A DNA stretch of 64,000 nt, from assembly GCA_037443945.1 (NCBI GenBank), contig JBBINH010000011.1:9629-73628 (forward strand), given 5' to 3'. The stretch comes from Caldilineales bacterium (lineage in GTDB: Bacteria > Chloroflexota > Anaerolineae > J102). Position 1 is the first letter of the stretch, and each line of letters begins with the position of its first letter. The notes below the pieces were generated by a model. It made no database searches. It was not told the DNA's origin and was given only the letters and a program-made list of their open reading frames with translations. Positions 1 through 64,000 of the stretch are shown here, one piece after another. The position numbers and the translations under genes are program-made.

Positions 1-30
1 GCCATTCGCACCCATCCTCGCCGGCGCCAA

Positions 31-612
31 TTGCGGCACACCTATCGCTATTGGGGTTTGCCCAGCGCCATCGTCATGACGGCCGGTGCCTTGCTGCCGG
101 CAGCGCCCTCCGATACCTGGTGGTTGATCGGGGTTGTGCTGACGGGCACGGTCCTGGCCGCGGCCATGTTAGGCGAATACCATGTCGCCGACCGTGAGGA
201 CCCGGCTTTCCATGGCGCCCGGCTCCTCCTCAACGCTTTGTGTTACGGACTGGCAGCGACGACCTTTATCCTCATCTACAGCTCGCGCAGTCGTTCCCTT
301 ATCTCGGCCACCCTGATCGGATTCATCAGTGGCCTGCTGACCCTCGACCTGCTCCGGGAGATCACCACCCGCCATCTGCCGGCTTTGATGTTTGGCCTGG
401 TCGTGGCCATAACCATGGCCCAACTGACGTGGGTGCTGAACTACGGTCCGTATACCGCCATACGTGTGGGCCTGGTCCTGTTGGTTGCTTTCTATCTGCT
501 GGTCGGACTGGCCCAGCAGCAGTTGGCCGGTCATCTCACGCGACGTCGCGCGTTGGAGTACATCGCTCTGGCCCTCATAGCCATTGTCATCCTGAATGCG
601 GTTTCCGGATGA
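31..612 (+). CDS. Multi-pass membrane protein (DUF5656-like); true start probably upstream of the window
   Basis: About 6 hydrophobic segments; the frame is open back to the window edge; TTG start is only nominal. Confidence 0.6.
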   Translation: MRHTYRYWGLPSAIVMTAGALLPAAPSDTWWLIGVVLTGTVLAAAMLGEYHVADREDPAFHGARLLLNALCYGLAATTFILIYSSRSRSLISATLIGFISGLLTLDLLREITTRHLPALMFGLVVAITMAQLTWVLNYGPYTAIRVGLVLLVAFYLLVGLAQQQLAGHLTRRRALEYIALALIAIVILNAVSG

Positions 613-754
613 AGAGACCGGCATGGTCATGGGGGGCCTTATCGACCACGCCGGAGACAAGACGTCAGGGACCCGCCCTGGTGGGCGTTACAAAAGTTTC
701 TTAAATTTTTTGCGCAAGCCGTGACTTCGTCCCTCGGATGGCGTCCTGAGGGAT

Positions 755-949
755 GGTCAGGGTGATGCCAGGTCGGACGAGCAGGGGGAACTCCTTCGAC
801 CATGGATCACCCTGGCGCCGTAGCATCTCACCGACGGAAGAGGACGACGGTAACGGCCTGGATGAAGGGGGACATCCAACCGTACCCGTCCTCTTTCCGT
901 GGATACGATGGCCAGGGGTGAACGAGCCCGGTTCATCCCTGGCGTTTTT
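755..949 (+). ncRNA. Candidate small structured RNA (two long hairpins with AGGGGGA loops, then a terminator)
   Basis: Hairpins at 756-816 (loop CAGGGGGAA) and 834-900 (loop AAGGGGGA), followed by the terminator at 911-949, in a gap between convergent genes. Confidence 0.4.
911..949 (+). terminator. Rho-independent terminator
   Basis: 13-bp stem GCCAGGGGTGAAC/GTTCATCCCTGGC, 7-nt loop, then GTTTTT. Confidence 0.7.
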
Positions 950-1415
950 GTGCTGTCAGGGCGGCCCGGAGCTCGCGCAGATGCCGTTGTTCGTGGATGA
1001 CGATGACGCGAAAGGTGCCGGCTACGGTGGTGGCAAAGCCGCCGGGGTGAAGGCCGCCTTTGTCCCAGTCGGTCTCGGAGACGGTGTCGAGCAGGGCCAG
1101 GGTGGCCGCGCGGTTAGCCCGGTATTCGGCGATCAATTCGGCCAAAGAGCGGCCTTGACGGGCAGCCACCTCGGCCTGATTGTAGGCATCAAGATCAAAA
1201 CCGGGCAACTCGGTTGGCTCGCCGGCCAGTAGACGATGAATGACGAGGTTATGCCCTAATTCGGCTGCGGCCAGATGGGCCAAGACCTCGCGCGCAGTCC
1301 ATTGCGGGGTGATCGGGAGGGCTGCCGCCGCGTCATCCCATCCTGCCACCACGGCCAACACGCCGGCGTGGCTTTCTTCCAGGCGGCGCCGCAGCTCGTT
1401 GCGGATCGAGCTCAT
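933..1415 (-). CDS. DinB/MDMPI-superfamily protein
   Basis: Start MSSIRNEL at 1415 overlaps the upstream stop; WTAREVLAHL and HEQRH His motifs. Confidence 0.8.
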   Translation of the reverse strand: MSSIRNELRRRLEESHAGVLAVVAGWDDAAAALPITPQWTAREVLAHLAAAELGHNLVIHRLLAGEPTELPGFDLDAYNQAEVAARQGRSLAELIAEYRANRAATLALLDTVSETDWDKGGLHPGGFATTVAGTFRVIVIHEQRHLRELRAALTAQKRQG

Positions 1416-1924
1416 AGGGTCTCTCCTAGGGCCTCGCGCCAGTCGGCCCGACGCACGATGGGCAATCCCAAGGCCGCCCGGATCTCGTTGCCGTGGTCGA
1501 GTTCGTGATTGGCGATGGTGGCAAACAACCCGGCTACGGTGGTGGGTATCCCGGCCGGATGCAGACCGGACACATCGAGGGCGGCTTCGTCGAGGCGGTC
1601 GAGCAAGGCCCACGTCTCCTCGCGACCGGCGGCCAGCTCGGCCAGCAGATCGGCCACGGTGGCATCCTGGCGTTTGGCTACCTGCCGCCGATTCCAACGA
1701 TCGAGGTCAAAATCGGCCGTGAGTTCACCACCGGCGAGAAAACGCTCCACATTCCGCAACAGGCCCCGTTCGGCAGCCGCCAGATGCGCCAGGATGTCGC
1801 GCACCCGCCATTCCGGGTTGGCCGTGGCGGACAGGGCCGTCTCCTCATCGAGAACGGCCACGGCTTCCAAAAGGAGCCGGCGCGCTTCGTGCAAACGTTG
1901 GCGGATGATGGTTTTGCGATCCAT
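1412..1924 (-). CDS. DinB/MDMPI-superfamily protein
   Basis: WRVRDILAHL and HELDH motifs; paralog of the adjacent gene. Confidence 0.85.
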   Translation of the reverse strand: MDRKTIIRQRLHEARRLLLEAVAVLDEETALSATANPEWRVRDILAHLAAAERGLLRNVERFLAGGELTADFDLDRWNRRQVAKRQDATVADLLAELAAGREETWALLDRLDEAALDVSGLHPAGIPTTVAGLFATIANHELDHGNEIRAALGLPIVRRADWREALGETL

Positions 1925-1936
1925 AGGTCTCCGGAT

Positions 1937-2692
1937 TCAAGGCATGATTTCGTAACCACCGTCGACGACGATGGTTTGACCGACGATGCCGGCGGCGGCA
2001 TCGGTGCAGAGGAAACCGACCACGCGGGCCACCTGTTCGGGAGTCACCAGGGCGCCGGTGGGCGTGCGTTGACGGGCAATGGCGACCAACGCTTCCCAGT
2101 TGGGAAAATGGCGCAGAGCCTCGGTCAGGACAACTCCCGGCGAGACGGCATTGCAACGGATGCCATAAGGGGCCAACTCGACGGCAAAATAGCGGATAAG
2201 GGTCTCGATGGCGGCTTTGCTCACGCCGATGATGCCGTAGTTGGGCAAAGCACGACGGGAGCCCATCGAGGTAATGCCGATGATGCGACCCCAGCCACGT
2301 GCTTTCATGAGGGGTGCGACCGCCTTCACACCGTAAAACAACGAGCGGGCGTTGATGTCCATGGTCCAATCCCATTCACGGGCATCCTGGTCGAGGAGAG
2401 GACGCGGTACACCCGAGGCGGCATTGGCGATGAAAATGTCCACGGCACCGAATGCGGCTGTGGCTTCGGCCATCAGGTGTTCGACCTGCTCCCGACGACC
2501 AACATGGGCCTTGACCACGAGGGCTTTGCGGCCCACGGCCGTAATGGCGGCTGCCGTTTCGTCGGCGGACTCGCGGCGACGAAAGTAATTGACGATGATG
2601 TCGGCACCCAGGCGGGCCAATTCCAACGCAATGGCCCGGCCGATTCCCCGGCCCGAACCGGTGATGACGGCCGTTTTACCCAGAAGAGGCAA
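1937..2692 (-). CDS. SDR oxidoreductase, FabL-like enoyl-ACP reductase
   Basis: TGSGRGIG, NAASG and Y-x6-K (YGIIGVSK) typical of FabL; probable TTG start at 2692, 6 nt after TATAAT (ORF track extends to 2719). Confidence 0.8.
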   Translation of the reverse strand: MPLLGKTAVITGSGRGIGRAIALELARLGADIIVNYFRRRESADETAAAITAVGRKALVVKAHVGRREQVEHLMAEATAAFGAVDIFIANAASGVPRPLLDQDAREWDWTMDINARSLFYGVKAVAPLMKARGWGRIIGITSMGSRRALPNYGIIGVSKAAIETLIRYFAVELAPYGIRCNAVSPGVVLTEALRHFPNWEALVAIARQRTPTGALVTPEQVARVVGFLCTDAAAGIVGQTIVVDGGYEIMP

Positions 2693-2732
2693 ATTTGTAT
2701 TATAATCCACAAAATTCACGTATTATATAATT

Positions 2733-3011
2733 TTACCTTGGTAAAGCCACAAACCATGCGAATCCCCAAAGCATACACCAGGAAAGGACCCGGCACCTTG
2801 CGGGCGGCCGACCGCCTCGCCGGCGGGTATCCTTGATGCGCCGGACCCAGGCCCGCACATCGACCTCTCGCCATTCGGCTATCCGCCGAACGAGGTCCGG
2901 CAGCTCCAGCAGCTCGTCGGTGAGCACCAGGCGTCGTAGCTCGGCCCGCCACTGAGGGTTCTCCCAGAGCAGCCGAACGAAATCATGAAAATCGGCCACC
3001 GTAAAAGCCAT
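2733..3011 (-). pseudogene. Probable truncated remnant of a coiled-coil protein family (MAFTVxDFHD...WRAELRRLVLTDELL N-terminus)
   Basis: The first ~46 aa match a recalled N-terminus common in Chloroflexota/Thermus; the sequence then loses protein-like character. Confidence 0.5.
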
Positions 3012-3299
3012 GTGCTTCGATCTCCGGAGTTTGGCTATGAGGGAGTATAGCCCCTGGGCCTGCCTTCCGGCAAATGGGAGACGGTTCTATCTTTTGTTGG
3101 GTGAGAACGTTTGAACGTTATGCCTACCTGCCGCTCTTGCGCCAACACACTCCGGAACCGAGTCGCAAATGGCCGCCGAGGACTCGATCCCCTCGACGGA
3201 GGCTTTGGCACTCCCTGCCCCCAGGTTGTATTCCGGCGTATTGGGCGATCGTCCCTTTACCGACGTTGCGGCCGCTTAAGAACCCGATTCGGTTGTTCT

Positions 3300-4223
3300 T
3301 CACGCGCCCACAAGGGCTCGCAAGAAGAAGAACAGATTGGCAGGACGCTCGGCCAGACGGCGCATGAAGTACGGATACCAGGAATGGCCATAGGGGACGT
3401 AGATGCGCAGCCGATGGCCGTCGGCCACCAGGCGCCGTTGCTCATCGCGACGGATGCCGTAAAGAAACTGGATTTCCCAGGAGTCGGGGGCGATACCGCG
3501 CGCCGCCGCCCAGGTGGCTACGGGATTGTACACGGCATCATCATGGGAGCCGATGGCCAGACGACCGCGAGTCGGGCCGGCTTCGAGCACCATCTGGCAT
3601 AGGGCAATCATTTCCTGCTGAATCACCCTACGATTGTGCCAGGCAATGCTGGCCGGTTCATCATAAGCCCCTTTGACCACCCGCAGGTCGGCAATACCCT
3701 CATCGATCAGGGTCTGGACATCGCTACGGGTACGGAACAGATAGGCCTGGACCACGGTGCCGACGTTGGCAAACTCGGTCCGCAACTGCCGATAAAGCCG
3801 CAGCGTCGTCTCGACCAGGCTGGATTCTTCCATGTCAATGCGGACGAAGCGTTTGCAGGCCTGCGCCTTGGCCACGATCTGGCGGACATTGTCAAAACAG
3901 AACCCTTCGTCGATGTGCAGTCCCATCGCCGAAAGCTTGAGCGAAACGCCGCTGCGCAGACCATGAGCGGCAATCTCGTCCAGCAGCGTCAGGTACTCCC
4001 GAGCATTGGCCAGGGCCGCCTCGCGCTCGGTGACATGTTCGCCCAGGAAATCGACGGTAGCCAACATGCCGGCCTGGTTGAGCTGGCGGATGACGGCTAA
4101 AGCCTCGGCACGGGTTTCACCGGCGACAAAACGTCGTGCCATCCGTGCCGCTACCGGGAAGCCCATGACCATCCGTCGCATGCGTTCGCTATGGGAAAGG
4201 ACGATAAGCGTTCGGCGCAACAT
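3300..4223 (-). CDS. Monofunctional proline dehydrogenase
   Basis: RFVAGET, SLKLS, RIDME, RVVKGAY, QFLYGIR and YFMRRLAERPAN motifs. Confidence 0.95.
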   Translation of the reverse strand: MLRRTLIVLSHSERMRRMVMGFPVAARMARRFVAGETRAEALAVIRQLNQAGMLATVDFLGEHVTEREAALANAREYLTLLDEIAAHGLRSGVSLKLSAMGLHIDEGFCFDNVRQIVAKAQACKRFVRIDMEESSLVETTLRLYRQLRTEFANVGTVVQAYLFRTRSDVQTLIDEGIADLRVVKGAYDEPASIAWHNRRVIQQEMIALCQMVLEAGPTRGRLAIGSHDDAVYNPVATWAAARGIAPDSWEIQFLYGIRRDEQRRLVADGHRLRIYVPYGHSWYPYFMRRLAERPANLFFFLRALVGA

Positions 4224-4382
4224 AGGGACTTCTCCCCAAAGGAATGAACCGCTTCCGTTGCCAAAAAGCCGGGCAGGCCGGACGCGAACCAGGCCGCTTC
4301 GAGTATATCAGAAGAGCGGAGGCGAAGGCGAAACGGTAGCGAACGGCGAGGAGGCCCTTCGCTGCGACCGCTATGAGACAGA

Positions 4383-5885
4383 TCAGGGGGATTCGGGTCG
4401 CGGGGTGGGCACTCTGGGGAGGGTCCGACGTTGGTGCTGCCGTTGTTCGCGCAGGCTCTGGAGCCAAACCCCACCGCTGCCCAGGAAGAAGAACAACGGC
4501 AGCAAGGCTAAGTCCCACCGGGCGGTTGCCGCAAGCGAGAGCAAACACGCTGTGGCATAAAGGAAAGCCAGACCCTCCGGCAGAAGATCGCTGCGGGTCG
4601 TGGTTTCGCGCAGCAAGGCCCACGGACCGGCTTCGCCTTGCTTGGGCGTGCGTTCGAATGTCCCCCCGTTCTGACGCAATCCGGTGAGCACAGCCCCGGC
4701 CAAGCTCGCCGCAAGCCCTGCGGAGAGGACGATCAGGATAGGCAAAGCCCATAAGCGCCGTAGACCGGCAAGACCCTCCAGACGGATCTGCGCGAGACCG
4801 CAAAGGACAATAGGCCCCAAAGGAGCCAACAACGAAAGCCAGGCCGGTATGGGCAACAGCCGTGGTTGCGGTGGCAACCAGGCCAGCGGTAACGTCAGCA
4901 ACAGTAACAGCAACAAAAGCAGGTAGGTTATGCAGCCGCCGAGGTGGAAGGTAGCATAGAGACGTCGCCACCACGGATGCTTACTTCGCCATAAAGACCG
5001 GGCCAGCTTGCGCAAGGTCTGGGTCGATCCCTGCGCCCAGCGCCGTTGCTGACGCTTATAGGCGGCCAAAAGCGCCGGGAGTTCGGAGGGCGTTTCTGCC
5101 CCTTGCAGATAAGCCCCGCGCCATCCCCGGAGTTGCGCCCGGTACGAAAGATCCAGGTCTTCGGTGACGGTATCCGCCTGCCAACCTCCGGCATCGAGGA
5201 TGGCCGTGCGACGCCATAACCCGCCGCTGCCGTTGAAATTCTGCCACAGGCCCACCGCCGAGCGCGCTTGTTGTTCGATGACAAAGTGTCCGTCAAGGGC
5301 CAAAGCCTGCGCCGCCGTCAGCCAGTTTTGCCCGTGATTCAAGTGCGCCCAACGGGTCTGGACAAAGGCCAATTGCGGATGGGCCAGCAAGACCGGCACG
5401 GTGCGCCGTAACCAATCGGGTTGAGGGATGAAATCGGCATCGAAGACGGCAATAAACTCGCTGGTGGTGAGGGCCAATCCGGCCGCCAAAGCCCCGGCTT
5501 TGTAGCCGTCGCGATGGGCGCGATGGTGGTAGGTGATATCCAAACCCTGTTCCTGCCGCACACGCGCGACCAGCATCGGCAACAACATGGCCGTCTCGTC
5601 GGTGGAATCATCCAGAACCTGGATATGAAGGCGATCGCGAGGGTAATCGAGGGCAGCTACGGCCATCAGCAAACGCCGGGCTACAAAAGGTTCGTTGAAA
5701 ATCGGTAACTGCACGGTAACATGAGGCCATTCTGACGGTGTCGTTATCGTTGCTTCCGACCAGTCATGGCGTCGCACAGAGTACAAAAAGAGTATCACTG
5801 TTATCAGCAGAAAATAGGCATAAATCACCAAAATAAATCCCAAAAATTGATAAATAAAAGCCAAGATAACAGGTATAGTGAACAT
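4383..5885 (-). CDS. GT2 processive glycosyltransferase (cellulose-synthase-like)
   Basis: DDS, KAGAL, DADF, TEDLDL and QQRRW motifs with flanking TM helices. Confidence 0.9.
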   Translation of the reverse strand: MFTIPVILAFIYQFLGFILVIYAYFLLITVILFLYSVRRHDWSEATITTPSEWPHVTVQLPIFNEPFVARRLLMAVAALDYPRDRLHIQVLDDSTDETAMLLPMLVARVRQEQGLDITYHHRAHRDGYKAGALAAGLALTTSEFIAVFDADFIPQPDWLRRTVPVLLAHPQLAFVQTRWAHLNHGQNWLTAAQALALDGHFVIEQQARSAVGLWQNFNGSGGLWRRTAILDAGGWQADTVTEDLDLSYRAQLRGWRGAYLQGAETPSELPALLAAYKRQQRRWAQGSTQTLRKLARSLWRSKHPWWRRLYATFHLGGCITYLLLLLLLLLTLPLAWLPPQPRLLPIPAWLSLLAPLGPIVLCGLAQIRLEGLAGLRRLWALPILIVLSAGLAASLAGAVLTGLRQNGGTFERTPKQGEAGPWALLRETTTRSDLLPEGLAFLYATACLLSLAATARWDLALLPLFFFLGSGGVWLQSLREQRQHQRRTLPRVPTPRPESP

Positions 5886-6071
5886 ATCGAATTTTCTACC
5901 TTATTGACGTTTTCGATGCAAAAGCGCGGTAGAGTCTCTGCTTGCGAGAGGTTCTTACAACAAGAAAGCGGAGCAGTAAAGTCCGGAAAGCGGCATAGGA
6001 GCTCAAAAGACACAGAAAACCAGGAGAGCGGTTACGCGCTGCTCTCCTGGCTCGATCGAAAGAGAACGGCC

Positions 6072-7313
6072 TTAGAGGCGTTGGGCCAGCGCCATCAATA
6101 GCTCGACGATAAGCATGGCATAAGCCTCGGCAGCCTCATAGACATCGGCCAGGCGGATAGCCTCGTCGGCCGTGTGGGCCACGCGCGGGTCACCGGGACC
6201 AAAACCGATGGTGGGGATGGCCGCTTCGCCCATGGTGAAAGCGCCGTCGGTGGAGAAGGGCCAGGTTATGACAGCGGGTCGCCGTCCGAGTGCGCGCTCC
6301 AATGCGTTCAGACTGACCTGCAGCAGGGGATGATTTTCGGGCAACAACCAGGCCGGATAGAGGTCAAGACCCTCGGTCTGATAGCCGGTGTAGCTGGTGC
6401 TCGTATAACGATTGATACCGACCGTCCCGCGGATGCCCTCGCGTCGGATGACGCTCTCGATCTCGGCCAGCGCCCGGGTGGCGGTTTCACCCAGGGTCAG
6501 ACGACGGTCGATGACCAGCTCGCAACGTTCGGGAATGGCATTACGGCTACTTGCGGCTACATTCAGACCGGTGACGGCCAGAGTGGCCTTGCCTAATACG
6601 GGGTCGCTCATCAGGTTGGCGCCCAACATTTCCAGGCCGAAAATCAGTCGGGCCGCGGCCGAGAGGGCATTTTCACCTCGTTCCGGCGCCGAGGCATGGG
6701 CGGCACGGCCCTGAATGTTCACCCGTAACTCCATACGGCCCCGATGACCGCGGGCAATTTGCAGATTGGTAGGCTCGCCCAGGATGACCCAATCCGGCCG
6801 CAGGCCTTCTTCGTTGACCAGAACCCGCATGGCCATGCCTTCGGTCGGTTCTTCCTGGACAACCGCTGCCACCACGACCTCGCCCGGCAGTTCGATGCGG
6901 TGGTGTGCCAGCAGACCCACACCGTAAATCATGGCCGCCAGGGCGCCTTTCATATCGGCGCTGCCCCGGCCATACAGCCAGCCCTCGACGATCTCGGCGC
7001 CATAGGGATCATGGGTCCAGGCCTCGGGATCGCCGATCCCGACCGTGTCCATATGGGCGTTGAGCAAGAGGATAGGGCCGCCACTACGGCCATAACGGCC
7101 GATGACATTCCCGATGCGATCGGTATGCACGCCCACCAGTCCGCACGCGAGCATTTCGGCCGTCACCAGCCGGGCCACGGCGGCTTCCTGACCGGAAGGG
7201 CTGGGGGTCTGCACAAGCCGGCGTAAAAAGGCGCTACAGGCTGCGCGCTGGACTTCGGCAAGGGCAAAGCGACTGCCGGTGCCGTTACGAAAGGAAAGAA
7301 GCGAGAGAGCCAT
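6072..7313 (-). CDS. M20/ArgE/DapE-family metallohydrolase (YgeY-like)
   Basis: HMDTV, GRGSADMKG, QEE, GEPT and C-terminal AHT metal ligands. Confidence 0.85.
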   Translation of the reverse strand: MALSLLSFRNGTGSRFALAEVQRAACSAFLRRLVQTPSPSGQEAAVARLVTAEMLACGLVGVHTDRIGNVIGRYGRSGGPILLLNAHMDTVGIGDPEAWTHDPYGAEIVEGWLYGRGSADMKGALAAMIYGVGLLAHHRIELPGEVVVAAVVQEEPTEGMAMRVLVNEEGLRPDWVILGEPTNLQIARGHRGRMELRVNIQGRAAHASAPERGENALSAAARLIFGLEMLGANLMSDPVLGKATLAVTGLNVAASSRNAIPERCELVIDRRLTLGETATRALAEIESVIRREGIRGTVGINRYTSTSYTGYQTEGLDLYPAWLLPENHPLLQVSLNALERALGRRPAVITWPFSTDGAFTMGEAAIPTIGFGPGDPRVAHTADEAIRLADVYEAAEAYAMLIVELLMALAQRL

Positions 7314-7454
7314 GGTTGTCAGACCGTTTTGGGGGATACGAGAAAGCCGTTCGGTCGGCTTGTTTCCGAGCCCATGGGCCGATCAAGCCCACGGACGTTT
7401 CAGGCCGTCCCGGCAGGGCCAAAGGCCCGCCTATCCGACCTTTGGGCAGGCGTT

Positions 7455-8888
7455 TCAGTAGGCACCGTGACCGAGCAGCACTTTGGGGATGGTGCGCAGG
7501 AGAATGCTCAGGTCCAGAAACGGCGACCAGTTCTCAACGTAATAGATGTCGAGTAAGACCATTTCCTCGAAACTGAGGTCCGAACGACCCGAGACCTGCC
7601 AGAGACCGGTGATGCCGGGCGTTACTTCCAGACGTTTGCGATGCCAGGGTTCGTAGGCCTCGACCTCTGCGGGTAAGGCCGGCCGCGGGCCTACCAGGCT
7701 CATCTCCCCGCGCAGGACGTTGAACAACTGCGGCAGTTCATCCAGACTGAATCGACGCAGAAACCGGCCCACGCGGGTGGTACGGGGGTCATTGCGGATC
7801 TTGAACAGAGGGCCATCGGCCTCATTCAGCGCGGCCAGTTGCTGGCGTAGAGACTCGGCCTCGGCCACCATCGAGCGAAATTTGTAGGTATTGAAAGGCA
7901 CGCCGTTTTTACCGATCCGTTTTTGCACGAAGAAGACGGGTCCCGGCGAATCGAGACGAATGAGCAGGGCTATGACAGCGAACAAGGGCAGGAGCAAGAC
8001 CAACGCCACCGTCGACACGACCAGATCAACCGTGCGCTTGAAGACCAGACGCGTGCCGGCGATGGAGACGTATTTGACACCGAGCAGAGGAATGCCGTCC
8101 AGCACCTCGACATCGACCCGATCCAGGCTCATCTGCAGGACATCGGGCACCACCCGGGCAGGGACGCCGTGGCGTTCGCACTGGCTGAGCATGCTGATGA
8201 TGCGACGGTGGTATTGCCAGGGCAGGGTGATGATGACCTCATCAACCTTGCCGGCCTGTAACAAGGAAGGCAGATTATCAAGCGAGCCCAGGCCTACAAA
8301 AGGCCCCAAATTGCGCTGTCCGCGTTCGGGGTCATCGTCGAGAAAACCGATGACCTGATAGCCCCAATGGCGATTGGCCAGCATGATACGCATAATGTGC
8401 CGACTGCTCTCGCCGGCCCCGATCAGCAAGACGCGCTTGATGCCGATACCGCGACGGCGCAACCAGCCGAGTATCCCGCGATTGAGCACACGGAAGCCGG
8501 CCGTCAGCAGCAAAATGAGCGTGCCGGCAATGCCATACACCAGCCGCGAATGAAAAGCGGGCTGGAACATGTAGTTGCCCACCATCAGGACGAGCGTAAC
8601 GCTGGCCGTACCGTTGAAAAGGCGATAGAGCTCGGTGAGATATCCGATCCCACGCGGAAGGTTGTAAAGCCCTTCCAGGGAAAAAGCTATAATCACTAAT
8701 CCCGCTGCTAACACCGCCACGCGAGCATAGAAATCAAAATCGGTGTAGAAAGCGGGATCGACCTGACGATACCACTGCAGTTGATAACGGATAAACCAGG
8801 CCAGATAAAAGGCCAACACCACCAAAGCGGCGTCGCCTGCTATCAGCAAAGCCTTGTGTAGACGCAAGAGCCGTTCCGCCAGCCTCAT
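7455..8888 (-). CDS. Undecaprenyl-phosphate sugar phosphotransferase (WcaJ/CpsE type)
   Basis: KRTVD, KFRSM, SLDELPQLFNVL and GEMSLVGPRP; ATG at 8888 overlaps the upstream stop. Confidence 0.92.
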   Translation of the reverse strand: MRLAERLLRLHKALLIAGDAALVVLAFYLAWFIRYQLQWYRQVDPAFYTDFDFYARVAVLAAGLVIIAFSLEGLYNLPRGIGYLTELYRLFNGTASVTLVLMVGNYMFQPAFHSRLVYGIAGTLILLLTAGFRVLNRGILGWLRRRGIGIKRVLLIGAGESSRHIMRIMLANRHWGYQVIGFLDDDPERGQRNLGPFVGLGSLDNLPSLLQAGKVDEVIITLPWQYHRRIISMLSQCERHGVPARVVPDVLQMSLDRVDVEVLDGIPLLGVKYVSIAGTRLVFKRTVDLVVSTVALVLLLPLFAVIALLIRLDSPGPVFFVQKRIGKNGVPFNTYKFRSMVAEAESLRQQLAALNEADGPLFKIRNDPRTTRVGRFLRRFSLDELPQLFNVLRGEMSLVGPRPALPAEVEAYEPWHRKRLEVTPGITGLWQVSGRSDLSFEEMVLLDIYYVENWSPFLDLSILLRTIPKVLLGHGAY

Positions 8889-10033
8889 GATGCCAAGATG
8901 CGTGCGTAGATAGCCGCCGTGGCGGCCGCAGTCTGGGTCCAATGAAAGCGTTGGGCCTGCTCCAAACCGGCTTTAACCATGGCCTCTCGGCGTACAGCAT
9001 CGCTGGTAAGCACATCCAGAGCCTGGGCCAACCCTTCGACGTCATCAGGCGCCACCAACCAGGCAGCCGTCCCGGCTACCTCGGGCAAACTGCCGGCATC
9101 GGTGGTGATAACAGGCGTGCCACAAGCCATCGCTTCGATCACAGGTAAACCAAAACCTTCGTAGCGCGAGGGATAAACGAATACCGTTGCCGCGTTGTAA
9201 AGCCAGGGCAGCGTTGCCGCCGGCACAAAACCGAGAAAGACCACATGAGCCGTCAGATCCAGCCGGGCCACGCGGGCAAAAATGCCTTCGTAATCCCAGC
9301 CGCGTCCGCCGGCAATGAGTAAGGGCAACGGTTGCGCACTTCGACGTCGATAGAGGGCATAGGCATCGATCAAGACGCCGTAATTTTTGCGTGGTTCCAG
9401 CGTGCCTACGCTGAGAATAAACTGCTCCGGCCAGCCGGCCTGACGCCGCCACGCCGCCACCGCCACCGGGTCACGGACAAAAAAAGTGGAATCCACGCCG
9501 TTGTAAACAACCTCGATGCGTTGGAGGGGAACGCCGAGCAACCGGGTGAGCTCGCCGGCCGTGGCTCGGGATACGGCGATTACCCGATCCGCCCGCCGAC
9601 AGCTGGCGGCCGTTATGCGCGACAAATAGAACCGGTTGGCAGGAGCAAAAGCGTGGGGGAACCGCAAAAAGCTGAGATCGTGAACGGTAACCACGGACGG
9701 CCCGGACCAGGCCAACGGCAACGCATAGGCCAGGCCGTGCAACAAAGCCACCCGATCGTGCCGGGCCTGCCGGGGGAGTACAAACTGCTCCCAGAGGATG
9801 CGATAGGCGGGTTTTTGCGTCAGCACCGGCGCCCGGACCAGGGCCAAGCCTGTCGGCGCCTGATAAGCCGGGTCGCCGACATAGGCCAGATAGCGCTGCG
9901 GCTTCGAGATCGGGACAGTGGGTAATGCCCGCAGCAAATGGGCGCTGTAGGTATGGATGCCGGCGCCACGATAACTTGCCGCCGTTGAAAGCAAGGTGGC
10001 CACCAGGCCAACACACGGGGCTATCGATTCCAT
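8885..10033 (-). CDS. GT4 glycosyltransferase
   Basis: VGTLEPRKN and YEGFGLPVIEAMACG; start uncertain (10033-10057). Confidence 0.9.
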   Translation of the reverse strand: MESIAPCVGLVATLLSTAASYRGAGIHTYSAHLLRALPTVPISKPQRYLAYVGDPAYQAPTGLALVRAPVLTQKPAYRILWEQFVLPRQARHDRVALLHGLAYALPLAWSGPSVVTVHDLSFLRFPHAFAPANRFYLSRITAASCRRADRVIAVSRATAGELTRLLGVPLQRIEVVYNGVDSTFFVRDPVAVAAWRRQAGWPEQFILSVGTLEPRKNYGVLIDAYALYRRRSAQPLPLLIAGGRGWDYEGIFARVARLDLTAHVVFLGFVPAATLPWLYNAATVFVYPSRYEGFGLPVIEAMACGTPVITTDAGSLPEVAGTAAWLVAPDDVEGLAQALDVLTSDAVRREAMVKAGLEQAQRFHWTQTAAATAAIYARILAS

Positions 10034-10191
10034 GTCGCCGGGGTGCACGCCGCCCATTATATGCCAAAGCCGATATCAGGGTTAATCGGCAACAAACCCA
10101 GAAGCCATGTGCAAAACGCCATAGCCGCCTTGCGATCAGGCCCTTGGGCCTTCACCGGGCCCTCGGTCGTCCTCGCCGCAAGAAGGCTCCC

Positions 10192-10893
10192 TCAACGCGG
10201 CACAATGGTTACCCTGCGGTTCTCCCCCTCACCGATGCTCTCGGTAAAGACGTCACTGCGGTTGTTGAGCGCCAGATGGATGATGCGCCGCTCGCGTGCG
10301 GGCATGGCTTCGAGGACGATGGTACGTTTCTCACTGACGGCCCGCGCGGCCATCGTCTCGGCCAGACGGCGCAGGCTGTATTCGCGACGTCGCTTATAGT
10401 GTTCAACATCGACCTCGATCGGCGGCCAGCTATGGGTATACTTGTTGACCACCAGCCGCACCAGGTGTTGAATGGCATCAAGCGTTTCGCCACGACGTCC
10501 GATAAGGAGACTGAGGTCATCCCCGGCGATATTCAGGTAATAACCCACGGCACCGTCCGAACCGGGAGGCATGACCGTACCTTCGATCTGCGCCTTCAGG
10601 TCCATGCGCTCGATCAGGCCCTGCAGGAAGGCACGAGCAATGGCCAGAATCTCCAGGTGCGCTTCTGTCGGTGTGAACGCAACGGCGGCGATTCCCTCAG
10701 TCCCTGTTTCGGCCGGTTTTGTTTCGGTGCCTCGTGGGTGGAGCCGTACCCGTGCCGGTCTGCCCCCGACGCCCAGGACACCGCTATGGCCTTCATCCAG
10801 GACTTCGATCTCGACATCGGCTCGTTGCAGGCCCTCGGCCCGCAAACCCGCTTCGATGGCTTCGGTCACCGTGCGACCGGTGTACTCACGCAT
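10192..10893 (-). CDS. jag: Jag/EloR (KhpB) RNA-binding protein
   Basis: Jag_N, KH (LIGRRGETL) and R3H (ERRIIH) domains; follows yidC. Confidence 0.93.
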   Translation of the reverse strand: MREYTGRTVTEAIEAGLRAEGLQRADVEIEVLDEGHSGVLGVGGRPARVRLHPRGTETKPAETGTEGIAAVAFTPTEAHLEILAIARAFLQGLIERMDLKAQIEGTVMPPGSDGAVGYYLNIAGDDLSLLIGRRGETLDAIQHLVRLVVNKYTHSWPPIEVDVEHYKRRREYSLRRLAETMAARAVSEKRTIVLEAMPARERRIIHLALNNRSDVFTESIGEGENRRVTIVPR

Positions 10894-10948
10894 AACTCCT
10901 CCGCATGACGGCGTCTATTCCGAAAGGCGCTCCCAGGCCGCAACCTCC

Positions 10949-12013
10949 TCAGCGGCGACGGCGTCGCTTGCGCCGAGGCGTAGGCGCCGCTGCCGCCGCA
11001 GCCCGGACCGGCGCTGCTTCGGCGGTCTCGGTCACGGCGGTCTTCCCATCCGCCGAAACGGCCGCTTCGGTTTCGAGGGCCGACTCGCTCTCCCCCGTTC
11101 CGCCCAAGGTCGCGGCGGTCAGCGCGGCTGCGTCGGCATCCCAACGATGCGCTTGCCGATTGACATAATATTGCTGGGCAATGGCCAGGATGTTTCCCAC
11201 GACCCAGTACAGGCTCATCCCCGAAGGCACCTGCAGCGAGAAGAAAACAAACATGAGGGTCATCAAAATGGCCATCTGGCTCATCATGTTCGCCGCCGGA
11301 TTGTCCGGATCCGGAGCCGGCTGACTCGTCTGGCTCATTTTGGTGAGGGCATACTGGCTGATGGCCAACACCGCCGGCAGGACAAGATAGGGCCAAACAT
11401 TGGGTTGCGCCAATTTGGTCAACGAGAAGTTTTCGGTCAGCCAGCCGAGACCGCCGATGTAGCTAGGATAGGCCAGGTCGGGGATGAAATAGAAGGGCGC
11501 CCCTTGCTTGAAGTCGCTCTGGACGATCAGACCCAGTAAGGCGTAATAAAAGGCAAAAAGGATGGGCATCTGCAGCAGCGTCGGCAAACACCCGGCCATC
11601 TGAGCCTGCGTGATGCCATGCTTCTGATAGAGCCGCATCTGCTCTTCCTGGAGCTTTTGCCGGTCTTTGGCGTACTTTTTCTTGATGGCCTCCAACTCAG
11701 GCTGGAGGGCCTTCATCTTGGCTTGGGCCACGCGCATCAACCGCATCTGCCGGATACCCAGAGGCAACAGCAAAATGCGGATGAGCACGGCCACCAGGAT
11801 AATGGCCCATCCCCAGGCATAGGCCACCCCCAGCGGCGTCAACAGCCGATAAAACAGAATCATCGCCTGCCGCAGCGGATAGGCCAGAGGCTCGAAAAGA
11901 CCGGGATTATACACCGCTTGCCCGGTCTGGGGGTCGATCTGGACACCCCCACAACCGCTGAGCACCAGGGCGAAGAGCAACAAAAGCGGTAGCAATCTGA
12001 CAAAACGGTTCAC
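10949..12013 (-). CDS. yidC: Membrane protein insertase YidC/SpoIIIJ (lipoprotein type)
   Basis: LSGC lipobox, GCLPTLLQMPI and LYW; GTG start at 12013 inferred. Confidence 0.92.
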   Translation of the reverse strand: MNRFVRLLPLLLLFALVLSGCGGVQIDPQTGQAVYNPGLFEPLAYPLRQAMILFYRLLTPLGVAYAWGWAIILVAVLIRILLLPLGIRQMRLMRVAQAKMKALQPELEAIKKKYAKDRQKLQEEQMRLYQKHGITQAQMAGCLPTLLQMPILFAFYYALLGLIVQSDFKQGAPFYFIPDLAYPSYIGGLGWLTENFSLTKLAQPNVWPYLVLPAVLAISQYALTKMSQTSQPAPDPDNPAANMMSQMAILMTLMFVFFSLQVPSGMSLYWVVGNILAIAQQYYVNRQAHRWDADAAALTAATLGGTGESESALETEAAVSADGKTAVTETAEAAPVRAAAAAAPTPRRKRRRRR

Positions 12014-12061
12014 AGCAAACTCCACCGTCAGCACAGGGACGGATTGGCACAAAAACGGGGA

Positions 12062-12277
12062 TCAATCGGGAACGGGGTCATAACCGCCGGCACGGAAGGG
12101 ATGGCATCGGGCTATCCGTTTGATGCCCAGCCAGGTTCCTCGCCAGATGCCGTGTTTGGCAATGGCCTCGTAGGTGTATTGCGAGCAGGTCGGCTGGTAG
12201 ATGCAGGTGCTCCCCAACAACGGGGAAAGAAAACGCTGATACCCGCGAATGAGGGCGAGGAGAAACCGTTGGGCCAT
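12062..12277 (-). CDS. yidD: Membrane protein insertion efficiency factor YidD
   Basis: [10 protein letters not shown]...RCHPF..GGYDPVP; start approximate. Confidence 0.9.
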
Positions 12278-12282
12278 CGGAC

Positions 12283-12654
12283 TCAACTTGAAGAGGCGAC
12301 AGGCATCATACCCGGCGCCGGTTGCAGAAGCCCGGCCTGCTGCAAAAGCTGTCGGCATTCGGCCTGGACCTCCGGCAGGCGAGCCTTGACAATAGCAGGG
12401 CGGGCAATACACACGATATCCCAGCCCGGCGCAATGGCGGCCATCTGCAAGCGCATGGCTTCCCGCATCAGACGACGGGCGCGATTACGTTGCACCGCCT
12501 TGCCCACCCGACGACTGGCAGTGAACCCAAAACGACTGTACGGCAGCTCGTTGGGCAGATACACGATGAGCAAAAAGCGACCGTGGCGGTTTTGACCCTG
12601 GCGTCGCACTTGTTCAAAGCGCTCATGCGCCCGCAGACGATAACGACGACGCAC
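12283..12654 (-). CDS. rnpA: Ribonuclease P protein component
   Basis: [25 protein letters not shown] (RNR motif). Confidence 0.95.
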
Positions 12655-12673
12655 CGACGGCCATGAGGAACGG

Positions 12674-12808
12674 TCAAACGGTCAGGCGGATACGACCGCG
12701 CAAAAGACGGCGCTTGAGCACATTGCGTCCGGCGCGCGTGCGCATGCGCTTGCGAAAACCATGGGTGCGAAAGCGTTTGCGGACTTTGGGCTGCCAGGTT
12801 CGTTTCAT
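12674..12808 (-). CDS. rpmH: 50S ribosomal protein L34
   Basis: Translated by hand (absent from the ORF track): [44 protein letters not shown]; GAGG RBS. Confidence 0.95.
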
Positions 12809-12991
12809 AGAGGACCTCGTAAGAGCTCAGGAATGACGGGCCAATGCCCGGATAACGACGGCGCGAATGCATAAAAGCTGGGAGGCGATACCGCCTCCCA
12901 GGGACGTAACAGCCTATTATAGCCCCGACCGACAAGAGGGCCAAATTGACCCGGACTTGGCGTAGCGGGCGTCGGTACGAGCGCCCATGTC

Positions 12992-14020
12992 CTACAGCCG
13001 AGTGTCGGCGATGACCTCGGCCACCCGCACCGGGCGCCGCTCGCGCAACGACCGTTGCGCCGCCAGGGCAATGACCACGGCCTGACGGCCATCATAGCCC
13101 GAGACGGGCGGCGGTTTGTCCTCCTGTAAGCACTCCACAAAGGCCATCATCTCGGCCAGAAACGACTCGGTATAACGTTCCATGAAGAAGTACAGCGGCA
13201 GGGCCGAATGCACCCCATGGGCATCGCTGAGGACAAGGCTATCGGGCGTCCGATTGCCCACCACCACCATGCCATCCGAACCGAAGACCTCGACGCGCTG
13301 GTCATAGCCGTAGACGGCCCGACGGCTGTTGTCAATGGCGCCGAGCGCGCCGCCTTGGAATCGCAGCAAAACGATTGCCGTGTCGATATCGCCGGCGGCG
13401 CCGATGGCCGGATCCACCAGCACACTGCCGGCGGCGAACACCTCCTCGACCTCACCGCCGAGATAACGGGCCATATCGAAATCGTGGATGGTCATATCCA
13501 GAAAAAGCCCACCCGACACGCGCACGTAGGCCAGGGGAGGTGGCGCCGGATCGCGGCTGGTGATGCGCAAGACGTGCACGGTGCCGATGGTCCCATCCGC
13601 CACCAAGGTGCGCGCCTTGCGAAAACCGGGATCAAACCGGCGATTGAATCCCACCATCAGTTTGACTCCGGCGGCCGCCACCGCTTGCAGGGCCTGATCA
13701 ATGCGGGCCAGGTCCAGATCGATGGGCTTCTCGCAGAAAATGTGCTTACCGGCCTGGGCGGCCGCCATGATGAAGTGGGCATGGGTATCCGTACTGGAAC
13801 AAATGGCCACGGCGGTGATGTCCGGATCGTCGAGCAGATAGCGCGGATCGGTATAGGCCGGCACCCCCCAACGCGCGGCCAACTCGGCGGCGGCCGTGGC
13901 CTTGATGTCGGCAACGGCGGCCAAGCGCGCCGTCGGTATGCGCGTGGCCAGATGCTCGGCGTGGACACGCCCGATCCGTCCGGCGCCGATCACACCGATG
14001 TTGATGGGAGGGGTTGGCAT
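12992..14020 (-). CDS. iolG: Inositol 2-dehydrogenase
   Basis: GAGRIG, CEKP, GFNRRFD, SRDP and DMTIHDFD; iol operon context. Confidence 0.9.
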   Translation of the reverse strand: MPTPPINIGVIGAGRIGRVHAEHLATRIPTARLAAVADIKATAAAELAARWGVPAYTDPRYLLDDPDITAVAICSSTDTHAHFIMAAAQAGKHIFCEKPIDLDLARIDQALQAVAAAGVKLMVGFNRRFDPGFRKARTLVADGTIGTVHVLRITSRDPAPPPLAYVRVSGGLFLDMTIHDFDMARYLGGEVEEVFAAGSVLVDPAIGAAGDIDTAIVLLRFQGGALGAIDNSRRAVYGYDQRVEVFGSDGMVVVGNRTPDSLVLSDAHGVHSALPLYFFMERYTESFLAEMMAFVECLQEDKPPPVSGYDGRQAVVIALAAQRSLRERRPVRVAEVIADTRL

Positions 14021-14076
14021 TGGTGTTTGCGGATCAACGAAAATAAGGATTTTTTAGAAGAAGATGTATTGCACAA

Positions 14077-14976
14077 CTACAGGCCAATATCGCGCAGAAA
14101 CGCACGATTGCGCGCAGCCGATTGTTTCGGCGTACCCATGGCGGGCAAGACGTCCTGCTCGACCACGATCCAGCCGTCATAGCCCAGGCGTTCCAGCTCG
14201 GCCTTGATGGCCGGGAAAGGCACGTCCCCGCGGCCCAATTCGCAGAACACGCCTTCGCGCACGCTGCGGAAGTAGTCCCAACCTTCGGCACGGCCGCGCG
14301 CGACCACGTGGGGGTCACAGTCCTTGAAGTGGATGTGACGGATACGGTCGGCATGACGTCGCAGTCCTTCCAGCGGATCGCCGCCCCCGAAGCGGTAATG
14401 GCCTGTATCGAAACACAACCCGACCAGCTCGGGATCGGTCAGCGCCAAAAGCTGTTCTACTTCGGCAGGCGTTTCCACATAACCGGCGCAGTGGTGATGG
14501 AAGAGGGTGCGCAGTCCCGTGGCATCGCGCACGCGGCGGGCAATGCGGTTGACTCCGGCCGCGAACACACGCCAGCCCTCGGCCGTCAGACCGTGTTCGG
14601 GGCGAATACGGCCGGCGTTTTGCGTGCGGACCGGGTCGCGGCCGTTATCGTCGGCCAGGATCAAAAACGGCGCCGTCCCGGCCACGACCGCCAGCAAGTG
14701 CGCCGTGCGCAGGGCGGCCTCTTCGCCGTCGGCATGCGCGTCGGGATCGGCCAGCGGCACGGGCACAAAAGCGCCCAAGAGCGCCAGCCCCCGCCGTTCC
14801 AGCTCCCTACGCAGGAGGGGCGGATCGGTAGGCATAAAGCCCCAATCGCCCAGTTCGGTGCCTTCGTAACCGGTTTCCCGCATTTCATCCAGCACCTGGG
14901 CATAACCGGCCGTTTCTCCCGGCAGTCCGAATTCAAGCACGCCCCATGAACAGGGCGCATTGGCCACACGGATCAT
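14077..14976 (-). CDS. iolE: Myo-inosose-2 dehydratase-like (IolE/xylose isomerase TIM barrel)
   Basis: NAPCSWG, FHHH, DTGH, HFKD and VEQD. Confidence 0.8.
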
Positions 14977-16010
14977 GGCATCACCTCCCCATGAGGAGTC
15001 AGCACCTCGGCTACCTCGACAACCCGCCCTTCGTCGAGCGAGCGGGTAGCCGCCACGGCGATGGCCGTAGCGGCGCGGGCATCGGCACCCCCGATGGTGG
15101 GGGGACGGTCGTCGCGCACACAGGCCACAAAATCGGCCAGCTCGGCCGTGTAGGCATCGCCAAACCGTTCGCGAAAGTGCATGACGGCATCGTGTCGAAT
15201 GCCCTGACGGGTCAGGGTCAGGAGGGCGGTCTGCTGCAGACGGCCGATGAAGAGGGCGCCGTCGGCGCCGACGACCTCGGTGCGGATGTCATAGCCGTAG
15301 ACCCCGTTGCGGCTGACATCCACGTTGCCGACGGCCTCATTGGCGAAGCGCAGATTGACCACGGCGTTGTCGATATCGCCGGCAGTGCGAAGCTGCGGAT
15401 ACACCAGGCAGGCGCCCTCGCTGTGGACGCGCACCACCTCGCTGCCCATCAGCCAGCGGGCCAGGTCGAAATCGTGAATGGCCATATCCATGATCAGACC
15501 CCCGCTGTTTTCACGGCGGGCGTATTCGACGCTGGTCGGCCCGGAATCGCGGCCTACGGCCTTGAACATGACCGGTTGGCCGATAACGCCGGCCTCGATC
15601 TGGGCTTTGGCCGCCTGATAGGCCGCATCGAAACGCCGCATGAAGCCCACATACAGCATGACGCCCGCTGCCTCGGCGACGGCGATGGCCTCTTCACAGC
15701 CGGCCACGGTCAGGGCCAGAGGCTTTTCGCAGAAGATGTGCTTTCCGGCCGCCGCTGCCGCCCGGATCACCTTGACATGGGTGTTCGTCGGCGTCACGAT
15801 CAAGACGGCCGGAATATCCCGCCGCGCCAGCAGCGCCCGGTAGTCGTCGTAGACGGTCGGGATACCCAGCCGGGCCGCTACGGCCTGAGCCTGCGCCGCG
15901 TTGACATCGGCCACCGCCACCAGATGGGCGGTCGGCACCCGCGTGACCAGACTCTCGGCCAGGATCTGACCCATCCGGCCGGCCCCGATCAAACCCAGGG
16001 GAAGTCTCAT
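14973..16010 (-). CDS. Second Gfo/Idh/MocA inositol dehydrogenase (other stereoisomer likely)
   Basis: GAGRMG, CEKP, GFMRRFD and DMAIHDFD. Confidence 0.85.
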
Positions 16011-17869
16011 AGGTAATAGCGCTCCTTTTGGCGGGCCTCGACGTAGGCCTCATAGGCGGCCTGCACGGTGGGCATGGTGGAAACGGCGGCCACAGGCACA
16101 TCCCACCAGGATTCGTAGCCACCCACCCGTTGTTCGCGATCCGTCTGGATGTAGATAACGGTGGTACGCGTCTGGGCTTTGGCTTCCATCAAGGCCTGCC
16201 GCAGATCGGCGATGGTGCGGGCGACGATGACATGGGCGCCCAGACTGCGGGCATTGGCGGCCAGGTCGACCGGGAGGGGCTCGCCATCGAGTTGCCCGGT
16301 CGCAGGATTCCGGGCCAGGTAGCGGGTGCCGAAGCCACCACTGCCGATCGATTGGGAGAGACCGCCGATGCTGGCGAAACCGCCGTTGTCGATGAGGATG
16401 ATGATGAGCTTGATCCCCTCCTGGACGGCGGTCACGATTTCCTGGGCCATCATCAGGTAGGAACCGTCGCCCACCATGACGAAGACCTCGCGATCGGGTG
16501 CGGCCATTTTGGCCCCCAGACCGCCGGCGATTTCGTAGCCCATGGCCGAATAGCCGTATTCCAGATGGTAACTGAACTCGTCGCGGGTGCGCCAGAGCTT
16601 GTGCAAATCGCCGGGCAGACTCCCCGCCGCGCAGAGGACGATATCGCGCGGGCCGGCAGCCTCGTTGACGGCGCCGATAACCTCGCCCTGGCTGGGCAAT
16701 GGGCCATGCTCCAGGTGGTAGATACGCTCTACTTCCCGATCCCAGGCTTCGTTGTAGGCGCGCGCCTGCGCACGGTAGGCCGGATCCACCTGCCAGTCGC
16801 CTAGGGCAAGGCGTAACGCCTCCAGGGTCACCCGGGCGTCCCCGATCAGCGGGAGGGCGGCGTGCTTACAGGCATCGAACTCGCTGATGTTGATGTTGAT
16901 AAAGCGCACCTCGGGATTTTGAAAGGCCGTCTTCGAGGCCGTGGTGAAGTCGTCATAGGTCGTGCCGATGCCGATGACCAGATCGGCCTCGCGGGCCATG
17001 CGATTGGCGCCCAGAGTTCCGGTAACACCGATGGCCCCCAGACAGGCGGGATGATCGTAGGGGAGCGAGCCTTTGCCCGCCTGCGTTTCGCCCACGGGGA
17101 TACCGGTCTGGTCGACAAAGGCCCGCAGGGCAGCCGTGGCATCGCTGAAGATGACACCACCGCCGGCCACGATCAGGGGGGCCCGGCTCCGGCGGATCAG
17201 TTCGACGGCCCGGCGCAGGGCCGCCTCATCGGGTCGCACGCGTGACACGTGCCACACCCGCCTGGCGAACAGGGCCACAGGATAATCGTAGGCCTCGGCC
17301 TGCACATCCTGGGGTAACGCCAGCGTTACGGCGCCTGTCTCCACCGGCGAGGTCAGCACTCGCATGGCCTCGAGCAAGGCCGTGATCGCCTGTTCCGGCC
17401 GGTTGAGCCGGTCCCAATAGCGGGAGACGGGTTTGAAACAATCGTTGACCGAAAGGTCTTGGGAGATGGGCAGTTCCAACTGTTGCAGCACAGGGGCCAC
17501 GTTACGGCGGGCGAAGATGTCGCCCGGTAGGAGCAATACGGGCAGATGGTTGATGGTGGCCACGGCGGCGCCGGTGACCATGTTCGTGGCCCCCGGCCCG
17601 ATGGAGGAAGTGCAGGCAAACGCGCGCAGGCGCCGGCTTACCTTGGCAAAGGCTGCCGCCGTGTGCACCATGGCCTGTTCGTTACGCACCAGGTAGTAGC
17701 GAAAATCGGGATTTTCCTGCAGGGCCTGGCCGATACCGGCGACATTACCATGACCGAAGATACCCAAACAACCGGCAAAAAAGGGCTGTTCTACACCATC
17801 GCGCTCGATATACTGGGCTTTGAGAAACTTGATGATGGCCTGAGCCATCGTAAGACGAACCGTTTCCAT
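16007..17869 (-). CDS. iolD: 3D-(3,5/4)-trihydroxycyclohexane-1,2-dione acylhydrolase
   Basis: Start METVRLTMAQA; GIFGHGNVAG, YHLEYGYS, GDGSYLM and SWWDVPV. Confidence 0.95.
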   Translation of the reverse strand: METVRLTMAQAIIKFLKAQYIERDGVEQPFFAGCLGIFGHGNVAGIGQALQENPDFRYYLVRNEQAMVHTAAAFAKVSRRLRAFACTSSIGPGATNMVTGAAVATINHLPVLLLPGDIFARRNVAPVLQQLELPISQDLSVNDCFKPVSRYWDRLNRPEQAITALLEAMRVLTSPVETGAVTLALPQDVQAEAYDYPVALFARRVWHVSRVRPDEAALRRAVELIRRSRAPLIVAGGGVIFSDATAALRAFVDQTGIPVGETQAGKGSLPYDHPACLGAIGVTGTLGANRMAREADLVIGIGTTYDDFTTASKTAFQNPEVRFININISEFDACKHAALPLIGDARVTLEALRLALGDWQVDPAYRAQARAYNEAWDREVERIYHLEHGPLPSQGEVIGAVNEAAGPRDIVLCAAGSLPGDLHKLWRTRDEFSYHLEYGYSAMGYEIAGGLGAKMAAPDREVFVMVGDGSYLMMAQEIVTAVQEGIKLIIILIDNGGFASIGGLSQSIGSGGFGTRYLARNPATGQLDGEPLPVDLAANARSLGAHVIVARTIADLRQALMEAKAQTRTTVIYIQTDREQRVGGYESWWDVPVAAVSTMPTVQAAYEAYVEARQKERYYL

Positions 17870-17918
17870 AGGCCTCCTCGCAAAACGGAAAAAAGCCTGC
17901 GTCAGGACGAAAGCGCCT

Positions 17919-18959
17919 CTAGAACCCCCCGCGCGAGGCAATGAAGGCCAGGGCTTCGTCCTCGTAGGCCATGAAGTTGGCGCAGCCATGGCGGGTGACG
18001 ACGATGGCGCCGCAGGCATTGCCCATGCGTGTGGCCCGATACCAATCCCAGCCATGGAGATAACCGTAGATGAATCCGGCGGCAAAGGCATCGCCGGCCC
18101 CGAGGACGTTGTAGACCTCGACAGGAAAGCCGGGGACGTCGATCCGCCGGCCATCGGCCGGATACACGGTGGCACCGGCCGCCCCGCGCTTGACCACGAG
18201 GGCCTTAGGCCCACGGGCCAGGAGCGCGGCCACAGCCTCATCCACGTCACCCCGCACCGTAGGCGCCGAGATCTGCGAATAGGTGATCTGCACCTGGTCG
18301 GTAGCCGTCAGCACGGCGGCCTTGACCTCTTCCTCGGTGCCGAAGACGATATCGGTCAGCGGTAGGATGGCGCGCACATTGACCCCGAAGGCGCGCGGGT
18401 CGTGCCACTGGTCGGCGCGGAAATCGAGGTCGCAGAACACCGTGGCGCCTGCGGCCCGCGCCTGTTCGGCGGCAAAGAAGGTGGCGCTGCGAGACGGTTC
18501 GCGGCTCAGATTCGTGCCGGCGAACTCAAAAGCGCGGCAATCGTGAACGGGCGCGGCCAGCACGTCGTCAATGGTCAGTTGCACATCGGCCGCGTTATCC
18601 CGATAAAACACCAGGGGAAAACGGTCGGGAGGCTCGATGCCCAAGACCACGGCGCTGCTGCGCGTGCCCGGTTTGCGGGGAATGAAGCGCGTCTCCACCC
18701 CTTCCTGGGTCAAAAAATGGAGGATGAAATCGCCTACCGGATCCTGGCCAACGGCAGTCAGCAGCGCCACCCGCAAGCGCAGCCGCCGCGCGCCGACGGC
18801 GATATTCGTCGGCGAACCGCCCACATAGGCGGCGAAGCGCTTGATGTCCACAAAGGCTGCGCCCACATCGAGGGCATACAGGTCGATGGATGACCGGCCC
18901 ATCGTGAGGAGATCGTAGGTTTTCATCGATGCAACAGAAGGATTGGCAAACGTGGACAT
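17919..18959 (-). CDS. iolC: 5-dehydro-2-deoxygluconokinase (PfkB)
   Basis: GRSSIDL, YVGGSPTN, FYRDNAAD and GAGDAF. Confidence 0.92.
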   Translation of the reverse strand: MSTFANPSVASMKTYDLLTMGRSSIDLYALDVGAAFVDIKRFAAYVGGSPTNIAVGARRLRLRVALLTAVGQDPVGDFILHFLTQEGVETRFIPRKPGTRSSAVVLGIEPPDRFPLVFYRDNAADVQLTIDDVLAAPVHDCRAFEFAGTNLSREPSRSATFFAAEQARAAGATVFCDLDFRADQWHDPRAFGVNVRAILPLTDIVFGTEEEVKAAVLTATDQVQITYSQISAPTVRGDVDEAVAALLARGPKALVVKRGAAGATVYPADGRRIDVPGFPVEVYNVLGAGDAFAAGFIYGYLHGWDWYRATRMGNACGAIVVTRHGCANFMAYEDEALAFIASRGGF

Positions 18960-19735
18960 CACTTCTCTCGCTCGCCGGTCACCAAAGCGGCCAGATCCTG
19001 TTCTGTCAACTCACCCTTGCGATAGTCGGCGACCTTGCGACCGTGACGCATGACGATATAGCGGTCGGCTACCCGCATGACATGGCTCATGTTGTGGCTG
19101 ATGAAAATGACGGCCAGACCCCGTTCCTTCGCCCGCTGGGTGTAAAAGAGGACTTTCTCCGTCTCGGCCACCGACAACGCCGAGGTCGGCTCGTCGAGAA
19201 TGAGGACCGAGGCACCGAAGTGCACGGCCCGGCCGATGGCCACCGACTGCCGCTCACCCCCCGAGAGCTTGCCCACCGGCTCGTTGACCGAGCGCCCGCC
19301 GCCGAACTTCTCGATGCCGATGTCCCTCAGGGCCGCAACCGTGCGTTCCTGCATGGTTTTCAGATCGAGAAAACGGAAGGGGCCGATGGTCTTCACCGGT
19401 TCGCGACCGAGGAAAAAGTTGCGCGCTACACTCATCAGCGGCACCAACGCCAGGTCCTGGTAGACCGTTTCGATGCCCAGACGGCGCGCCATCCGGGGCG
19501 AGGTGATCTGCACAGGCTTGCCTTTGAAGTAGATTTGCCCGGTCGTAGGTGGATAGACGCCGGTCAGGATTTTGATCAAGGTCGACTTGCCGGCGCCGTT
19601 ATCGCCCACCAAAGCCGTGACCTCGCCGGCATAAATCGCCAGGGTGACATCCTCCACGGCGACGATGGAGCCGAAACGCCGGGAGATGTTCTCCATGGCG
19701 ATCACGGGTTCGGAAGCGGGAGAGGTGCTCATCAT
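18959..19735 (-). CDS. Sugar ABC transporter ATP-binding protein
   Basis: GDNGAGKS, LSGGERQ and LDEPT; the N-terminal half of the 512-aa track ORF is overlap with the permease. Confidence 0.9.
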   Translation of the reverse strand: MMSTSPASEPVIAMENISRRFGSIVAVEDVTLAIYAGEVTALVGDNGAGKSTLIKILTGVYPPTTGQIYFKGKPVQITSPRMARRLGIETVYQDLALVPLMSVARNFFLGREPVKTIGPFRFLDLKTMQERTVAALRDIGIEKFGGGRSVNEPVGKLSGGERQSVAIGRAVHFGASVLILDEPTSALSVAETEKVLFYTQRAKERGLAVIFISHNMSHVMRVADRYIVMRHGRKVADYRKGELTEQDLAALVTGEREK

Positions 19736-19791
19736 GCGCTCTGCGTTGGACAAGGAAAACGCCATCGGCGCCCCGGCCGGCCGAGCCTGGG

Positions 19792-20814
19792 CTACCGACG
19801 CTGGCGAATGGCGTCGTTGAGAATGGCGGCGCCGACGATGGTGGCGCCGACCACGGCCGTGAAGTTGTCGGCGCTGATGATGTTGGTCAGGACGACGCCG
19901 GTGCGCAACGTGCTGATCAGGAGCACGCCGATAAGCGCGCCGACAATGCTGCCGGACCCCCCGGACAGCAAGGTGCCGCCCACCACGGCCGCGGCAATCG
20001 CCTGCAGTTCCTGACCGGCGCCGGTGGCAATGCGCACCGTCTTGAACTGGGCAAAAAGCATCACCCCGGCCAAACCGGCGCACATGCCGCTGATAACAAA
20101 GCAGGCCAGCTTGACCCGGTGGATGAGCACCCCCTGGGCCGCGGCGGCCGCCTTGTTGCCTCCGGTGGCGAACACGTGATTGCCAAAGCGCGTGCGCGTT
20201 AACACCACCTGCATGAGGATAACCAGCAGCACCAGCCAGATGAACGCCGTGCGGAAGTTGGCGCCCGGCAACCAGGCCGAGAGCCATTCCATACGGCCGT
20301 TGAGGATGGCAAAGGCAGGCAAGTCCTCGGTGATCTGGAGCATCTGCGAGCGCGAATAAAACCAGAGCACACCGGTGTACATGAACTGCGTGCCCAGGGT
20401 GATGATGAACGAAGGGATGCCCGTACGCACCAGGATCAGGCCGTTGATCAGCCCCATCGTGCCGGCCACCAACACCGCCAGAACCAGCCCTACCCACGGA
20501 CTGCCACCGGCCACGACGTGGAAACCGAAGACATAGCCGGCCATGGCCATGATGCTGCCTACCGACAGGTCGAACTCACCCGCAATCATCAGCAGGGTCA
20601 CCCCCACGGCGATGAAACCGGTCAGCGTAGCCGCATTGACGATCCCCGCCAACGAACGCAGGGTGAGGAAGTTGGGCACAAAGCTGAGCAAGACAAAGAC
20701 CACCACCAGCGTCGCCAGGGGACCGGCGATGGGCGAACGCAGGAAGACTTCCCGCAGATGGCCTATCCGGCTGCTGAGGGGCGAGGAACGAGTGCGCTCG
20801 AAGGCGAGGCCCAT
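19792..20814 (-). CDS. Sugar ABC transporter permease (RbsC type)
   Basis: GEFDLSVGS, IPSFIITLG and AAAVVGGT. Confidence 0.93.
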   Translation of the reverse strand: MGLAFERTRSSPLSSRIGHLREVFLRSPIAGPLATLVVVFVLLSFVPNFLTLRSLAGIVNAATLTGFIAVGVTLLMIAGEFDLSVGSIMAMAGYVFGFHVVAGGSPWVGLVLAVLVAGTMGLINGLILVRTGIPSFIITLGTQFMYTGVLWFYSRSQMLQITEDLPAFAILNGRMEWLSAWLPGANFRTAFIWLVLLVILMQVVLTRTRFGNHVFATGGNKAAAAAQGVLIHRVKLACFVISGMCAGLAGVMLFAQFKTVRIATGAGQELQAIAAAVVGGTLLSGGSGSIVGALIGVLLISTLRTGVVLTNIISADNFTAVVGATIVGAAILNDAIRQRR

Positions 20815-20880
20815 GGCACAGGTCGTTGCCGGAGGCCCGGCAGACCGCCAACACGGTCGACGGCCTGCCGGGCCGGGGGA

Positions 20881-22818
20881 TTAGCGATACTGACCGGACA
20901 ACGCCGCCACCAGGTCCACGTTGCCGGCATCCACGAAGCCGGGGCCAGTGGGCGTCACGGGCAGGGCCGGCGAGATACCCTGGCGCACCTTGAGCTGCAG
21001 CGCCATGACCGCGCCATAGCCCTGGAGGAAGGGCTGCTGGTCAATAGCGAACAGCGTGAAGCCGTCCTTGATGCGGGCCACGATCTCCGGGCTGACATCG
21101 AAGGTGCCGTGTTTGACATCGCCGGCCTTGAGCCCGGCCTCGTTGGCGTAGGCATAGAAGGGATTGGCGCCGTTGGGACCGAGCGTCAGCACGATGTCCA
21201 CATCGGGATGGGCGGTGAAATAGTCGCTGATGGTTGTCTGCGAAGCGGCCGGGTCATCGCTGATGCCCAAGACCTCGGCGGGGATACCGGCCTCGGCCAG
21301 CGCATCGGCGAAGCCGCGGCAGCGCGCATCCAGGTTGGCACCGCCGACCTGATGGTTGATGCACACCCCGGCCTTGCCGCCGGCTGCGGCCAGCCGCTTG
21401 CCGCCCTGATAACCGCCCTGGTACTCATCCTGACCCAGATAAGTCAGGTAGGCGACGCCATCCTTATCGGGGCCGGAGCCGGCGTTATAGGCGATCACGG
21501 GGATGCCGGCATCCAGGGCCCGCTGCACCGGCGCCTTGAAGAGGTCGGGATCGGTGAAGGTGAGCATGATCCCATCGGGCTTAGCCGCCACGGCCTGGTC
21601 GATCAACTGGGCTACCTTCTGCAGGTCGAAGCGGTCGGGGCCGAGCACCTGCACATCCACCCGCATCTGCTGGGCTGCCGTCTGGATACCCTTTTCCACC
21701 ACGCACCAGAAGGCATCCCAGGCGCACAGCGCATGCTGCACGGCGATGATCTTCACCGGTCGGTTGGGATCGGGCTTGAAACCCAGATCGGCTTTGGTGA
21801 CAAAGCCGGGGCCGGTGGCGGTCACAGGCAGAGCCGGCTTGATACCATACCGGATGGCCAGGGCCAGGGTCGCCAGCGAGCCGTAGCCCTGCAGATAAGG
21901 CTGCTGGTCAATGCCGAAGAGGGTGATCCCCGCTTCGATGGCGGCATTGATTTCGGGGCTGGTGTCGAAGGTCCCGTGTTTGATCTGACCTTCCAGCCCG
22001 GCCTCCTTCAGGAAAGCATAGAAGGGATTGGCGCCGTTGGGACCCAAAGTGAGGGCAATATCCACTTCGGGATGGGCGGCGAAGTAGTCGCTGATGGTCG
22101 TCTGCGAGGAGGCCGGGTCGTCGGTGATACCCAGGACTTCGGCGGGGAGGCCGGCCTCGGCCAGCGCATCGCTAAAGCCCCGACAACGGGCATCGAGATT
22201 GGTGCCGCCGACCTGATGGTTGATGCATACCCCGGCCTTACCGCCGGCTGCGGCCAGGCGCTTGCCGGCCTGATAACCACCCTGATATTCGTCCTGACCG
22301 ATGTAGGTCATGTAGGGGATGCCGTCCTTATCGGGGCCGTTGCCGGCGTTGAAACCGACCACGGGGATACCGGCATCAATGGCGCGTTGGATATGCTCCT
22401 TGAAGAGCTGCGGATCGGTGACGGTGACGGCCAATCCGTCAGGACGGGCGGCCACGGCCTGGTCGATGAGCTGCGCCACCTTCTGGAGGTCGAAACGGTC
22501 GGGGCCGAGCACCGTCAATTCGATGTTCAGATCGCTGGCGGCCTGCTCCATGGCCTCCTTCATCGTGCACCACCACGAATCCCAGGCGCAGAGGGCATGT
22601 TGCACGACGTAAATGGTCAGGCGGCGATTGGGATCGGCGACGGACGGCGTCGGTGCGGCCGTGGGCTGGGCCGGCGCAGGAGTGGCGGTGGGCTGAGCCG
22701 GTGCCGCCGTAGGCGTCGCCGGCGCAACCGGGGGCTGAGCCGGTGCCGCGCAGGCGGCCACCACAAGCGCCACAACAACAAACAACAGGATAGAACGAAC
22801 CGTCTTGTGCGAAAACAT
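20881..22818 (-). CDS. Sugar (inositol) ABC substrate-binding lipoprotein with two tandem RbsB-like domains
   Basis: VAAC lipobox, Pro/Ala/Thr linker and two repeats of QHALCAWD..WC ... DQQP.LQGY. Confidence 0.9.
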   Translation of the reverse strand: MFSHKTVRSILLFVVVALVVAACAAPAQPPVAPATPTAAPAQPTATPAPAQPTAAPTPSVADPNRRLTIYVVQHALCAWDSWWCTMKEAMEQAASDLNIELTVLGPDRFDLQKVAQLIDQAVAARPDGLAVTVTDPQLFKEHIQRAIDAGIPVVGFNAGNGPDKDGIPYMTYIGQDEYQGGYQAGKRLAAAGGKAGVCINHQVGGTNLDARCRGFSDALAEAGLPAEVLGITDDPASSQTTISDYFAAHPEVDIALTLGPNGANPFYAFLKEAGLEGQIKHGTFDTSPEINAAIEAGITLFGIDQQPYLQGYGSLATLALAIRYGIKPALPVTATGPGFVTKADLGFKPDPNRPVKIIAVQHALCAWDAFWCVVEKGIQTAAQQMRVDVQVLGPDRFDLQKVAQLIDQAVAAKPDGIMLTFTDPDLFKAPVQRALDAGIPVIAYNAGSGPDKDGVAYLTYLGQDEYQGGYQGGKRLAAAGGKAGVCINHQVGGANLDARCRGFADALAEAGIPAEVLGISDDPAASQTTISDYFTAHPDVDIVLTLGPNGANPFYAYANEAGLKAGDVKHGTFDVSPEIVARIKDGFTLFAIDQQPFLQGYGAVMALQLKVRQGISPALPVTPTGPGFVDAGNVDLVAALSGQYR

Positions 22819-22907
22819 GGGTCTCTCCTCCAAAAAGTGCAGATGGAAGCAGATGGGTGCGCAGACACAACACGGGGCAAGCAACCGGACGGGAAATCAC
22901 CTCCTTC

Positions 22908-23924
22908 TCAGTCGTGACGGCCCATGGCCGTGGTCAAGAGGACGGAAAGGACGAGGATGAAACCGACGATGGCGCGAAAAACCTGCACCGAAATCCCCAG
23001 CAGGATCAGCCCTTGCTCCAGCGTTTGCAGAAGCAGAATCCCCACAACGGCGCCCATAACCGAACCGGCGCCGCCGGTGAGCAACACGCCGCCGATCACG
23101 CAGGACACCACGGCGATAAGCTCTAAACCTTCCCCGCGCAACGGATCGATGCTGGCACCGGCGGCAAACTGCGTTACCCCGGCCAGACCGGCCAGCAGAC
23201 CGGTCAGGGTAAAACAGACGAGTTTGACCATCCGCACCGGCACACCCTGCGCCCGCGCGGCCTCGAGATGACCACCGGTGGCAAAGATCCAGTTACCGAA
23301 GCGGGTGCGGTGAAGCATCACCGTCGCCGCCACGGCCAGCACGACAAACCAAAGGATAACCGTGCGGAAGTTGGCCGGCGGGTCGAACAGGTTATTCAGG
23401 AAAGTCAGGGGACCGTTGAGGACGGAGAACAAAAGCGGTTGAGGGCCGGTATACTTGGCAAAATCGCCCCCTCCCAGGACGCGGACCACCCCGCGATAGG
23501 CCAACATGGTGCCCAAGGTGGCGATAAACGAGGGAATACCCGAGAGCACGACCACCGCACCGTTGATGAACCCCAACCCCGCACAGAAGAGCAAGGCCAG
23601 AAGCAAGGCCAACCACGAGGGCACCCCGGCATTGAGCAGGATGGCAAAGCTAAAGCCCCCCACCGCCAGGGTCGAACCCACCGAAAGGTCAAACTCACCG
23701 GCGATCATCAGCAGCGCCACACCCACGACCACCAATCCGGCCAGAGCGGCAAAGCTCAGGACGTTGGACAGGGCCAGGGGCGTGAAGAAATGGGGCGCCA
23801 GCAGGCCAAAAGCCACCACCAGCACCACGAGGTTGAGAGCGGCAAAGCCGATGCCCATGCGCTCGTATAACCGGCGTGGCCAGGAGGCCAGAGTTGAAGA
23901 CCACGTGCGGGCGTTCACGAGCAT
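22908..23924 (-). CDS. Sugar ABC transporter permease (RbsC type)
   Basis: GEFDLSVGS and IPSFIATLG. Confidence 0.93.
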   Translation of the reverse strand: MLVNARTWSSTLASWPRRLYERMGIGFAALNLVVLVVAFGLLAPHFFTPLALSNVLSFAALAGLVVVGVALLMIAGEFDLSVGSTLAVGGFSFAILLNAGVPSWLALLLALLFCAGLGFINGAVVVLSGIPSFIATLGTMLAYRGVVRVLGGGDFAKYTGPQPLLFSVLNGPLTFLNNLFDPPANFRTVILWFVVLAVAATVMLHRTRFGNWIFATGGHLEAARAQGVPVRMVKLVCFTLTGLLAGLAGVTQFAAGASIDPLRGEGLELIAVVSCVIGGVLLTGGAGSVMGAVVGILLLQTLEQGLILLGISVQVFRAIVGFILVLSVLLTTAMGRHD

Positions 23925-23925
23925 C

Positions 23926-24978
23926 TCACGAGCGGGGAGGTGGGGCGGTCGAATTCCGAACCATCAAGCGACCTTCCAGGGTGATGACATCGAAGGCTGC
24001 ACGCGGATCGGGAACCGCTTCGCCCAACCGGAACAGAGCAGCCTGAGCGGCCAGTTCGCCCAGCTCCCATTGAGGCTGATGATAGGTGGTCAAGGATGGG
24101 TAGAGAAAGGCGGCGAGAGGGATATCATCGAAACCGGCCACCGAGATGTCATCGGGAATGCGCAACCCGGCCGATTGCAACGCCTGCATCAGACCCAGGG
24201 CCTGCATATCGTTGAAGCAGATGATGGCCGTGGGACGCTCGGCCAGGGCCAAAAGTTGCTCGGCCAGGACGGCGCCACTGCGCATCTGGCCGTCGGGCGC
24301 CAGCAAATCATAGGCCGGGGGCAAAGCCAGACCGAGCTCTTCCAGGGCATCCACCACCCCCTGACGGCGTTGCTGATGGAGCAAACCCCCGCGAACGTTG
24401 CCGCCGTAGGCGATGCGCCGATGTCCCAGGGCCAGGAGGTGGCGGGTCAGCGCCCGGGTGCCGCTACGGTCATTGTGGTAAATGGAATGAGGCAAGACGT
24501 CGGTAGCACGATTGTGAATGAACAGAACCGGCACAGGAAGGGCCCCCAACTGTTCCAGGCGCCGGGCGGGAAAGGTCGACGAGAAAAGAAGAAGGGCATC
24601 CACCTGTCGCGCCAGCAGCGTGCGCATCAGGTTTAGCTCGCGCTCGGGATCGTACTCAAAGGCCGAGATGAAGACGCTGTAACCGGAGCGATAGGCCACG
24701 CTTTGTAAACCGCCCAGAACTTCGCTGTAAAAGGGATCGGCAATACGATTGACGATGACGCCGAGGATCCGGGAACGATTGGTTTTGAGTGTGCGCGCGG
24801 TGGCGCTGGGTACGTAGTGCAGCTCCCGGGCCAATTGTTGGATGCGGGCGGCCGTTTCCGCGGCCACCGAAGGATGGTTGTTGAGAGCCCGTGACACGGT
24901 GGAATGGGAAACCCCGGCGCGACGGGCCAACTCTTTGATGGTGACGGTCTTGGGGGCGCTCACAGGAAACTCGGCCAA
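23926..24978 (-). CDS. LacI-family transcriptional regulator
   Basis: TIKELARRAGVSHSTVSRALN HTH, GFDDI and PSLTT; alternative GTG start at 24963. Confidence 0.93.
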   Translation of the reverse strand: MAEFPVSAPKTVTIKELARRAGVSHSTVSRALNNHPSVAAETAARIQQLARELHYVPSATARTLKTNRSRILGVIVNRIADPFYSEVLGGLQSVAYRSGYSVFISAFEYDPERELNLMRTLLARQVDALLLFSSTFPARRLEQLGALPVPVLFIHNRATDVLPHSIYHNDRSGTRALTRHLLALGHRRIAYGGNVRGGLLHQQRRQGVVDALEELGLALPPAYDLLAPDGQMRSGAVLAEQLLALAERPTAIICFNDMQALGLMQALQSAGLRIPDDISVAGFDDIPLAAFLYPSLTTYHQPQWELGELAAQAALFRLGEAVPDPRAAFDVITLEGRLMVRNSTAPPPRS

Positions 24979-25016
24979 AGAGAGGACAACAGAGCCAAGA
25001 CGAGAACCTTAGATTT

Positions 25017-25076
25017 TGCACACGATTGCAGCAATCGTGTGCGAGAACTTATACTCAGAAGCCGCCTCTTTGTCAA
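25017..25076 (-). promoter_or_regulatory. iol operon promoter with a double LacI-type operator
   Basis: TTGACA(25076-25071)-17 bp-TATAAG; perfect inverted repeat GCACACGATTGC-A-GCAATCGTGTGC at 25018-25042. Confidence 0.75.
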
Positions 25077-25109
25077 ATCACCCCGCAGGAGCGGCCCCCG
25101 ACTCTCGGC

Positions 25110-25700
25110 TCAGGGAACCGAGATGGTCTCGCCCGACGACGCCGGGCTCCGGCGTTGTCGACGCGATGGCTGCCTGCCTGCCCTCACCATCAGCTCCCAA
25201 CCCCCAACGACCACAACCACCCCGATCAAGCCGTACAGCGTCCAGTTGGGCGCCGGTTCGACGACATCCAGGTAAAAATCGGCGCTGCCGACCCCGACAA
25301 CGACCACCTCGAACCGCCACGTGCCCGGCGTGGGCACAACCAGATCGGCCTCATAGAGCACGGGAATGAGAGCCCCTTCATGCGTGGCCATGACACGTAC
25401 CGGCGAGGTGCCCTCAGGCCCATAAGCGGTCACCTGAACCGTCTCCCCGGTCACCGGTGTGCCATTCGTGGCTACCGACAGCCCGACCGTGATGTGGATT
25501 TTTCCCATCTGTGGCGGCTCCGGTGATGTCCACACCGAGAGCCGATAAGGCCCCAAAGGAGCGGCGGCAATGCGAATGACACCGCCGCCATGCGCCGCTG
25601 CTGGCAGCGCCCACGCCAGAGCCAACACGAGGCAGATTAGAAGACGGCCCGCACGCCGAAGCCAAACCACGGCCTCTCCCTCAGGAAACCACGCTGCCAT
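25110..25700 (-). CDS. Secreted/membrane-anchored FixH/YtkA-like protein (oxidase assembly)
   Basis: Signal peptide ending AAA-H, PGTWRFEV Ig-like strand and C-terminal TM; overlaps ctaG. Confidence 0.65.
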   Translation of the reverse strand: MAAWFPEGEAVVWLRRAGRLLICLVLALAWALPAAAHGGGVIRIAAAPLGPYRLSVWTSPEPPQMGKIHITVGLSVATNGTPVTGETVQVTAYGPEGTSPVRVMATHEGALIPVLYEADLVVPTPGTWRFEVVVVGVGSADFYLDVVEPAPNWTLYGLIGVVVVVGGWELMVRAGRQPSRRQRRSPASSGETISVP

Positions 25701-26679
25701 CCTCCAAGCCCGGCGCCAATAGCGCGTCGGCCTGCTCCCAGCGGGAATGGGGCAACGGCGCTTTCTGCTCTTCGGCGCGAAAGTGCCCGGCCAGGAGGAT
25801 GAGCGCCGCCACGATGTGGTTCATAATGCTTTCCCACATGATGACGCCGCCGTACATCTGATCATCCATGACGGAAATGCCCCATAGGCGGGGGACGACG
25901 GTGTAATGCGGATAGAGCGGTGAGGTCGCAAAGGAGAGGGTCGCCCCCAAAGCCACAATGAAGGGGATGACGGCCACGACATAGAGCATGCGCCAGGCAT
26001 AACTCAACGACCGCCGCAGCCGGGGAGCGGAACCCACGGCATTCCACCAAAAGAGCATGCCCACCAGGAAAAAGCACAGATGCTCCAGATTGTGGACCCA
26101 GCGCCGTTCCAGGGCCAGGTTATACAGGGTGCTGTCATGCCAGCCCCAAAGGATGGCCACGTGGATGAAGATGACCAGCCCCGGATTCGTGAGTTTGCGC
26201 AAGGCATGCCGAAACGGCGACGGGCGCGCCATCAGATTGCCGACGAGCAGTCGCAGGCGTCGCGGCAGGCCCCAGAGGATGATGGGGTAAGGGTTACCCA
26301 GCCACAACAGCGGCGGCACGATCATCAACAACAGCTCGTGCTGGATCATGTGGACGAAAAAGAGCAGGGTAGAGTAAGCATCCAGCCCCGAAGCCAGGGC
26401 CAGCACAAACAGGGTCAGGCCGCCGAAATAGGCGATGGCCCGCCAGGGTTCGGCCAGATACGGCCGGCCGGGGCGTTGAGAGCGGCGAGGAAGTTCCCGC
26501 CAAGCCGGCGTGGGCCCACCCCGCACCGGCAACCGTCGTCGACTGCGGTCCCGGGCGCTTTCACGGCGGTATAAGCGCAACCAGCCGCGCAGATAGAGTC
26601 CGCCCAACACCAGGGATACGCCGAAGACAAAGGGGCGGAATTCCCACGTCGTGAAAATCGCGCGCAAAAATTCGAGCAT
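25681..26679 (-). CDS. ctaG: Cytochrome c oxidase assembly factor CtaG (caa3 type)
   Basis: HMIQHELL, WH, HNLEH and DQMYGG.IMW. Confidence 0.9.
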   Translation of the reverse strand: MLEFLRAIFTTWEFRPFVFGVSLVLGGLYLRGWLRLYRRESARDRSRRRLPVRGGPTPAWRELPRRSQRPGRPYLAEPWRAIAYFGGLTLFVLALASGLDAYSTLLFFVHMIQHELLLMIVPPLLWLGNPYPIILWGLPRRLRLLVGNLMARPSPFRHALRKLTNPGLVIFIHVAILWGWHDSTLYNLALERRWVHNLEHLCFFLVGMLFWWNAVGSAPRLRRSLSYAWRMLYVVAVIPFIVALGATLSFATSPLYPHYTVVPRLWGISVMDDQMYGGVIMWESIMNHIVAALILLAGHFRAEEQKAPLPHSRWEQADALLAPGLEDGSVVS

Positions 26680-26777
26680 ACGACGATGTGGAGATGGTAA
26701 CCCTTATGATAAAGAAGCGGGGTGCTAAACTCTATTACCCCGCTTCCGATCAAGCCCTGTTGGCGAACGAAGGGGTC

Positions 26778-27395
26778 CTAGTGATGACCGGGGCCTACCG
26801 CCACTCCCATCAGATAAAGGGCCGGGTAGAAGAACACCCAGACGACGTCGACGAAGTGCCAGTAGATGGCGCCGGCCTGGACCGCCCAGTAGTTGCGTGA
26901 CGAGAAGTGGCCCTTATAGCCGCGATAGGCCAGAATGGCAAGCAGGATGACGCCTGTCAGGACATGGAAAGCGTGCATGCCGGTCATAAAGAAGAGGATG
27001 GAGCCGTACACGGCAAATTCACCCTCGGTGCTCAGGTTGACCGGAGAGGTCCGCCATTCGAAGCCGACGACGCCGGCCAGAAAGCCCAGACCTAACAGGA
27101 TCGTCATCAGGATGCTACGCAGATAATCGCCGCGATCATCGTGGCGGATGGCCATCTCGGCCCGGTACATGAAGTAGCTGCTGACGAGCAGGACGATGGT
27201 CACCGTCATGCCCAACACCTGGTCGAGATGCGGCCGAGTAGCGCCCCATAGATAAAAGCGCGCGGCGAAGATGCCGGCAAAGAAGAAGGTATCGGAAAGG
27301 ATGAACAACCATAACCCCATCCGATTCATGGCCATCCGCCGCGCCGGCGAAATAGCAGCGGCATGATGTTCGTGGGCAATAGCTTCCGTAGCCAT
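26778..27395 (-). CDS. coxC: Cytochrome c oxidase subunit III
   Basis: TGMHAFHV and YWHFVDVVW. Confidence 0.93.
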   Translation of the reverse strand: MATEAIAHEHHAAAISPARRMAMNRMGLWLFILSDTFFFAGIFAARFYLWGATRPHLDQVLGMTVTIVLLVSSYFMYRAEMAIRHDDRGDYLRSILMTILLGLGFLAGVVGFEWRTSPVNLSTEGEFAVYGSILFFMTGMHAFHVLTGVILLAILAYRGYKGHFSSRNYWAVQAGAIYWHFVDVVWVFFYPALYLMGVAVGPGHH

Positions 27396-27622
27396 CAGTG
27401 CGTTTCCTCCTCCGGGGCAAACAGCTCGCCGATATGCATAAAGTACTGGGCGATCACGGCGGCGTTGATGGCGGCCAGAACAAACAGCAACAAGACCGAA
27501 CCGTTTGTCAACCGGGCCGTGACAAAGTCCAAGATCTCCAGGATAATGAGAGCAATGAGCACATAGAGGCCGATACGTTGCACACGGCGTTTGCGCATCA
27601 TCGGTGTTTCCAGCGGTTTCAT
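27395..27622 (-). CDS. coxD: Cytochrome c oxidase subunit IV
   Basis: Two TMs with YFMH; lies between subunits I and III. Confidence 0.8.
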   Translation of the reverse strand: MKPLETPMMRKRRVQRIGLYVLIALIILEILDFVTARLTNGSVLLLFVLAAINAAVIAQYFMHIGELFAPEEETH

Positions 27623-27642
27623 ACGCCTATCTCCTGGGGAAT

Positions 27643-29685
27643 TTAGCGGGCCGGTAACGCTGCCGTACCGGGAGCGGCTACCTTCTCGTGGCCGTTCATC
27701 CGCACATAGGCGGTGCCCGGCAGACCGTAATCGTAGGGGTTACCGACCACCTCGAAGGGTTCCTCGTAGTTATGCTCGGGCACCGGCGAGGGGATTTGCC
27801 ATTCGGGCGAGCGGGAACCCCAGGGGTTCATGACGGCGACCTCGCCCCGGCGGGCGCTGACGACCAGGTTATACACACCGATCAGCACACCGATGAAAAT
27901 GGCGAAACCGGCCACGGTCATGATGACATGCAGGTTCTGGATGTTCAGGGCCGGGTCGTAGTCGGCAATGCGACGACGCATCCCCAGCAGACCGGTGCGG
28001 GCCATGGTCAGCGACATGATATAGAAACCGGTTGTCTGCAAGGCAAAATGAATCCGGCCCAGGCGCTCGTTGTACATCCGCCCTGTGATCTTGGGGAACC
28101 AGTAGTACAACGCCGCAAAGAAGGGAAAGACGAAACCACCGAACATCGTGGCGTGGAAGTGGCCGACGACGAAGTACGAGTCATGCAGGTGCAGATCCGT
28201 CGGCACCGTTGCCAGAGGAGGCCCGGTTAAACCACCGATCAGGAAGACGGCAATGGAAGCCAGGACGAAGAGCATCGGCGTGGGGAAGAAAAGCTTACCC
28301 CGCCACACCGTACCCAACCAACTGAAAAACTTGACCCCGGTCGGCACCGCCACCAGCATGGTCGTGTACATGAAGGGCAGGCGTAGGGCATTGGGCATGC
28401 CGGCCGTGAACATGTGATGCGCCCAAACCATAAAGCCCAGCAGAGCAATGGCCATACTGGACAGCGCAATCCACTTGTAGCCAAAGAGCGGTTTGCGCGA
28501 GAAGACAGGCAAAAGTTCGCTGACAATGCCCAGACCGGGAAGGATAAAGATGTAAACGGCCGGATGCGAATAGAACCAGAAGAGATGCTGGAAGAGCAGC
28601 GGATCACCGCCCAGAGCGGCATTGAAGAACTCCATGCCCAGGTTGCGCTCCAGGACCACCATCAAAAAGGACAGGCCGATGAACTGGGTGGCGGTGAGCT
28701 GGATCAGCGACGTCGCCAGCATGGCCCAGACAAAAATCGGCAAACGGAAAAGGGTCATGCCCGGGGCCCGCATCTTCAGCGCCGTCACGATCAGGTTCGC
28801 CGAACCCAAGATCGAGGAGAAGCCAAAAAAGAAGATGCCGATCAGGAAGAGATTGACCCCCATGACCGTGCGCACGCTCAGAGGGGCATAGCCCGTCCAC
28901 CCCGTATCCCAGCCACCGAAGAAAATGGCCATCACGATGAGGATGGCACTGGGCACGGTGATCCAGAAGGCAAAGCCGTTGAGCCGGGGAAAGGCCATAT
29001 CGCTGGCACCTATCATCAGCGGTACCAGATAATTGGCCATGCCACCGACCCCCAACAGGATGGAGGCAATCATAATGATGCCGTGCATGCTGATGAAGGT
29101 GTTGAAGGTGTCGGGCTTGAGGAACTGCAGGCCCGGCGCCAGCAACTCGGTGCGGAAGACCATGGCCAGAGTGCCGGCTACACCCATCAGCAAGATACCG
29201 GTGACGGTGTATTGGATCCCGATGACCTTGTGGTTCTGATCAAAGCCGAAATAACGAAACCAACCCGGTTTGCCGGGTGGTGGGCCGTGTTGATCCGGCG
29301 TGTGGATACCCACGATCCAACGCAACCAATCGCTCAGAGCCCCGACACCGAGCAAGAAGCCGATAGGCGCCACAAAGGCACCCACCACCCATACCCTCTC
29401 GCTGTCCCAGGGTGTCAGGCCCAGCAGGCTCCGGATGCCCACCGTGGTCAGGATGCCGACAACGAAGCCGGCCGCCATGCCAACCAGACCGCGCGGCAGA
29501 CCCAACTCCTTGTCAATGCCGAGCATAAGCCCGACCAAACCGGAAAAAACGGCCATGGCGTAAAGGGGCCGCAGATCGGCGCTCAGCAGAGGCAACCCGC
29601 CAATAGCCCGCACGGCGATAAAGACGATGGTCCCTGCCAACGCACCGATGATAAAGCCAAGAAGACTCCGAAACCAAGTTGGCAT
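27643..29685 (-). CDS. coxA: Cytochrome c oxidase subunit I, type A2, with N-terminal membrane extension
   Basis: FWFYSHPAVY (YS motif), WAHH, GHFH, DMAFPRLN and PTGVK. Confidence 0.95.
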   Translation of the reverse strand: MPTWFRSLLGFIIGALAGTIVFIAVRAIGGLPLLSADLRPLYAMAVFSGLVGLMLGIDKELGLPRGLVGMAAGFVVGILTTVGIRSLLGLTPWDSERVWVVGAFVAPIGFLLGVGALSDWLRWIVGIHTPDQHGPPPGKPGWFRYFGFDQNHKVIGIQYTVTGILLMGVAGTLAMVFRTELLAPGLQFLKPDTFNTFISMHGIIMIASILLGVGGMANYLVPLMIGASDMAFPRLNGFAFWITVPSAILIVMAIFFGGWDTGWTGYAPLSVRTVMGVNLFLIGIFFFGFSSILGSANLIVTALKMRAPGMTLFRLPIFVWAMLATSLIQLTATQFIGLSFLMVVLERNLGMEFFNAALGGDPLLFQHLFWFYSHPAVYIFILPGLGIVSELLPVFSRKPLFGYKWIALSSMAIALLGFMVWAHHMFTAGMPNALRLPFMYTTMLVAVPTGVKFFSWLGTVWRGKLFFPTPMLFVLASIAVFLIGGLTGPPLATVPTDLHLHDSYFVVGHFHATMFGGFVFPFFAALYYWFPKITGRMYNERLGRIHFALQTTGFYIMSLTMARTGLLGMRRRIADYDPALNIQNLHVIMTVAGFAIFIGVLIGVYNLVVSARRGEVAVMNPWGSRSPEWQIPSPVPEHNYEEPFEVVGNPYDYGLPGTAYVRMNGHEKVAAPGTAALPAR

Positions 29686-29725
29686 AGGTAAAAACCTCCC
29701 GGATGCTAACTAACAAGAATCGCCA

Positions 29726-30754
29726 TTATTGAAGGGATTTGATGTATTCGATCAAACCATTAATTTCTGTTTCGGTCAGAATATCGCCGAAATTTTTCGG
29801 CATTACGTCTTGAAAACCGGACACAATCTTGGCTGAAGGATTGACGATCGATTCATGCAGATACGCTTCATCGACTACTCCCGTGGTACCGTCGGCGAAT
29901 GTCTCCGTCTTTCCGAAGAGACCCTTCCAGGTCGGTCCTACAAGGGCACTTCCGTCTACGGAGTGACAGGCCGTGCATCCGGCGCTGGTTGCTACCTGTT
30001 GCCCCAAAGCGACCGGATCTTGAGGCTCGACACCTTCGCCTTCGGTTGGAACATAAATACCCAGGCGCTTTTGCCGCCACACCTCAAAATCTTCGGGGGT
30101 CATGACGTTAACCGCCGCCTCCATATAAGCATGCGACGTACCGCATAGCTCGGCGCAGCGCACCTTATAAGTCCCTACGCGGGTCGGGGTTACACGCAAG
30201 TGGTGCTCCTGACCAGGTACGGTGTCTTGCTTAAGGCGAAACTCGGGAACCCAGAAGGAGTGGGTCACATCCTCGGAATACAGCACGAAGTGTGCGCGCC
30301 GGTCAACCGGCAAGTTGAGTTCGGTCGAAGCAATGCCCCATTCCGGATACTCAAAGCTCCATGTCCACTGCCGGGCCGTTACGACAACCTGCAACTCATC
30401 ATCGGCTGCCTCGAGCGTTTTCTGCAGGACATTGGCACCGAGAAAGGCAAAATACAACACCGTGATTAGAGGTATAATCGTCCAGAGAACCTCAAGAGTC
30501 GTATTGCCATGAAAATAAACCCCTTCACTCGGATCGTCTTTTTTGCGCCGAAAGACAAAGACACTGTACAAGAGAATACCGTTAACCAGTACATAAAGAA
30601 CAATGATGGTATCAATGTGCAGATTGAACAATCTATCAATTAATGCCGCCTCAGCACTGCCCTGTACAGGCATCCATTGCACATTGTTAGCTATGAACAA
30701 CAAAGCAAAAACACAAACAATAATGATAATAGTTACATTGATGGCATGTCGCAT
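29726..30754 (-). CDS. coxB: Cytochrome c oxidase subunit II with fused cytochrome c (caa3)
   Basis: DVTHSF and CAELCGTSHAYM (CuA); CTACH heme c. Confidence 0.95.
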   Translation of the reverse strand: MRHAINVTIIIIVCVFALLFIANNVQWMPVQGSAEAALIDRLFNLHIDTIIVLYVLVNGILLYSVFVFRRKKDDPSEGVYFHGNTTLEVLWTIIPLITVLYFAFLGANVLQKTLEAADDELQVVVTARQWTWSFEYPEWGIASTELNLPVDRRAHFVLYSEDVTHSFWVPEFRLKQDTVPGQEHHLRVTPTRVGTYKVRCAELCGTSHAYMEAAVNVMTPEDFEVWRQKRLGIYVPTEGEGVEPQDPVALGQQVATSAGCTACHSVDGSALVGPTWKGLFGKTETFADGTTGVVDEAYLHESIVNPSAKIVSGFQDVMPKNFGDILTETEINGLIEYIKSLQ

Positions 30755-30790
30755 ACTATGTACTCCTGTTGCTTGGAGCGACGCGTGGAA

Positions 30791-30808
30791 TCGTGCGATA
30801 ATTCACAA
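30791..30808. promoter_or_regulatory. Possible Rex/CRP-type operator upstream of the cox operon
   Basis: TCGTGCG-ATAA-TTCACAA versus TTGTGAA-N4-TTCACAA: one perfect half-site. Confidence 0.35.
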
Positions 30809-31028
30809 AAACCATGATAATAGGTGACGCCTCATCCTGAAGTGGGCTCGCTTACCGAAGCCGATTGAAGAGAAGTGGTCGGATTATACTTTGTTCTCAG
30901 ATGCCCCACCAAACACCTAAGTCTCACCTTATGTAATTTGCCTTTCATTTGATGACGCCAACGGACGACTGCCAATCCGAACCCCACCGCCTTGAATATC
31001 GTCTGCGGATATGGCATACTCGAGGACG

Positions 31029-31319
31029 ATGCCTATCTACGAGTACGAATGCCCCGCTTGTGGTGAACGCTTTTCCCGCTACTGGCGTTCGTGGCGAGAG
31101 GCCGCCGCTGCCGACCCGCCATCTTGCCCGGTTTGTGGTGATGCCTCCTGTCGACGCCTCGTGTCGTCGGTAACCGTGCTGGGCGAACTGGGCGGACTGA
31201 CGCCGGCCGAACAAGAAGCCGAAAGACGCCAGCAGGAGCGCATGGCATCGATCCTCCCCAAAGAAACGATCGACAAGCTGCGGGCAGGCAAGAAAAAGGC
31301 TCAGGAAAGCGCTTCGTAG
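31029..31319 (+). CDS. FmdB-family zinc-ribbon protein
   Basis: MPIYEYECPACG...CPVCG; GAGG RBS. Confidence 0.88.
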   Translation: MPIYEYECPACGERFSRYWRSWREAAAADPPSCPVCGDASCRRLVSSVTVLGELGGLTPAEQEAERRQQERMASILPKETIDKLRAGKKKAQESAS

Positions 31320-31390
31320 GGAAGCCGTCCCGATGGCTGCGGGCTTGGCCTTCCCCGGCCGGCAACCGATCCGGGATGGGGTTTGCCCGC

Positions 31391-32185
31391 CTAGAGGGTG
31401 GTCAGGATTTCCGGACCCTTGGGGGTGATGGCGATGGTGTGCTCGAATTGAGCCGAAAGCGACCCATCTTTCGTGACGACGGTCCAGCCGTCCTTCAGCA
31501 ATTTCCATTCATGCGTGCCCAGGTTGATCATCGGCTCGATGGTAAACGTCATCCCCGGTCGTAGCCGCACCCCGCGCTTATCCATACGGGTATGGGAAAT
31601 AGAAGGTCCCTCGTGCAATTGGCGACCGATGCCGTGTCCTCCCCACTCGTGCACCACCGAGACCCCCTGGCTATCGGCATAATCGTGGATAGCGGCGGCA
31701 ATGTCGGCCAGGTAGTTGAAAGGCTGCGCGGCCGCGATCCCGCGATACAGGCACTCCTGGGTGATGGCAAGCAGTCGCTGGGCCTGCGGTGAAATCGTGC
31801 CGACGGGATAGGTGACACAGGCGTCGCCACAGTAGCCTTTGTAACGCAGGCCGATATCGACGGCAATGATATCGCCCTCTTGCAGGACCCGGCCGTTGGG
31901 AATGCCGTGGCAGATCGCTTCGTTGACCGACGTGCAAATGACGCCGGGAAAGGGGGGATGATTGGCATCGCGGCCGCGGTAGCCTTTATAGAGCGGTTGC
32001 GCGCCACGGCGGGCCAGGAATTCGGCGACAATCCGATCGAGCTCGGCCGTGGTAATGCCGGGTTGGATGTACTCCGCCAACATGGCGAAAACCTCGGCCA
32101 CCAGACGGCCGGCGCTGCGCATTTTGGCAATTTCATCGGGGGTTTTGAAGATGATGGGATCCGCACTGCGTTTGAACATAGCCAC
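31391..32185 (-). CDS. map: Methionine aminopeptidase type I
   Basis: ICHGIP, GHGIG, TIEPMIN and SAQFEHTI. Confidence 0.95.
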   Translation of the reverse strand: MAMFKRSADPIIFKTPDEIAKMRSAGRLVAEVFAMLAEYIQPGITTAELDRIVAEFLARRGAQPLYKGYRGRDANHPPFPGVICTSVNEAICHGIPNGRVLQEGDIIAVDIGLRYKGYCGDACVTYPVGTISPQAQRLLAITQECLYRGIAAAQPFNYLADIAAAIHDYADSQGVSVVHEWGGHGIGRQLHEGPSISHTRMDKRGVRLRPGMTFTIEPMINLGTHEWKLLKDGWTVVTKDGSLSAQFEHTIAITPKGPEILTTL

Positions 32186-32442
32186 AGACGAGAAACAGAG
32201 AATGCACTTGCATTATACCCAGAACACCGCCACAGCGAGAAGTGCATCGTGTCCGGCAAGACGGGCTTCTCGCTGCGGTTGTAACCGGTCCAGGGTCCGC
32301 ACAACGGAACGCCCGGGTGCCGCACGCAAGCCCTCCCGCCGGGTAAGACCGCGCCACACGTCGCGAACCCGCATTCGTCGGGCAAACAAAGGCTGTTTAT
32401 AATAAAAGCCGACCGACTTCCCCAACCCTTCGTGCAAGGATC

Positions 32443-33000
32443 ATGACCGTTCTGGACATCATCAAACTCGGCGATCCCAGGCTACGCAAAAAAAGCGTCC
32501 CCGTGCGTCGTTTCGATAGTCGGCTGAGCCACCTGGCCGCCGATATGGTCGAAACGATGCGTCAGGCCCAGGGTGTAGGTCTGGCCGCACCCCAGGTCGG
32601 CATCAACGAACGCCTCATCGTCGTTGAAATGCGCAAGGAAGACTTTGAAGACGACCCCCAGGCCGGCAAGCTCTACGTGGTCGTGAATCCCGAAATCGTA
32701 CGCGTACGCGGCGACAAAATTCTCGATGATGAAGGTTGCCTTTCCATTCCCGGCTATGTCGGCGAGGTCGAACGTCCCCAACACGTGACCATCAAAGGTT
32801 ACGATCTGGCCGGCCGCCCCCTGCAGATCAAGGCTTACGACTTTTTGGCACGCATTTTTCTGCATGAGATCGACCACCTCGATGGTATTCTTTTTATTGA
32901 CCGAATTACCGATATTAGCAAACTAAGACGCATAGTGCGAGATCCGCAAAGTAATGAAATCGTCGAAGAACCCGTAACAAACATACCAATCAAACTATAA
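32443..33000 (+). CDS. def: Peptide deformylase
   Basis: GVGLAAPQ, EGCLS and HEIDH. Confidence 0.96.
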   Translation: MTVLDIIKLGDPRLRKKSVPVRRFDSRLSHLAADMVETMRQAQGVGLAAPQVGINERLIVVEMRKEDFEDDPQAGKLYVVVNPEIVRVRGDKILDDEGCLSIPGYVGEVERPQHVTIKGYDLAGRPLQIKAYDFLARIFLHEIDHLDGILFIDRITDISKLRRIVRDPQSNEIVEEPVTNIPIKL

Positions 33001-33127
33001 ATCCCCAAAAGGGGAAAATATCGACCGCAAGAAGGACCCTTTACCGCCCATTTTTCGACCACCATCATCTGCGCTATACTGATGGTGGTTCTTTTTGTGT
33101 TGCCATCGGTCGGCTGTTTCTCCGCCC

Positions 33128-34825
33128 ATGTCCACGCCCATCCTGGTCGTCCACAACCTGAGCTATCGTTACCGCGCCCGCCAGGATTTCGCCCTGCGCA
33201 ATTGCTCCTTCAGCGCCTATCCGGGTGAAATCATCCTGATTGCCGGAGCCAGCGGCTGCGGCAAGACCACCCTCATGCGTTGCATCAACGGCCTCATTCC
33301 TCACTCCTACCGGGGCGGCGAGCTGAGCGGTAGCATCCTGATCAAAGGCGAACCGGTGGCCGGTCACAGCCTGAGCAGCCTGGCGCAAAAGGTCGGTACG
33401 GTGCTTCAGGACCCGGAAAAACAAATCGTCGGCGCCTATATCCTGAACGAAGTCGCTTTTGGCCTGGAAAACCTGGCTCTTCCCCGGGAGACGATTTTGC
33501 GGCGGGTCGATGAAACCCTGAACTTCCTCGGCATTGCCCACTTGCGCAACCGCGAAACCTTCGCCCTTTCCGGCGGGGAAAAGCAGAAAGTGGCGCTGGC
33601 CGGTGTTTTGGCCATGCAACCCGATCTCATTTTGCTGGACGAACCCCTGGCCAGCCTTGATCCGGCCAGCGCCCACGAAGCCCTGGACGCCATCCGCCGG
33701 CTGGCCGACAGCGGCAAAACCGTGCTGATCATCGAGCATCGTGTCGAGGATGTGCTGCGCCTTCGGCCTGACAAAGTCCTTTATCTCGAAGACGGTATGC
33801 AGCGGTACTGGGGGTCGGTGGACGGCTTCCTGGCGATGGCCGACCCGACACAAGTCAAACTGCCCGCCGAGTACGCGGCCCGTGCCATCCGTGCCCGTCT
33901 GGGCGCGGCGGTCCCTACCGAGAGACCGTCGACGATTCGTCGCAACGGCGACAGAGGGGGCGAACCCCTGGTCGTATTCGAACACGTTGATTTCTGGTAC
34001 GATCCGGAACGACCGGTCCTGCACGATGTCAGCACCGACATTCGCGCCGGCGATGTGATCGCCTTGCTGGGCCCCAACGGTTCCGGCAAGACCACCCTGG
34101 TCAAGCATGCCATCTGTCTGTTGCGTCCACGGCGCGGCCGCGTCCTCGTCGCCGACCGCGACACCCGCAAAACCACGGCCGCCCAGACCGCCCACACCGT
34201 GGGCTATGTCTTCCAAAGCCCCAGCCACATGCTCTTTGCGCCTACCGTGGCCGAGGAACTGGCCTTTGGTCCCCGCAACATCGGCTTTGACGAAGCCACG
34301 ATTGCCCGCAACGTCGCCGAAGCCGTTCGCATCACCCATCTGGAGGGTCTGGAACCGTTGCCACCGCTATCGCTCAGCTTTGGGCAACAGCGTCGTGTCG
34401 GCATTGCCGCCGTGGTGGCCATGCGCTCGCACATCCTGGTCATGGACGAGCCGACCTCCGGTCAGGATTATCGCCACTACACGGCCTTCATGGATGCCAT
34501 CATAACCATGCGGCATCAGGGCAACGGCGAAGCACCCTTCAAAGCCGTTCTGTTCATCACTCACGATCTCGACCTGGCCCTCAGCTACGCCAACCGCATC
34601 TGGCTTTTTGCCGAAGGGCGGCTGGTAGCCGATGGTCCTCCCGAGCAGGTGCTGGCTGACGACGCCTTGTTAGAGCGCTGTCGGCTAGTCCCGACTTCAC
34701 TGCTACGCCTTAACCGCGCTCTGTTGCCCCAAACCGGGCGTTTCCAACGGGCCGAAGCCCTGGCTCCTTATCTGCCGTCAACGTTCGCCGCCGATAGACC
34801 CCAAGGAGGTATGCCTATGACCTGA
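33128..34825 (+). CDS. ECF transporter fused dual ATPase
   Basis: Two Walker A motifs (GASGCGKT, GPNGSGKT); LSGGE and LSFGQ. Confidence 0.92.
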   Translation: MSTPILVVHNLSYRYRARQDFALRNCSFSAYPGEIILIAGASGCGKTTLMRCINGLIPHSYRGGELSGSILIKGEPVAGHSLSSLAQKVGTVLQDPEKQIVGAYILNEVAFGLENLALPRETILRRVDETLNFLGIAHLRNRETFALSGGEKQKVALAGVLAMQPDLILLDEPLASLDPASAHEALDAIRRLADSGKTVLIIEHRVEDVLRLRPDKVLYLEDGMQRYWGSVDGFLAMADPTQVKLPAEYAARAIRARLGAAVPTERPSTIRRNGDRGGEPLVVFEHVDFWYDPERPVLHDVSTDIRAGDVIALLGPNGSGKTTLVKHAICLLRPRRGRVLVADRDTRKTTAAQTAHTVGYVFQSPSHMLFAPTVAEELAFGPRNIGFDEATIARNVAEAVRITHLEGLEPLPPLSLSFGQQRRVGIAAVVAMRSHILVMDEPTSGQDYRHYTAFMDAIITMRHQGNGEAPFKAVLFITHDLDLALSYANRIWLFAEGRLVADGPPEQVLADDALLERCRLVPTSLLRLNRALLPQTGRFQRAEALAPYLPSTFAADRPQGGMPMT

Positions 34826-34900
34826 ACCGTTCCTTTCCCGTTCCCGAGATGATTCCGGCCCTTTGCATTCGTTCTCGTTTGGCTTATAACGGAGGTTCTC

Positions 34901-35806
34901 ATGCGCACCGAAACAGCTCCTTCCGGCAATCCTCTTACTCGGGTACTGGGCGCCCTGATCGTGGCGACCGTCGTGCTGTTCCTGGCCAATCTCTTGACAA
35001 CTGGCGACAAGGCCAGCGCCACCGGTTGGGTGCTTTATGTGGTCGGCGCCGTCGTGACCATGGCCATCTACTTCTTCTTCGCCAGTAAACCCATCTGGCA
35101 GGTAACCACGCGCGAGGTAGTCTACATGGCCATCGGTGCGGCGCTCTACGGCGTCCTCTCCTGGGCGACCAACGTCATCCAGCTACCCTCGGTCAGCCTG
35201 GTTGCCCTGCGGCCGGCCGTCGTCATCCCTGTGTTTTTCGGCTTCGTCTTCGGCCCGGTGGTCGGTTTCTTCAGCGGTGCCGTAGGCAACATCCTGGGAG
35301 ATGCCCTGACCGGTTGGGGCGTGTATCCGGTCTGGGACCTGGGCAACGGCCTGATGGGTCTGATCCCCGGTTTGGCGCTGGCGTTTACCGACCGTGAACG
35401 GGCTGCACGGATCGTACTTTACCTGGTCGGCGCCATCCTGGCCCTCTTTACCGTGTTGGCCCTTGCCTTTCCGGGGGTTGAACACCCCTGGATGGGTCAG
35501 ACCATGGGGCAATGGTGGCCCTTCCTGCTGGTGCTGCTCGTCCTGGTGGTGGTCGGCTATTTTGTGCTGCGCAATGTAGGCCGTCGTCCGAGCCTGAGCG
35601 CCGGTGTGGTCTGGGGCGCTCTGGGTGTCATCGTCGGCATGGCCTTTGCCAGCATCGCCGACATCTGGGTCAACGGCTATAGCGTGGCCACGGCGCTGCT
35701 GGGCGAATTTGTGCCTGCGGCTGGGGGCAATCTCTTTATGATCGTCATCCTGATGCCCATCGTCCTGGCGGCCTGGGAGTCGGCGCGTGCCCGTACCGGC
35801 CGCTAA
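34901..35806 (+). CDS. ECF transporter S component (enlarged)
   Basis: TREVVYMAIGAALYGVL and FGPVVGFFSGAVGN S-component signature. Confidence 0.85.
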   Translation: MRTETAPSGNPLTRVLGALIVATVVLFLANLLTTGDKASATGWVLYVVGAVVTMAIYFFFASKPIWQVTTREVVYMAIGAALYGVLSWATNVIQLPSVSLVALRPAVVIPVFFGFVFGPVVGFFSGAVGNILGDALTGWGVYPVWDLGNGLMGLIPGLALAFTDRERAARIVLYLVGAILALFTVLALAFPGVEHPWMGQTMGQWWPFLLVLLVLVVVGYFVLRNVGRRPSLSAGVVWGALGVIVGMAFASIADIWVNGYSVATALLGEFVPAAGGNLFMIVILMPIVLAAWESARARTGR

Positions 35807-35820
35807 ACGAACGCTTTCCT

Positions 35821-35857
35821 GAGGGCAGGCATTTCCGGAGGCGAAATGCCTGCCCTC
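35821..35857. other. Intergenic perfect hairpin
   Basis: 15-bp stem GAGGGCAGGCATTTC/GAAATGCCTGCCCTC; no U-tract. Confidence 0.75.
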
Positions 35858-35871
35858 CTCTGATCGCGACC

Positions 35872-36744
35872 ATGCTCGTCAACTGGAACTACAAAGAGCG
35901 CAACACCCTTGTCCAGCGCCTGGACCCGCGTGCGCGCGTCATTTTTATCCTTTGCGCCATCCTCGCCATCATCCTCACCTGGGACCTGCGCCTGCTGGTG
36001 CTTTGGCTGGCTTTCAGCCTATTGGTCCTGCGCCTGGCCAGGCTGACATGGGCGGAAATGCGGCGTTTCTGGCTGATCGTGTTGCCGATCGTCCTCTTTC
36101 TCGTCACGCTGACAGCCCTGACCGGCCGCGGTGGCGAGGAGGTGTACCAGGAGCGACACCTGATCTGGCAGGGATCGTGGGAGCTATTCGGGCGTCGCTT
36201 TGCCCCCGGTCTGAGCCTGGAACAGCTTATCTTTGCCATCAGCCAGTTCACCCGCATGATGAGCATGGCGGCGTTGTCGTTGCTGATTCCTTTTACCATT
36301 CATCCCGCCCAATACGGGATCACCTTCAAAGGGCTGGGGCTTTCCGATAAGTTTGCCGTCGCCACCGATTTAGCCTTTCGTTTCGTACCCACGTTGGGTC
36401 GCGACTTTGCCACCGTCCTCGACGCCCAACGAGCCCGCGGCTATGAAGTGGAGCGCCTGGGCGGGGGCCTGGTGCAGCAGGTGCGCCATCTGGCCCCGCT
36501 CATCATCCCTATCACCATCGGCGCCATCCTCGGCGCCGAGGACATCATCGACGCCATGGACCTGCGCGCCTTCGGGACGCACCCCAAACGCACCTGGGTG
36601 ACGCAACTGGTCTATCGGCGCCGAGACTACGCGCTGATCGCCGCCGGCGTAGTCGTGGTGATGGCCACCATCGTCCTGCGCAGCCTGGGGATTATCCGCT
36701 TTTGGGTGCCTTGGGAGTGGCTCACTTTAGGCGGTGGACTCTGA
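35872..36744 (+). CDS. ECF transporter T component
   Basis: LDPR, RFVPT, AQRARG and AMDLRAF. Confidence 0.92.
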   Translation: MLVNWNYKERNTLVQRLDPRARVIFILCAILAIILTWDLRLLVLWLAFSLLVLRLARLTWAEMRRFWLIVLPIVLFLVTLTALTGRGGEEVYQERHLIWQGSWELFGRRFAPGLSLEQLIFAISQFTRMMSMAALSLLIPFTIHPAQYGITFKGLGLSDKFAVATDLAFRFVPTLGRDFATVLDAQRARGYEVERLGGGLVQQVRHLAPLIIPITIGAILGAEDIIDAMDLRAFGTHPKRTWVTQLVYRRRDYALIAAGVVVVMATIVLRSLGIIRFWVPWEWLTLGGGL

Positions 36745-37611
36745 ACCGGCCGGTTGCAGCTCCGGTTTTTCTTCCTTTACCTGCATAAAGCCGAACACGG
36801 TCTGACCCAGGAGAATGCGATCGCCGTTTTCCAGCCGACGGCGCTGTTCCTTTTGCCCGTTGACCACAACGCCGTTAGCGCTGGCCAGGTCGTAGATAAC
36901 AAAGCCCTCTTTCTCCAGCCGCACCCGGGCATGCTGGCGGGACATGGTGGGATCTTCAACCGAAATGGTGTTGTAACGGCTGTCGCGGCCGATGTCGTTC
37001 AACTCCTGCAGACGAAACACCTTGCCTGCGCGCGGTCCGTTCATGACCACCAGCCACGCCAGCGGCAACGGTCGTTCCGGGGTCGGACTCAGTAGTCGCG
37101 TGCGATCGTCGAGGGGCTGCGAGAGATCGACAACCTGGGTATGGGGTTGGCTGATAGGCGGCGGTGTGACGGCCGCCGGAAGCGATGGCGGTGCCGGAGC
37201 CGAGGCCACCGTGGTGAACAACGGCTCTTGTTCTGGGGCCAGCAGGTCGGCGGAGGCGGCGAAAACGCCGATACCCGACGTGTACAGAAGCAGACATAAG
37301 GCCGCGACGATCACGGCGAAGAAGCCGAAAAGCGCTAGCACCACCGGTAACCGACCCAGGGACAAGGCCAGATCGGGGGCCAGACTAAACACAGCACCCG
37401 GCACGACCACAAGTGCGGCCAGCAACGAGAGCGCCCGCCAGACCGTGGCCGTTACCTGGCGACGCTGACTATCGAAGAAAATCCACAGGGTCGTCACCAC
37501 GGTTACGGCCAGGCCGGCGGCCACACCCCACCGATACCAGGCCAGCACAAGGGTGTACACATCGAGCCACGGCGGCAAACTCGGAAAAGGCATGGCAAGG
37601 CCCCAAGTCAC
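36727..37611 (-). CDS. Membrane-anchored FHA-domain protein
   Basis: 3 TMs, Pro-rich linker, IGR/SRQH/SANG; GTG at 37611 overlaps the upstream stop (alternative ATG at 37593). Confidence 0.88.
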   Translation of the reverse strand: MTWGLAMPFPSLPPWLDVYTLVLAWYRWGVAAGLAVTVVTTLWIFFDSQRRQVTATVWRALSLLAALVVVPGAVFSLAPDLALSLGRLPVVLALFGFFAVIVAALCLLLYTSGIGVFAASADLLAPEQEPLFTTVASAPAPPSLPAAVTPPPISQPHTQVVDLSQPLDDRTRLLSPTPERPLPLAWLVVMNGPRAGKVFRLQELNDIGRDSRYNTISVEDPTMSRQHARVRLEKEGFVIYDLASANGVVVNGQKEQRRRLENGDRILLGQTVFGFMQVKEEKPELQPAGSESTA

Positions 37612-37991
37612 AACTGCTTGAAGACCAGGGTCGTATTCCCGACGGTGATACGATCCTCATCCTGAAGTGGCTCGCGCACGATGCGCTTGCCGTTGACAAA
37701 CGTGCCGTTGGCACTGGCCAGATCCTGGATGAAGAACACCACGCGATCCCCCACGCGTTCGCCCACAAAGCGGGCATGAAAGCGCGAGACGGCATCATCA
37801 TCGAGCTCGATATCGTTGGGCGGGACCCGGCCCAGGCTGGTGCCTTCCAGGCGCAGAGGATACAGGCGCCCGCGACGAGGCCCATGCAGAATGACCACCC
37901 AGGCAAAGGTGGGTTCATCCTGGCCGATAACCAGCGTGGGGGCGGATTCGGGTGACAGTTCCGGATCCGATGCAGGGACGGGAAGCTCCAT
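37608..37991 (-). CDS. Soluble FHA-domain protein
   Basis: LGR, SRFH and SANGT. Confidence 0.9.
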   Translation of the reverse strand: MELPVPASDPELSPESAPTLVIGQDEPTFAWVVILHGPRRGRLYPLRLEGTSLGRVPPNDIELDDDAVSRFHARFVGERVGDRVVFFIQDLASANGTFVNGKRIVREPLQDEDRITVGNTTLVFKQL

Positions 37992-38953
37992 CAGGCCGGA
38001 CGATAGGTAAAGAGAAGCCAGGTGTTACCCAAGCGCAGTTCGTCGCCCTCGACGAGGGACTGACGGTCAAGGCGATGCTCGCCGAGAAAGGTGCCGTTGG
38101 TGCTGCCCAGATCGAAGATGACGAAGCGCTCGTTTTCATGGCGCACCTGCGCGTGCAGGGCGCTAACGGTGGGGTCGTGAAGGACGATGTCGGCACGGGC
38201 GGGGTCACGGCCGATGGTCAACGGCACATCGGCATAGAGCCCGAAGCGCTGTCCGGCCTGGGCGCCGTTGCGCACCACCAGCCAGGCCATCGGCGCACCT
38301 CCCGTCGTGTTCGTGTCGACGGCCGGTGGCCGTAATCGCTGTGTGGGAGCCATGGCCACCATGGTAGGGGCATCGTTGTCGACCGCCGCTGTCGGCGCGC
38401 GCGGAGGCGGCGGCACCGGTCGGGCCGGCAATCCCACCCGAGGCGGGGCAACCGGTTCGGCCGTCGGATACGAAAACGGCGGCGGAGACGTGGGTGCCGT
38501 CGATGATGCCGGCGCAGTCGTCTCCATGGCGGCGGGCGTGACAACCAGATGCACCTGGGCCAGATAAACGAACCCACCCGCCAGCAAAAGCAGGCTGACA
38601 AAACCCAGGCCCAGAGCCAGACGGTGACCGGCCATAAACACCCAGACAAAAGCCATCCCGGCCACCGTTGTCAGCATGAGCATGAAGATGACCACCATGG
38701 CCGCCAGCCGCGCCCATTCGCGACCGCCCCACAGCCCCCGAAACAACCACCCGGCCAGTCCGGCAGTCAGCAGGGGCGGTGCCGCCAGCAAACTGCTAAA
38801 CGCAGACGACCAACCCAGACGCCGGAACAGAAAGTCGTAGGTTTGATCGACCTCCGGGCTGAGCAACAAAAAAGCCGCCACCATCAGGGCGAGCGCAGCC
38901 TCGACGAGAAACGCCAGGGCCAGAAAGCGGATACCAACAGCACGCGCGGACAT
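37991..38953 (-). CDS. Membrane-anchored FHA-domain protein
   Basis: 4 TMs, Pro-rich linker, IGR/SALH/STNGT. Confidence 0.88.
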   Translation of the reverse strand: MSARAVGIRFLALAFLVEAALALMVAAFLLLSPEVDQTYDFLFRRLGWSSAFSSLLAAPPLLTAGLAGWLFRGLWGGREWARLAAMVVIFMLMLTTVAGMAFVWVFMAGHRLALGLGFVSLLLLAGGFVYLAQVHLVVTPAAMETTAPASSTAPTSPPPFSYPTAEPVAPPRVGLPARPVPPPPRAPTAAVDNDAPTMVAMAPTQRLRPPAVDTNTTGGAPMAWLVVRNGAQAGQRFGLYADVPLTIGRDPARADIVLHDPTVSALHAQVRHENERFVIFDLGSTNGTFLGEHRLDRQSLVEGDELRLGNTWLLFTYRPA

Positions 38954-38990
38954 GGCCAAAATTATCGCGTGTCTGGGAGGAGACTGTCAA
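38954..38990 (-). promoter_or_regulatory. Sigma70 promoter with leaderless geometry for the FHA operon
   Basis: TTGACA-18 bp-GATAAT-7 nt-ATG(38953). Confidence 0.6.
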
Positions 38991-39157
38991 AGCGCCCTGA
39001 CGACGAGGCCACCTCCCGCCCACGAGGCAGCACATTGGGCCTCCGGCGAGCCTTGGCGTGGCGTTTCGTCACCTCCGGCGGTTCGCCATGCCGAGTTCAT
39101 CCTCAAAATGGCGCCACATTCCGCCTTCCGAGCGGTCGCGATGCTATAATCGGCAGC

Positions 39158-40648
39158 ATGGCCGCGCGCCTGAACATGCTCAAACCGCTTGTCTGGACAC
39201 TGCTGCTGACCTTGCCGATCTGGGCGCCGCTGACCCGTCCGGGGCTACCGGCTACCCCGGCTGCCGTGGCCCATGTGCTCCAGCTTTATGCCCTGGAGCG
39301 AGGCGAACCCTCTTTTACCGGAAGACCACCGGCGCGTGGGTGGGGTGATGGACCCCTGGCCTATGGCATTGTGCAGCCGGCCCGCCGCCTGGGCCTGGAT
39401 GCCGAGACGGCCATCAAGTTGAGCACGGGGCTGGCGCTGGCGGTGTTGGGCCTGGCCTTAACGGCGACGGCCGGCAACGGCCGGAACGGGGCCGACATCG
39501 GTACTCTGGCCGTCCTTTTGCTGGGTTACAGCCCGGTCTTTCTGGCGACGCTCTATCAGGTGGGCGATCTGGCGGCGCTGTGGGTGCTGGCGGCTCAGGC
39601 CGTGAGCCTGTGGGGCCTGTTGCGCGCCGATCGCCTTGGGATGGCGGCAACGGCCCTGGCCGGTTTCGGCGCCGTGACGGCCCTGCCGGGCATGGGCCTG
39701 GTGGCGCTGCTGGCGTTGGTCGCCGCCTTGCCGGGGCATGGGCGTTGGGCCCTTTTGGCCGGGGGCCTGGCCGGGCTGGTGGTGGTAGCGCCCTGGGAAC
39801 GGCCGCCGCAGCCCATCACCGCAGTCTCCGCTCCCCTCTTTCGTCAACTGTTCGAACCGGGCTGGCCGGTCGAGGTGCAGTCCCTGGCGCGAACGGTCAG
39901 CCCGGCCTGGTCGTTGGGCTTGCCGCTGGTCGGCCTCGCGCTGGCCGCGCTGTGGCTCCGCGGAGCCGATCGCTCCCCGGCCTTCCGAAGGACCGGAGCG
40001 CTGCATCCGGCCGTGGTCGGTGGTCTATGCGTGCTCGTCGCCGTCCTGGCCGGATGGCCGGGGCTGAGCTTTCTGGCCGTGCCGGCCCAACCCCGGCACT
40101 GGCTGTTGTCCGGTTTGCTGCTCCTGGCCCTGACGGTGGCCGTGGAAGTCATGCCTCGGATCAAACGTCCTGCCCTGCAGGCAGCCCTGTTCACCCTGCC
40201 CTTACTCGGCGCCGGCCCCGGTCTGGCGCCGGCTTTTGCCGTCGCCAATGTACCACCGACCCCGGTGGCCTTCTTCGGCGACGATGCCATCGTCCTGTTG
40301 CGCAGCGAGATCGAGGGTCGGCCGGTAGCAGGGGGGCGCCTGGTCATCACGGCCGATTGGCTGGCGCTGGTCAGGCCGACGTTTGATTACAGCCTCTTCA
40401 TCCATGTCCTCGATGCCGAAGGGAACCGGGTGGCTCAACTCGACACCCAGCCCCAGGCCGGCGCCCGGCCGATGACAACCTGGCCGATAGGCGAACTCAT
40501 CTCCGACCGCTATGAACTGAGCGTGCCGGCCGGAGCAAAGGAACCGCTGCGGCTGGTGTTGGGTCTGTACAACTGGCAAACGCTGGCACGACTCCCGGTC
40601 CGGTCGCGGCTGGGTGCAGCCGCCGATGCCATCATCCTCGAACCATGA
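39158..40648 (+). CDS. Divergent GT-C/YfhO-like multi-pass membrane protein with a C-terminal extracytoplasmic domain
   Basis: TGC-TATAAT-7 nt-ATG; many TMs; DYSLFIHVLD...AQLD.QP...TTW C-terminal module. Confidence 0.65.
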   Translation: MAARLNMLKPLVWTLLLTLPIWAPLTRPGLPATPAAVAHVLQLYALERGEPSFTGRPPARGWGDGPLAYGIVQPARRLGLDAETAIKLSTGLALAVLGLALTATAGNGRNGADIGTLAVLLLGYSPVFLATLYQVGDLAALWVLAAQAVSLWGLLRADRLGMAATALAGFGAVTALPGMGLVALLALVAALPGHGRWALLAGGLAGLVVVAPWERPPQPITAVSAPLFRQLFEPGWPVEVQSLARTVSPAWSLGLPLVGLALAALWLRGADRSPAFRRTGALHPAVVGGLCVLVAVLAGWPGLSFLAVPAQPRHWLLSGLLLLALTVAVEVMPRIKRPALQAALFTLPLLGAGPGLAPAFAVANVPPTPVAFFGDDAIVLLRSEIEGRPVAGGRLVITADWLALVRPTFDYSLFIHVLDAEGNRVAQLDTQPQAGARPMTTWPIGELISDRYELSVPAGAKEPLRLVLGLYNWQTLARLPVRSRLGAAADAIILEP

Positions 40649-42444
40649 CGCGATTTTATCGCTCACCCTCTTTCTGGGTCACCCTGCTGCTGAGCGTGTT
40701 TGCCGTTGCGCCGCTCCTGCGACCGGGCTACTTCTGGGGTGCACACGACGCCCGCCATAACGTCTTCTTCGTCCTGCAATACAACCTGACCTGGGACGAA
40801 GGCATCCTCTTCCCGCGCTGGTCGCCCGATTGGGCTTTCGGCTACGGCTATCCCTTCTTCAACATCTACGCGCCCGGCGCCACCTTTCTGGCCACCCTGC
40901 TTTATCGCCTTTTGCCTCTCGGCTACGAGACCGCCGTGGAGGCGCTGTTCATCCTCAGCATTCTGCTCAGTGCCGGCAGTATGTGGAACTTCGTCCGTGA
41001 GAGCGGGGGTGAGGAAGCAGCCCTGGTGGCAGGGGTGGCGTGGGTTTATGTGCCCTATCACCTGGTAGATATCTACGTGCGGGCGGCCATGGCCGAATCG
41101 CTGGCCCTGGCCGTCTTGCCCCTGGCCTTGTGGGGCGCACGGCGGACCGTTTTGCAACCCGGTCCCGGCGCCGTGGTGCTGCTGGCGCTGGGCTATGCCG
41201 CCGTACATCTTAGTTCCAACCTGGTGGCCTTGCTCTTTTCACCTCTCCTGGCAGCCTATATCGCCGTGCTGGCCTGGTCTCGTCTGCCTGCGGGCGTTTC
41301 GCAGCGCTCGCAGTTGACGGCCTGGCTACGAGCGCTGGGGAGACCCGCCCTGGGGTTGGGATTGGGTCTGGCGCTGGCGGCTTTTTTTGTCCTTCCCGCC
41401 CTGACCGAGGCTCGTTATGTCAATCAAGAGCAGTGGTTTGGCGGTTACTACGATTTCCATGACCATTTTGTCTATTTTGCTCAGCTTTTCGATCCCCGCT
41501 GGGGTTTTGGCATCAGTATCCCCGGCCCTGACGATGCCCTGAGTTATCAACTCGGCCTGGCCTTTCTGGTGCTGGCGGTCCTGGCGGCCCGCTACGGCCT
41601 GCAGCGAGACCATCCTCATCGCCTGGAGGTAGCCTTTTGGCTGGGTGTCCTGGTGGTCGGGGCCTGGCTGACCACGGCCGCCGCCACCTGGGCCTGGGAC
41701 CACGTGCCCCTGGTCGCGGCCGCCCAGTTCCCCTGGCGTTATCTGACCCTGGCGGCGCTGGCCCTGGCCATCCTGGCGCCGGTCGTGCTCACGGCCCAAC
41801 GACAGAGGCCAGGACCGCTCTGGCCGGAGGCCTTGCTGCTGGCCGGCCTGCTCATCCTCAACAGCGCTCCCTATCTGCGGGTCGAAGTCATTCCGCCGCC
41901 GCCGGGAGGGGCCACTCTGGCCGGTCTGATGGAGTTCGAGCGCAGCGCCGATGAGATGACCGGTATGACGATCACGGCCCAGGCCATTCCCACCTGGTCG
42001 CCCCTGGCCGATCTGCATATGGCCGGCCAACCCATCACAACCCAGGTGGACTACAGCCGCGTGCCCCAAAACGAGGTTCTGGCCGTCCATGCCCGCGAGC
42101 ATGCGGTCACGCGCGAGGTGGTATGGGTGCATGCCGGCCGCGACGGGCTGCGCGTGCCCTTCTTGCGCCAGTGGTATCCCGGCTGGACGGCAAGCCTTTT
42201 CGACCCCGAAACCGGCGCCTTGCGGGCGCGCTTTGCCCTCACGCCCGACCACACCTATCCGCCCTACGGTCTGATCGAGGTGCCCGTGCCGCCGGGCGAG
42301 CACATTCTGGAGCTGCGCTTCGAGGATACGCCCGTGCGTCGTCTGGGAGAAGGCATCTCGCTGTTGAGCGTACTCGTCCTGGCCGCCCTGCTGCTCAGGG
42401 CACGGCGGCGTCGACCTTTGGGTCTTTCCGGTCCTGCTCGTTGA
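40645..42444 (+). CDS. GT-C/YfhO-like ('PTPS-related') membrane glycosyltransferase
   Basis: AHD, PRWSPD..FGYGYPFFN.Y.P, PYHLVDIYVRAA.AE, QFPWR and WYPGW. Confidence 0.8.
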   Translation: MTRFYRSPSFWVTLLLSVFAVAPLLRPGYFWGAHDARHNVFFVLQYNLTWDEGILFPRWSPDWAFGYGYPFFNIYAPGATFLATLLYRLLPLGYETAVEALFILSILLSAGSMWNFVRESGGEEAALVAGVAWVYVPYHLVDIYVRAAMAESLALAVLPLALWGARRTVLQPGPGAVVLLALGYAAVHLSSNLVALLFSPLLAAYIAVLAWSRLPAGVSQRSQLTAWLRALGRPALGLGLGLALAAFFVLPALTEARYVNQEQWFGGYYDFHDHFVYFAQLFDPRWGFGISIPGPDDALSYQLGLAFLVLAVLAARYGLQRDHPHRLEVAFWLGVLVVGAWLTTAAATWAWDHVPLVAAAQFPWRYLTLAALALAILAPVVLTAQRQRPGPLWPEALLLAGLLILNSAPYLRVEVIPPPPGGATLAGLMEFERSADEMTGMTITAQAIPTWSPLADLHMAGQPITTQVDYSRVPQNEVLAVHAREHAVTREVVWVHAGRDGLRVPFLRQWYPGWTASLFDPETGALRARFALTPDHTYPPYGLIEVPVPPGEHILELRFEDTPVRRLGEGISLLSVLVLAALLLRARRRRPLGLSGPAR

Positions 42445-42446
42445 CC

Positions 42447-44222
42447 ATGTCCGGTCGTTCTCGCCTTCTCGGCTCTCCGCTTCTGCTCCTGCTGCTCCTT
42501 TCTGTGTTCGGTTGGGCGCCGCTGCTCGACCGGGGTTACTTTCTGCAGGCCCATGATGCTGCCCATAGCCTGTTCTGGCTGGTGCAGTTCGATCAGGGCA
42601 TTCGCGATGGCTTCCTGTGGCCCCGCTGGGCCGCCGATCATGTCCTCGGCTACGGCTATCCGCTTTTCACCTTCTATGCGCCCCTGGCCTTCTACATCGC
42701 CGAGCTCTTTCACCTTCTGGGTGCGAGCATCGGCACGGCCATCAAACTGACCTGGGGCTTGGCCTTTGTCCTGGCCGGGGTGACCATGTACCGCTTGGCC
42801 GCCCGTCTGTGGGACGAGACGGCCGGCCTGATCGCCGGCTTGCTCTACCTCTATGCGCCCTATCATCTGGTCAATCTGTACGTGCGGGCGGCCCTGGCCG
42901 AATTCGTGGCCATGGCCCTTTTCCCCTGGGTTCTCCATGCCTTTTGGGATGTGTTGACCCTGGGCGGGCGGCGACGGGTGGCCTGGGCGGGCCTGAGTCT
43001 GGGGCTGACCCTGCTGACCCATAGTGTGACCTTGCTGGTGTTTCCGCCGTTTCTGGTGTTGCTCATCCTCTACTGGCTGGCGACCGCAGATCAGCACCGC
43101 CGAAAGCAGGCCTTTCGCGAGATCATCCTGGCCGGTCTTCTGGCCGGTGGGCTGGCGACCATCTTTCTCCTTCCTGCCCTGGCCGAAAGCGGTTACATCG
43201 TCCAAACCCAATGGCTTCCGGAGACCTATCGCTACGAGCGCCAGTTTGTCTACTTTTTCCAGCTTTTCGACCCGACGTGGGGCTTCGGCCATGCCTTACC
43301 CGGTGCGGACGACGGCATGAGTCAGCAAATCGGGCTGTGGCTGTTCGTTCTGGGGCTGGCGGCGCTGCCGCTGTTGGCACGACGCCGGATCGAACATGGC
43401 CGGGTTTTGTGGGGCTTTGCCGCAGCCGCGCTGATGGCCATCTTGGGCACGTTGGCCATCAGCCGGCCGGTGTGGGAGGCTTTGCCGCCCCTGATGCTGA
43501 TTCAGTTCCCCTTTCGTCTGCTGGGCATGGTCACCCTTTTTCTGGCCCTGAGCGCAGGCGGCGCGACCGCCATCCTGCTGGAGTCAACATCATCCCGGCA
43601 ATCGGTTCTGGTGGTCCTGGGCCTGGCTATCGTTCTGGCCTCGTATCCCTATACCCGGCCTCAACACACACCCCTCGGCGAACGTCAGCAAAGCCCGGTA
43701 GCCGTCATCGATTTCGAGCTGGCCTATCCCGATATGCGTGGGAGCACGGCCTTCGCCGCCGGTCCGCCCACAGTTACCCCTAAACTGGCCGCCTATCTGG
43801 CCGGCGAGCCGTTGCCGTTGGCCGGTATCATCGCCGGTGAAGGCGAGGTGGTGTCTGTGCGTCACGGTGGGGGTTCCGAGCAGGTGCTTGTGCGGGCCGC
43901 CACCCCGGTGACGGTGCAGTTCTACACCTACTGGTATCCGGGCTGGCGCGCCACCGTCAACGGTCGGCCGGTCCCGATCCGGGCAGAAGGGCCTGATGCC
44001 CTCATTACTCTGGACCTGCCCGCAGGCGAACACGAAGTGAGCATCCGTTTTGTCAATACGCCCCTGCGCACATTGGCGGCGGTCATTTCGGTCGGCAGCT
44101 TGTTGGTTATCCTGGTCCTGTTGAGCGGTGTCGGGATGCGACGAGGCAACGGGGATAGGCCGAACCCGTCCGCTCATCGGGCTTGGCGATTTCGTGGCTT
44201 TGACCGTACCATTGTCGCGTGA
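42447..44222 (+). CDS. GT-C/YfhO-like ('PTPS-related') membrane glycosyltransferase, paralog
   Basis: Start MSGRSRL at 42447; the same AHD, PRW, GYGYP, QFPFR and WYPGW motifs. Confidence 0.8.
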   Translation: MSGRSRLLGSPLLLLLLLSVFGWAPLLDRGYFLQAHDAAHSLFWLVQFDQGIRDGFLWPRWAADHVLGYGYPLFTFYAPLAFYIAELFHLLGASIGTAIKLTWGLAFVLAGVTMYRLAARLWDETAGLIAGLLYLYAPYHLVNLYVRAALAEFVAMALFPWVLHAFWDVLTLGGRRRVAWAGLSLGLTLLTHSVTLLVFPPFLVLLILYWLATADQHRRKQAFREIILAGLLAGGLATIFLLPALAESGYIVQTQWLPETYRYERQFVYFFQLFDPTWGFGHALPGADDGMSQQIGLWLFVLGLAALPLLARRRIEHGRVLWGFAAAALMAILGTLAISRPVWEALPPLMLIQFPFRLLGMVTLFLALSAGGATAILLESTSSRQSVLVVLGLAIVLASYPYTRPQHTPLGERQQSPVAVIDFELAYPDMRGSTAFAAGPPTVTPKLAAYLAGEPLPLAGIIAGEGEVVSVRHGGGSEQVLVRAATPVTVQFYTYWYPGWRATVNGRPVPIRAEGPDALITLDLPAGEHEVSIRFVNTPLRTLAAVISVGSLLVILVLLSGVGMRRGNGDRPNPSAHRAWRFRGFDRTIVA

Positions 44223-45256
44223 GTCCGTCCAAGCCTTTCGTCCCGCGTTACTGTCCCTATTGCGGCACCCGCGTCAGCCATGCCGCCGCCGATTGTTTTT
44301 TCTGCGGCCGGCGCTTCGACGAACGCCACCGGCGTTGGCGTATCCCGTTTGCCGATGTGGTCTTGCTCCTGGGCATTGCTTTTGTCCTGTTCACCTGGTG
44401 GCGCTGGGATGCCGACCGTCGGGTCCTGGCCTTGACGCCTACCCCCTCCCCTCGACCCTCGCCCACGCCTACCTTCACGGCCACGCCTACGCCCATTCCC
44501 CCGCCTACGGCTACGCCTACACCTACGCCCATACCGGCTCCCATCACCCATACGGTGGCGTCGGGCGACACCTTCTACGGTATTGCCGGCACCTACGGCA
44601 TTAGCCTCGAGCAGCTCCTGGCGGCCAATAACCTGAGCGTCGACGCCGTCTTGCGCATCGGACAGGTCCTGCTCATCCCCCCCACGCCCACGGTGCAGCC
44701 TACCGTTGCCGGCAATGCCCCTCTCCGAGCCGGCCAGGGCGACACCATGAACTACTTGGTCAAACCGGGCGATACGCTGGCCAGCATTGCCGCAGCCCAT
44801 GAGGTCAAAATCGCCACGCTTTTGGCCCATAACGACATTGCCGATCCCAACAACCTGATCCCCGGCACGGTCCTGGTCATCGTCAAGGAGAAGCAGCCGG
44901 TCGCGGCGCAGCTTTTGCCGACTCCGGTCTTTCCGGCGCCGCTACCGGTGGCGCCTGCCGACGGCAGCGAGATCGCCGATGCTAGCGGTCCGGTGCTGCG
45001 CTGGGTGGCCGTGGGGCTGTTGCCAGAAGATGCGTTCTATCGCGTCCAACTGGCCTATGCCGATCCGAATTTGCCCCTTCTCGAGCCCATTCTCACCCGC
45101 ATTCCTTCCCTGACTCTCGACCCGGCCTGGCGCCCCCCCGATGAGGCGGCTTCGGCCGAAATGGTGTGGTGGGTCGGCGTGGTGCGCCGACAGAACAACG
45201 GCAAACTCTTTCCCCTCAGCCCCAGCGGACCGGTGCGCCGTTTTAGTTGGCACTAA
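44219..45256 (+). CDS. Zinc-ribbon + TM + Pro/Thr linker + two LysM domains
   Basis: CPYCG/CFFCG; HTVASGDTFYGIA and YLVKPGDTLASIA; GTGA overlap with the upstream stop. Confidence 0.88.
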   Translation: MSPSKPFVPRYCPYCGTRVSHAAADCFFCGRRFDERHRRWRIPFADVVLLLGIAFVLFTWWRWDADRRVLALTPTPSPRPSPTPTFTATPTPIPPPTATPTPTPIPAPITHTVASGDTFYGIAGTYGISLEQLLAANNLSVDAVLRIGQVLLIPPTPTVQPTVAGNAPLRAGQGDTMNYLVKPGDTLASIAAAHEVKIATLLAHNDIADPNNLIPGTVLVIVKEKQPVAAQLLPTPVFPAPLPVAPADGSEIADASGPVLRWVAVGLLPEDAFYRVQLAYADPNLPLLEPILTRIPSLTLDPAWRPPDEAASAEMVWWVGVVRRQNNGKLFPLSPSGPVRRFSWH

Positions 45257-46571
45257 ATGCGTCCGGAGGAAGCTCCGCCACCAGGCGGTCGGCCGGATCG
45301 CCGCTCAAGGCGACGATGGGAGCAGCCGTAATACGGTTTTCCAGGTCGATTCCATCGGGTACGACGACCTCGGTGCGCAGGTAGTTATCGGTATAACCCC
45401 ACCAGCGACGGCGACCGTCGGCGAGGGGCTCGCCGTGGCCTTCCCACAAGACGGGCCGTACCTGACCGAGATGGCGGGCAAGATGGTCGGTCTTCATCCG
45501 CGCGGCCAGCGCCTGGAGCTCGCGGCTGCGCCGACGTTTGACCTCGGCCGGGACCTGTTCGCGCATGCGTGCGGCTGCCGTGCCCACCCGCGGGGAAAAG
45601 GGGAAGATGTGGATGTGGCCGAAGCCGATTTGCTCGACAAAGGCCAGGGTCGCCGTCCATTCGGCCTCGGTTTCGCCGGGAAAGCCGACGATGATGTCGG
45701 TCGTCAGGGTCAGATCGGGGATCGCGGCGCGGGCGGCGGCCACGAGCCGGGCGTAGACGGCGGTGGTGCAACGGCGGGCCATGCGCCGCAGTGTGCTATC
45801 GCAGCCGCTCTGCAAGGGCAGATGAAGATGGGGCATTAGCCGTGGATTTTGCCACAGTACCCAGAAATCCGGCGGCAGATTCCAGGGTTCTAGCGAGGAC
45901 AGACGGAGCCGGGGGATGTCGGTATCGGCCAGGATGGCCCGGACCAGGTCAAACAACGAGACCCCCAAATCGCTGCCATAGCCGCCGAGATGCACCCCCG
46001 TAAGCACGGCTTCCTGATAGCCTGCGGCATGCAGTGCCCCGATCTCGGCGACAACGTCGGCGATGGGACGGCTGCGTTCTTCGCCGCGGGCCACGGTGAC
46101 GATGCAAAAGGTACAGCGGTGTCGGCACCCGTCCTGAACTTTGACAAAAGCACGGGTGCGGGCGCCCGGCCAACCGGCGGCATAGACATGCACGGCATCG
46201 GGTTCGGTAGCCAAGACGGGCATGGTTCCGGGCTCGAGCCGGTCCAGGACCAGTTCGACCAGGCGATCCTTATCGCGATTGCCGATGACCAGATCCACCC
46301 CCTCCAGCGCGGCCACGATAGCCGGTTCGAGTTCGGCATAGCAGCCGGTCACGACCAGTCGGGCCGAGGGATTCCGGCGGTGCAGACGGTAGAGAAGCTG
46401 CCGCGATTTGGCAGCGGCCTCGACCGTCACCGCACAGGTGTTGAGCACGATGAGCTCGGCCTCCTGCGGATCGGCCGTCAGGCGCTGACCGGCCGCCTGG
46501 AAGCGCCGGGCCCAGGTCGCCAGCTCGGCTTCGTTAAGACGACAACCAAGGGAGGTCAGGTAGATAGCCAT
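45243..46571 (-). CDS. mtaB: tRNA methylthiotransferase MtaB (radical SAM)
   Basis: SLGCRLNEAE, NTCAVT, TGCYA, VKVQDGCRHRCTFC and LSSLEP. Confidence 0.9.
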   Translation of the reverse strand: MAIYLTSLGCRLNEAELATWARRFQAAGQRLTADPQEAELIVLNTCAVTVEAAAKSRQLLYRLHRRNPSARLVVTGCYAELEPAIVAALEGVDLVIGNRDKDRLVELVLDRLEPGTMPVLATEPDAVHVYAAGWPGARTRAFVKVQDGCRHRCTFCIVTVARGEERSRPIADVVAEIGALHAAGYQEAVLTGVHLGGYGSDLGVSLFDLVRAILADTDIPRLRLSSLEPWNLPPDFWVLWQNPRLMPHLHLPLQSGCDSTLRRMARRCTTAVYARLVAAARAAIPDLTLTTDIIVGFPGETEAEWTATLAFVEQIGFGHIHIFPFSPRVGTAAARMREQVPAEVKRRRSRELQALAARMKTDHLARHLGQVRPVLWEGHGEPLADGRRRWWGYTDNYLRTEVVVPDGIDLENRITAAPIVALSGDPADRLVAELPPDAFSAN

Positions 46572-46718
46572 CGGATGCAACACGCCAAGCGAATCGTTTT
46601 CAGTGTAGCACACCGTCTGGTCTGCCTTCAACCCCGGATCGCACCCCGGCCGACTTCGTCTTCCGGCTTCAAGCGGGTATACTCCAGTTCATCCCATCTG
46701 TCCGAGTGAGTCAGTCCT

Positions 46719-47906
46719 ATGCGTATCATCCTCTATACCGGCAAAGGCGGTGTCGGCAAAACGAGCATCAGCGCCGCCACGGCCATCCATTGTGCCGATC
46801 TGGGCTATCGCACCATTGTCGTTTCGACCGACCCCGCCCATTCCTTGGGCGACAGCTTCGACCGCCGCATCGGCCCCGAACCCATGGCCCTGGGCCCTAA
46901 TTTGTGGGCGCAGGAAATCGACCTGTTGCACCAAATGGAGCGGCACTGGGGCAAGGTGCAGCAATACCTGGCGGCGCTGTTTTCCTGGCGCGGGATGGAG
47001 GGCCTGGTGGCTGAGGAGACCAGCGTCTTGCCCGGCATGGAAGAGCTGGCCAGTTTGCTCCAGATCGCCTATCTGGCCGAATCGGGTCGGTATGACGTGG
47101 TCATCGTGGATATGGCTCCCACCGGTGCCACGCTGCAGTTGCTGGCCTTTCCGGAGATGGCCGCCTGGTATGTGGAAAAAATTTTCCCCGTCGAGCGCAA
47201 GGCCATGAAGGTGGCACGGCCGCTGATGAGGGCCGTCACCGACATGCCCCTGCCCGAAGAAGAGCTCTTCGATGCCATCACCGAACTCGTCCATGACCTG
47301 CGCCGACTGGAACGGTTGGTCACCAATCCCGAGATCAGCACCGTGCGCCTGGTCTTGAACCCGGAAAAGATGGTGATCAAAGAGGCGCGACGGGCGTTCA
47401 CCTATCTCAACCTCTACAATCTCTCCACGGATGCCATCATCAGCAACCGCCATATCCCGGCCGCTGTCACCGACCCCTATTTCCGCTCCTGGAAGGAAAT
47501 CCAAAGCCACTACAGCGAGGTGGTCGAGCAGTCTTTTAGTCCGCTGCCCATCTTCCAGGTGCCCCTGTTCGACTGCGAGGTCGTCGGCGAAACCATGCTA
47601 CGGCGGATGGCCCAGGCCACCTTTCAGGATAAAGACCCCACGGCCATCTTCTATCGCGGCAAGCCGCAGCAGGTGGTCAAAGATGGCAACGATTATCTTC
47701 TAGTGCTGCCGCTGCCGTTCGTGGACAAAAGCGAAGTTTCGCTCCATCGTGGGGTGTACGACGAGCTGATCGTGCGGATCGGCAACTGGAAGCGTCACAT
47801 CAGCCTGCCGCAAACCCTTATCGGCCGTCCCATCGCCGGTGCCCGCTATCACGAGAACACCCTGGAAATCCGCTTCAAACCCCGCAGCAACGGCAACCGG
47901 GGTTAG
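46719..47906 (+). CDS. ArsA/GET3-family ATPase with C-terminal HSP20-like domain
   Basis: GKGGVGKTS, DPAHSL, DMAPTG; beta-rich C-terminal tail. Confidence 0.9.
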   Translation: MRIILYTGKGGVGKTSISAATAIHCADLGYRTIVVSTDPAHSLGDSFDRRIGPEPMALGPNLWAQEIDLLHQMERHWGKVQQYLAALFSWRGMEGLVAEETSVLPGMEELASLLQIAYLAESGRYDVVIVDMAPTGATLQLLAFPEMAAWYVEKIFPVERKAMKVARPLMRAVTDMPLPEEELFDAITELVHDLRRLERLVTNPEISTVRLVLNPEKMVIKEARRAFTYLNLYNLSTDAIISNRHIPAAVTDPYFRSWKEIQSHYSEVVEQSFSPLPIFQVPLFDCEVVGETMLRRMAQATFQDKDPTAIFYRGKPQQVVKDGNDYLLVLPLPFVDKSEVSLHRGVYDELIVRIGNWKRHISLPQTLIGRPIAGARYHENTLEIRFKPRSNGNRG

Positions 47907-47924
47907 CCGGCCGACGCATCAGGC

Positions 47925-48188
47925 TCAGGCCGTCAATCCGGTCTGGTCCATCTCTTCGGGGGCCGGTTTGCGCCCTTCCGGTGCCCGTTGCCAGGCATCG
48001 CACCAGCGTGTAGCCGGCAGAGGCCGGTTGTGATAGGGCGAGGCCGGATTGCGGCAGAAGGCATGGAGACGGCTGACCTGACCATCGCCGCTGCTGCGAA
48101 ACACCTCGCAAAAGGCACAACTGAAGCAATCGTGCCCCCGCAGGCGTAGCCAGGCGCGGCGCCAGCGCTTGAGGACGGATTTTGTCAT
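47925..48188 (-). CDS. Small Cys-rich protein (CxxCxxC...C...WC), possibly Fe-S or Zn binding
   Basis: ATGA overlap with the pyk stop; five Cys in 87 aa. Confidence 0.65.
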   Translation of the reverse strand: MTKSVLKRWRRAWLRLRGHDCFSCAFCEVFRSSGDGQVSRLHAFCRNPASPYHNRPLPATRWCDAWQRAPEGRKPAPEEMDQTGLTA

Positions 48189-49972
48189 ACTTGCTCCGCG
48201 TTGGGGGTCGGCCGTGCCATGTCTTCCAGGTTAGGCCCGCGATAGACGATCCCGCGCAGAGGATCGAGGATGACCAGCTCGCCTTCGGTCATGGCCTCGT
48301 AGGCGCCGGTAGCGCCGATCAACGCCGGCAGACGCAATTCCGTGGCCAGCCGCGCGGCGTAGGATTGCAGGCTGCCCTCTTCGACAACCAGCCCCCCTGC
48401 ACCGATCAGCAGGTGCTGCCAACTGCTGTCAAGGGCATGGGCCACGACGATGTCTTTATCGTGCAGTTGTAGGTTCGCAGGCAGCGGCGGCGCCAGCTTG
48501 CGCACCCGACCGCGCACCTTGTGATCGCCCAGGCCCAGACCGCGCGCCACCACCTCTTCGATCAACTGCACCTTGATCAGATTGGTCGTGCCCGGCGTGC
48601 TGCCGGCCGTGCCGGCGGTGATGACCACCAGGTCGCCTTCTCGAACCAGGCCGTGTTGGAGCGCCGTTTGCACGGCATCGGCCACCACCTCGTCGGTTGA
48701 ATTGCGCCGGGGCGAAAACAGAGGAAATACCCCCCAATACAGATTGAGCTGACAGCGCACCAAGGGACTGGGGGTAATGGCAACGATCGGGAGACCGGGC
48801 CGCGCCCGCGAAAGCTGACGGGCGGTGTAGCCCGATGCCGTGGGCGCAATAATGGCCGCCGCATTCAGGTTGCGGGCGAGATCGCTGGCGGCTTGGGCAA
48901 TGGCCTGGGCAGCGAAATGCGGCTCCGATCGCAGCCACGATCGGCGTCGCTCCTGCTTCACCAGCTCCGCTTCGGCCCGGGTGATGATGCGCACCATCGT
49001 CTGCACCGCCGCCACCGGATAACGTCCTGTGGCCGTCTCCCCCGAAAGCATGACGGCATCGGTCCCATCGAGAACGGCATTGGCGACATCGCTGGCTTCG
49101 GCGCGGGTTGGCCGCGGGTTCCGGATCATCGAGTCGAGCATCTGGGTGGCCGTGATCACGGGCTTGCCGGCTTCGTTACAGAGGGCGATGATCCGTTTCT
49201 GGATCATCGGCACCTCCTCGGCCGGCATCTCGATACCCAAATCCCCGCGGGCGACCATAATGCCATCGGCGGCCTGAATGATGGCCTCGATATTCGCTAC
49301 GGCTTCGGGCTTCTCGATTTTGGCGATGACCTGCGTCCCCAGACCGGACCGAGACAGCCGGCGGATGAGCGCCTTCAGTTGCCACACCTCCTCGGCCGTA
49401 CGCACAAAGGAAAGCGCCACCCACTCAAGCTGATGGGCCACGGCAAACTCCAGGTCTTGCCGGTCTTTCTCGGTCAGGGCAGGGATGTGGGTATCCGCCC
49501 GCGGCAGGTTCAGGCCTTTGTGCGAGAAAAGCGTTCCCCCCGTGACAACCCTGGCCCGGATATCGGTGGCCGTCGTGCCGACCACCTCCAACTCCAGGAG
49601 GCCATCGTCAAGGAGGATACGGTCACCGGGTGTGACCAGCAGGGGCAACTCAGGATACTGGCAGGGGATGGCATCCGTCCGCTCCGGATCGACCGTCAGG
49701 ACCACCTCCTCGCCAACGCGCAAAGCCACCCCCTCGGACGGCAAACGCCCCACCCGGAGCTTGGGGCCTTGCAGATCCCCCAGGATGGCCACGGGTCGAT
49801 CGAGTTCGTCGGCGATGCGACGGATACGACGAACGGTTTCGGCGTAGGTGGCCTGATCGCCGTGGGAAAAATTGAGACGGGCTACGTCCATACCGGCGCG
49901 GATGAGCTCGGTCAGAACGGCAGGATCATGGCTGGCCGGCCCGATGGTACAGACGATCTTGGTAAAACGCAT
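48185..49972 (-). CDS. pyk: Pyruvate kinase with C-terminal PEP-utiliser-like domain
   Basis: TKIVCTIGPAS, RLNFSHG, AKIE, MVARGDLG and TATQMLDSM. Confidence 0.96.
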   Translation of the reverse strand: MRFTKIVCTIGPASHDPAVLTELIRAGMDVARLNFSHGDQATYAETVRRIRRIADELDRPVAILGDLQGPKLRVGRLPSEGVALRVGEEVVLTVDPERTDAIPCQYPELPLLVTPGDRILLDDGLLELEVVGTTATDIRARVVTGGTLFSHKGLNLPRADTHIPALTEKDRQDLEFAVAHQLEWVALSFVRTAEEVWQLKALIRRLSRSGLGTQVIAKIEKPEAVANIEAIIQAADGIMVARGDLGIEMPAEEVPMIQKRIIALCNEAGKPVITATQMLDSMIRNPRPTRAEASDVANAVLDGTDAVMLSGETATGRYPVAAVQTMVRIITRAEAELVKQERRRSWLRSEPHFAAQAIAQAASDLARNLNAAAIIAPTASGYTARQLSRARPGLPIVAITPSPLVRCQLNLYWGVFPLFSPRRNSTDEVVADAVQTALQHGLVREGDLVVITAGTAGSTPGTTNLIKVQLIEEVVARGLGLGDHKVRGRVRKLAPPLPANLQLHDKDIVVAHALDSSWQHLLIGAGGLVVEEGSLQSYAARLATELRLPALIGATGAYEAMTEGELVILDPLRGIVYRGPNLEDMARPTPNAEQV

Positions 49973-50018
49973 GGCCAAACCTCCGCAAACTCCGGCTCAG
50001 GTGACGGTTGCGCCGACT

Positions 50019-51029
50019 TCATCCCTCATCGCTCTCGCCGGACGTCTCGGCCGGGCCGGCTTCGGTAGTCGCTCTTTCCGGTAGGCCGACGAGGATCTCG
50101 TCCCCGGCGGCTATGCGGGCGACGGCCAGCCGCGCTTCTTTGAACACACGGTTCAAAGGTTTTTCACTGTGGGTGCTGGCAAACGTGGAAACAGCAGCTT
50201 TCTCGTCCAAGGACAGATTATAGCGTTCACGCAGTTCTTCACGATGTTGACAAATCCACAGATAAAGATCGGCTTCGGTGCGCTTAGGAAACTCCTTCAT
50301 GATACCACTGGCGCGGATTTCGGTCGTCAGCGGCAGAAAGACGTTTTCGTACCAGCTACGCACGGCCTCTTCATAGGAAACTTCGCGCTGCCGCTCCTGA
50401 CCCAGGAAGTAACGGTGCACGGCGATCTGTTCGTCGAACAGGCGGTAGCGACCCGGCTCGGTCAGCCGCACATCGGCATCGGGGAAGTAGTCCTTGAGGC
50501 GCGTGCGTTCGAGGAAGAGCCGATGGCCGGCTTCGGTCAACCAGACGCTCAGTTCCTCGGCGTTCTCGGCCTCGACGGGGAAAGGCACGTCCACCTTCGT
50601 CACATAGGCCTCGATGGTCTTGTCCCCGCGGGCACGGGCCACGGACACGCGATGATTTCCATCGCGCACGAAATAGAGATCGCCTACCTGATACAACTCG
50701 ACCGGAGGGACACCGGTGGAGCCATGCATGGCCGCATCCACGCGGCGCCAGCGCTCGAGCAGCGCCTCGTTGCGCGGGAGAAAGGCCTGGGTAAAATCAC
50801 GATAGCGGCCAACGCTGCCGACGATTTTATCCAGAGGCACCTCCTGGGTGCCGGGCAGCGTCACACCCTCGCGGGCCTGGAGGACGGTGCGAACGTCTTC
50901 ATAACTGAGCAGATCGGCGCTGCGGCCGCGCAAGCGCGCCCACCAGTCTTGGAGCAAGGCCTGGAGATGCGCCTTGCGAAAGCGCTCGGTGGATTGGCTC
51001 AGGGTAATGCTTGGCAATTCGTCGCTCAT
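50019..51029 (-). CDS. ParB/Sulfiredoxin-like domain protein (DUF4032-associated type)
   Basis: IVGSVGRY.DF...FLP, YFVRDGNHRVSVA and RTEADLYLW. Confidence 0.75.
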   Translation of the reverse strand: MSDELPSITLSQSTERFRKAHLQALLQDWWARLRGRSADLLSYEDVRTVLQAREGVTLPGTQEVPLDKIVGSVGRYRDFTQAFLPRNEALLERWRRVDAAMHGSTGVPPVELYQVGDLYFVRDGNHRVSVARARGDKTIEAYVTKVDVPFPVEAENAEELSVWLTEAGHRLFLERTRLKDYFPDADVRLTEPGRYRLFDEQIAVHRYFLGQERQREVSYEEAVRSWYENVFLPLTTEIRASGIMKEFPKRTEADLYLWICQHREELRERYNLSLDEKAAVSTFASTHSEKPLNRVFKEARLAVARIAAGDEILVGLPERATTEAGPAETSGESDEG

Positions 51030-51271
51030 AGTGCCATCCTGAATCAAGGCATGGAAAAAGGCGCCACCTCAGACTGGGAGGCCTGATATGGCGCCCTCGC
51101 CGGGATAGAACCGATTTGGGAAACGACTCCACCTTACGGCGAAAGCGAAGGCCATACGGTAAGATGGATACCCATTCTCGGCACATCGTGTCATTTTTAC
51201 AATAACCGCAATGACGGATAGGCCTGGCCACCTGTCGGTCTCCTGCGCGCAGAGCCTGCGCGGCGAGGCCA

Positions 51272-52438
51272 TCACGACAGCCGGCGTTGATACTCGGTCC
51301 ACAGGCGGTTGAACCGGTCGGCCGGATCGCGGCGATAGGCCTCGCCGTCCACTTCCAGGATGGGAAAAGCGACTGCAACGGACATCGACAAGGCCTCGAC
51401 CAGCTTTTTCTCCCGCCAGGTGTTCTGCTGCCAGCGCAAGAGCCCGGTATGGCGGCGCCAATGCGCCTGGTCGTAAGGCGGTTGTTCCCACAACGCCGGC
51501 GGAATATCGGCCCAACGCCACAGCCACAGCTCCGGACAGCGGCGCTGACGGGCCAGGGCCAGGACCTCGGCCAGGTGGACGGCCGCTTCTTCCTCGGCGG
51601 CATAGTACACACCCTCGCTGGCCATACCGGCGCCACCGGTTGGATCGGTCGGCAGACCGGCCAGATGCAGAGCCACGGGCCGACCGGCCAGGGTCACGGT
51701 CAGATCGAGCAGAAAGGCAATCCAGCCGGTGTGCAAGGGCAGGCGACGGCGATCGCTGGCGAAGGTGGCGACGCTGAGAGCGGGCTGAGCACCGGCTGCC
51801 AGCACCTCGTCAGGCCAGAGGGTCGGCCGTCCCTCCAGCGCATCGGCCGCCAGCAACACGCTCGCATCCAGACCCGGCGCCGCTTCGTGCAGGGCCGCCA
51901 CCGTGCTCTGCAACCAGGTCATCGCCGTCTCGGTAGGAAGGGCTGCGGTCAGGCGTCCAAAACCGGGTAAGGGTTCCCAGCCCAGAAGGGCCGGATGGTC
52001 GCGATACCAAGTCACCAACTCGCGCACCAGGACCAGGCGGGCCTGGAGCATCCGTTCATCGGTGCAGGGATGCCGGACCCGTCCCCAGCGCACCCACTTG
52101 CCGTCCACGATTAGGGGCCAACTCGGCGGCAACGGCGCCGGGAAGACGCCCCAGGCAGGCCACCAGAGGGCGCCATCCCACATGCCGGTCCACAGGCCGG
52201 CGCGTACGCGCAAGCCGTGCTGATGGGCCAGGTCGAGAAACCGGCCGAAAGCATCCAGGGTGGCCGGGCGGATGCGTTCGGGTTGGGGTTGAAAATCGGC
52301 CCAAAACAGGGGAACCCGCACCGCTTGGAAGCCAAGCGCGGCGATGTGGGCCAGGTCGTCGCCGATGGCGGCGGCATCAAAGGCCTGCCAGAAAGCCGGG
52401 CCCCGATGCGAAGGGAGATAACCGATACCGAGAAGCAT
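51272..52438 (-). CDS. GH5/GH-A-like TIM-barrel protein, catalytic residues apparently degenerate
   Basis: FW..FD, LGFQAVRVPLFWADFQP and W.WAD; canonical NEP and EFG motifs not seen. Confidence 0.7.
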   Translation of the reverse strand: MLLGIGYLPSHRGPAFWQAFDAAAIGDDLAHIAALGFQAVRVPLFWADFQPQPERIRPATLDAFGRFLDLAHQHGLRVRAGLWTGMWDGALWWPAWGVFPAPLPPSWPLIVDGKWVRWGRVRHPCTDERMLQARLVLVRELVTWYRDHPALLGWEPLPGFGRLTAALPTETAMTWLQSTVAALHEAAPGLDASVLLAADALEGRPTLWPDEVLAAGAQPALSVATFASDRRRLPLHTGWIAFLLDLTVTLAGRPVALHLAGLPTDPTGGAGMASEGVYYAAEEEAAVHLAEVLALARQRRCPELWLWRWADIPPALWEQPPYDQAHWRRHTGLLRWQQNTWREKKLVEALSMSVAVAFPILEVDGEAYRRDPADRFNRLWTEYQRRLS

Positions 52439-52470
52439 GGCGCAGCGAATGCCGGAACGCGCAACCGGGA

Positions 52471-53736
52471 TCACAAAAACCGTTGGCGATGGATTTCCCA
52501 ACCACGGCGGACCCGCGCTTCGGGTTCGTCGGCGTCCAGACGCAGGCCGAAGATGCGACCCCGCCGTCGCAACTCCTGCCGGACGGCGGATACATCCACC
52601 CCCTGACCGGCGGCCTGCAGCACGGCAACGGCCAACTCGTCCAACGCGGCCAGCGCCTGGGGGGTGTCCAGGTCGTTGGCCATGGCCTCATCAAAACGTC
52701 GGATGGCCTCCTGCCAGCGTTGGCGCAGCGCGGATGTCGGCTCTGCCGTCCCTCCGGTGGCGGTCACGGCGGCCTTGAGGCGATGGGCCGCCATCTGCGC
52801 CAGGGCCAGCTCGCCCTCGTCGTGGGTCCAGGAGCGCCGATAGTGATGCCCGGCCAGATAAAGACGAACGGCGTCGGCCGACCAGGTCTGCAACAAGTCG
52901 CGTACCATAATCAGGTTGCCCAGCGACTTGCTCATCTTGGCCCCGGCATGATAGACCATGGCCACGTGCAGCCAAAAGCGTACAAAAGACCGCCCCGTGA
53001 GCGGTTCGATCTGGGCGATTTCGCAGGCATGATGGGGGAACAGCAGATCGCCACCGCCACCGTGGATGTCGATGGTCTCGCCCAGGAAGCGCCGGGCCAT
53101 CGTCGAGCATTCGATATGCCAGCCCGGCCGCCCCGGCCCCCACGGCGATGGCCAGGAGGGTTCGCCGGGCTTATGCGCCTGCCAGAGGACGAAATCGAGA
53201 GGATCCTCCTTGTGGGGATCATCGGGGATGTTGCCGCGCTCGTTGGCCACGGCCAACATCTCGGCGGGAGAGAGACGACTGATGCGCCCGAAGTCGGGAT
53301 TCGCAGCCACGCGATAATAGACACTACCGCCGGACGCATAGGCCACACCGGCGTCTAACAGGCGCTGCACGAAGGCAATGATGTCGGGGATAACATCGGT
53401 AGCGCGCGGATAATGGTCGGGGGGTCGCACATTGAGGGCGATCATGTCGTCGATAAAATGCCGTGTCCACCGATTCCCCAGACTCCACCAATCCTCGTCC
53501 ACCTCGCGGCTTTTGCGCAGGATATCATCATCGATGTCGGTGACGTTTTGCACATACCGCACCGCCTGACCCTGGGCCTCCAGATAGCGGATGAGGACAT
53601 CGAACACCGTGTAGGTAAAGGCATGGCCCAAGTGGGTGGTGTCGTAAGGGGTGATCCCGCACACGTAGACGGTGACGGCCGGCCCGATGGGATGAAAGGC
53701 TTCGAGGCTGTCGGTCAGGCTATTGTAGAGTCGCAT
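52471..53736 (-). CDS. MshC-like cysteine ligase (CysRS paralog without anticodon-binding domain)
   Basis: [13 protein letters not shown] (MshC-type rather than CGPTVY), ERGNIP, GWHIEC, FPHH, KMSKS; 421 aa. Confidence 0.8.
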
Positions 53737-53985
53737 AGGGGTTAACCAGACACAGAGGATAACCCCATGATACTCCTGTCATCGGGCTATCGGCAAGGCC
53801 CCGTCCGGGCGTGCGAGGGTTCCGGCCCGGAGCCTGCGCCGCGGCCGATGAGGATGGTGAACAAGTCCACGCCAGGGCGCGCAAGGACCTTCGAGGCATC
53901 TCACCACCGGTCAACGCCGTGCGCGGTGCGACCTGTGCGGGCATCCGACGCCGGTACCGACCGGGAGCGCCATGGTTTGCTTCCC

Positions 53986-54019
53986 AAAAAGAACGCCCCG
54001 GGATCAACCGGGGCATTCT
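53986..54019 (-). terminator. Rho-independent terminator of the phasin gene
   Basis: Minus strand AGAATGCCCCGG-TTGATC-CCGGGGCGTTCT-TTTT. Confidence 0.8.
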
Positions 54020-54040
54020 CGCGCATGGGAAGGGGGAGCA

Positions 54041-54454
54041 TCAGGCAACGCTCTTGGGCTCGGCACCGAGCTTCTTGTCCAATTCCGAGACCTTGCGCGA
54101 AAGCGCGGCGATCTTCTTGCCCAGCTCCTCGATATCGCTCTTGCTGGGGATATTCATCATCGCCAGGACGGCTTCGATGCGCTGATCGAGCATCTTCTCG
54201 AACCGCTCTTCATACTCGGTGACCGGTTTGCGACCGCGGCGAAGCCATTCCTGCAGCAGCTTGCGGCCATCCTGCTCGGCCACTTCGCCTTTCTCCTGCA
54301 GCCGCTTGATCATGGCTTCAATTTCCTCACGACCCAGCGCCATAGCGCCGAGACCAAGGCGCAGACCCGTATGGGCTGTTTTGACGACGACATTGTCCTG
54401 GGCAAAGCGTTCAACGCCCTTGACGGCGTCGGTGACTTGGGTTTTCACGTCCAT
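54041..54454 (-). CDS. Phasin-like PHA-granule-associated protein (PhaF/PhaI type)
   Basis: LGLGAMAL..EE, L.EKGE and NIPSKSDIEEL..KI..L; AGGAG RBS. Confidence 0.8.
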   Translation of the reverse strand: MDVKTQVTDAVKGVERFAQDNVVVKTAHTGLRLGLGAMALGREEIEAMIKRLQEKGEVAEQDGRKLLQEWLRRGRKPVTEYEERFEKMLDQRIEAVLAMMNIPSKSDIEELGKKIAALSRKVSELDKKLGAEPKSVA

Positions 54455-54532
54455 GGTTGATTAACTCCTGATCAAAAGGGTGGTCATTTCGTCTTGCGTG
54501 GTCAAGAGCCGATCAAAATCGGCGGCAATGTC

Positions 54533-54585
54533 ATGACGCAACGCGTTATCATCTCCATTATGACGCATCGCGTCATGAATGTCAA
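54533..54585 (-). promoter_or_regulatory. Phasin promoter with two palindromic operators
   Basis: TTGACA(54585-54580)-17 bp-CATAAT; ATGACGC-AAC-GCGTTAT at 54533-54549 and ATGACGC-ATC-GCGTCAT at 54560-54576. Confidence 0.8.
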
Positions 54586-54644
54586 GCCCTCTGACATAAG
54601 AATCTCATTAGCGTTTTCGCCCTCGGGGCGCCCCGTCTCCCCGC

Positions 54645-55742
54645 TCAGGCCCAGGGCATGGGCGGCGGCGGCACAAAAGTGGACCTGATGGCCACAGGCG
54701 CTGCCGTCAGCAGGGCCTGCTGGAGGGCTTCGAGCACGGCAATGACATGCAAACTGTGCTCGATCCTCGCATGGGGAGAACGGCCGTCGATCACGGCCGC
54801 AACCAGATCGGCCACGCCTCGGCTCCAATCGACTCCGGGAAACGGCCGACGCACCCACGGCACCGGTTGCAGTTTGCCGTCATGCGGCCCCCACAGCACC
54901 GCCGCGTCGAAGCGATAAGCGCTGCCCAGATGCAAGGAGGCCTCATCCCCGTGGAACTCGATGGCCTGCCCCTGCTTCGAGGCCGCCGTGTAGAAGTTCA
55001 CCGAAAGCCGCATCACCGCCCCCTGAGCGAACCGCACCAGGGCCACGATCCAATCAGGTCCTTCCAATCGAAACGAGACCCCCTTACGGTCCTGCCGTGC
55101 GGCCAATAGCTGCCCACCCCAGGCCCGTACTTCCTGCACCGGCCCCAAAAAGGCCGTCACGACCGTCAACGGATAAATGGCCATATCCCAAAGCGGCCCG
55201 ATCCGGTAAACGGCCTGGGGTCGGGGATGCCAGGTTTCGATGCGACCGTGATTGCTCTCGGCGTAGACCAAACGAACCAGGCCCAAACGACCCTCGCGCA
55301 GATAGCGGCCTGCCGTCTGCTGGGCTTCGCCCATGTAGGTGATGGGCGCTGCCACCAGATGAACCCCCCGCCGGGCGGCCAGCGCAGCCAGTTCCGAGGC
55401 GGTCGCTACCGACAGGGCCAGCGGTTTTTCACTGAAGACATGTTTGCCCGCCTCCAGACACCGCCGGTTGACCTCGGCGTGGGCCTCCGGTGGGGTCAGG
55501 TTGACGACCACCTGCACGGCCGGATCGGCCAACAGGGCCTCCAGCTCGGGATAAGCCTGACCGCCGTAACGCCGGGCATAGTCCTGGGCGTGCGCGAAGA
55601 CGACATCGGTAAAGCCGACCAGTCTCATCTGCGGCTGTTTGGCTATCGCCGCGCTGTAGGCGGCGGCAATGTGACCACAACCGACAATGCCGATCCCTAA
55701 ACGGGAACGTAAGGGTCGGATCCGATGCCACAGCCGCTTCAT
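54645..55742 (-). CDS. Gfo/Idh/MocA-family oxidoreductase
   Basis: GCGHIA, FSEKP and GPLWDMAIY; ATGA overlap with the MaoC gene. Confidence 0.85.
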   Translation of the reverse strand: MKRLWHRIRPLRSRLGIGIVGCGHIAAAYSAAIAKQPQMRLVGFTDVVFAHAQDYARRYGGQAYPELEALLADPAVQVVVNLTPPEAHAEVNRRCLEAGKHVFSEKPLALSVATASELAALAARRGVHLVAAPITYMGEAQQTAGRYLREGRLGLVRLVYAESNHGRIETWHPRPQAVYRIGPLWDMAIYPLTVVTAFLGPVQEVRAWGGQLLAARQDRKGVSFRLEGPDWIVALVRFAQGAVMRLSVNFYTAASKQGQAIEFHGDEASLHLGSAYRFDAAVLWGPHDGKLQPVPWVRRPFPGVDWSRGVADLVAAVIDGRSPHARIEHSLHVIAVLEALQQALLTAAPVAIRSTFVPPPPMPWA

Positions 55743-56173
55743 GACGCGGTTGTCTCGGCCGGGAAGGCCGCTACGAATTCGCCCTTGAGCTTGCGATGAC
55801 CGCTCTGATCGACGGCCTCGACCTCGCAGCGGACGCGCTTTTCGCCTTCGGCCTCGAACTTCTCGACCACCCGGCCCGTCACCGTGATGACATCGCCGGG
55901 CCGACTGATGCCGGTAAAGCGCACACCAAAGCGCCGCACCTGTTCCGGCCGTACCCAATTCGTGATCATTTGGGCCACAAAGCCCATAATCAGCATACCG
56001 TGGGCAATAACGCCGTTATGCCCTGCGGCCACACCGGCCTGATGGACGGTATGAATGGGGTTGAAATCGCCGGAGGCGCCGCTATAGCGCACGAGCTGTT
56101 CGGCGGTAATGGCCGGTTTGGTCAGGGCAGGCAGCGGATCGCCGACCCGGATGTGCTCGTAAACAAGGGCCAT
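55739..56173 (-). CDS. MaoC-family (R)-specific hydratase/dehydratase, catalytic subunit
   Basis: SGDFNPIH (D-x4-H) and IAHGML. Confidence 0.9.
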   Translation of the reverse strand: MALVYEHIRVGDPLPALTKPAITAEQLVRYSGASGDFNPIHTVHQAGVAAGHNGVIAHGMLIMGFVAQMITNWVRPEQVRRFGVRFTGISRPGDVITVTGRVVEKFEAEGEKRVRCEVEAVDQSGHRKLKGEFVAAFPAETTAS

Positions 56174-56175
56174 GC

Positions 56176-56637
56176 CTACCACCTCACGACCATGGTTGTG
56201 CGGGCGATGACGACCGGTTCGCCATGTTGATTGCGATAGGTGGCCTGGGTTTTGACCAGGTCCATGGGGCCGGAACTGCCCTCCTTGCGCTCGATGCTGA
56301 CGATTTCGAGTTCGCCGGTGATCTCATCGCCGGGATGAAGCAACCGAAAGTACTCGTATTCCTCCTCACCGTGGAGGATGCGCAGGACATCGGCACCCAT
56401 CTGCTGCAACAGACTGCGCGTTTCGGCGCCGACGGCGCTACCGCCCCAAAAGCGGAACAGGGTAGGAAAGGTCAGGGGCGCCACCATGTCGGGATAGCCG
56501 GCCGCCTGGGCGGCAGCCCGGTCGTGAAAAAGGGGATTGTCATCCCCAATGGCCAAGGCCAGCTCACGGATTTTGCCGGCCTCCACCCGATAGCGGATGG
56601 GAGGTAGTTTTTTGCCCACGTAGTTGTGGTCGAGCAT
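56176..56637 (-). CDS. MaoC N-terminal/HadA-like hot-dog partner subunit
   Basis: IRELALAIGDDNP, APLTF and LHGEEEYEY. Confidence 0.88.
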   Translation of the reverse strand: MLDHNYVGKKLPPIRYRVEAGKIRELALAIGDDNPLFHDRAAAQAAGYPDMVAPLTFPTLFRFWGGSAVGAETRSLLQQMGADVLRILHGEEEYEYFRLLHPGDEITGELEIVSIERKEGSSGPMDLVKTQATYRNQHGEPVVIARTTMVVRW

Positions 56638-56695
56638 ATCCACTCCGGAGGACAAAGCGAGATCGAAAAAACAACCGGGACGACGAATGGGACTG

Positions 56696-58396
<1,701 letters not shown>

Positions 58397-58426
58397 TTTG
58401 TGGCAATCCCGGTGATGGCTAACGGT

Positions 58427-59878
58427 CTAGGAGGTCTTACGCGCGGCCCGATCGCGCACGATTTTGACAAAGGAACGACTGCGCAGCTCGTCCAGGGTGA
58501 TGCCGGTGGCCGTGACCTCGGCCTCGGTGAGGGCGCCACAGGCCAGGCCGCGCAAGAAAAAGTTGAGCAATCCCTGGCCGGTGGCCGCATCATCAAAGGT
58601 ATTGCCGACCAGGGTGGCCTGGGCTGCACGCTCGATAAAGGCATTGAGTCGCTTCGAGGCATCGTCCAAGCTCTCCAGGAAGAAGTGGTAAACGGCGGCA
58701 TAGCGCACGGGCAATTGCGCCGGGTTGAGGTCCCAGCCCTGGTAGTAGCCGTGGCGCAGCGAGTGAGTGATGTTGTCGTAGTGCAGCTTCCAGCCACGGT
58801 GGACCGTCTCCAGGTTCTCGGCCACCTGCTGGGCCGTAAGCGGTTTTTCAGGCGTGGCCTTATGAGGCGCAATGGGCATGATGGTGGTGGCCCCATCGCT
58901 GAGGGTGATGCCACGACCGGCCAGACTCACCTGCAGCACATGACGGGCAAAATCGGCGGCGGGATGGGTGTGGGTCTGAAAATGGGCGGTGATGTTGCAC
59001 AAGGCGGTGTAATCGTAGGTGCCATAGGCGCAGGACCGGACCCGCCCGCGACCGGCCTCGACCAGCAAATTGACCGTGTTCTCGCCACGATGATTGATAA
59101 TGGCCTGAGGGGTCTCGATCATCAGGTCAACACCGATAGCCCCCGACGGGATGCCCAGGCGGGCTTCTAAAAGTTCCAGCAAATCCACCAGAGCCGTCAC
59201 CTGCTCCGGCATTTGCACCTTGGGCAGGGTGACGACGAAGTTGGTCGACACGCGGCCCCCGGTTTTGCCGGCCAGGGTGGTGAGGACGAGATCGAGGGTG
59301 CGGACGCTGCGCTCGTAGCATTCGTCGGAGAAGGACTTGACACGAAACCCGATAAAGGGCGGCAGAGCGTCCTTTTCCATGCCCAGAGCCAGTTGCGCAC
59401 CGACCTTGAGGGCGTCGGCATCCTCTTCGGCATCGGGCCGGTTGCCGTACCCATCCTCGAAGTCGATGCGCAAATCCTCGACCGGTTCGCGACGGAGCTT
59501 CTCCCGCACACGGGTGTAGATGGTGTAGGCCATCCAGGCCGGCTCGTTGGCGCGTTTGACGGCTTCGGGATCGTGGGCCAGCGCCTCTTCCAGCTTTTTG
59601 ATCTCGGCTTCCGTGTGGGGCAGGAGCTCATGCCCGCTCATCTTGAGGATGCGGGCGAAAATGACGAAATTGGGCGCATACTCCTCCAGGCTGCGCAGCG
59701 CCAATTGCCCCATCTTGGCCGCTATATCGGCCTTGAACAGATGGGCGCCGCCGTACAGGGTATGCACCGGCTGACGATCCAGGGGATCACCGGGATAGAG
59801 GCGGCGAAAGGCGGCGTTGGCCGCGGCCAGGCGCCGGCTGATGGGGTCGAGAAGCTCGGAGTTCAGGGTAGTAGGCAT
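58427..59878 (-). CDS. Uncharacterised CitE/malate-synthase-fold enzyme (DUF6986-like aldolase/lyase)
   Basis: RQPVHTLYGG, DLRIDFEDGYG, LPKV, MIETP, GTYDY, SDGAT and QGWDL.P.QL. Confidence 0.75.
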   Translation of the reverse strand: MPTTLNSELLDPISRRLAAANAAFRRLYPGDPLDRQPVHTLYGGAHLFKADIAAKMGQLALRSLEEYAPNFVIFARILKMSGHELLPHTEAEIKKLEEALAHDPEAVKRANEPAWMAYTIYTRVREKLRREPVEDLRIDFEDGYGNRPDAEEDADALKVGAQLALGMEKDALPPFIGFRVKSFSDECYERSVRTLDLVLTTLAGKTGGRVSTNFVVTLPKVQMPEQVTALVDLLELLEARLGIPSGAIGVDLMIETPQAIINHRGENTVNLLVEAGRGRVRSCAYGTYDYTALCNITAHFQTHTHPAADFARHVLQVSLAGRGITLSDGATTIMPIAPHKATPEKPLTAQQVAENLETVHRGWKLHYDNITHSLRHGYYQGWDLNPAQLPVRYAAVYHFFLESLDDASKRLNAFIERAAQATLVGNTFDDAATGQGLLNFFLRGLACGALTEAEVTATGITLDELRSRSFVKIVRDRAARKTS

Positions 59879-59921
59879 GGCTCAACAGGAGCAAGACGAG
59901 GTGCGGAGGAAGCACCAAGGG

Positions 59922-61088
59922 CTATTTTTCCAACAGACGGCGGGCGATGACACTGGCCTGGATCTCGCTGGTACCCTCGAAGATGCGGAAAATGCGGCCG
60001 TCACGCCAGTAGCGCGAGACAGGATACTCCAGGGCGTAACCATAACCACCGTGAATCTGCATGGCCTCGCTGGTCACGTATTCCACCATGTCGGCGCAGA
60101 AGAGCTTGGCCATCCCGGCCTCCAGATCGCAGCGCTTGCCCTGGTCCTTCATACGGGCGGCATAATAGGTCAGTTGGCGGCCGGCCTCGACTTTGGTGGC
60201 CATATAGGCCAGTTTGTGCTGGATGGCCTGAAATTCGCTGATGGGTTTGCCGAACTGATAGCGTTCGCGGGCGTAGCGGATGGCTGCCTCCAGAGCGGCC
60301 TGAGCCACGCCGACGGCGCGGGCCGCCGTCTGGATGCGGGCCACCTCATACACGGCCATCAACTGGTAGAAGCCCTGGCCTTCCTGACCGCCGATGAGGT
60401 TTGCGGCCGGAACCTCGAAATCATTGAAGCTGAGGGAAAACGACTTCATGCCGTGATAGCCGATGGTGGGAATGCGCTCGCCCAACAAATGGGGCGGCAT
60501 AAAGCCGTCGCCGGGTTCTTTTTCGACCATGAACATGCTCAGCCCTTTGTGTCGCTTGCTCATGTCCGGATCGGTGCGGGCCAAGACCGTCATGAGATGG
60601 GCGCGGTTGGCAAAGGTGATCCAGGTCTTCTGGCCGTTGAGCACGTAGGTGTGATCGTCCTTTTTGACGGCCCGGAGCTGCATCCCGGCCGTATCCGACC
60701 CGGCATTTGGTTCGGTAAAGGCCGCGGCGGGTAGGAGCTCGCCCGCGGCAATACCCGGCAGCCAGCGCTGCTTTTGCGCTTCGGTACCACCGGTAAGCAA
60801 CAAGCCTCCGGCGATGAGGGTGCGGGTCATGACCGAACCCACCGAGAGCCAAACCCGGCTCAATTCCTCGGTGACGATGACCACCGAGAGATTGTCCATC
60901 CCCAGGCCGCCGTATTGTTCGGGAATGGCCATGGCAAAATAGCCCAACTCGGCCATCTGGCGGATGATCTCCATGGGGATTTCGGCTTCCCGGTTGTACA
61001 GCTCCTGAGCCATCGGCGCCACAACTTTCTCGGCAAAACGACGCGTTTCCCGGCGTAGGGTTTCGTATTCGGGGGGCAAAATGCTCAC
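59922..61088 (-). CDS. Acyl-CoA dehydrogenase, methylsuccinyl-CoA dehydrogenase-like
   Basis: FTEPNAGSD, IGYHGMK, ARIQTAARAVGVA, RCDLEAGMAK and IFEG; GTG start with GGGAG RBS. Confidence 0.85.
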   Translation of the reverse strand: MSILPPEYETLRRETRRFAEKVVAPMAQELYNREAEIPMEIIRQMAELGYFAMAIPEQYGGLGMDNLSVVIVTEELSRVWLSVGSVMTRTLIAGGLLLTGGTEAQKQRWLPGIAAGELLPAAAFTEPNAGSDTAGMQLRAVKKDDHTYVLNGQKTWITFANRAHLMTVLARTDPDMSKRHKGLSMFMVEKEPGDGFMPPHLLGERIPTIGYHGMKSFSLSFNDFEVPAANLIGGQEGQGFYQLMAVYEVARIQTAARAVGVAQAALEAAIRYARERYQFGKPISEFQAIQHKLAYMATKVEAGRQLTYYAARMKDQGKRCDLEAGMAKLFCADMVEYVTSEAMQIHGGYGYALEYPVSRYWRDGRIFRIFEGTSEIQASVIARRLLEK

Positions 61089-61172
61089 GGCTGGCTAAAC
61101 TCCCTGATTGATACCGGATGAACGGGAACGAGAATACCGCCACGGCGCCTTTGCGAGGCGCCGCTCAAGCTT

Positions 61173-63512
61173 TCAAATGGGATCCACACCGAAGTAGCCC
61201 CAGGTCGCCTCCTCGGTTACCGGCTCCGTGCCTCCCAGCGTCTGGCGGATGATGTCGGTCATGCTGACCACGCCGATGGGCCAGGGACGCCCCTCCCGTT
61301 GCTCCACAACCACCAGCCGGTGAATCCGATGGCGGGTCATCAACGTGATGGCCTGGGCGAGTGGGGTCTCGGGTGTACAGGTGATCACGTCCGCCGTGAG
61401 GATATCGGCAGCCGTCAGCGCCGCCAGTTGCTCCGGGGTACGCCCCAGACGGGCCATGACCAGGTCGGTCTGGGAGACAATGCCGACCAAAAAGCCCTCG
61501 CGATCGACGACTATGACGGCGCTGATCCGATTGGCCAGAAGGCGATGCGCTATCTCGCTTACCGAGGTGTCGGGATAGCAGGAGATGACGCCATGATGCA
61601 TGACATCGGCCACGGTGCTCTCGTCAGGCAGGGTGGCCGCAGCCGGTTTGGGCGGCACCATCTGCGCAGGCCGCGGCGGTGTAGGCTCATAGACCTCGGT
61701 CAATGTCGGCATGGTGCCGCTTTCCTCGGCCATGGTAGGCAGATCCAGCCCGTAGTTGATGATGTCGGTCTGGCTGAGGATACCGATGGGCCACAACTTG
61801 CCCTTGCGCTCGTCCACCACGACCAGGCGATGAATGCGATTGCGTGTCATCAGGGTAATGGCTTCGGCGACGCGGGTTTGCGGCGTGCAGGTGATCAGAC
61901 GCGGGGTCATGATATCGGCCGCGGTCAGGCGGGCGAGTTGGGTGGGCGTATGGCTCTGGCGGGCCAGGACGATATCGGTCTGCGAGACGATGCCGATGGC
62001 GTAGCCGTCTTCGTCCACGACGACGATGGCATGAATCCGATAACTGGCCATGCGCCGGGCCACTTCGTTGACCGGCGTGTTGGCGCTCACGGTGATGGCG
62101 CCGTAATGCATCAGCTCACGGACGGTCATGGTCTCGAACGGCGTGGTCGGCAGCGTCTCCGGTTCGGGCAGACGACGCAAAGGCGCCCGGAAGAAGTCAC
62201 GACGCTCGGTCGGAACGGGGACACGCGGTGCAACCTTGACCGGTTCGGCGGCGCCGATGCCCAGGCCGGTTGTCGGCGCGCCCACCAAAATGGCCATATT
62301 CCCGTAGGGATGCTTGTTTTCGTACATCAACTGATGGGCCAGGGCCAACTCATCCCACCTGAAAGTGCGGGAGAGGCAGGGATCCACCTGACCGCTCATG
62401 ACCAGGTCGTTGAAGCCTTTGGCCTGCTCGTCGTTGGCAAAATGCGAACCTTGCAGCCGTTTCTGCCGCATCCACAGATAACGCAGATCCACCGTGGCAT
62501 TATAACCGGTCGTGCCGGCACAGATGACGACGATGCCGCCGGTGTCGCACACGAAAATGGACGTGGGTATGGTGGCTTCGCCGGGATGTTCGAAGACAAT
62601 ACGCGGGTTCTTGCGCTCGCCCAGGATGTCCCAGATGGCCTTGCCGAACTTGCGTACCCCCTTGAGCCATTCGGCATAACCGACGGTATCTTTCCAGTGG
62701 GGCAACATCCCCCAGTGATCGAAGTTCTTGCGGTTGATGCATCCCACGGCTCCCAGGCTCTGGCAGTACGCAAACTTATCCTCCGAGCTGACCACAGCGA
62801 TGGCCTTGGCCCCGGCTGCCCGGCAGATCTGGATCGCCATGGACCCCAGGCCACCGGCCCCGCCCCAGATCAACACGACATCGCCTTCACGCAACGCATG
62901 TTCACTCCACCCGTACAACATGCGATAGGCCGTAGCTCCCACCAGCATATAGGCCGCCGCCTGCTCCCAGGTCAAATGCCTGGGTTTCGGCAGACATTGA
63001 TGGTCTTGCACCTTGGTGAACTGGGCGAAACTGCCCCAATTCGTCTCATAGCCCCAAATGCGAAACGAGGGGTCGTACATGGGATCGTTACCGGCCTTGA
63101 CCCAGGGCGATTCCTGGTCCCACACCCCGCAGTGGATGACCACCTCGTCGCCAACCTTGAGATGCTTGACCTTTTTGCCGACTTTATAGACGATGCCGCT
63201 GGCATCGCTGCCACCGATATGGAAATCCTCCGGCTCACCGGCTTTCTGACGGGCCGCGATGACGTTCACAGGAACACCCAGGGCAGCCCATACGTTGTTG
63301 TAGTTGACCCCGGAGGCCATCACATAGACCAGGACCTCATCATCGGCCGGCTCGGGAACGTCGACAATCTCGACCTGAAAGGCCTGCATCGGTTCGCCGA
63401 AGCGCTCGGCTCGAATGACCCAGGCATACATCTGCTTGGGCACGTATCCCAACGGAGGCTGCTCACCGATGGGATAGAGGTCTTTCAGTTTAGATGAAAT
63501 CGCGTGCGACAT
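61173..63512 (-). CDS. ccr: Crotonyl-CoA carboxylase/reductase fused to four CBS domains
   Basis: [53 protein letters not shown]; two CBS pairs at the C-terminus. Confidence 0.92.
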
Positions 63513-63637
63513 CGTGCACCCTCCGGCGACAAAAGCAAAAGACCAAAACGCGGGAAAACGCTTTGCCGACCTCGGCCGTCATCAACGCGGCATCCTTGCC
63601 GCTCATCGGCGTCGGGGTAACCGACCACCGGTCGATT

Positions 63638-63796
63638 GTGACGCATTGTGTCATAAACGAAGGCCGATGGCAAGTTGACAGAGGGGCAAAAGCGGGCGAT
63701 GCGGTCTTGTCCTCCTCATTTCCGGTGCTGTTTGGCATAGCGCGTCGCATTACGACGTGATGGCCAATTGACACAACGCGTCATAACGGTTATAGT
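63638..63796. promoter_or_regulatory. Divergent ccr/thiolase promoter region with two palindromic operators
   Basis: GTGACGC-ATT-GTGTCAT at 63638-63654; TTGACAC-AAC-GCGTCAT at 63768-63784; plus-strand TTGACA-17 bp-TATAGT at 63768-63796. Confidence 0.8.
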
Positions 63797-63887
63797 GGAA
63801 GCCGGAACCGCCGCTGTGCCTTTACCAGCGGTTCCGGTCGCTTCGGCCTGGATCCCAAGGTTGCGCTTCTCTCTCAGGAGCTCCACC

Positions 63888-64000
63888 ATGCGCGATGTGT
63901 ATGTGCTCGGCGTCGGGCAGATCCCCGTCACCAAGGAAAAAGACGAATCCTTACGCGAAATGGCCGCCCGGGCGGTAAAGGCCGCTCTGGCCGATGCCGG
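63888..64000 (+). CDS. Thiolase-family protein (SCP-x/archaeal-type N-terminus), truncated by the window end
   Basis: Hand translation MRDVYVLGVGQIPVTKEKDESLREMAARAVKAALADA; AGGAG RBS. Confidence 0.75.
   Translation, partial: MRDVYVLGVGQIPVTKEKDESLREMAARAVKAALADA

Follow-up and report, generated by a model that had tools for sequence, protein, structure and literature searches.

The window analysed here is a stretch of 64,000 nucleotides of genomic DNA from a Caldilineales bacterium, and one part of it, between 63512 and 54041 on the minus strand, carries a gene cluster that begins with ccr and ends with a phasin-like gene, with a thiolase gene diverging from its upstream end. In the order of transcription of the cluster, the features are as follows.

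63888 to 64000, plus strand: 5' end of the divergent thiolase, an archaeal-type "thiolase domain-containing protein", continuing past the end of the window
63513 to 63887, no strand: divergent promoter region between ccr and thiolase; operator palindromes at 63639-63653 and 63769-63783, plus promoter-like sites
61173 to 63512, minus strand: the whole ccr gene with CBS domains (TIGR01751, four CBS stretches)
62253 to 63512, minus strand: Ccr core, about residues 1-420 (TIGR01751, PDB matches)
61173 to 62252, minus strand: C-terminal Ccr extension with four CBS domains, i.e., two Bateman modules (PF00571)
59922 to 61088, minus strand: short (2S)-methylsuccinyl-CoA dehydrogenase-like ACAD of 388 aa (PDB 6es9 match, residues)
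58427 to 59878, minus strand: DUF6986 protein of 483 aa, malate synthase/CitE superfamily (PF22484)
56696 to 58396, minus strand: large subunit of a split-type acyl-CoA mutase of the A-L-S-C clade (PF01642; clade, motif)
56176 to 56655, minus strand: HadA-like hot-dog subunit (FAS1_DH_region, MaoC and HadA/HadB models)
55739 to 56182, minus strand: HadB/MaoC-like hot-dog subunit with a G-D-x-N-P-I-H stretch
about 54645 to 55742, minus strand: Gfo/Idh/MocA oxidoreductase, whose start overlaps the HadB-like stop in our own reading
54455 to 54644, no strand: promoter region of the phasin-like gene; operator palindromes at 54534-54548 and 54561-54575, plus one promoter-like site
54041 to 54454, minus strand: phasin-like protein (PF05597, 39.2 bits vs 28.8)

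All the cluster genes named in an earlier note on this DNA are thus in place and co-oriented, and the cluster is a real operon, flanked by housekeeping genes (cysS, pyruvate kinase). The closest homologs bear Caldilineales or Anaerolineae names, in agreement with the Chloroflexota host which the note had guessed. The cluster is syntenic with one Caldilineales MAG, in which the Gfo/Idh/MocA and phasin-like genes are not kept; a conserved role for either of these two genes is not supported.

The first gene encodes a Ccr at equivalog level, scoring 588.7 bits with TIGR01751 against a cut-off of 378.55. Its best PDB match is 9kva (579 bits), while 4gi2, annotated as "Crotonyl-CoA carboxylase/reductase", gives 522 bits, and the octenoyl-CoA enzyme 4a0s falls far below it (257 bits). 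The CO2-pocket residues reported for the Kitasatospora enzyme KsCcr are N81, F170, E171 and H365, and carboxylation is reported to be retained when position 170 is Tyr (PMC6628652); mapped by eye onto KsCcr, the protein contains the stretches N-Y-N-N, G-Y-E-T-N and G-S-H-F-A-N. The C-terminal extension matches PF00571 in four stretches (191.4 bits), visible in the DNA as direct repeats at 210/300/210 nt spacing, and CBS is found in all of the best 120 Ccr homologs. The four CBS domains are probably a sensor for a small ligand.

Among solved structures, the ACAD comes nearest to the methylsuccinyl-CoA dehydrogenase of Paracoccus denitrificans (PdMCD, 6es9), with 442.7 bits vs 339.4 for the next PDB chain, but it aligns only with residues 169-551 of that protein. 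According to the report on PdMCD (PMC5798300), the enzyme carries an N-terminal extension of about 170 residues which takes the place of the tetramer interface, and binds the carboxylate through Arg252, Arg376 and Arg421. In the alignment, counted manually, Arg252, Arg421, Ser248, Thr418, Ala285, Phe287 and Glu535 are kept, the C2-methyl pocket (Ala285 and the shifted Phe287) and the catalytic Glu535 being aligned through the stretches A-A-F-T-E-P-N and I-F-E-G. By contrast with PdMCD, the extension is absent, Arg376 is replaced by His and Glu380 by Ser. The missing extension and the His at position 376 count against a role in an ethylmalonyl-CoA (EMC) route, but the earlier assignment to a short Mcd is largely supported, in that the protein appears to be a methylsuccinyl-CoA dehydrogenase core lacking the N-terminal extension.

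The mutase gene encodes a large subunit (about 566 aa) that matches PF01642 with 719.3 bits and shows no match to the B12-binding domain (PF02310), as in the split mutases 1req and 4r3u; its best PDB match is HcmA (4r3u, 565 bits). It is not of the fused MeaA/Ecm type: it lacks the B12 domain, falls in another clade and is 36-43% identical to the fused Ecm-like proteins encoded at loci L019, L020, L021 and L085. Its signature is A-L-S-C, at a place taken by H-T-N-S in MCM and ICM and by Q-L-P-A in the fused Ecm-like proteins, and this sets it apart from the split methylmalonyl-, isobutyryl- and 2-hydroxyisobutyryl-CoA mutases. All of the best 120 homologs share this signature and form one clade, separate from fused Ecm. 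Among 401 Chloroflexota genomes, A-L-S-C occurs in 19, Ccr in 24 and both in 18, so that the signature is accompanied by Ccr in 18 of 19 genomes (16 of 17 if two unpublished genomes are left out), and Ccr lies within 10 kb of the mutase in 11 of the 16 loci that were fetched. The exception, in which Ccr was not found, is the 100% complete genome G045, a point against an EMC role; its locus, on the other side a point in favour, consecutively encodes an Mcl-like lyase, a short Mcd, an Mch-like MaoC protein, an A-L-S-C mutase, an SDR and a thiolase. An MCM-type mutase in the EMC slot, as had been proposed, fits this tracking of Ccr across the phylum, and the protein is a candidate ethylmalonyl-CoA mutase.

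The two hot-dog genes overlap by 7 nt and match only the FAS1_DH_region, MaoC and HadA/HadB models; the HadA-like subunit is probably non-catalytic. The fused double hot-dog model PF19315 (MC_hydratase) is not matched by the pair; across the genome it picks up a single protein, a MaoC protein of 169 aa encoded on contig C42. The split hydratase foreseen by the earlier note is present as a pair of genes, and it is their position in the operon that suggests a mesaconyl-CoA hydratase. Two points speak against this function: the pair resembles mycobacterial HadAB and not Mch, and it could equally form crotonyl-CoA from (R)-3-hydroxybutyryl-CoA.

The DUF6986 protein matches PF22484 over its full length (574.9 bits, profile positions 1-408), a large family which, to our knowledge, has been characterised by nobody. 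Its fold matches those of CitE-like lyases, malyl-CoA lyases and malate synthases, with Foldseek E values of 5e-4 to 3e-3 against malyl-CoA lyases (4l9y, 5ugr, 6kkh) and malate synthases, and of 5e-6 against the uncharacterised CitE-like protein 3qqw. An alignment with malyl-CoA/beta-methylmalyl-CoA lyase and the malate synthases A, G and H brings the motifs L-P-K-V, I-E-T and G-x-x-D-[YL] into register, although it is weak (hhalign probabilities of only 7-9%). Unlike these enzymes, the DUF6986 protein has extra N- and C-terminal helices and no significant sequence match to PDB chains; PF03328 (HpcH/CitE) is not matched, so that the likeness is one of fold only, and PF01274 (malate synthase) stays at 17.5 bits, below the gathering threshold of 26.4.

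Urate and allantoin breakdown yields glyoxylate as its carbon end product, and clusters of urate/allantoin genes account for 57 of 80 DUF6986 loci, which makes glyoxylate a common theme of the family. EMC genes are found at 7 of the 80 loci, and these seven group on a single branch of the tree; close relatives in Pseudomonadota lie in clusters with Mcd-, Mch- and Ecm-like, MeaB and Ccr-CBS genes. The EMC-type and purine-type proteins branch separately and may catalyse different reactions. Among nine genomes of the EMC-type clade, five have no HpcH/CitE protein at E<=1e-10, leaving DUF6986 as their only candidate lyase, and three showed no Ccr, which counts against an EMC role. The protein is a candidate glyoxylate-handling acyl-CoA lyase or synthase.

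A search of the genome for aceA, ecm, mch and mcl found neither an isocitrate lyase nor a fused Ecm, and neither a full-length Mch nor an Mcl. There is one canonical malate synthase A, and the epimerase and B12 subunit, correctly placed outside the window by the earlier note, were both located: the single epimerase on contig C2, beside an MCM-like paralog with H-T-N-S, a biotin carboxylase and a biotin carrier protein; the B12 subunit, the sole one of mutase type, beside an ICM-like paralog.

Taken together, these data make it likely that the operon is a variant EMC module for CO2-fixing acetate use with partly unusual enzymes. The reading draws on the families to which the proteins belong, on conserved residues, on synteny and on co-occurrence; every substrate is predicted from these, as are the partner of the mutase and what the hydratase and DUF6986 do. 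Ccr would reductively carboxylate crotonyl-CoA to ethylmalonyl-CoA, the single epimerase, encoded on another contig beside the ordinary MCM, would invert carbon C2, and the A-L-S-C large subunit, together with the sole mutase-type B12 subunit, would give methylsuccinyl-CoA. The short Mcd would oxidise this to mesaconyl-CoA, and the HadA/HadB-like pair would hydrate it to beta-methylmalyl-CoA. DUF6986 would carry out a Claisen step at the level of glyoxylate, most likely cleavage to glyoxylate and propionyl-CoA, and may perhaps also condense glyoxylate with acetyl-CoA; the malate synthase A and the MCM and carboxylase genes elsewhere could complete the route. Of the route claimed by the earlier note, then, the part carried by Ccr, Mcd, the mutase and the gene neighbours of DUF6986 relatives is largely supported, and the PHA link is not (see below).

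Another possibility, to be taken seriously even if we think it doubtful, is that the module is an EMC module in which DUF6986 acts in the manner of a malate synthase, or else as a malyl-CoA thioesterase, using up glyoxylate or malyl-CoA, with beta-methylmalyl-CoA cleaved by a CitE-like protein encoded on contig C42 and hydration left to its MaoC neighbour. That RipB/RipC-like MaoC and CitE pair could do the last steps, and a pair of CitE-like and MaoC genes also occurs in the syntenic Caldilineales MAG. The preponderance of urate/allantoin loci points the same way and away from a lyase, G-T-Y-D-Y of DUF6986 aligns with G-R-W-D-Y of the malate synthase of the genome, and in Accumulibacter a canonical Mcl, which scores 685 bits with 6kin, lies about 5 kb from DUF6986, which therefore need not be the lyase. 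On the other hand, a malate synthase A is already present, the five EMC-type genomes mentioned above have no HpcH/CitE protein, an Mcl-like lyase fills the matching slot of the G045 operon, and the reaction of the purine-type branch may not be that of the EMC type. The "uncharacterised lyase" of the earlier note thus keeps its CitE fold and its EMC-linked relatives, but competes with a malate-synthase-like role.

The regulatory regions bear on a further alternative. The genome contains 27 copies of the palindrome TGACGC-N3-GCGTCA (with at most one mismatch), as against 3 in a reversed-sequence control, and both promoter regions of the cluster carry it, with 4 of the 27 sites between them, in line with the shared operators that had been noticed. 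A TTGACA-17-TATAGT site (63768-63796, plus strand) overlaps an operator and matches at 11 of 12 positions, as does the promoter-like site at 54585-54557 in the phasin promoter region. The palindrome would link the operon and its divergent thiolase, along with the phasin-like gene, to other acyl-CoA genes. The thiolase starts at 63888 and extends beyond the window. It is frameshifted in the present assembly, a point against the variant EMC reading; its halves match NF004720 at positions 1-150 and 169-387, and one base at place 815 of L002 is missing from the contigs of three other runs. That the module is chiefly linked to PHA granules, for PHB mobilisation or for supplying propionyl-CoA for PHV, as proposed for Accumulibacter, seems to us unlikely. 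The phasin-like gene follows the operon under the same operator, a second one (C1:97200-97622) also has it, and EMC transcripts are reported for Accumulibacter (PMC12604563). Nevertheless, a search of the 98%-complete genome for PhaC found neither class I nor class III, the phasin-like protein reaches 51.5 bits with TIGR01837 (NCBIfam), below the cut-off of 94.7, and it is not kept in the syntenic MAG.

It is highly improbable that the mutase is a second methylmalonyl-CoA mutase and the operon one for propionate/methylmalonyl metabolism instead of EMC. The Tyr/Arg pair of carboxylate-binding mutases is indeed the same as in MCM (the ICM-like paralog of the genome has Phe/Gln, and HcmA has Ile/Gln at the aligned positions), and the protein is 59% identical to the MCM-like paralog. 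However, its 618.5 bits on the NCBIfam MCM model NF006944 remain under the cut-off of 876, the ordinary MCM context is that of the H-T-N-S paralog on contig C2, and the A-L-S-C type goes with Ccr across genomes and has Ccr and the Mcd-like ACAD as its operon partners. Although Ccr and Ecm-like mutase pairs are reported from actinonin/matlystatin-type pathways (PMC5719088), there is next to no likelihood that the cluster supplies alkylmalonyl- or alkylsuccinyl-CoA for a secondary metabolite (a polyketide extender or an actinonin/matlystatin warhead), given its housekeeping flanks, the absence of PKS/NRPS from the scanned region around it, a Ccr much closer to 4gi2 than to 4a0s, and an ACAD that retains the short-chain dicarboxylate pocket of Mcd.

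The EMC gene sets of Alphaproteobacteria and Streptomyces comprise ccr, ecm/meaA, mcd, mch and mcl1. The variant EMC module proposed here is like them in joining a Ccr, a B12 mutase, an Mcd-type ACAD, a MaoC-type hydratase and an enzyme of the CitE/malate-synthase fold in one operon, in a genome with no isocitrate lyase found and with an epimerase common to EMC and MCM. It is unlike them in that the mutase is split and of MCM/ICM lineage instead of a fused Ecm, the Mcd is devoid of the N-terminal extension of about 170 aa, the hydratase would be a HadAB-like heterodimer and not a fused Mch, DUF6986 occupies the lyase slot in place of HpcH/CitE, and Ccr carries four CBS domains. The standard-type EMC locus of Accumulibacter (L021) likewise has DUF6986 and a Ccr-CBS among its EMC genes, but differs in a long Mcd-like ACAD (559 aa), a PF19315-matching protein, a fused Ecm-like mutase (672 aa), MeaB, and a Ccr with only two CBS domains.

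[quoted passage not shown] The operon of the window (G000:C11:9629-73628) is best read as a putative EMC module, in which a standard core of crotonyl-CoA carboxylase/reductase (Ccr) is combined with non-standard parts. The co-oriented cluster described in the earlier note is present as eight closely spaced genes on the minus strand (63512-54041), with a divergent thiolase starting at 63888 (plus strand).

Genes of the operon in the window and the family matches of their products
61173-63512, minus: ccr with CBS (779 aa); TIGR01751 588.7 bits against a cut-off of 378.55, four CBS stretches with 191.4 bits
59922-61088, minus: ACAD (388 aa); all three ACAD domains matched
58427-59878, minus: DUF6986 (483 aa); PF22484 574.9 bits, malate-synthase match sub-threshold (17.5 against 26.4)
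56696-58396, minus: mutase large subunit (566 aa); PF01642 719.3 bits, without B12 domain
56176-56655, minus: HadA-like; family model matches
55739-56182, minus: HadB/MaoC-like; family model matches, 7-nt overlap with the HadA-like gene
about 54645-55742, minus: Gfo/Idh/MocA; start overlapping the HadB-like stop, as read from the sequence
54041-54454, minus: phasin-like, after a 190-nt gap; Pfam 39.2 against 28.8, NCBIfam 51.5 against 94.7 (below cut-off)

The phasin-like gene is taken as the end of the cluster because cysS, two genes without Pfam match and pyruvate kinase come downstream of it; the pyruvate kinase (48185-49978, minus strand) carries a C-terminal PEP-utilising mobile domain. 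An ORF at 63716-64000 (minus strand) was rejected as a gene, as it has no family match and is antisense to the thiolase start. In an Rfam scan of 52000-64000 no family reached the gathering score, that of the cobalamin riboswitch included. For three operon proteins, the nearest homologs are named after Caldilineales, Anaerolineae or Chloroflexi, and conservation of the cluster holds from the divergent thiolase through ccr-CBS, ACAD, DUF6986, mutase and HadA to HadB, an order kept in a syntenic Caldilineales MAG (L017; 62-83% identity), but not for Gfo and phasin, which had no tblastn match there.

The upper half of the route (Ccr, mutase and methylsuccinyl-CoA dehydrogenase, Mcd) has good support from genome and sequence comparison, whereas for the HadA/HadB-like pair we infer a hydratase role, and likewise the assignment of DUF6986 to the EMC route. 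Of the slots that the earlier note filled with non-standard proteins, that of Ccr holds a standard core with added CBS domains. If this reading is true, the pathway is present in Chloroflexota in a form that searches with the standard markers (fused ecm, long mcd, mch and mcl) would score as incomplete; nothing on this subject was found by title or abstract in the literature for 'ethylmalonyl-CoA' with Chloroflexi or Chloroflexota.

Ccr-CBS fusions are common, and in the window the CBS part occupies 61173-62252. All of the 120 best homologs (P0241-P0360) contain CBS, 20 with the length of four domains, in Chloroflexota-named proteins, and 100 with the length of two, in those named after Myxococcota or Pseudomonadota. 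No literature pairing 'crotonyl-CoA carboxylase' with 'CBS domain' was found in the searched library. The Ccr of the EMC pathway is among the fastest CO2-fixing enzymes, according to PMC9413435, and the fusions would, if the EMC reading is true, point to direct ligand control of this carboxylase.

The closest solved relative of the ACAD is the Paracoccus Mcd (6es9, 442.7 bits; next match 339.4), and another Mcd (8ciw) scores 315 bits. With specificity residues taken from PMC5798300 and counted along the alignment to 6es9, Arg252, Arg421, Ser248, Thr418, Ala285, Phe287 and Glu535 are kept, and His and Ser stand at Arg376 and Glu380 of the Paracoccus enzyme, respectively. The window dehydrogenase is thus most probably a short Mcd.

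The Caldilineales genome (G000) encodes three mutase large subunits, pairwise 59-60% identical.

Mutase large subunits of the genome: neighbours, aligned specificity pair, and residues at one aligned place
Contig C2: beside biotin carboxylase, a carrier protein and the genome's only epimerase; Tyr/Arg; H-T-N-S
Contig C1: beside the only mutase-type B12 subunit and a MeaB-like gene; Phe/Gln, as in ICM; H-T-N-S
Window: within the operon; Tyr/Arg; A-L-S-C

The epimerase and the B12-binding subunit, correctly placed outside the window in the earlier note, are therefore on C2 and C1. At G000:C1:86157-89441 the ICM-like large subunit is followed by the small subunit (87947-88372) and a MeaB-like GTPase; since it is the only mutase-type small subunit in the genome, the three large subunits would share it. 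HcmA is the best PDB match of the window mutase, but an HCM reading was rejected: at the aligned specificity positions it has the Tyr/Arg of MCM and not the Ile/Gln of HcmA. The pattern x-A-L-S-C-[YF] occurs in 120 of the 120 best database homologs, and a FastTree of 41 mutases groups the 32 A-L-S-C rows in a single clade (SH-like support 95), which has the H-T-N types as its neighbours and is distant from the fused Ecm-like rows. If the EMC reading is true, ethylmalonyl-CoA mutase (Ecm) would have evolved twice, the second time out of the MCM/ICM lineage, and the replacement of H-T-N-S by A-L-S-C may be put forward as a hypothesis for specificity, from positions compared in sequence alone. 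Another split mutase type, with A-L-C-C at the motif and an adjoining B12-binding gene, is present in G062 and G050 (loci L146 and L147), at 47-48% identity to the MCM-like paralog of G000.

Across a single 401-genome sample of the phylum, with Ccr scored at E<=1e-90, Ccr is present in 24: A-L-S-C and Ccr occur together in 18 genomes, A-L-S-C was found and Ccr not in one (G045), Ccr was found and A-L-S-C not in 6, and neither was found in 376. The DNA pattern for the motif matched 22 genomes, 19 of which encode A-L-S-C and 3 A-L-W-C or A-L-C-C, the latter loci being one without a mutase and two with a different mutase type. The 18 of 19 include two unpublished genomes, G173 and G272, and become 16 of 17 when both are excluded; they are not independent cases because all fall within five families. 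Among the 16 published A-L-S-C loci examined (two unpublished ones being left out), Ccr lies within 10 kb in 11, and 5 have an Mcd-like ACAD; of the five without nearby Ccr, four are in genomes that have Ccr elsewhere, in one of them matched only in part, at the end of a contig. G045 (Chloroflexota, 100% complete), where no Ccr was found, carries consecutive genes for a lyase, short Mcd, Mch-like MaoC, A-L-S-C mutase, SDR and thiolase (L130, G045:C7:203300-223299), and the best PDB matches of this lyase are malyl-CoA lyases.

For the rest of the route, the earlier note had proposed a search for aceA, mch, mcl and phaC. In G000, which is 98% complete and has one malate synthase A and one epimerase, isocitrate lyase and full-length mesaconyl-CoA hydratase (Mch) were not found. 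Of HpcH proteins, G000 has just one that is CoA-lyase-like, a RipC-like CitE; it adjoins a RipB-like MaoC, and both score below their cut-offs. No PhaC of class I or III was found in this genome, and the link of the operon to PHA is weak; the phasin itself passes the Pfam cut-off but not that of NCBIfam.

The thiolase, an archaeal-type 'thiolase domain-containing protein', continues past the window end and is split on the contig into two frames just beyond it (about 760-820 of L002, on G000:C11). The split is also seen in the contig of sequencing run X1, probably the source of the assembly; those of X3 and X4 have one base fewer at place 815, which by arithmetic puts both halves in one frame, and that of X2 lacks the same base as well, with two additional ones at 795. 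The DNA sequencing runs with half or more of the sequence words all come from one study, and no RNA run was among those listed. L017 has an intact ortholog (387 aa). The 'shared operators' suspected earlier are real, because the palindrome TGACGC-N3-GCGTCA (at most 1 mismatch) is enriched genome-wide (27 copies vs 3 in the reversed-sequence control) and is placed in both promoter regions of the cluster, before phasin (54534 and 54561) and between ccr and thiolase (63639 and 63769). Two of these copies, 54561 and 63769, each share sequence with a promoter-like site that fits at 11/12 positions; no other promoter-like sites in the region score better than these two. Further copies (for example G000:C1:47364, C1:97695, C10:39496, C3:19970, C6:19431, C25:18273 and C13:6113) precede an ACAD, a second phasin-like gene, an acyl-CoA ligase, an SCP2 protein, a GNAT, an alpha/beta hydrolase and a CCG/Fe-S oxidoreductase, a distribution that suggests a putative acyl-CoA regulon.

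DUF6986 is a very large and strongly conserved family: it occurs in at least 598 species genomes, the best 120 of 8000 scored candidates are 61-91% identical, and mean column identity is 75% in a 20-sequence alignment. No publication naming it was found in the searched library; in part of the NCBI records it is annotated as 'phosphoenolpyruvate kinase', for which no support was seen. Sequence search against PDB chains gave nothing meaningful (best E 0.79), and hhalign against one malyl-CoA lyase (Mcl) and one malate synthase gave weak local matches (probability 7-9%), which cannot discriminate which is nearer. The AlphaFold model, of moderate quality (pLDDT 74.7), matches CitE-like lyases (3qqw, E 4.8e-6), malyl-CoA lyases and malate synthases in Foldseek. 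Among the 80 best loci (L017-L096), 57 lie beside urate/allantoin genes (OHCU decarboxylase/HIU hydrolase, allantoinase-like amidohydrolase, PuuD-type urate oxidase or xanthine dehydrogenase), 7 have two or more of ACAD, mutase and Ccr as neighbours, 16 have neither set and no locus has both; the purine-type loci, within L023-L096, belong to Acidobacteriota, Bacteroidota and others. An 80-row tree (the window and 79 loci, one having been dropped by the filter) has a branch, with support 98, that separates the EMC-context rows from the rest. Horizontal transfer is probably indicated, because the nearest relatives of the window protein are MAGs labelled Pseudomonadota and Myxococcota and the protein is rare in the phylum, where the sample has it at full length in G000 only (next best match 74.8 bits).

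Glyoxylate chemistry is the common denominator of these contexts and the predicted role of DUF6986. It would act as the lyase of the EMC route, its operon position matching that of the Mcl-like gene of G045. A candidate alternative is a malate-synthase-like or thioesterase enzyme, in line with the purine breakdown clusters, which yield glyoxylate, and with the Accumulibacter genome, where a canonical Mcl is encoded (685 bits to 6kin) at a distance of about 5 kb from DUF6986; against it count the matching slot in G045 and the fact that no HpcH/CitE protein was found (E<=1e-10) in 5 of the 9 EMC-type clade genomes, which come without a completeness figure. Ccr was detected in 6 of these 9, against 1 of 10 genomes of the purine type; G000, G404 and G405 have malate synthase, which was not found in G401, G402 and G403. 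Two gammaproteobacterial MAGs without completeness figure (G403 and G405; L020 and L085) have DUF6986, a Mcd-like ACAD and a fused Ecm-like mutase, and neither Ccr nor an HpcH/CitE protein was found in them. In the widest reading, it is possible, if somewhat short of likely, that DUF6986 is a new, widespread glyoxylate:acyl-CoA Claisen class (an additional kind of malate synthase or of malyl-CoA/beta-methylmalyl-CoA lyase), with one subfamily closing the EMC route in Caldilineales and several Pseudomonadota/Myxococcota and the other disposing of purine-derived glyoxylate in Acidobacteriota/Bacteroidota, and that the Chloroflexota Ecm evolved from the split MCM/ICM lineage independently of fused Ecm. 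If true, this family would gain a testable function tied to glyoxylate.

The order at the Accumulibacter locus is DUF6986, a 559-aa ACAD, a PF19315-type hydratase, fused mutase, MeaB and a Ccr with two CBS domains, whereas the window Ccr has four. Fused Ecm-like proteins from DUF6986 loci carry Q-L-P-A where the window mutase has A-L-S-C, and the Paracoccus Mcd has an N-terminal extension of ~170 residues, in contrast to the window ACAD, which is without it.
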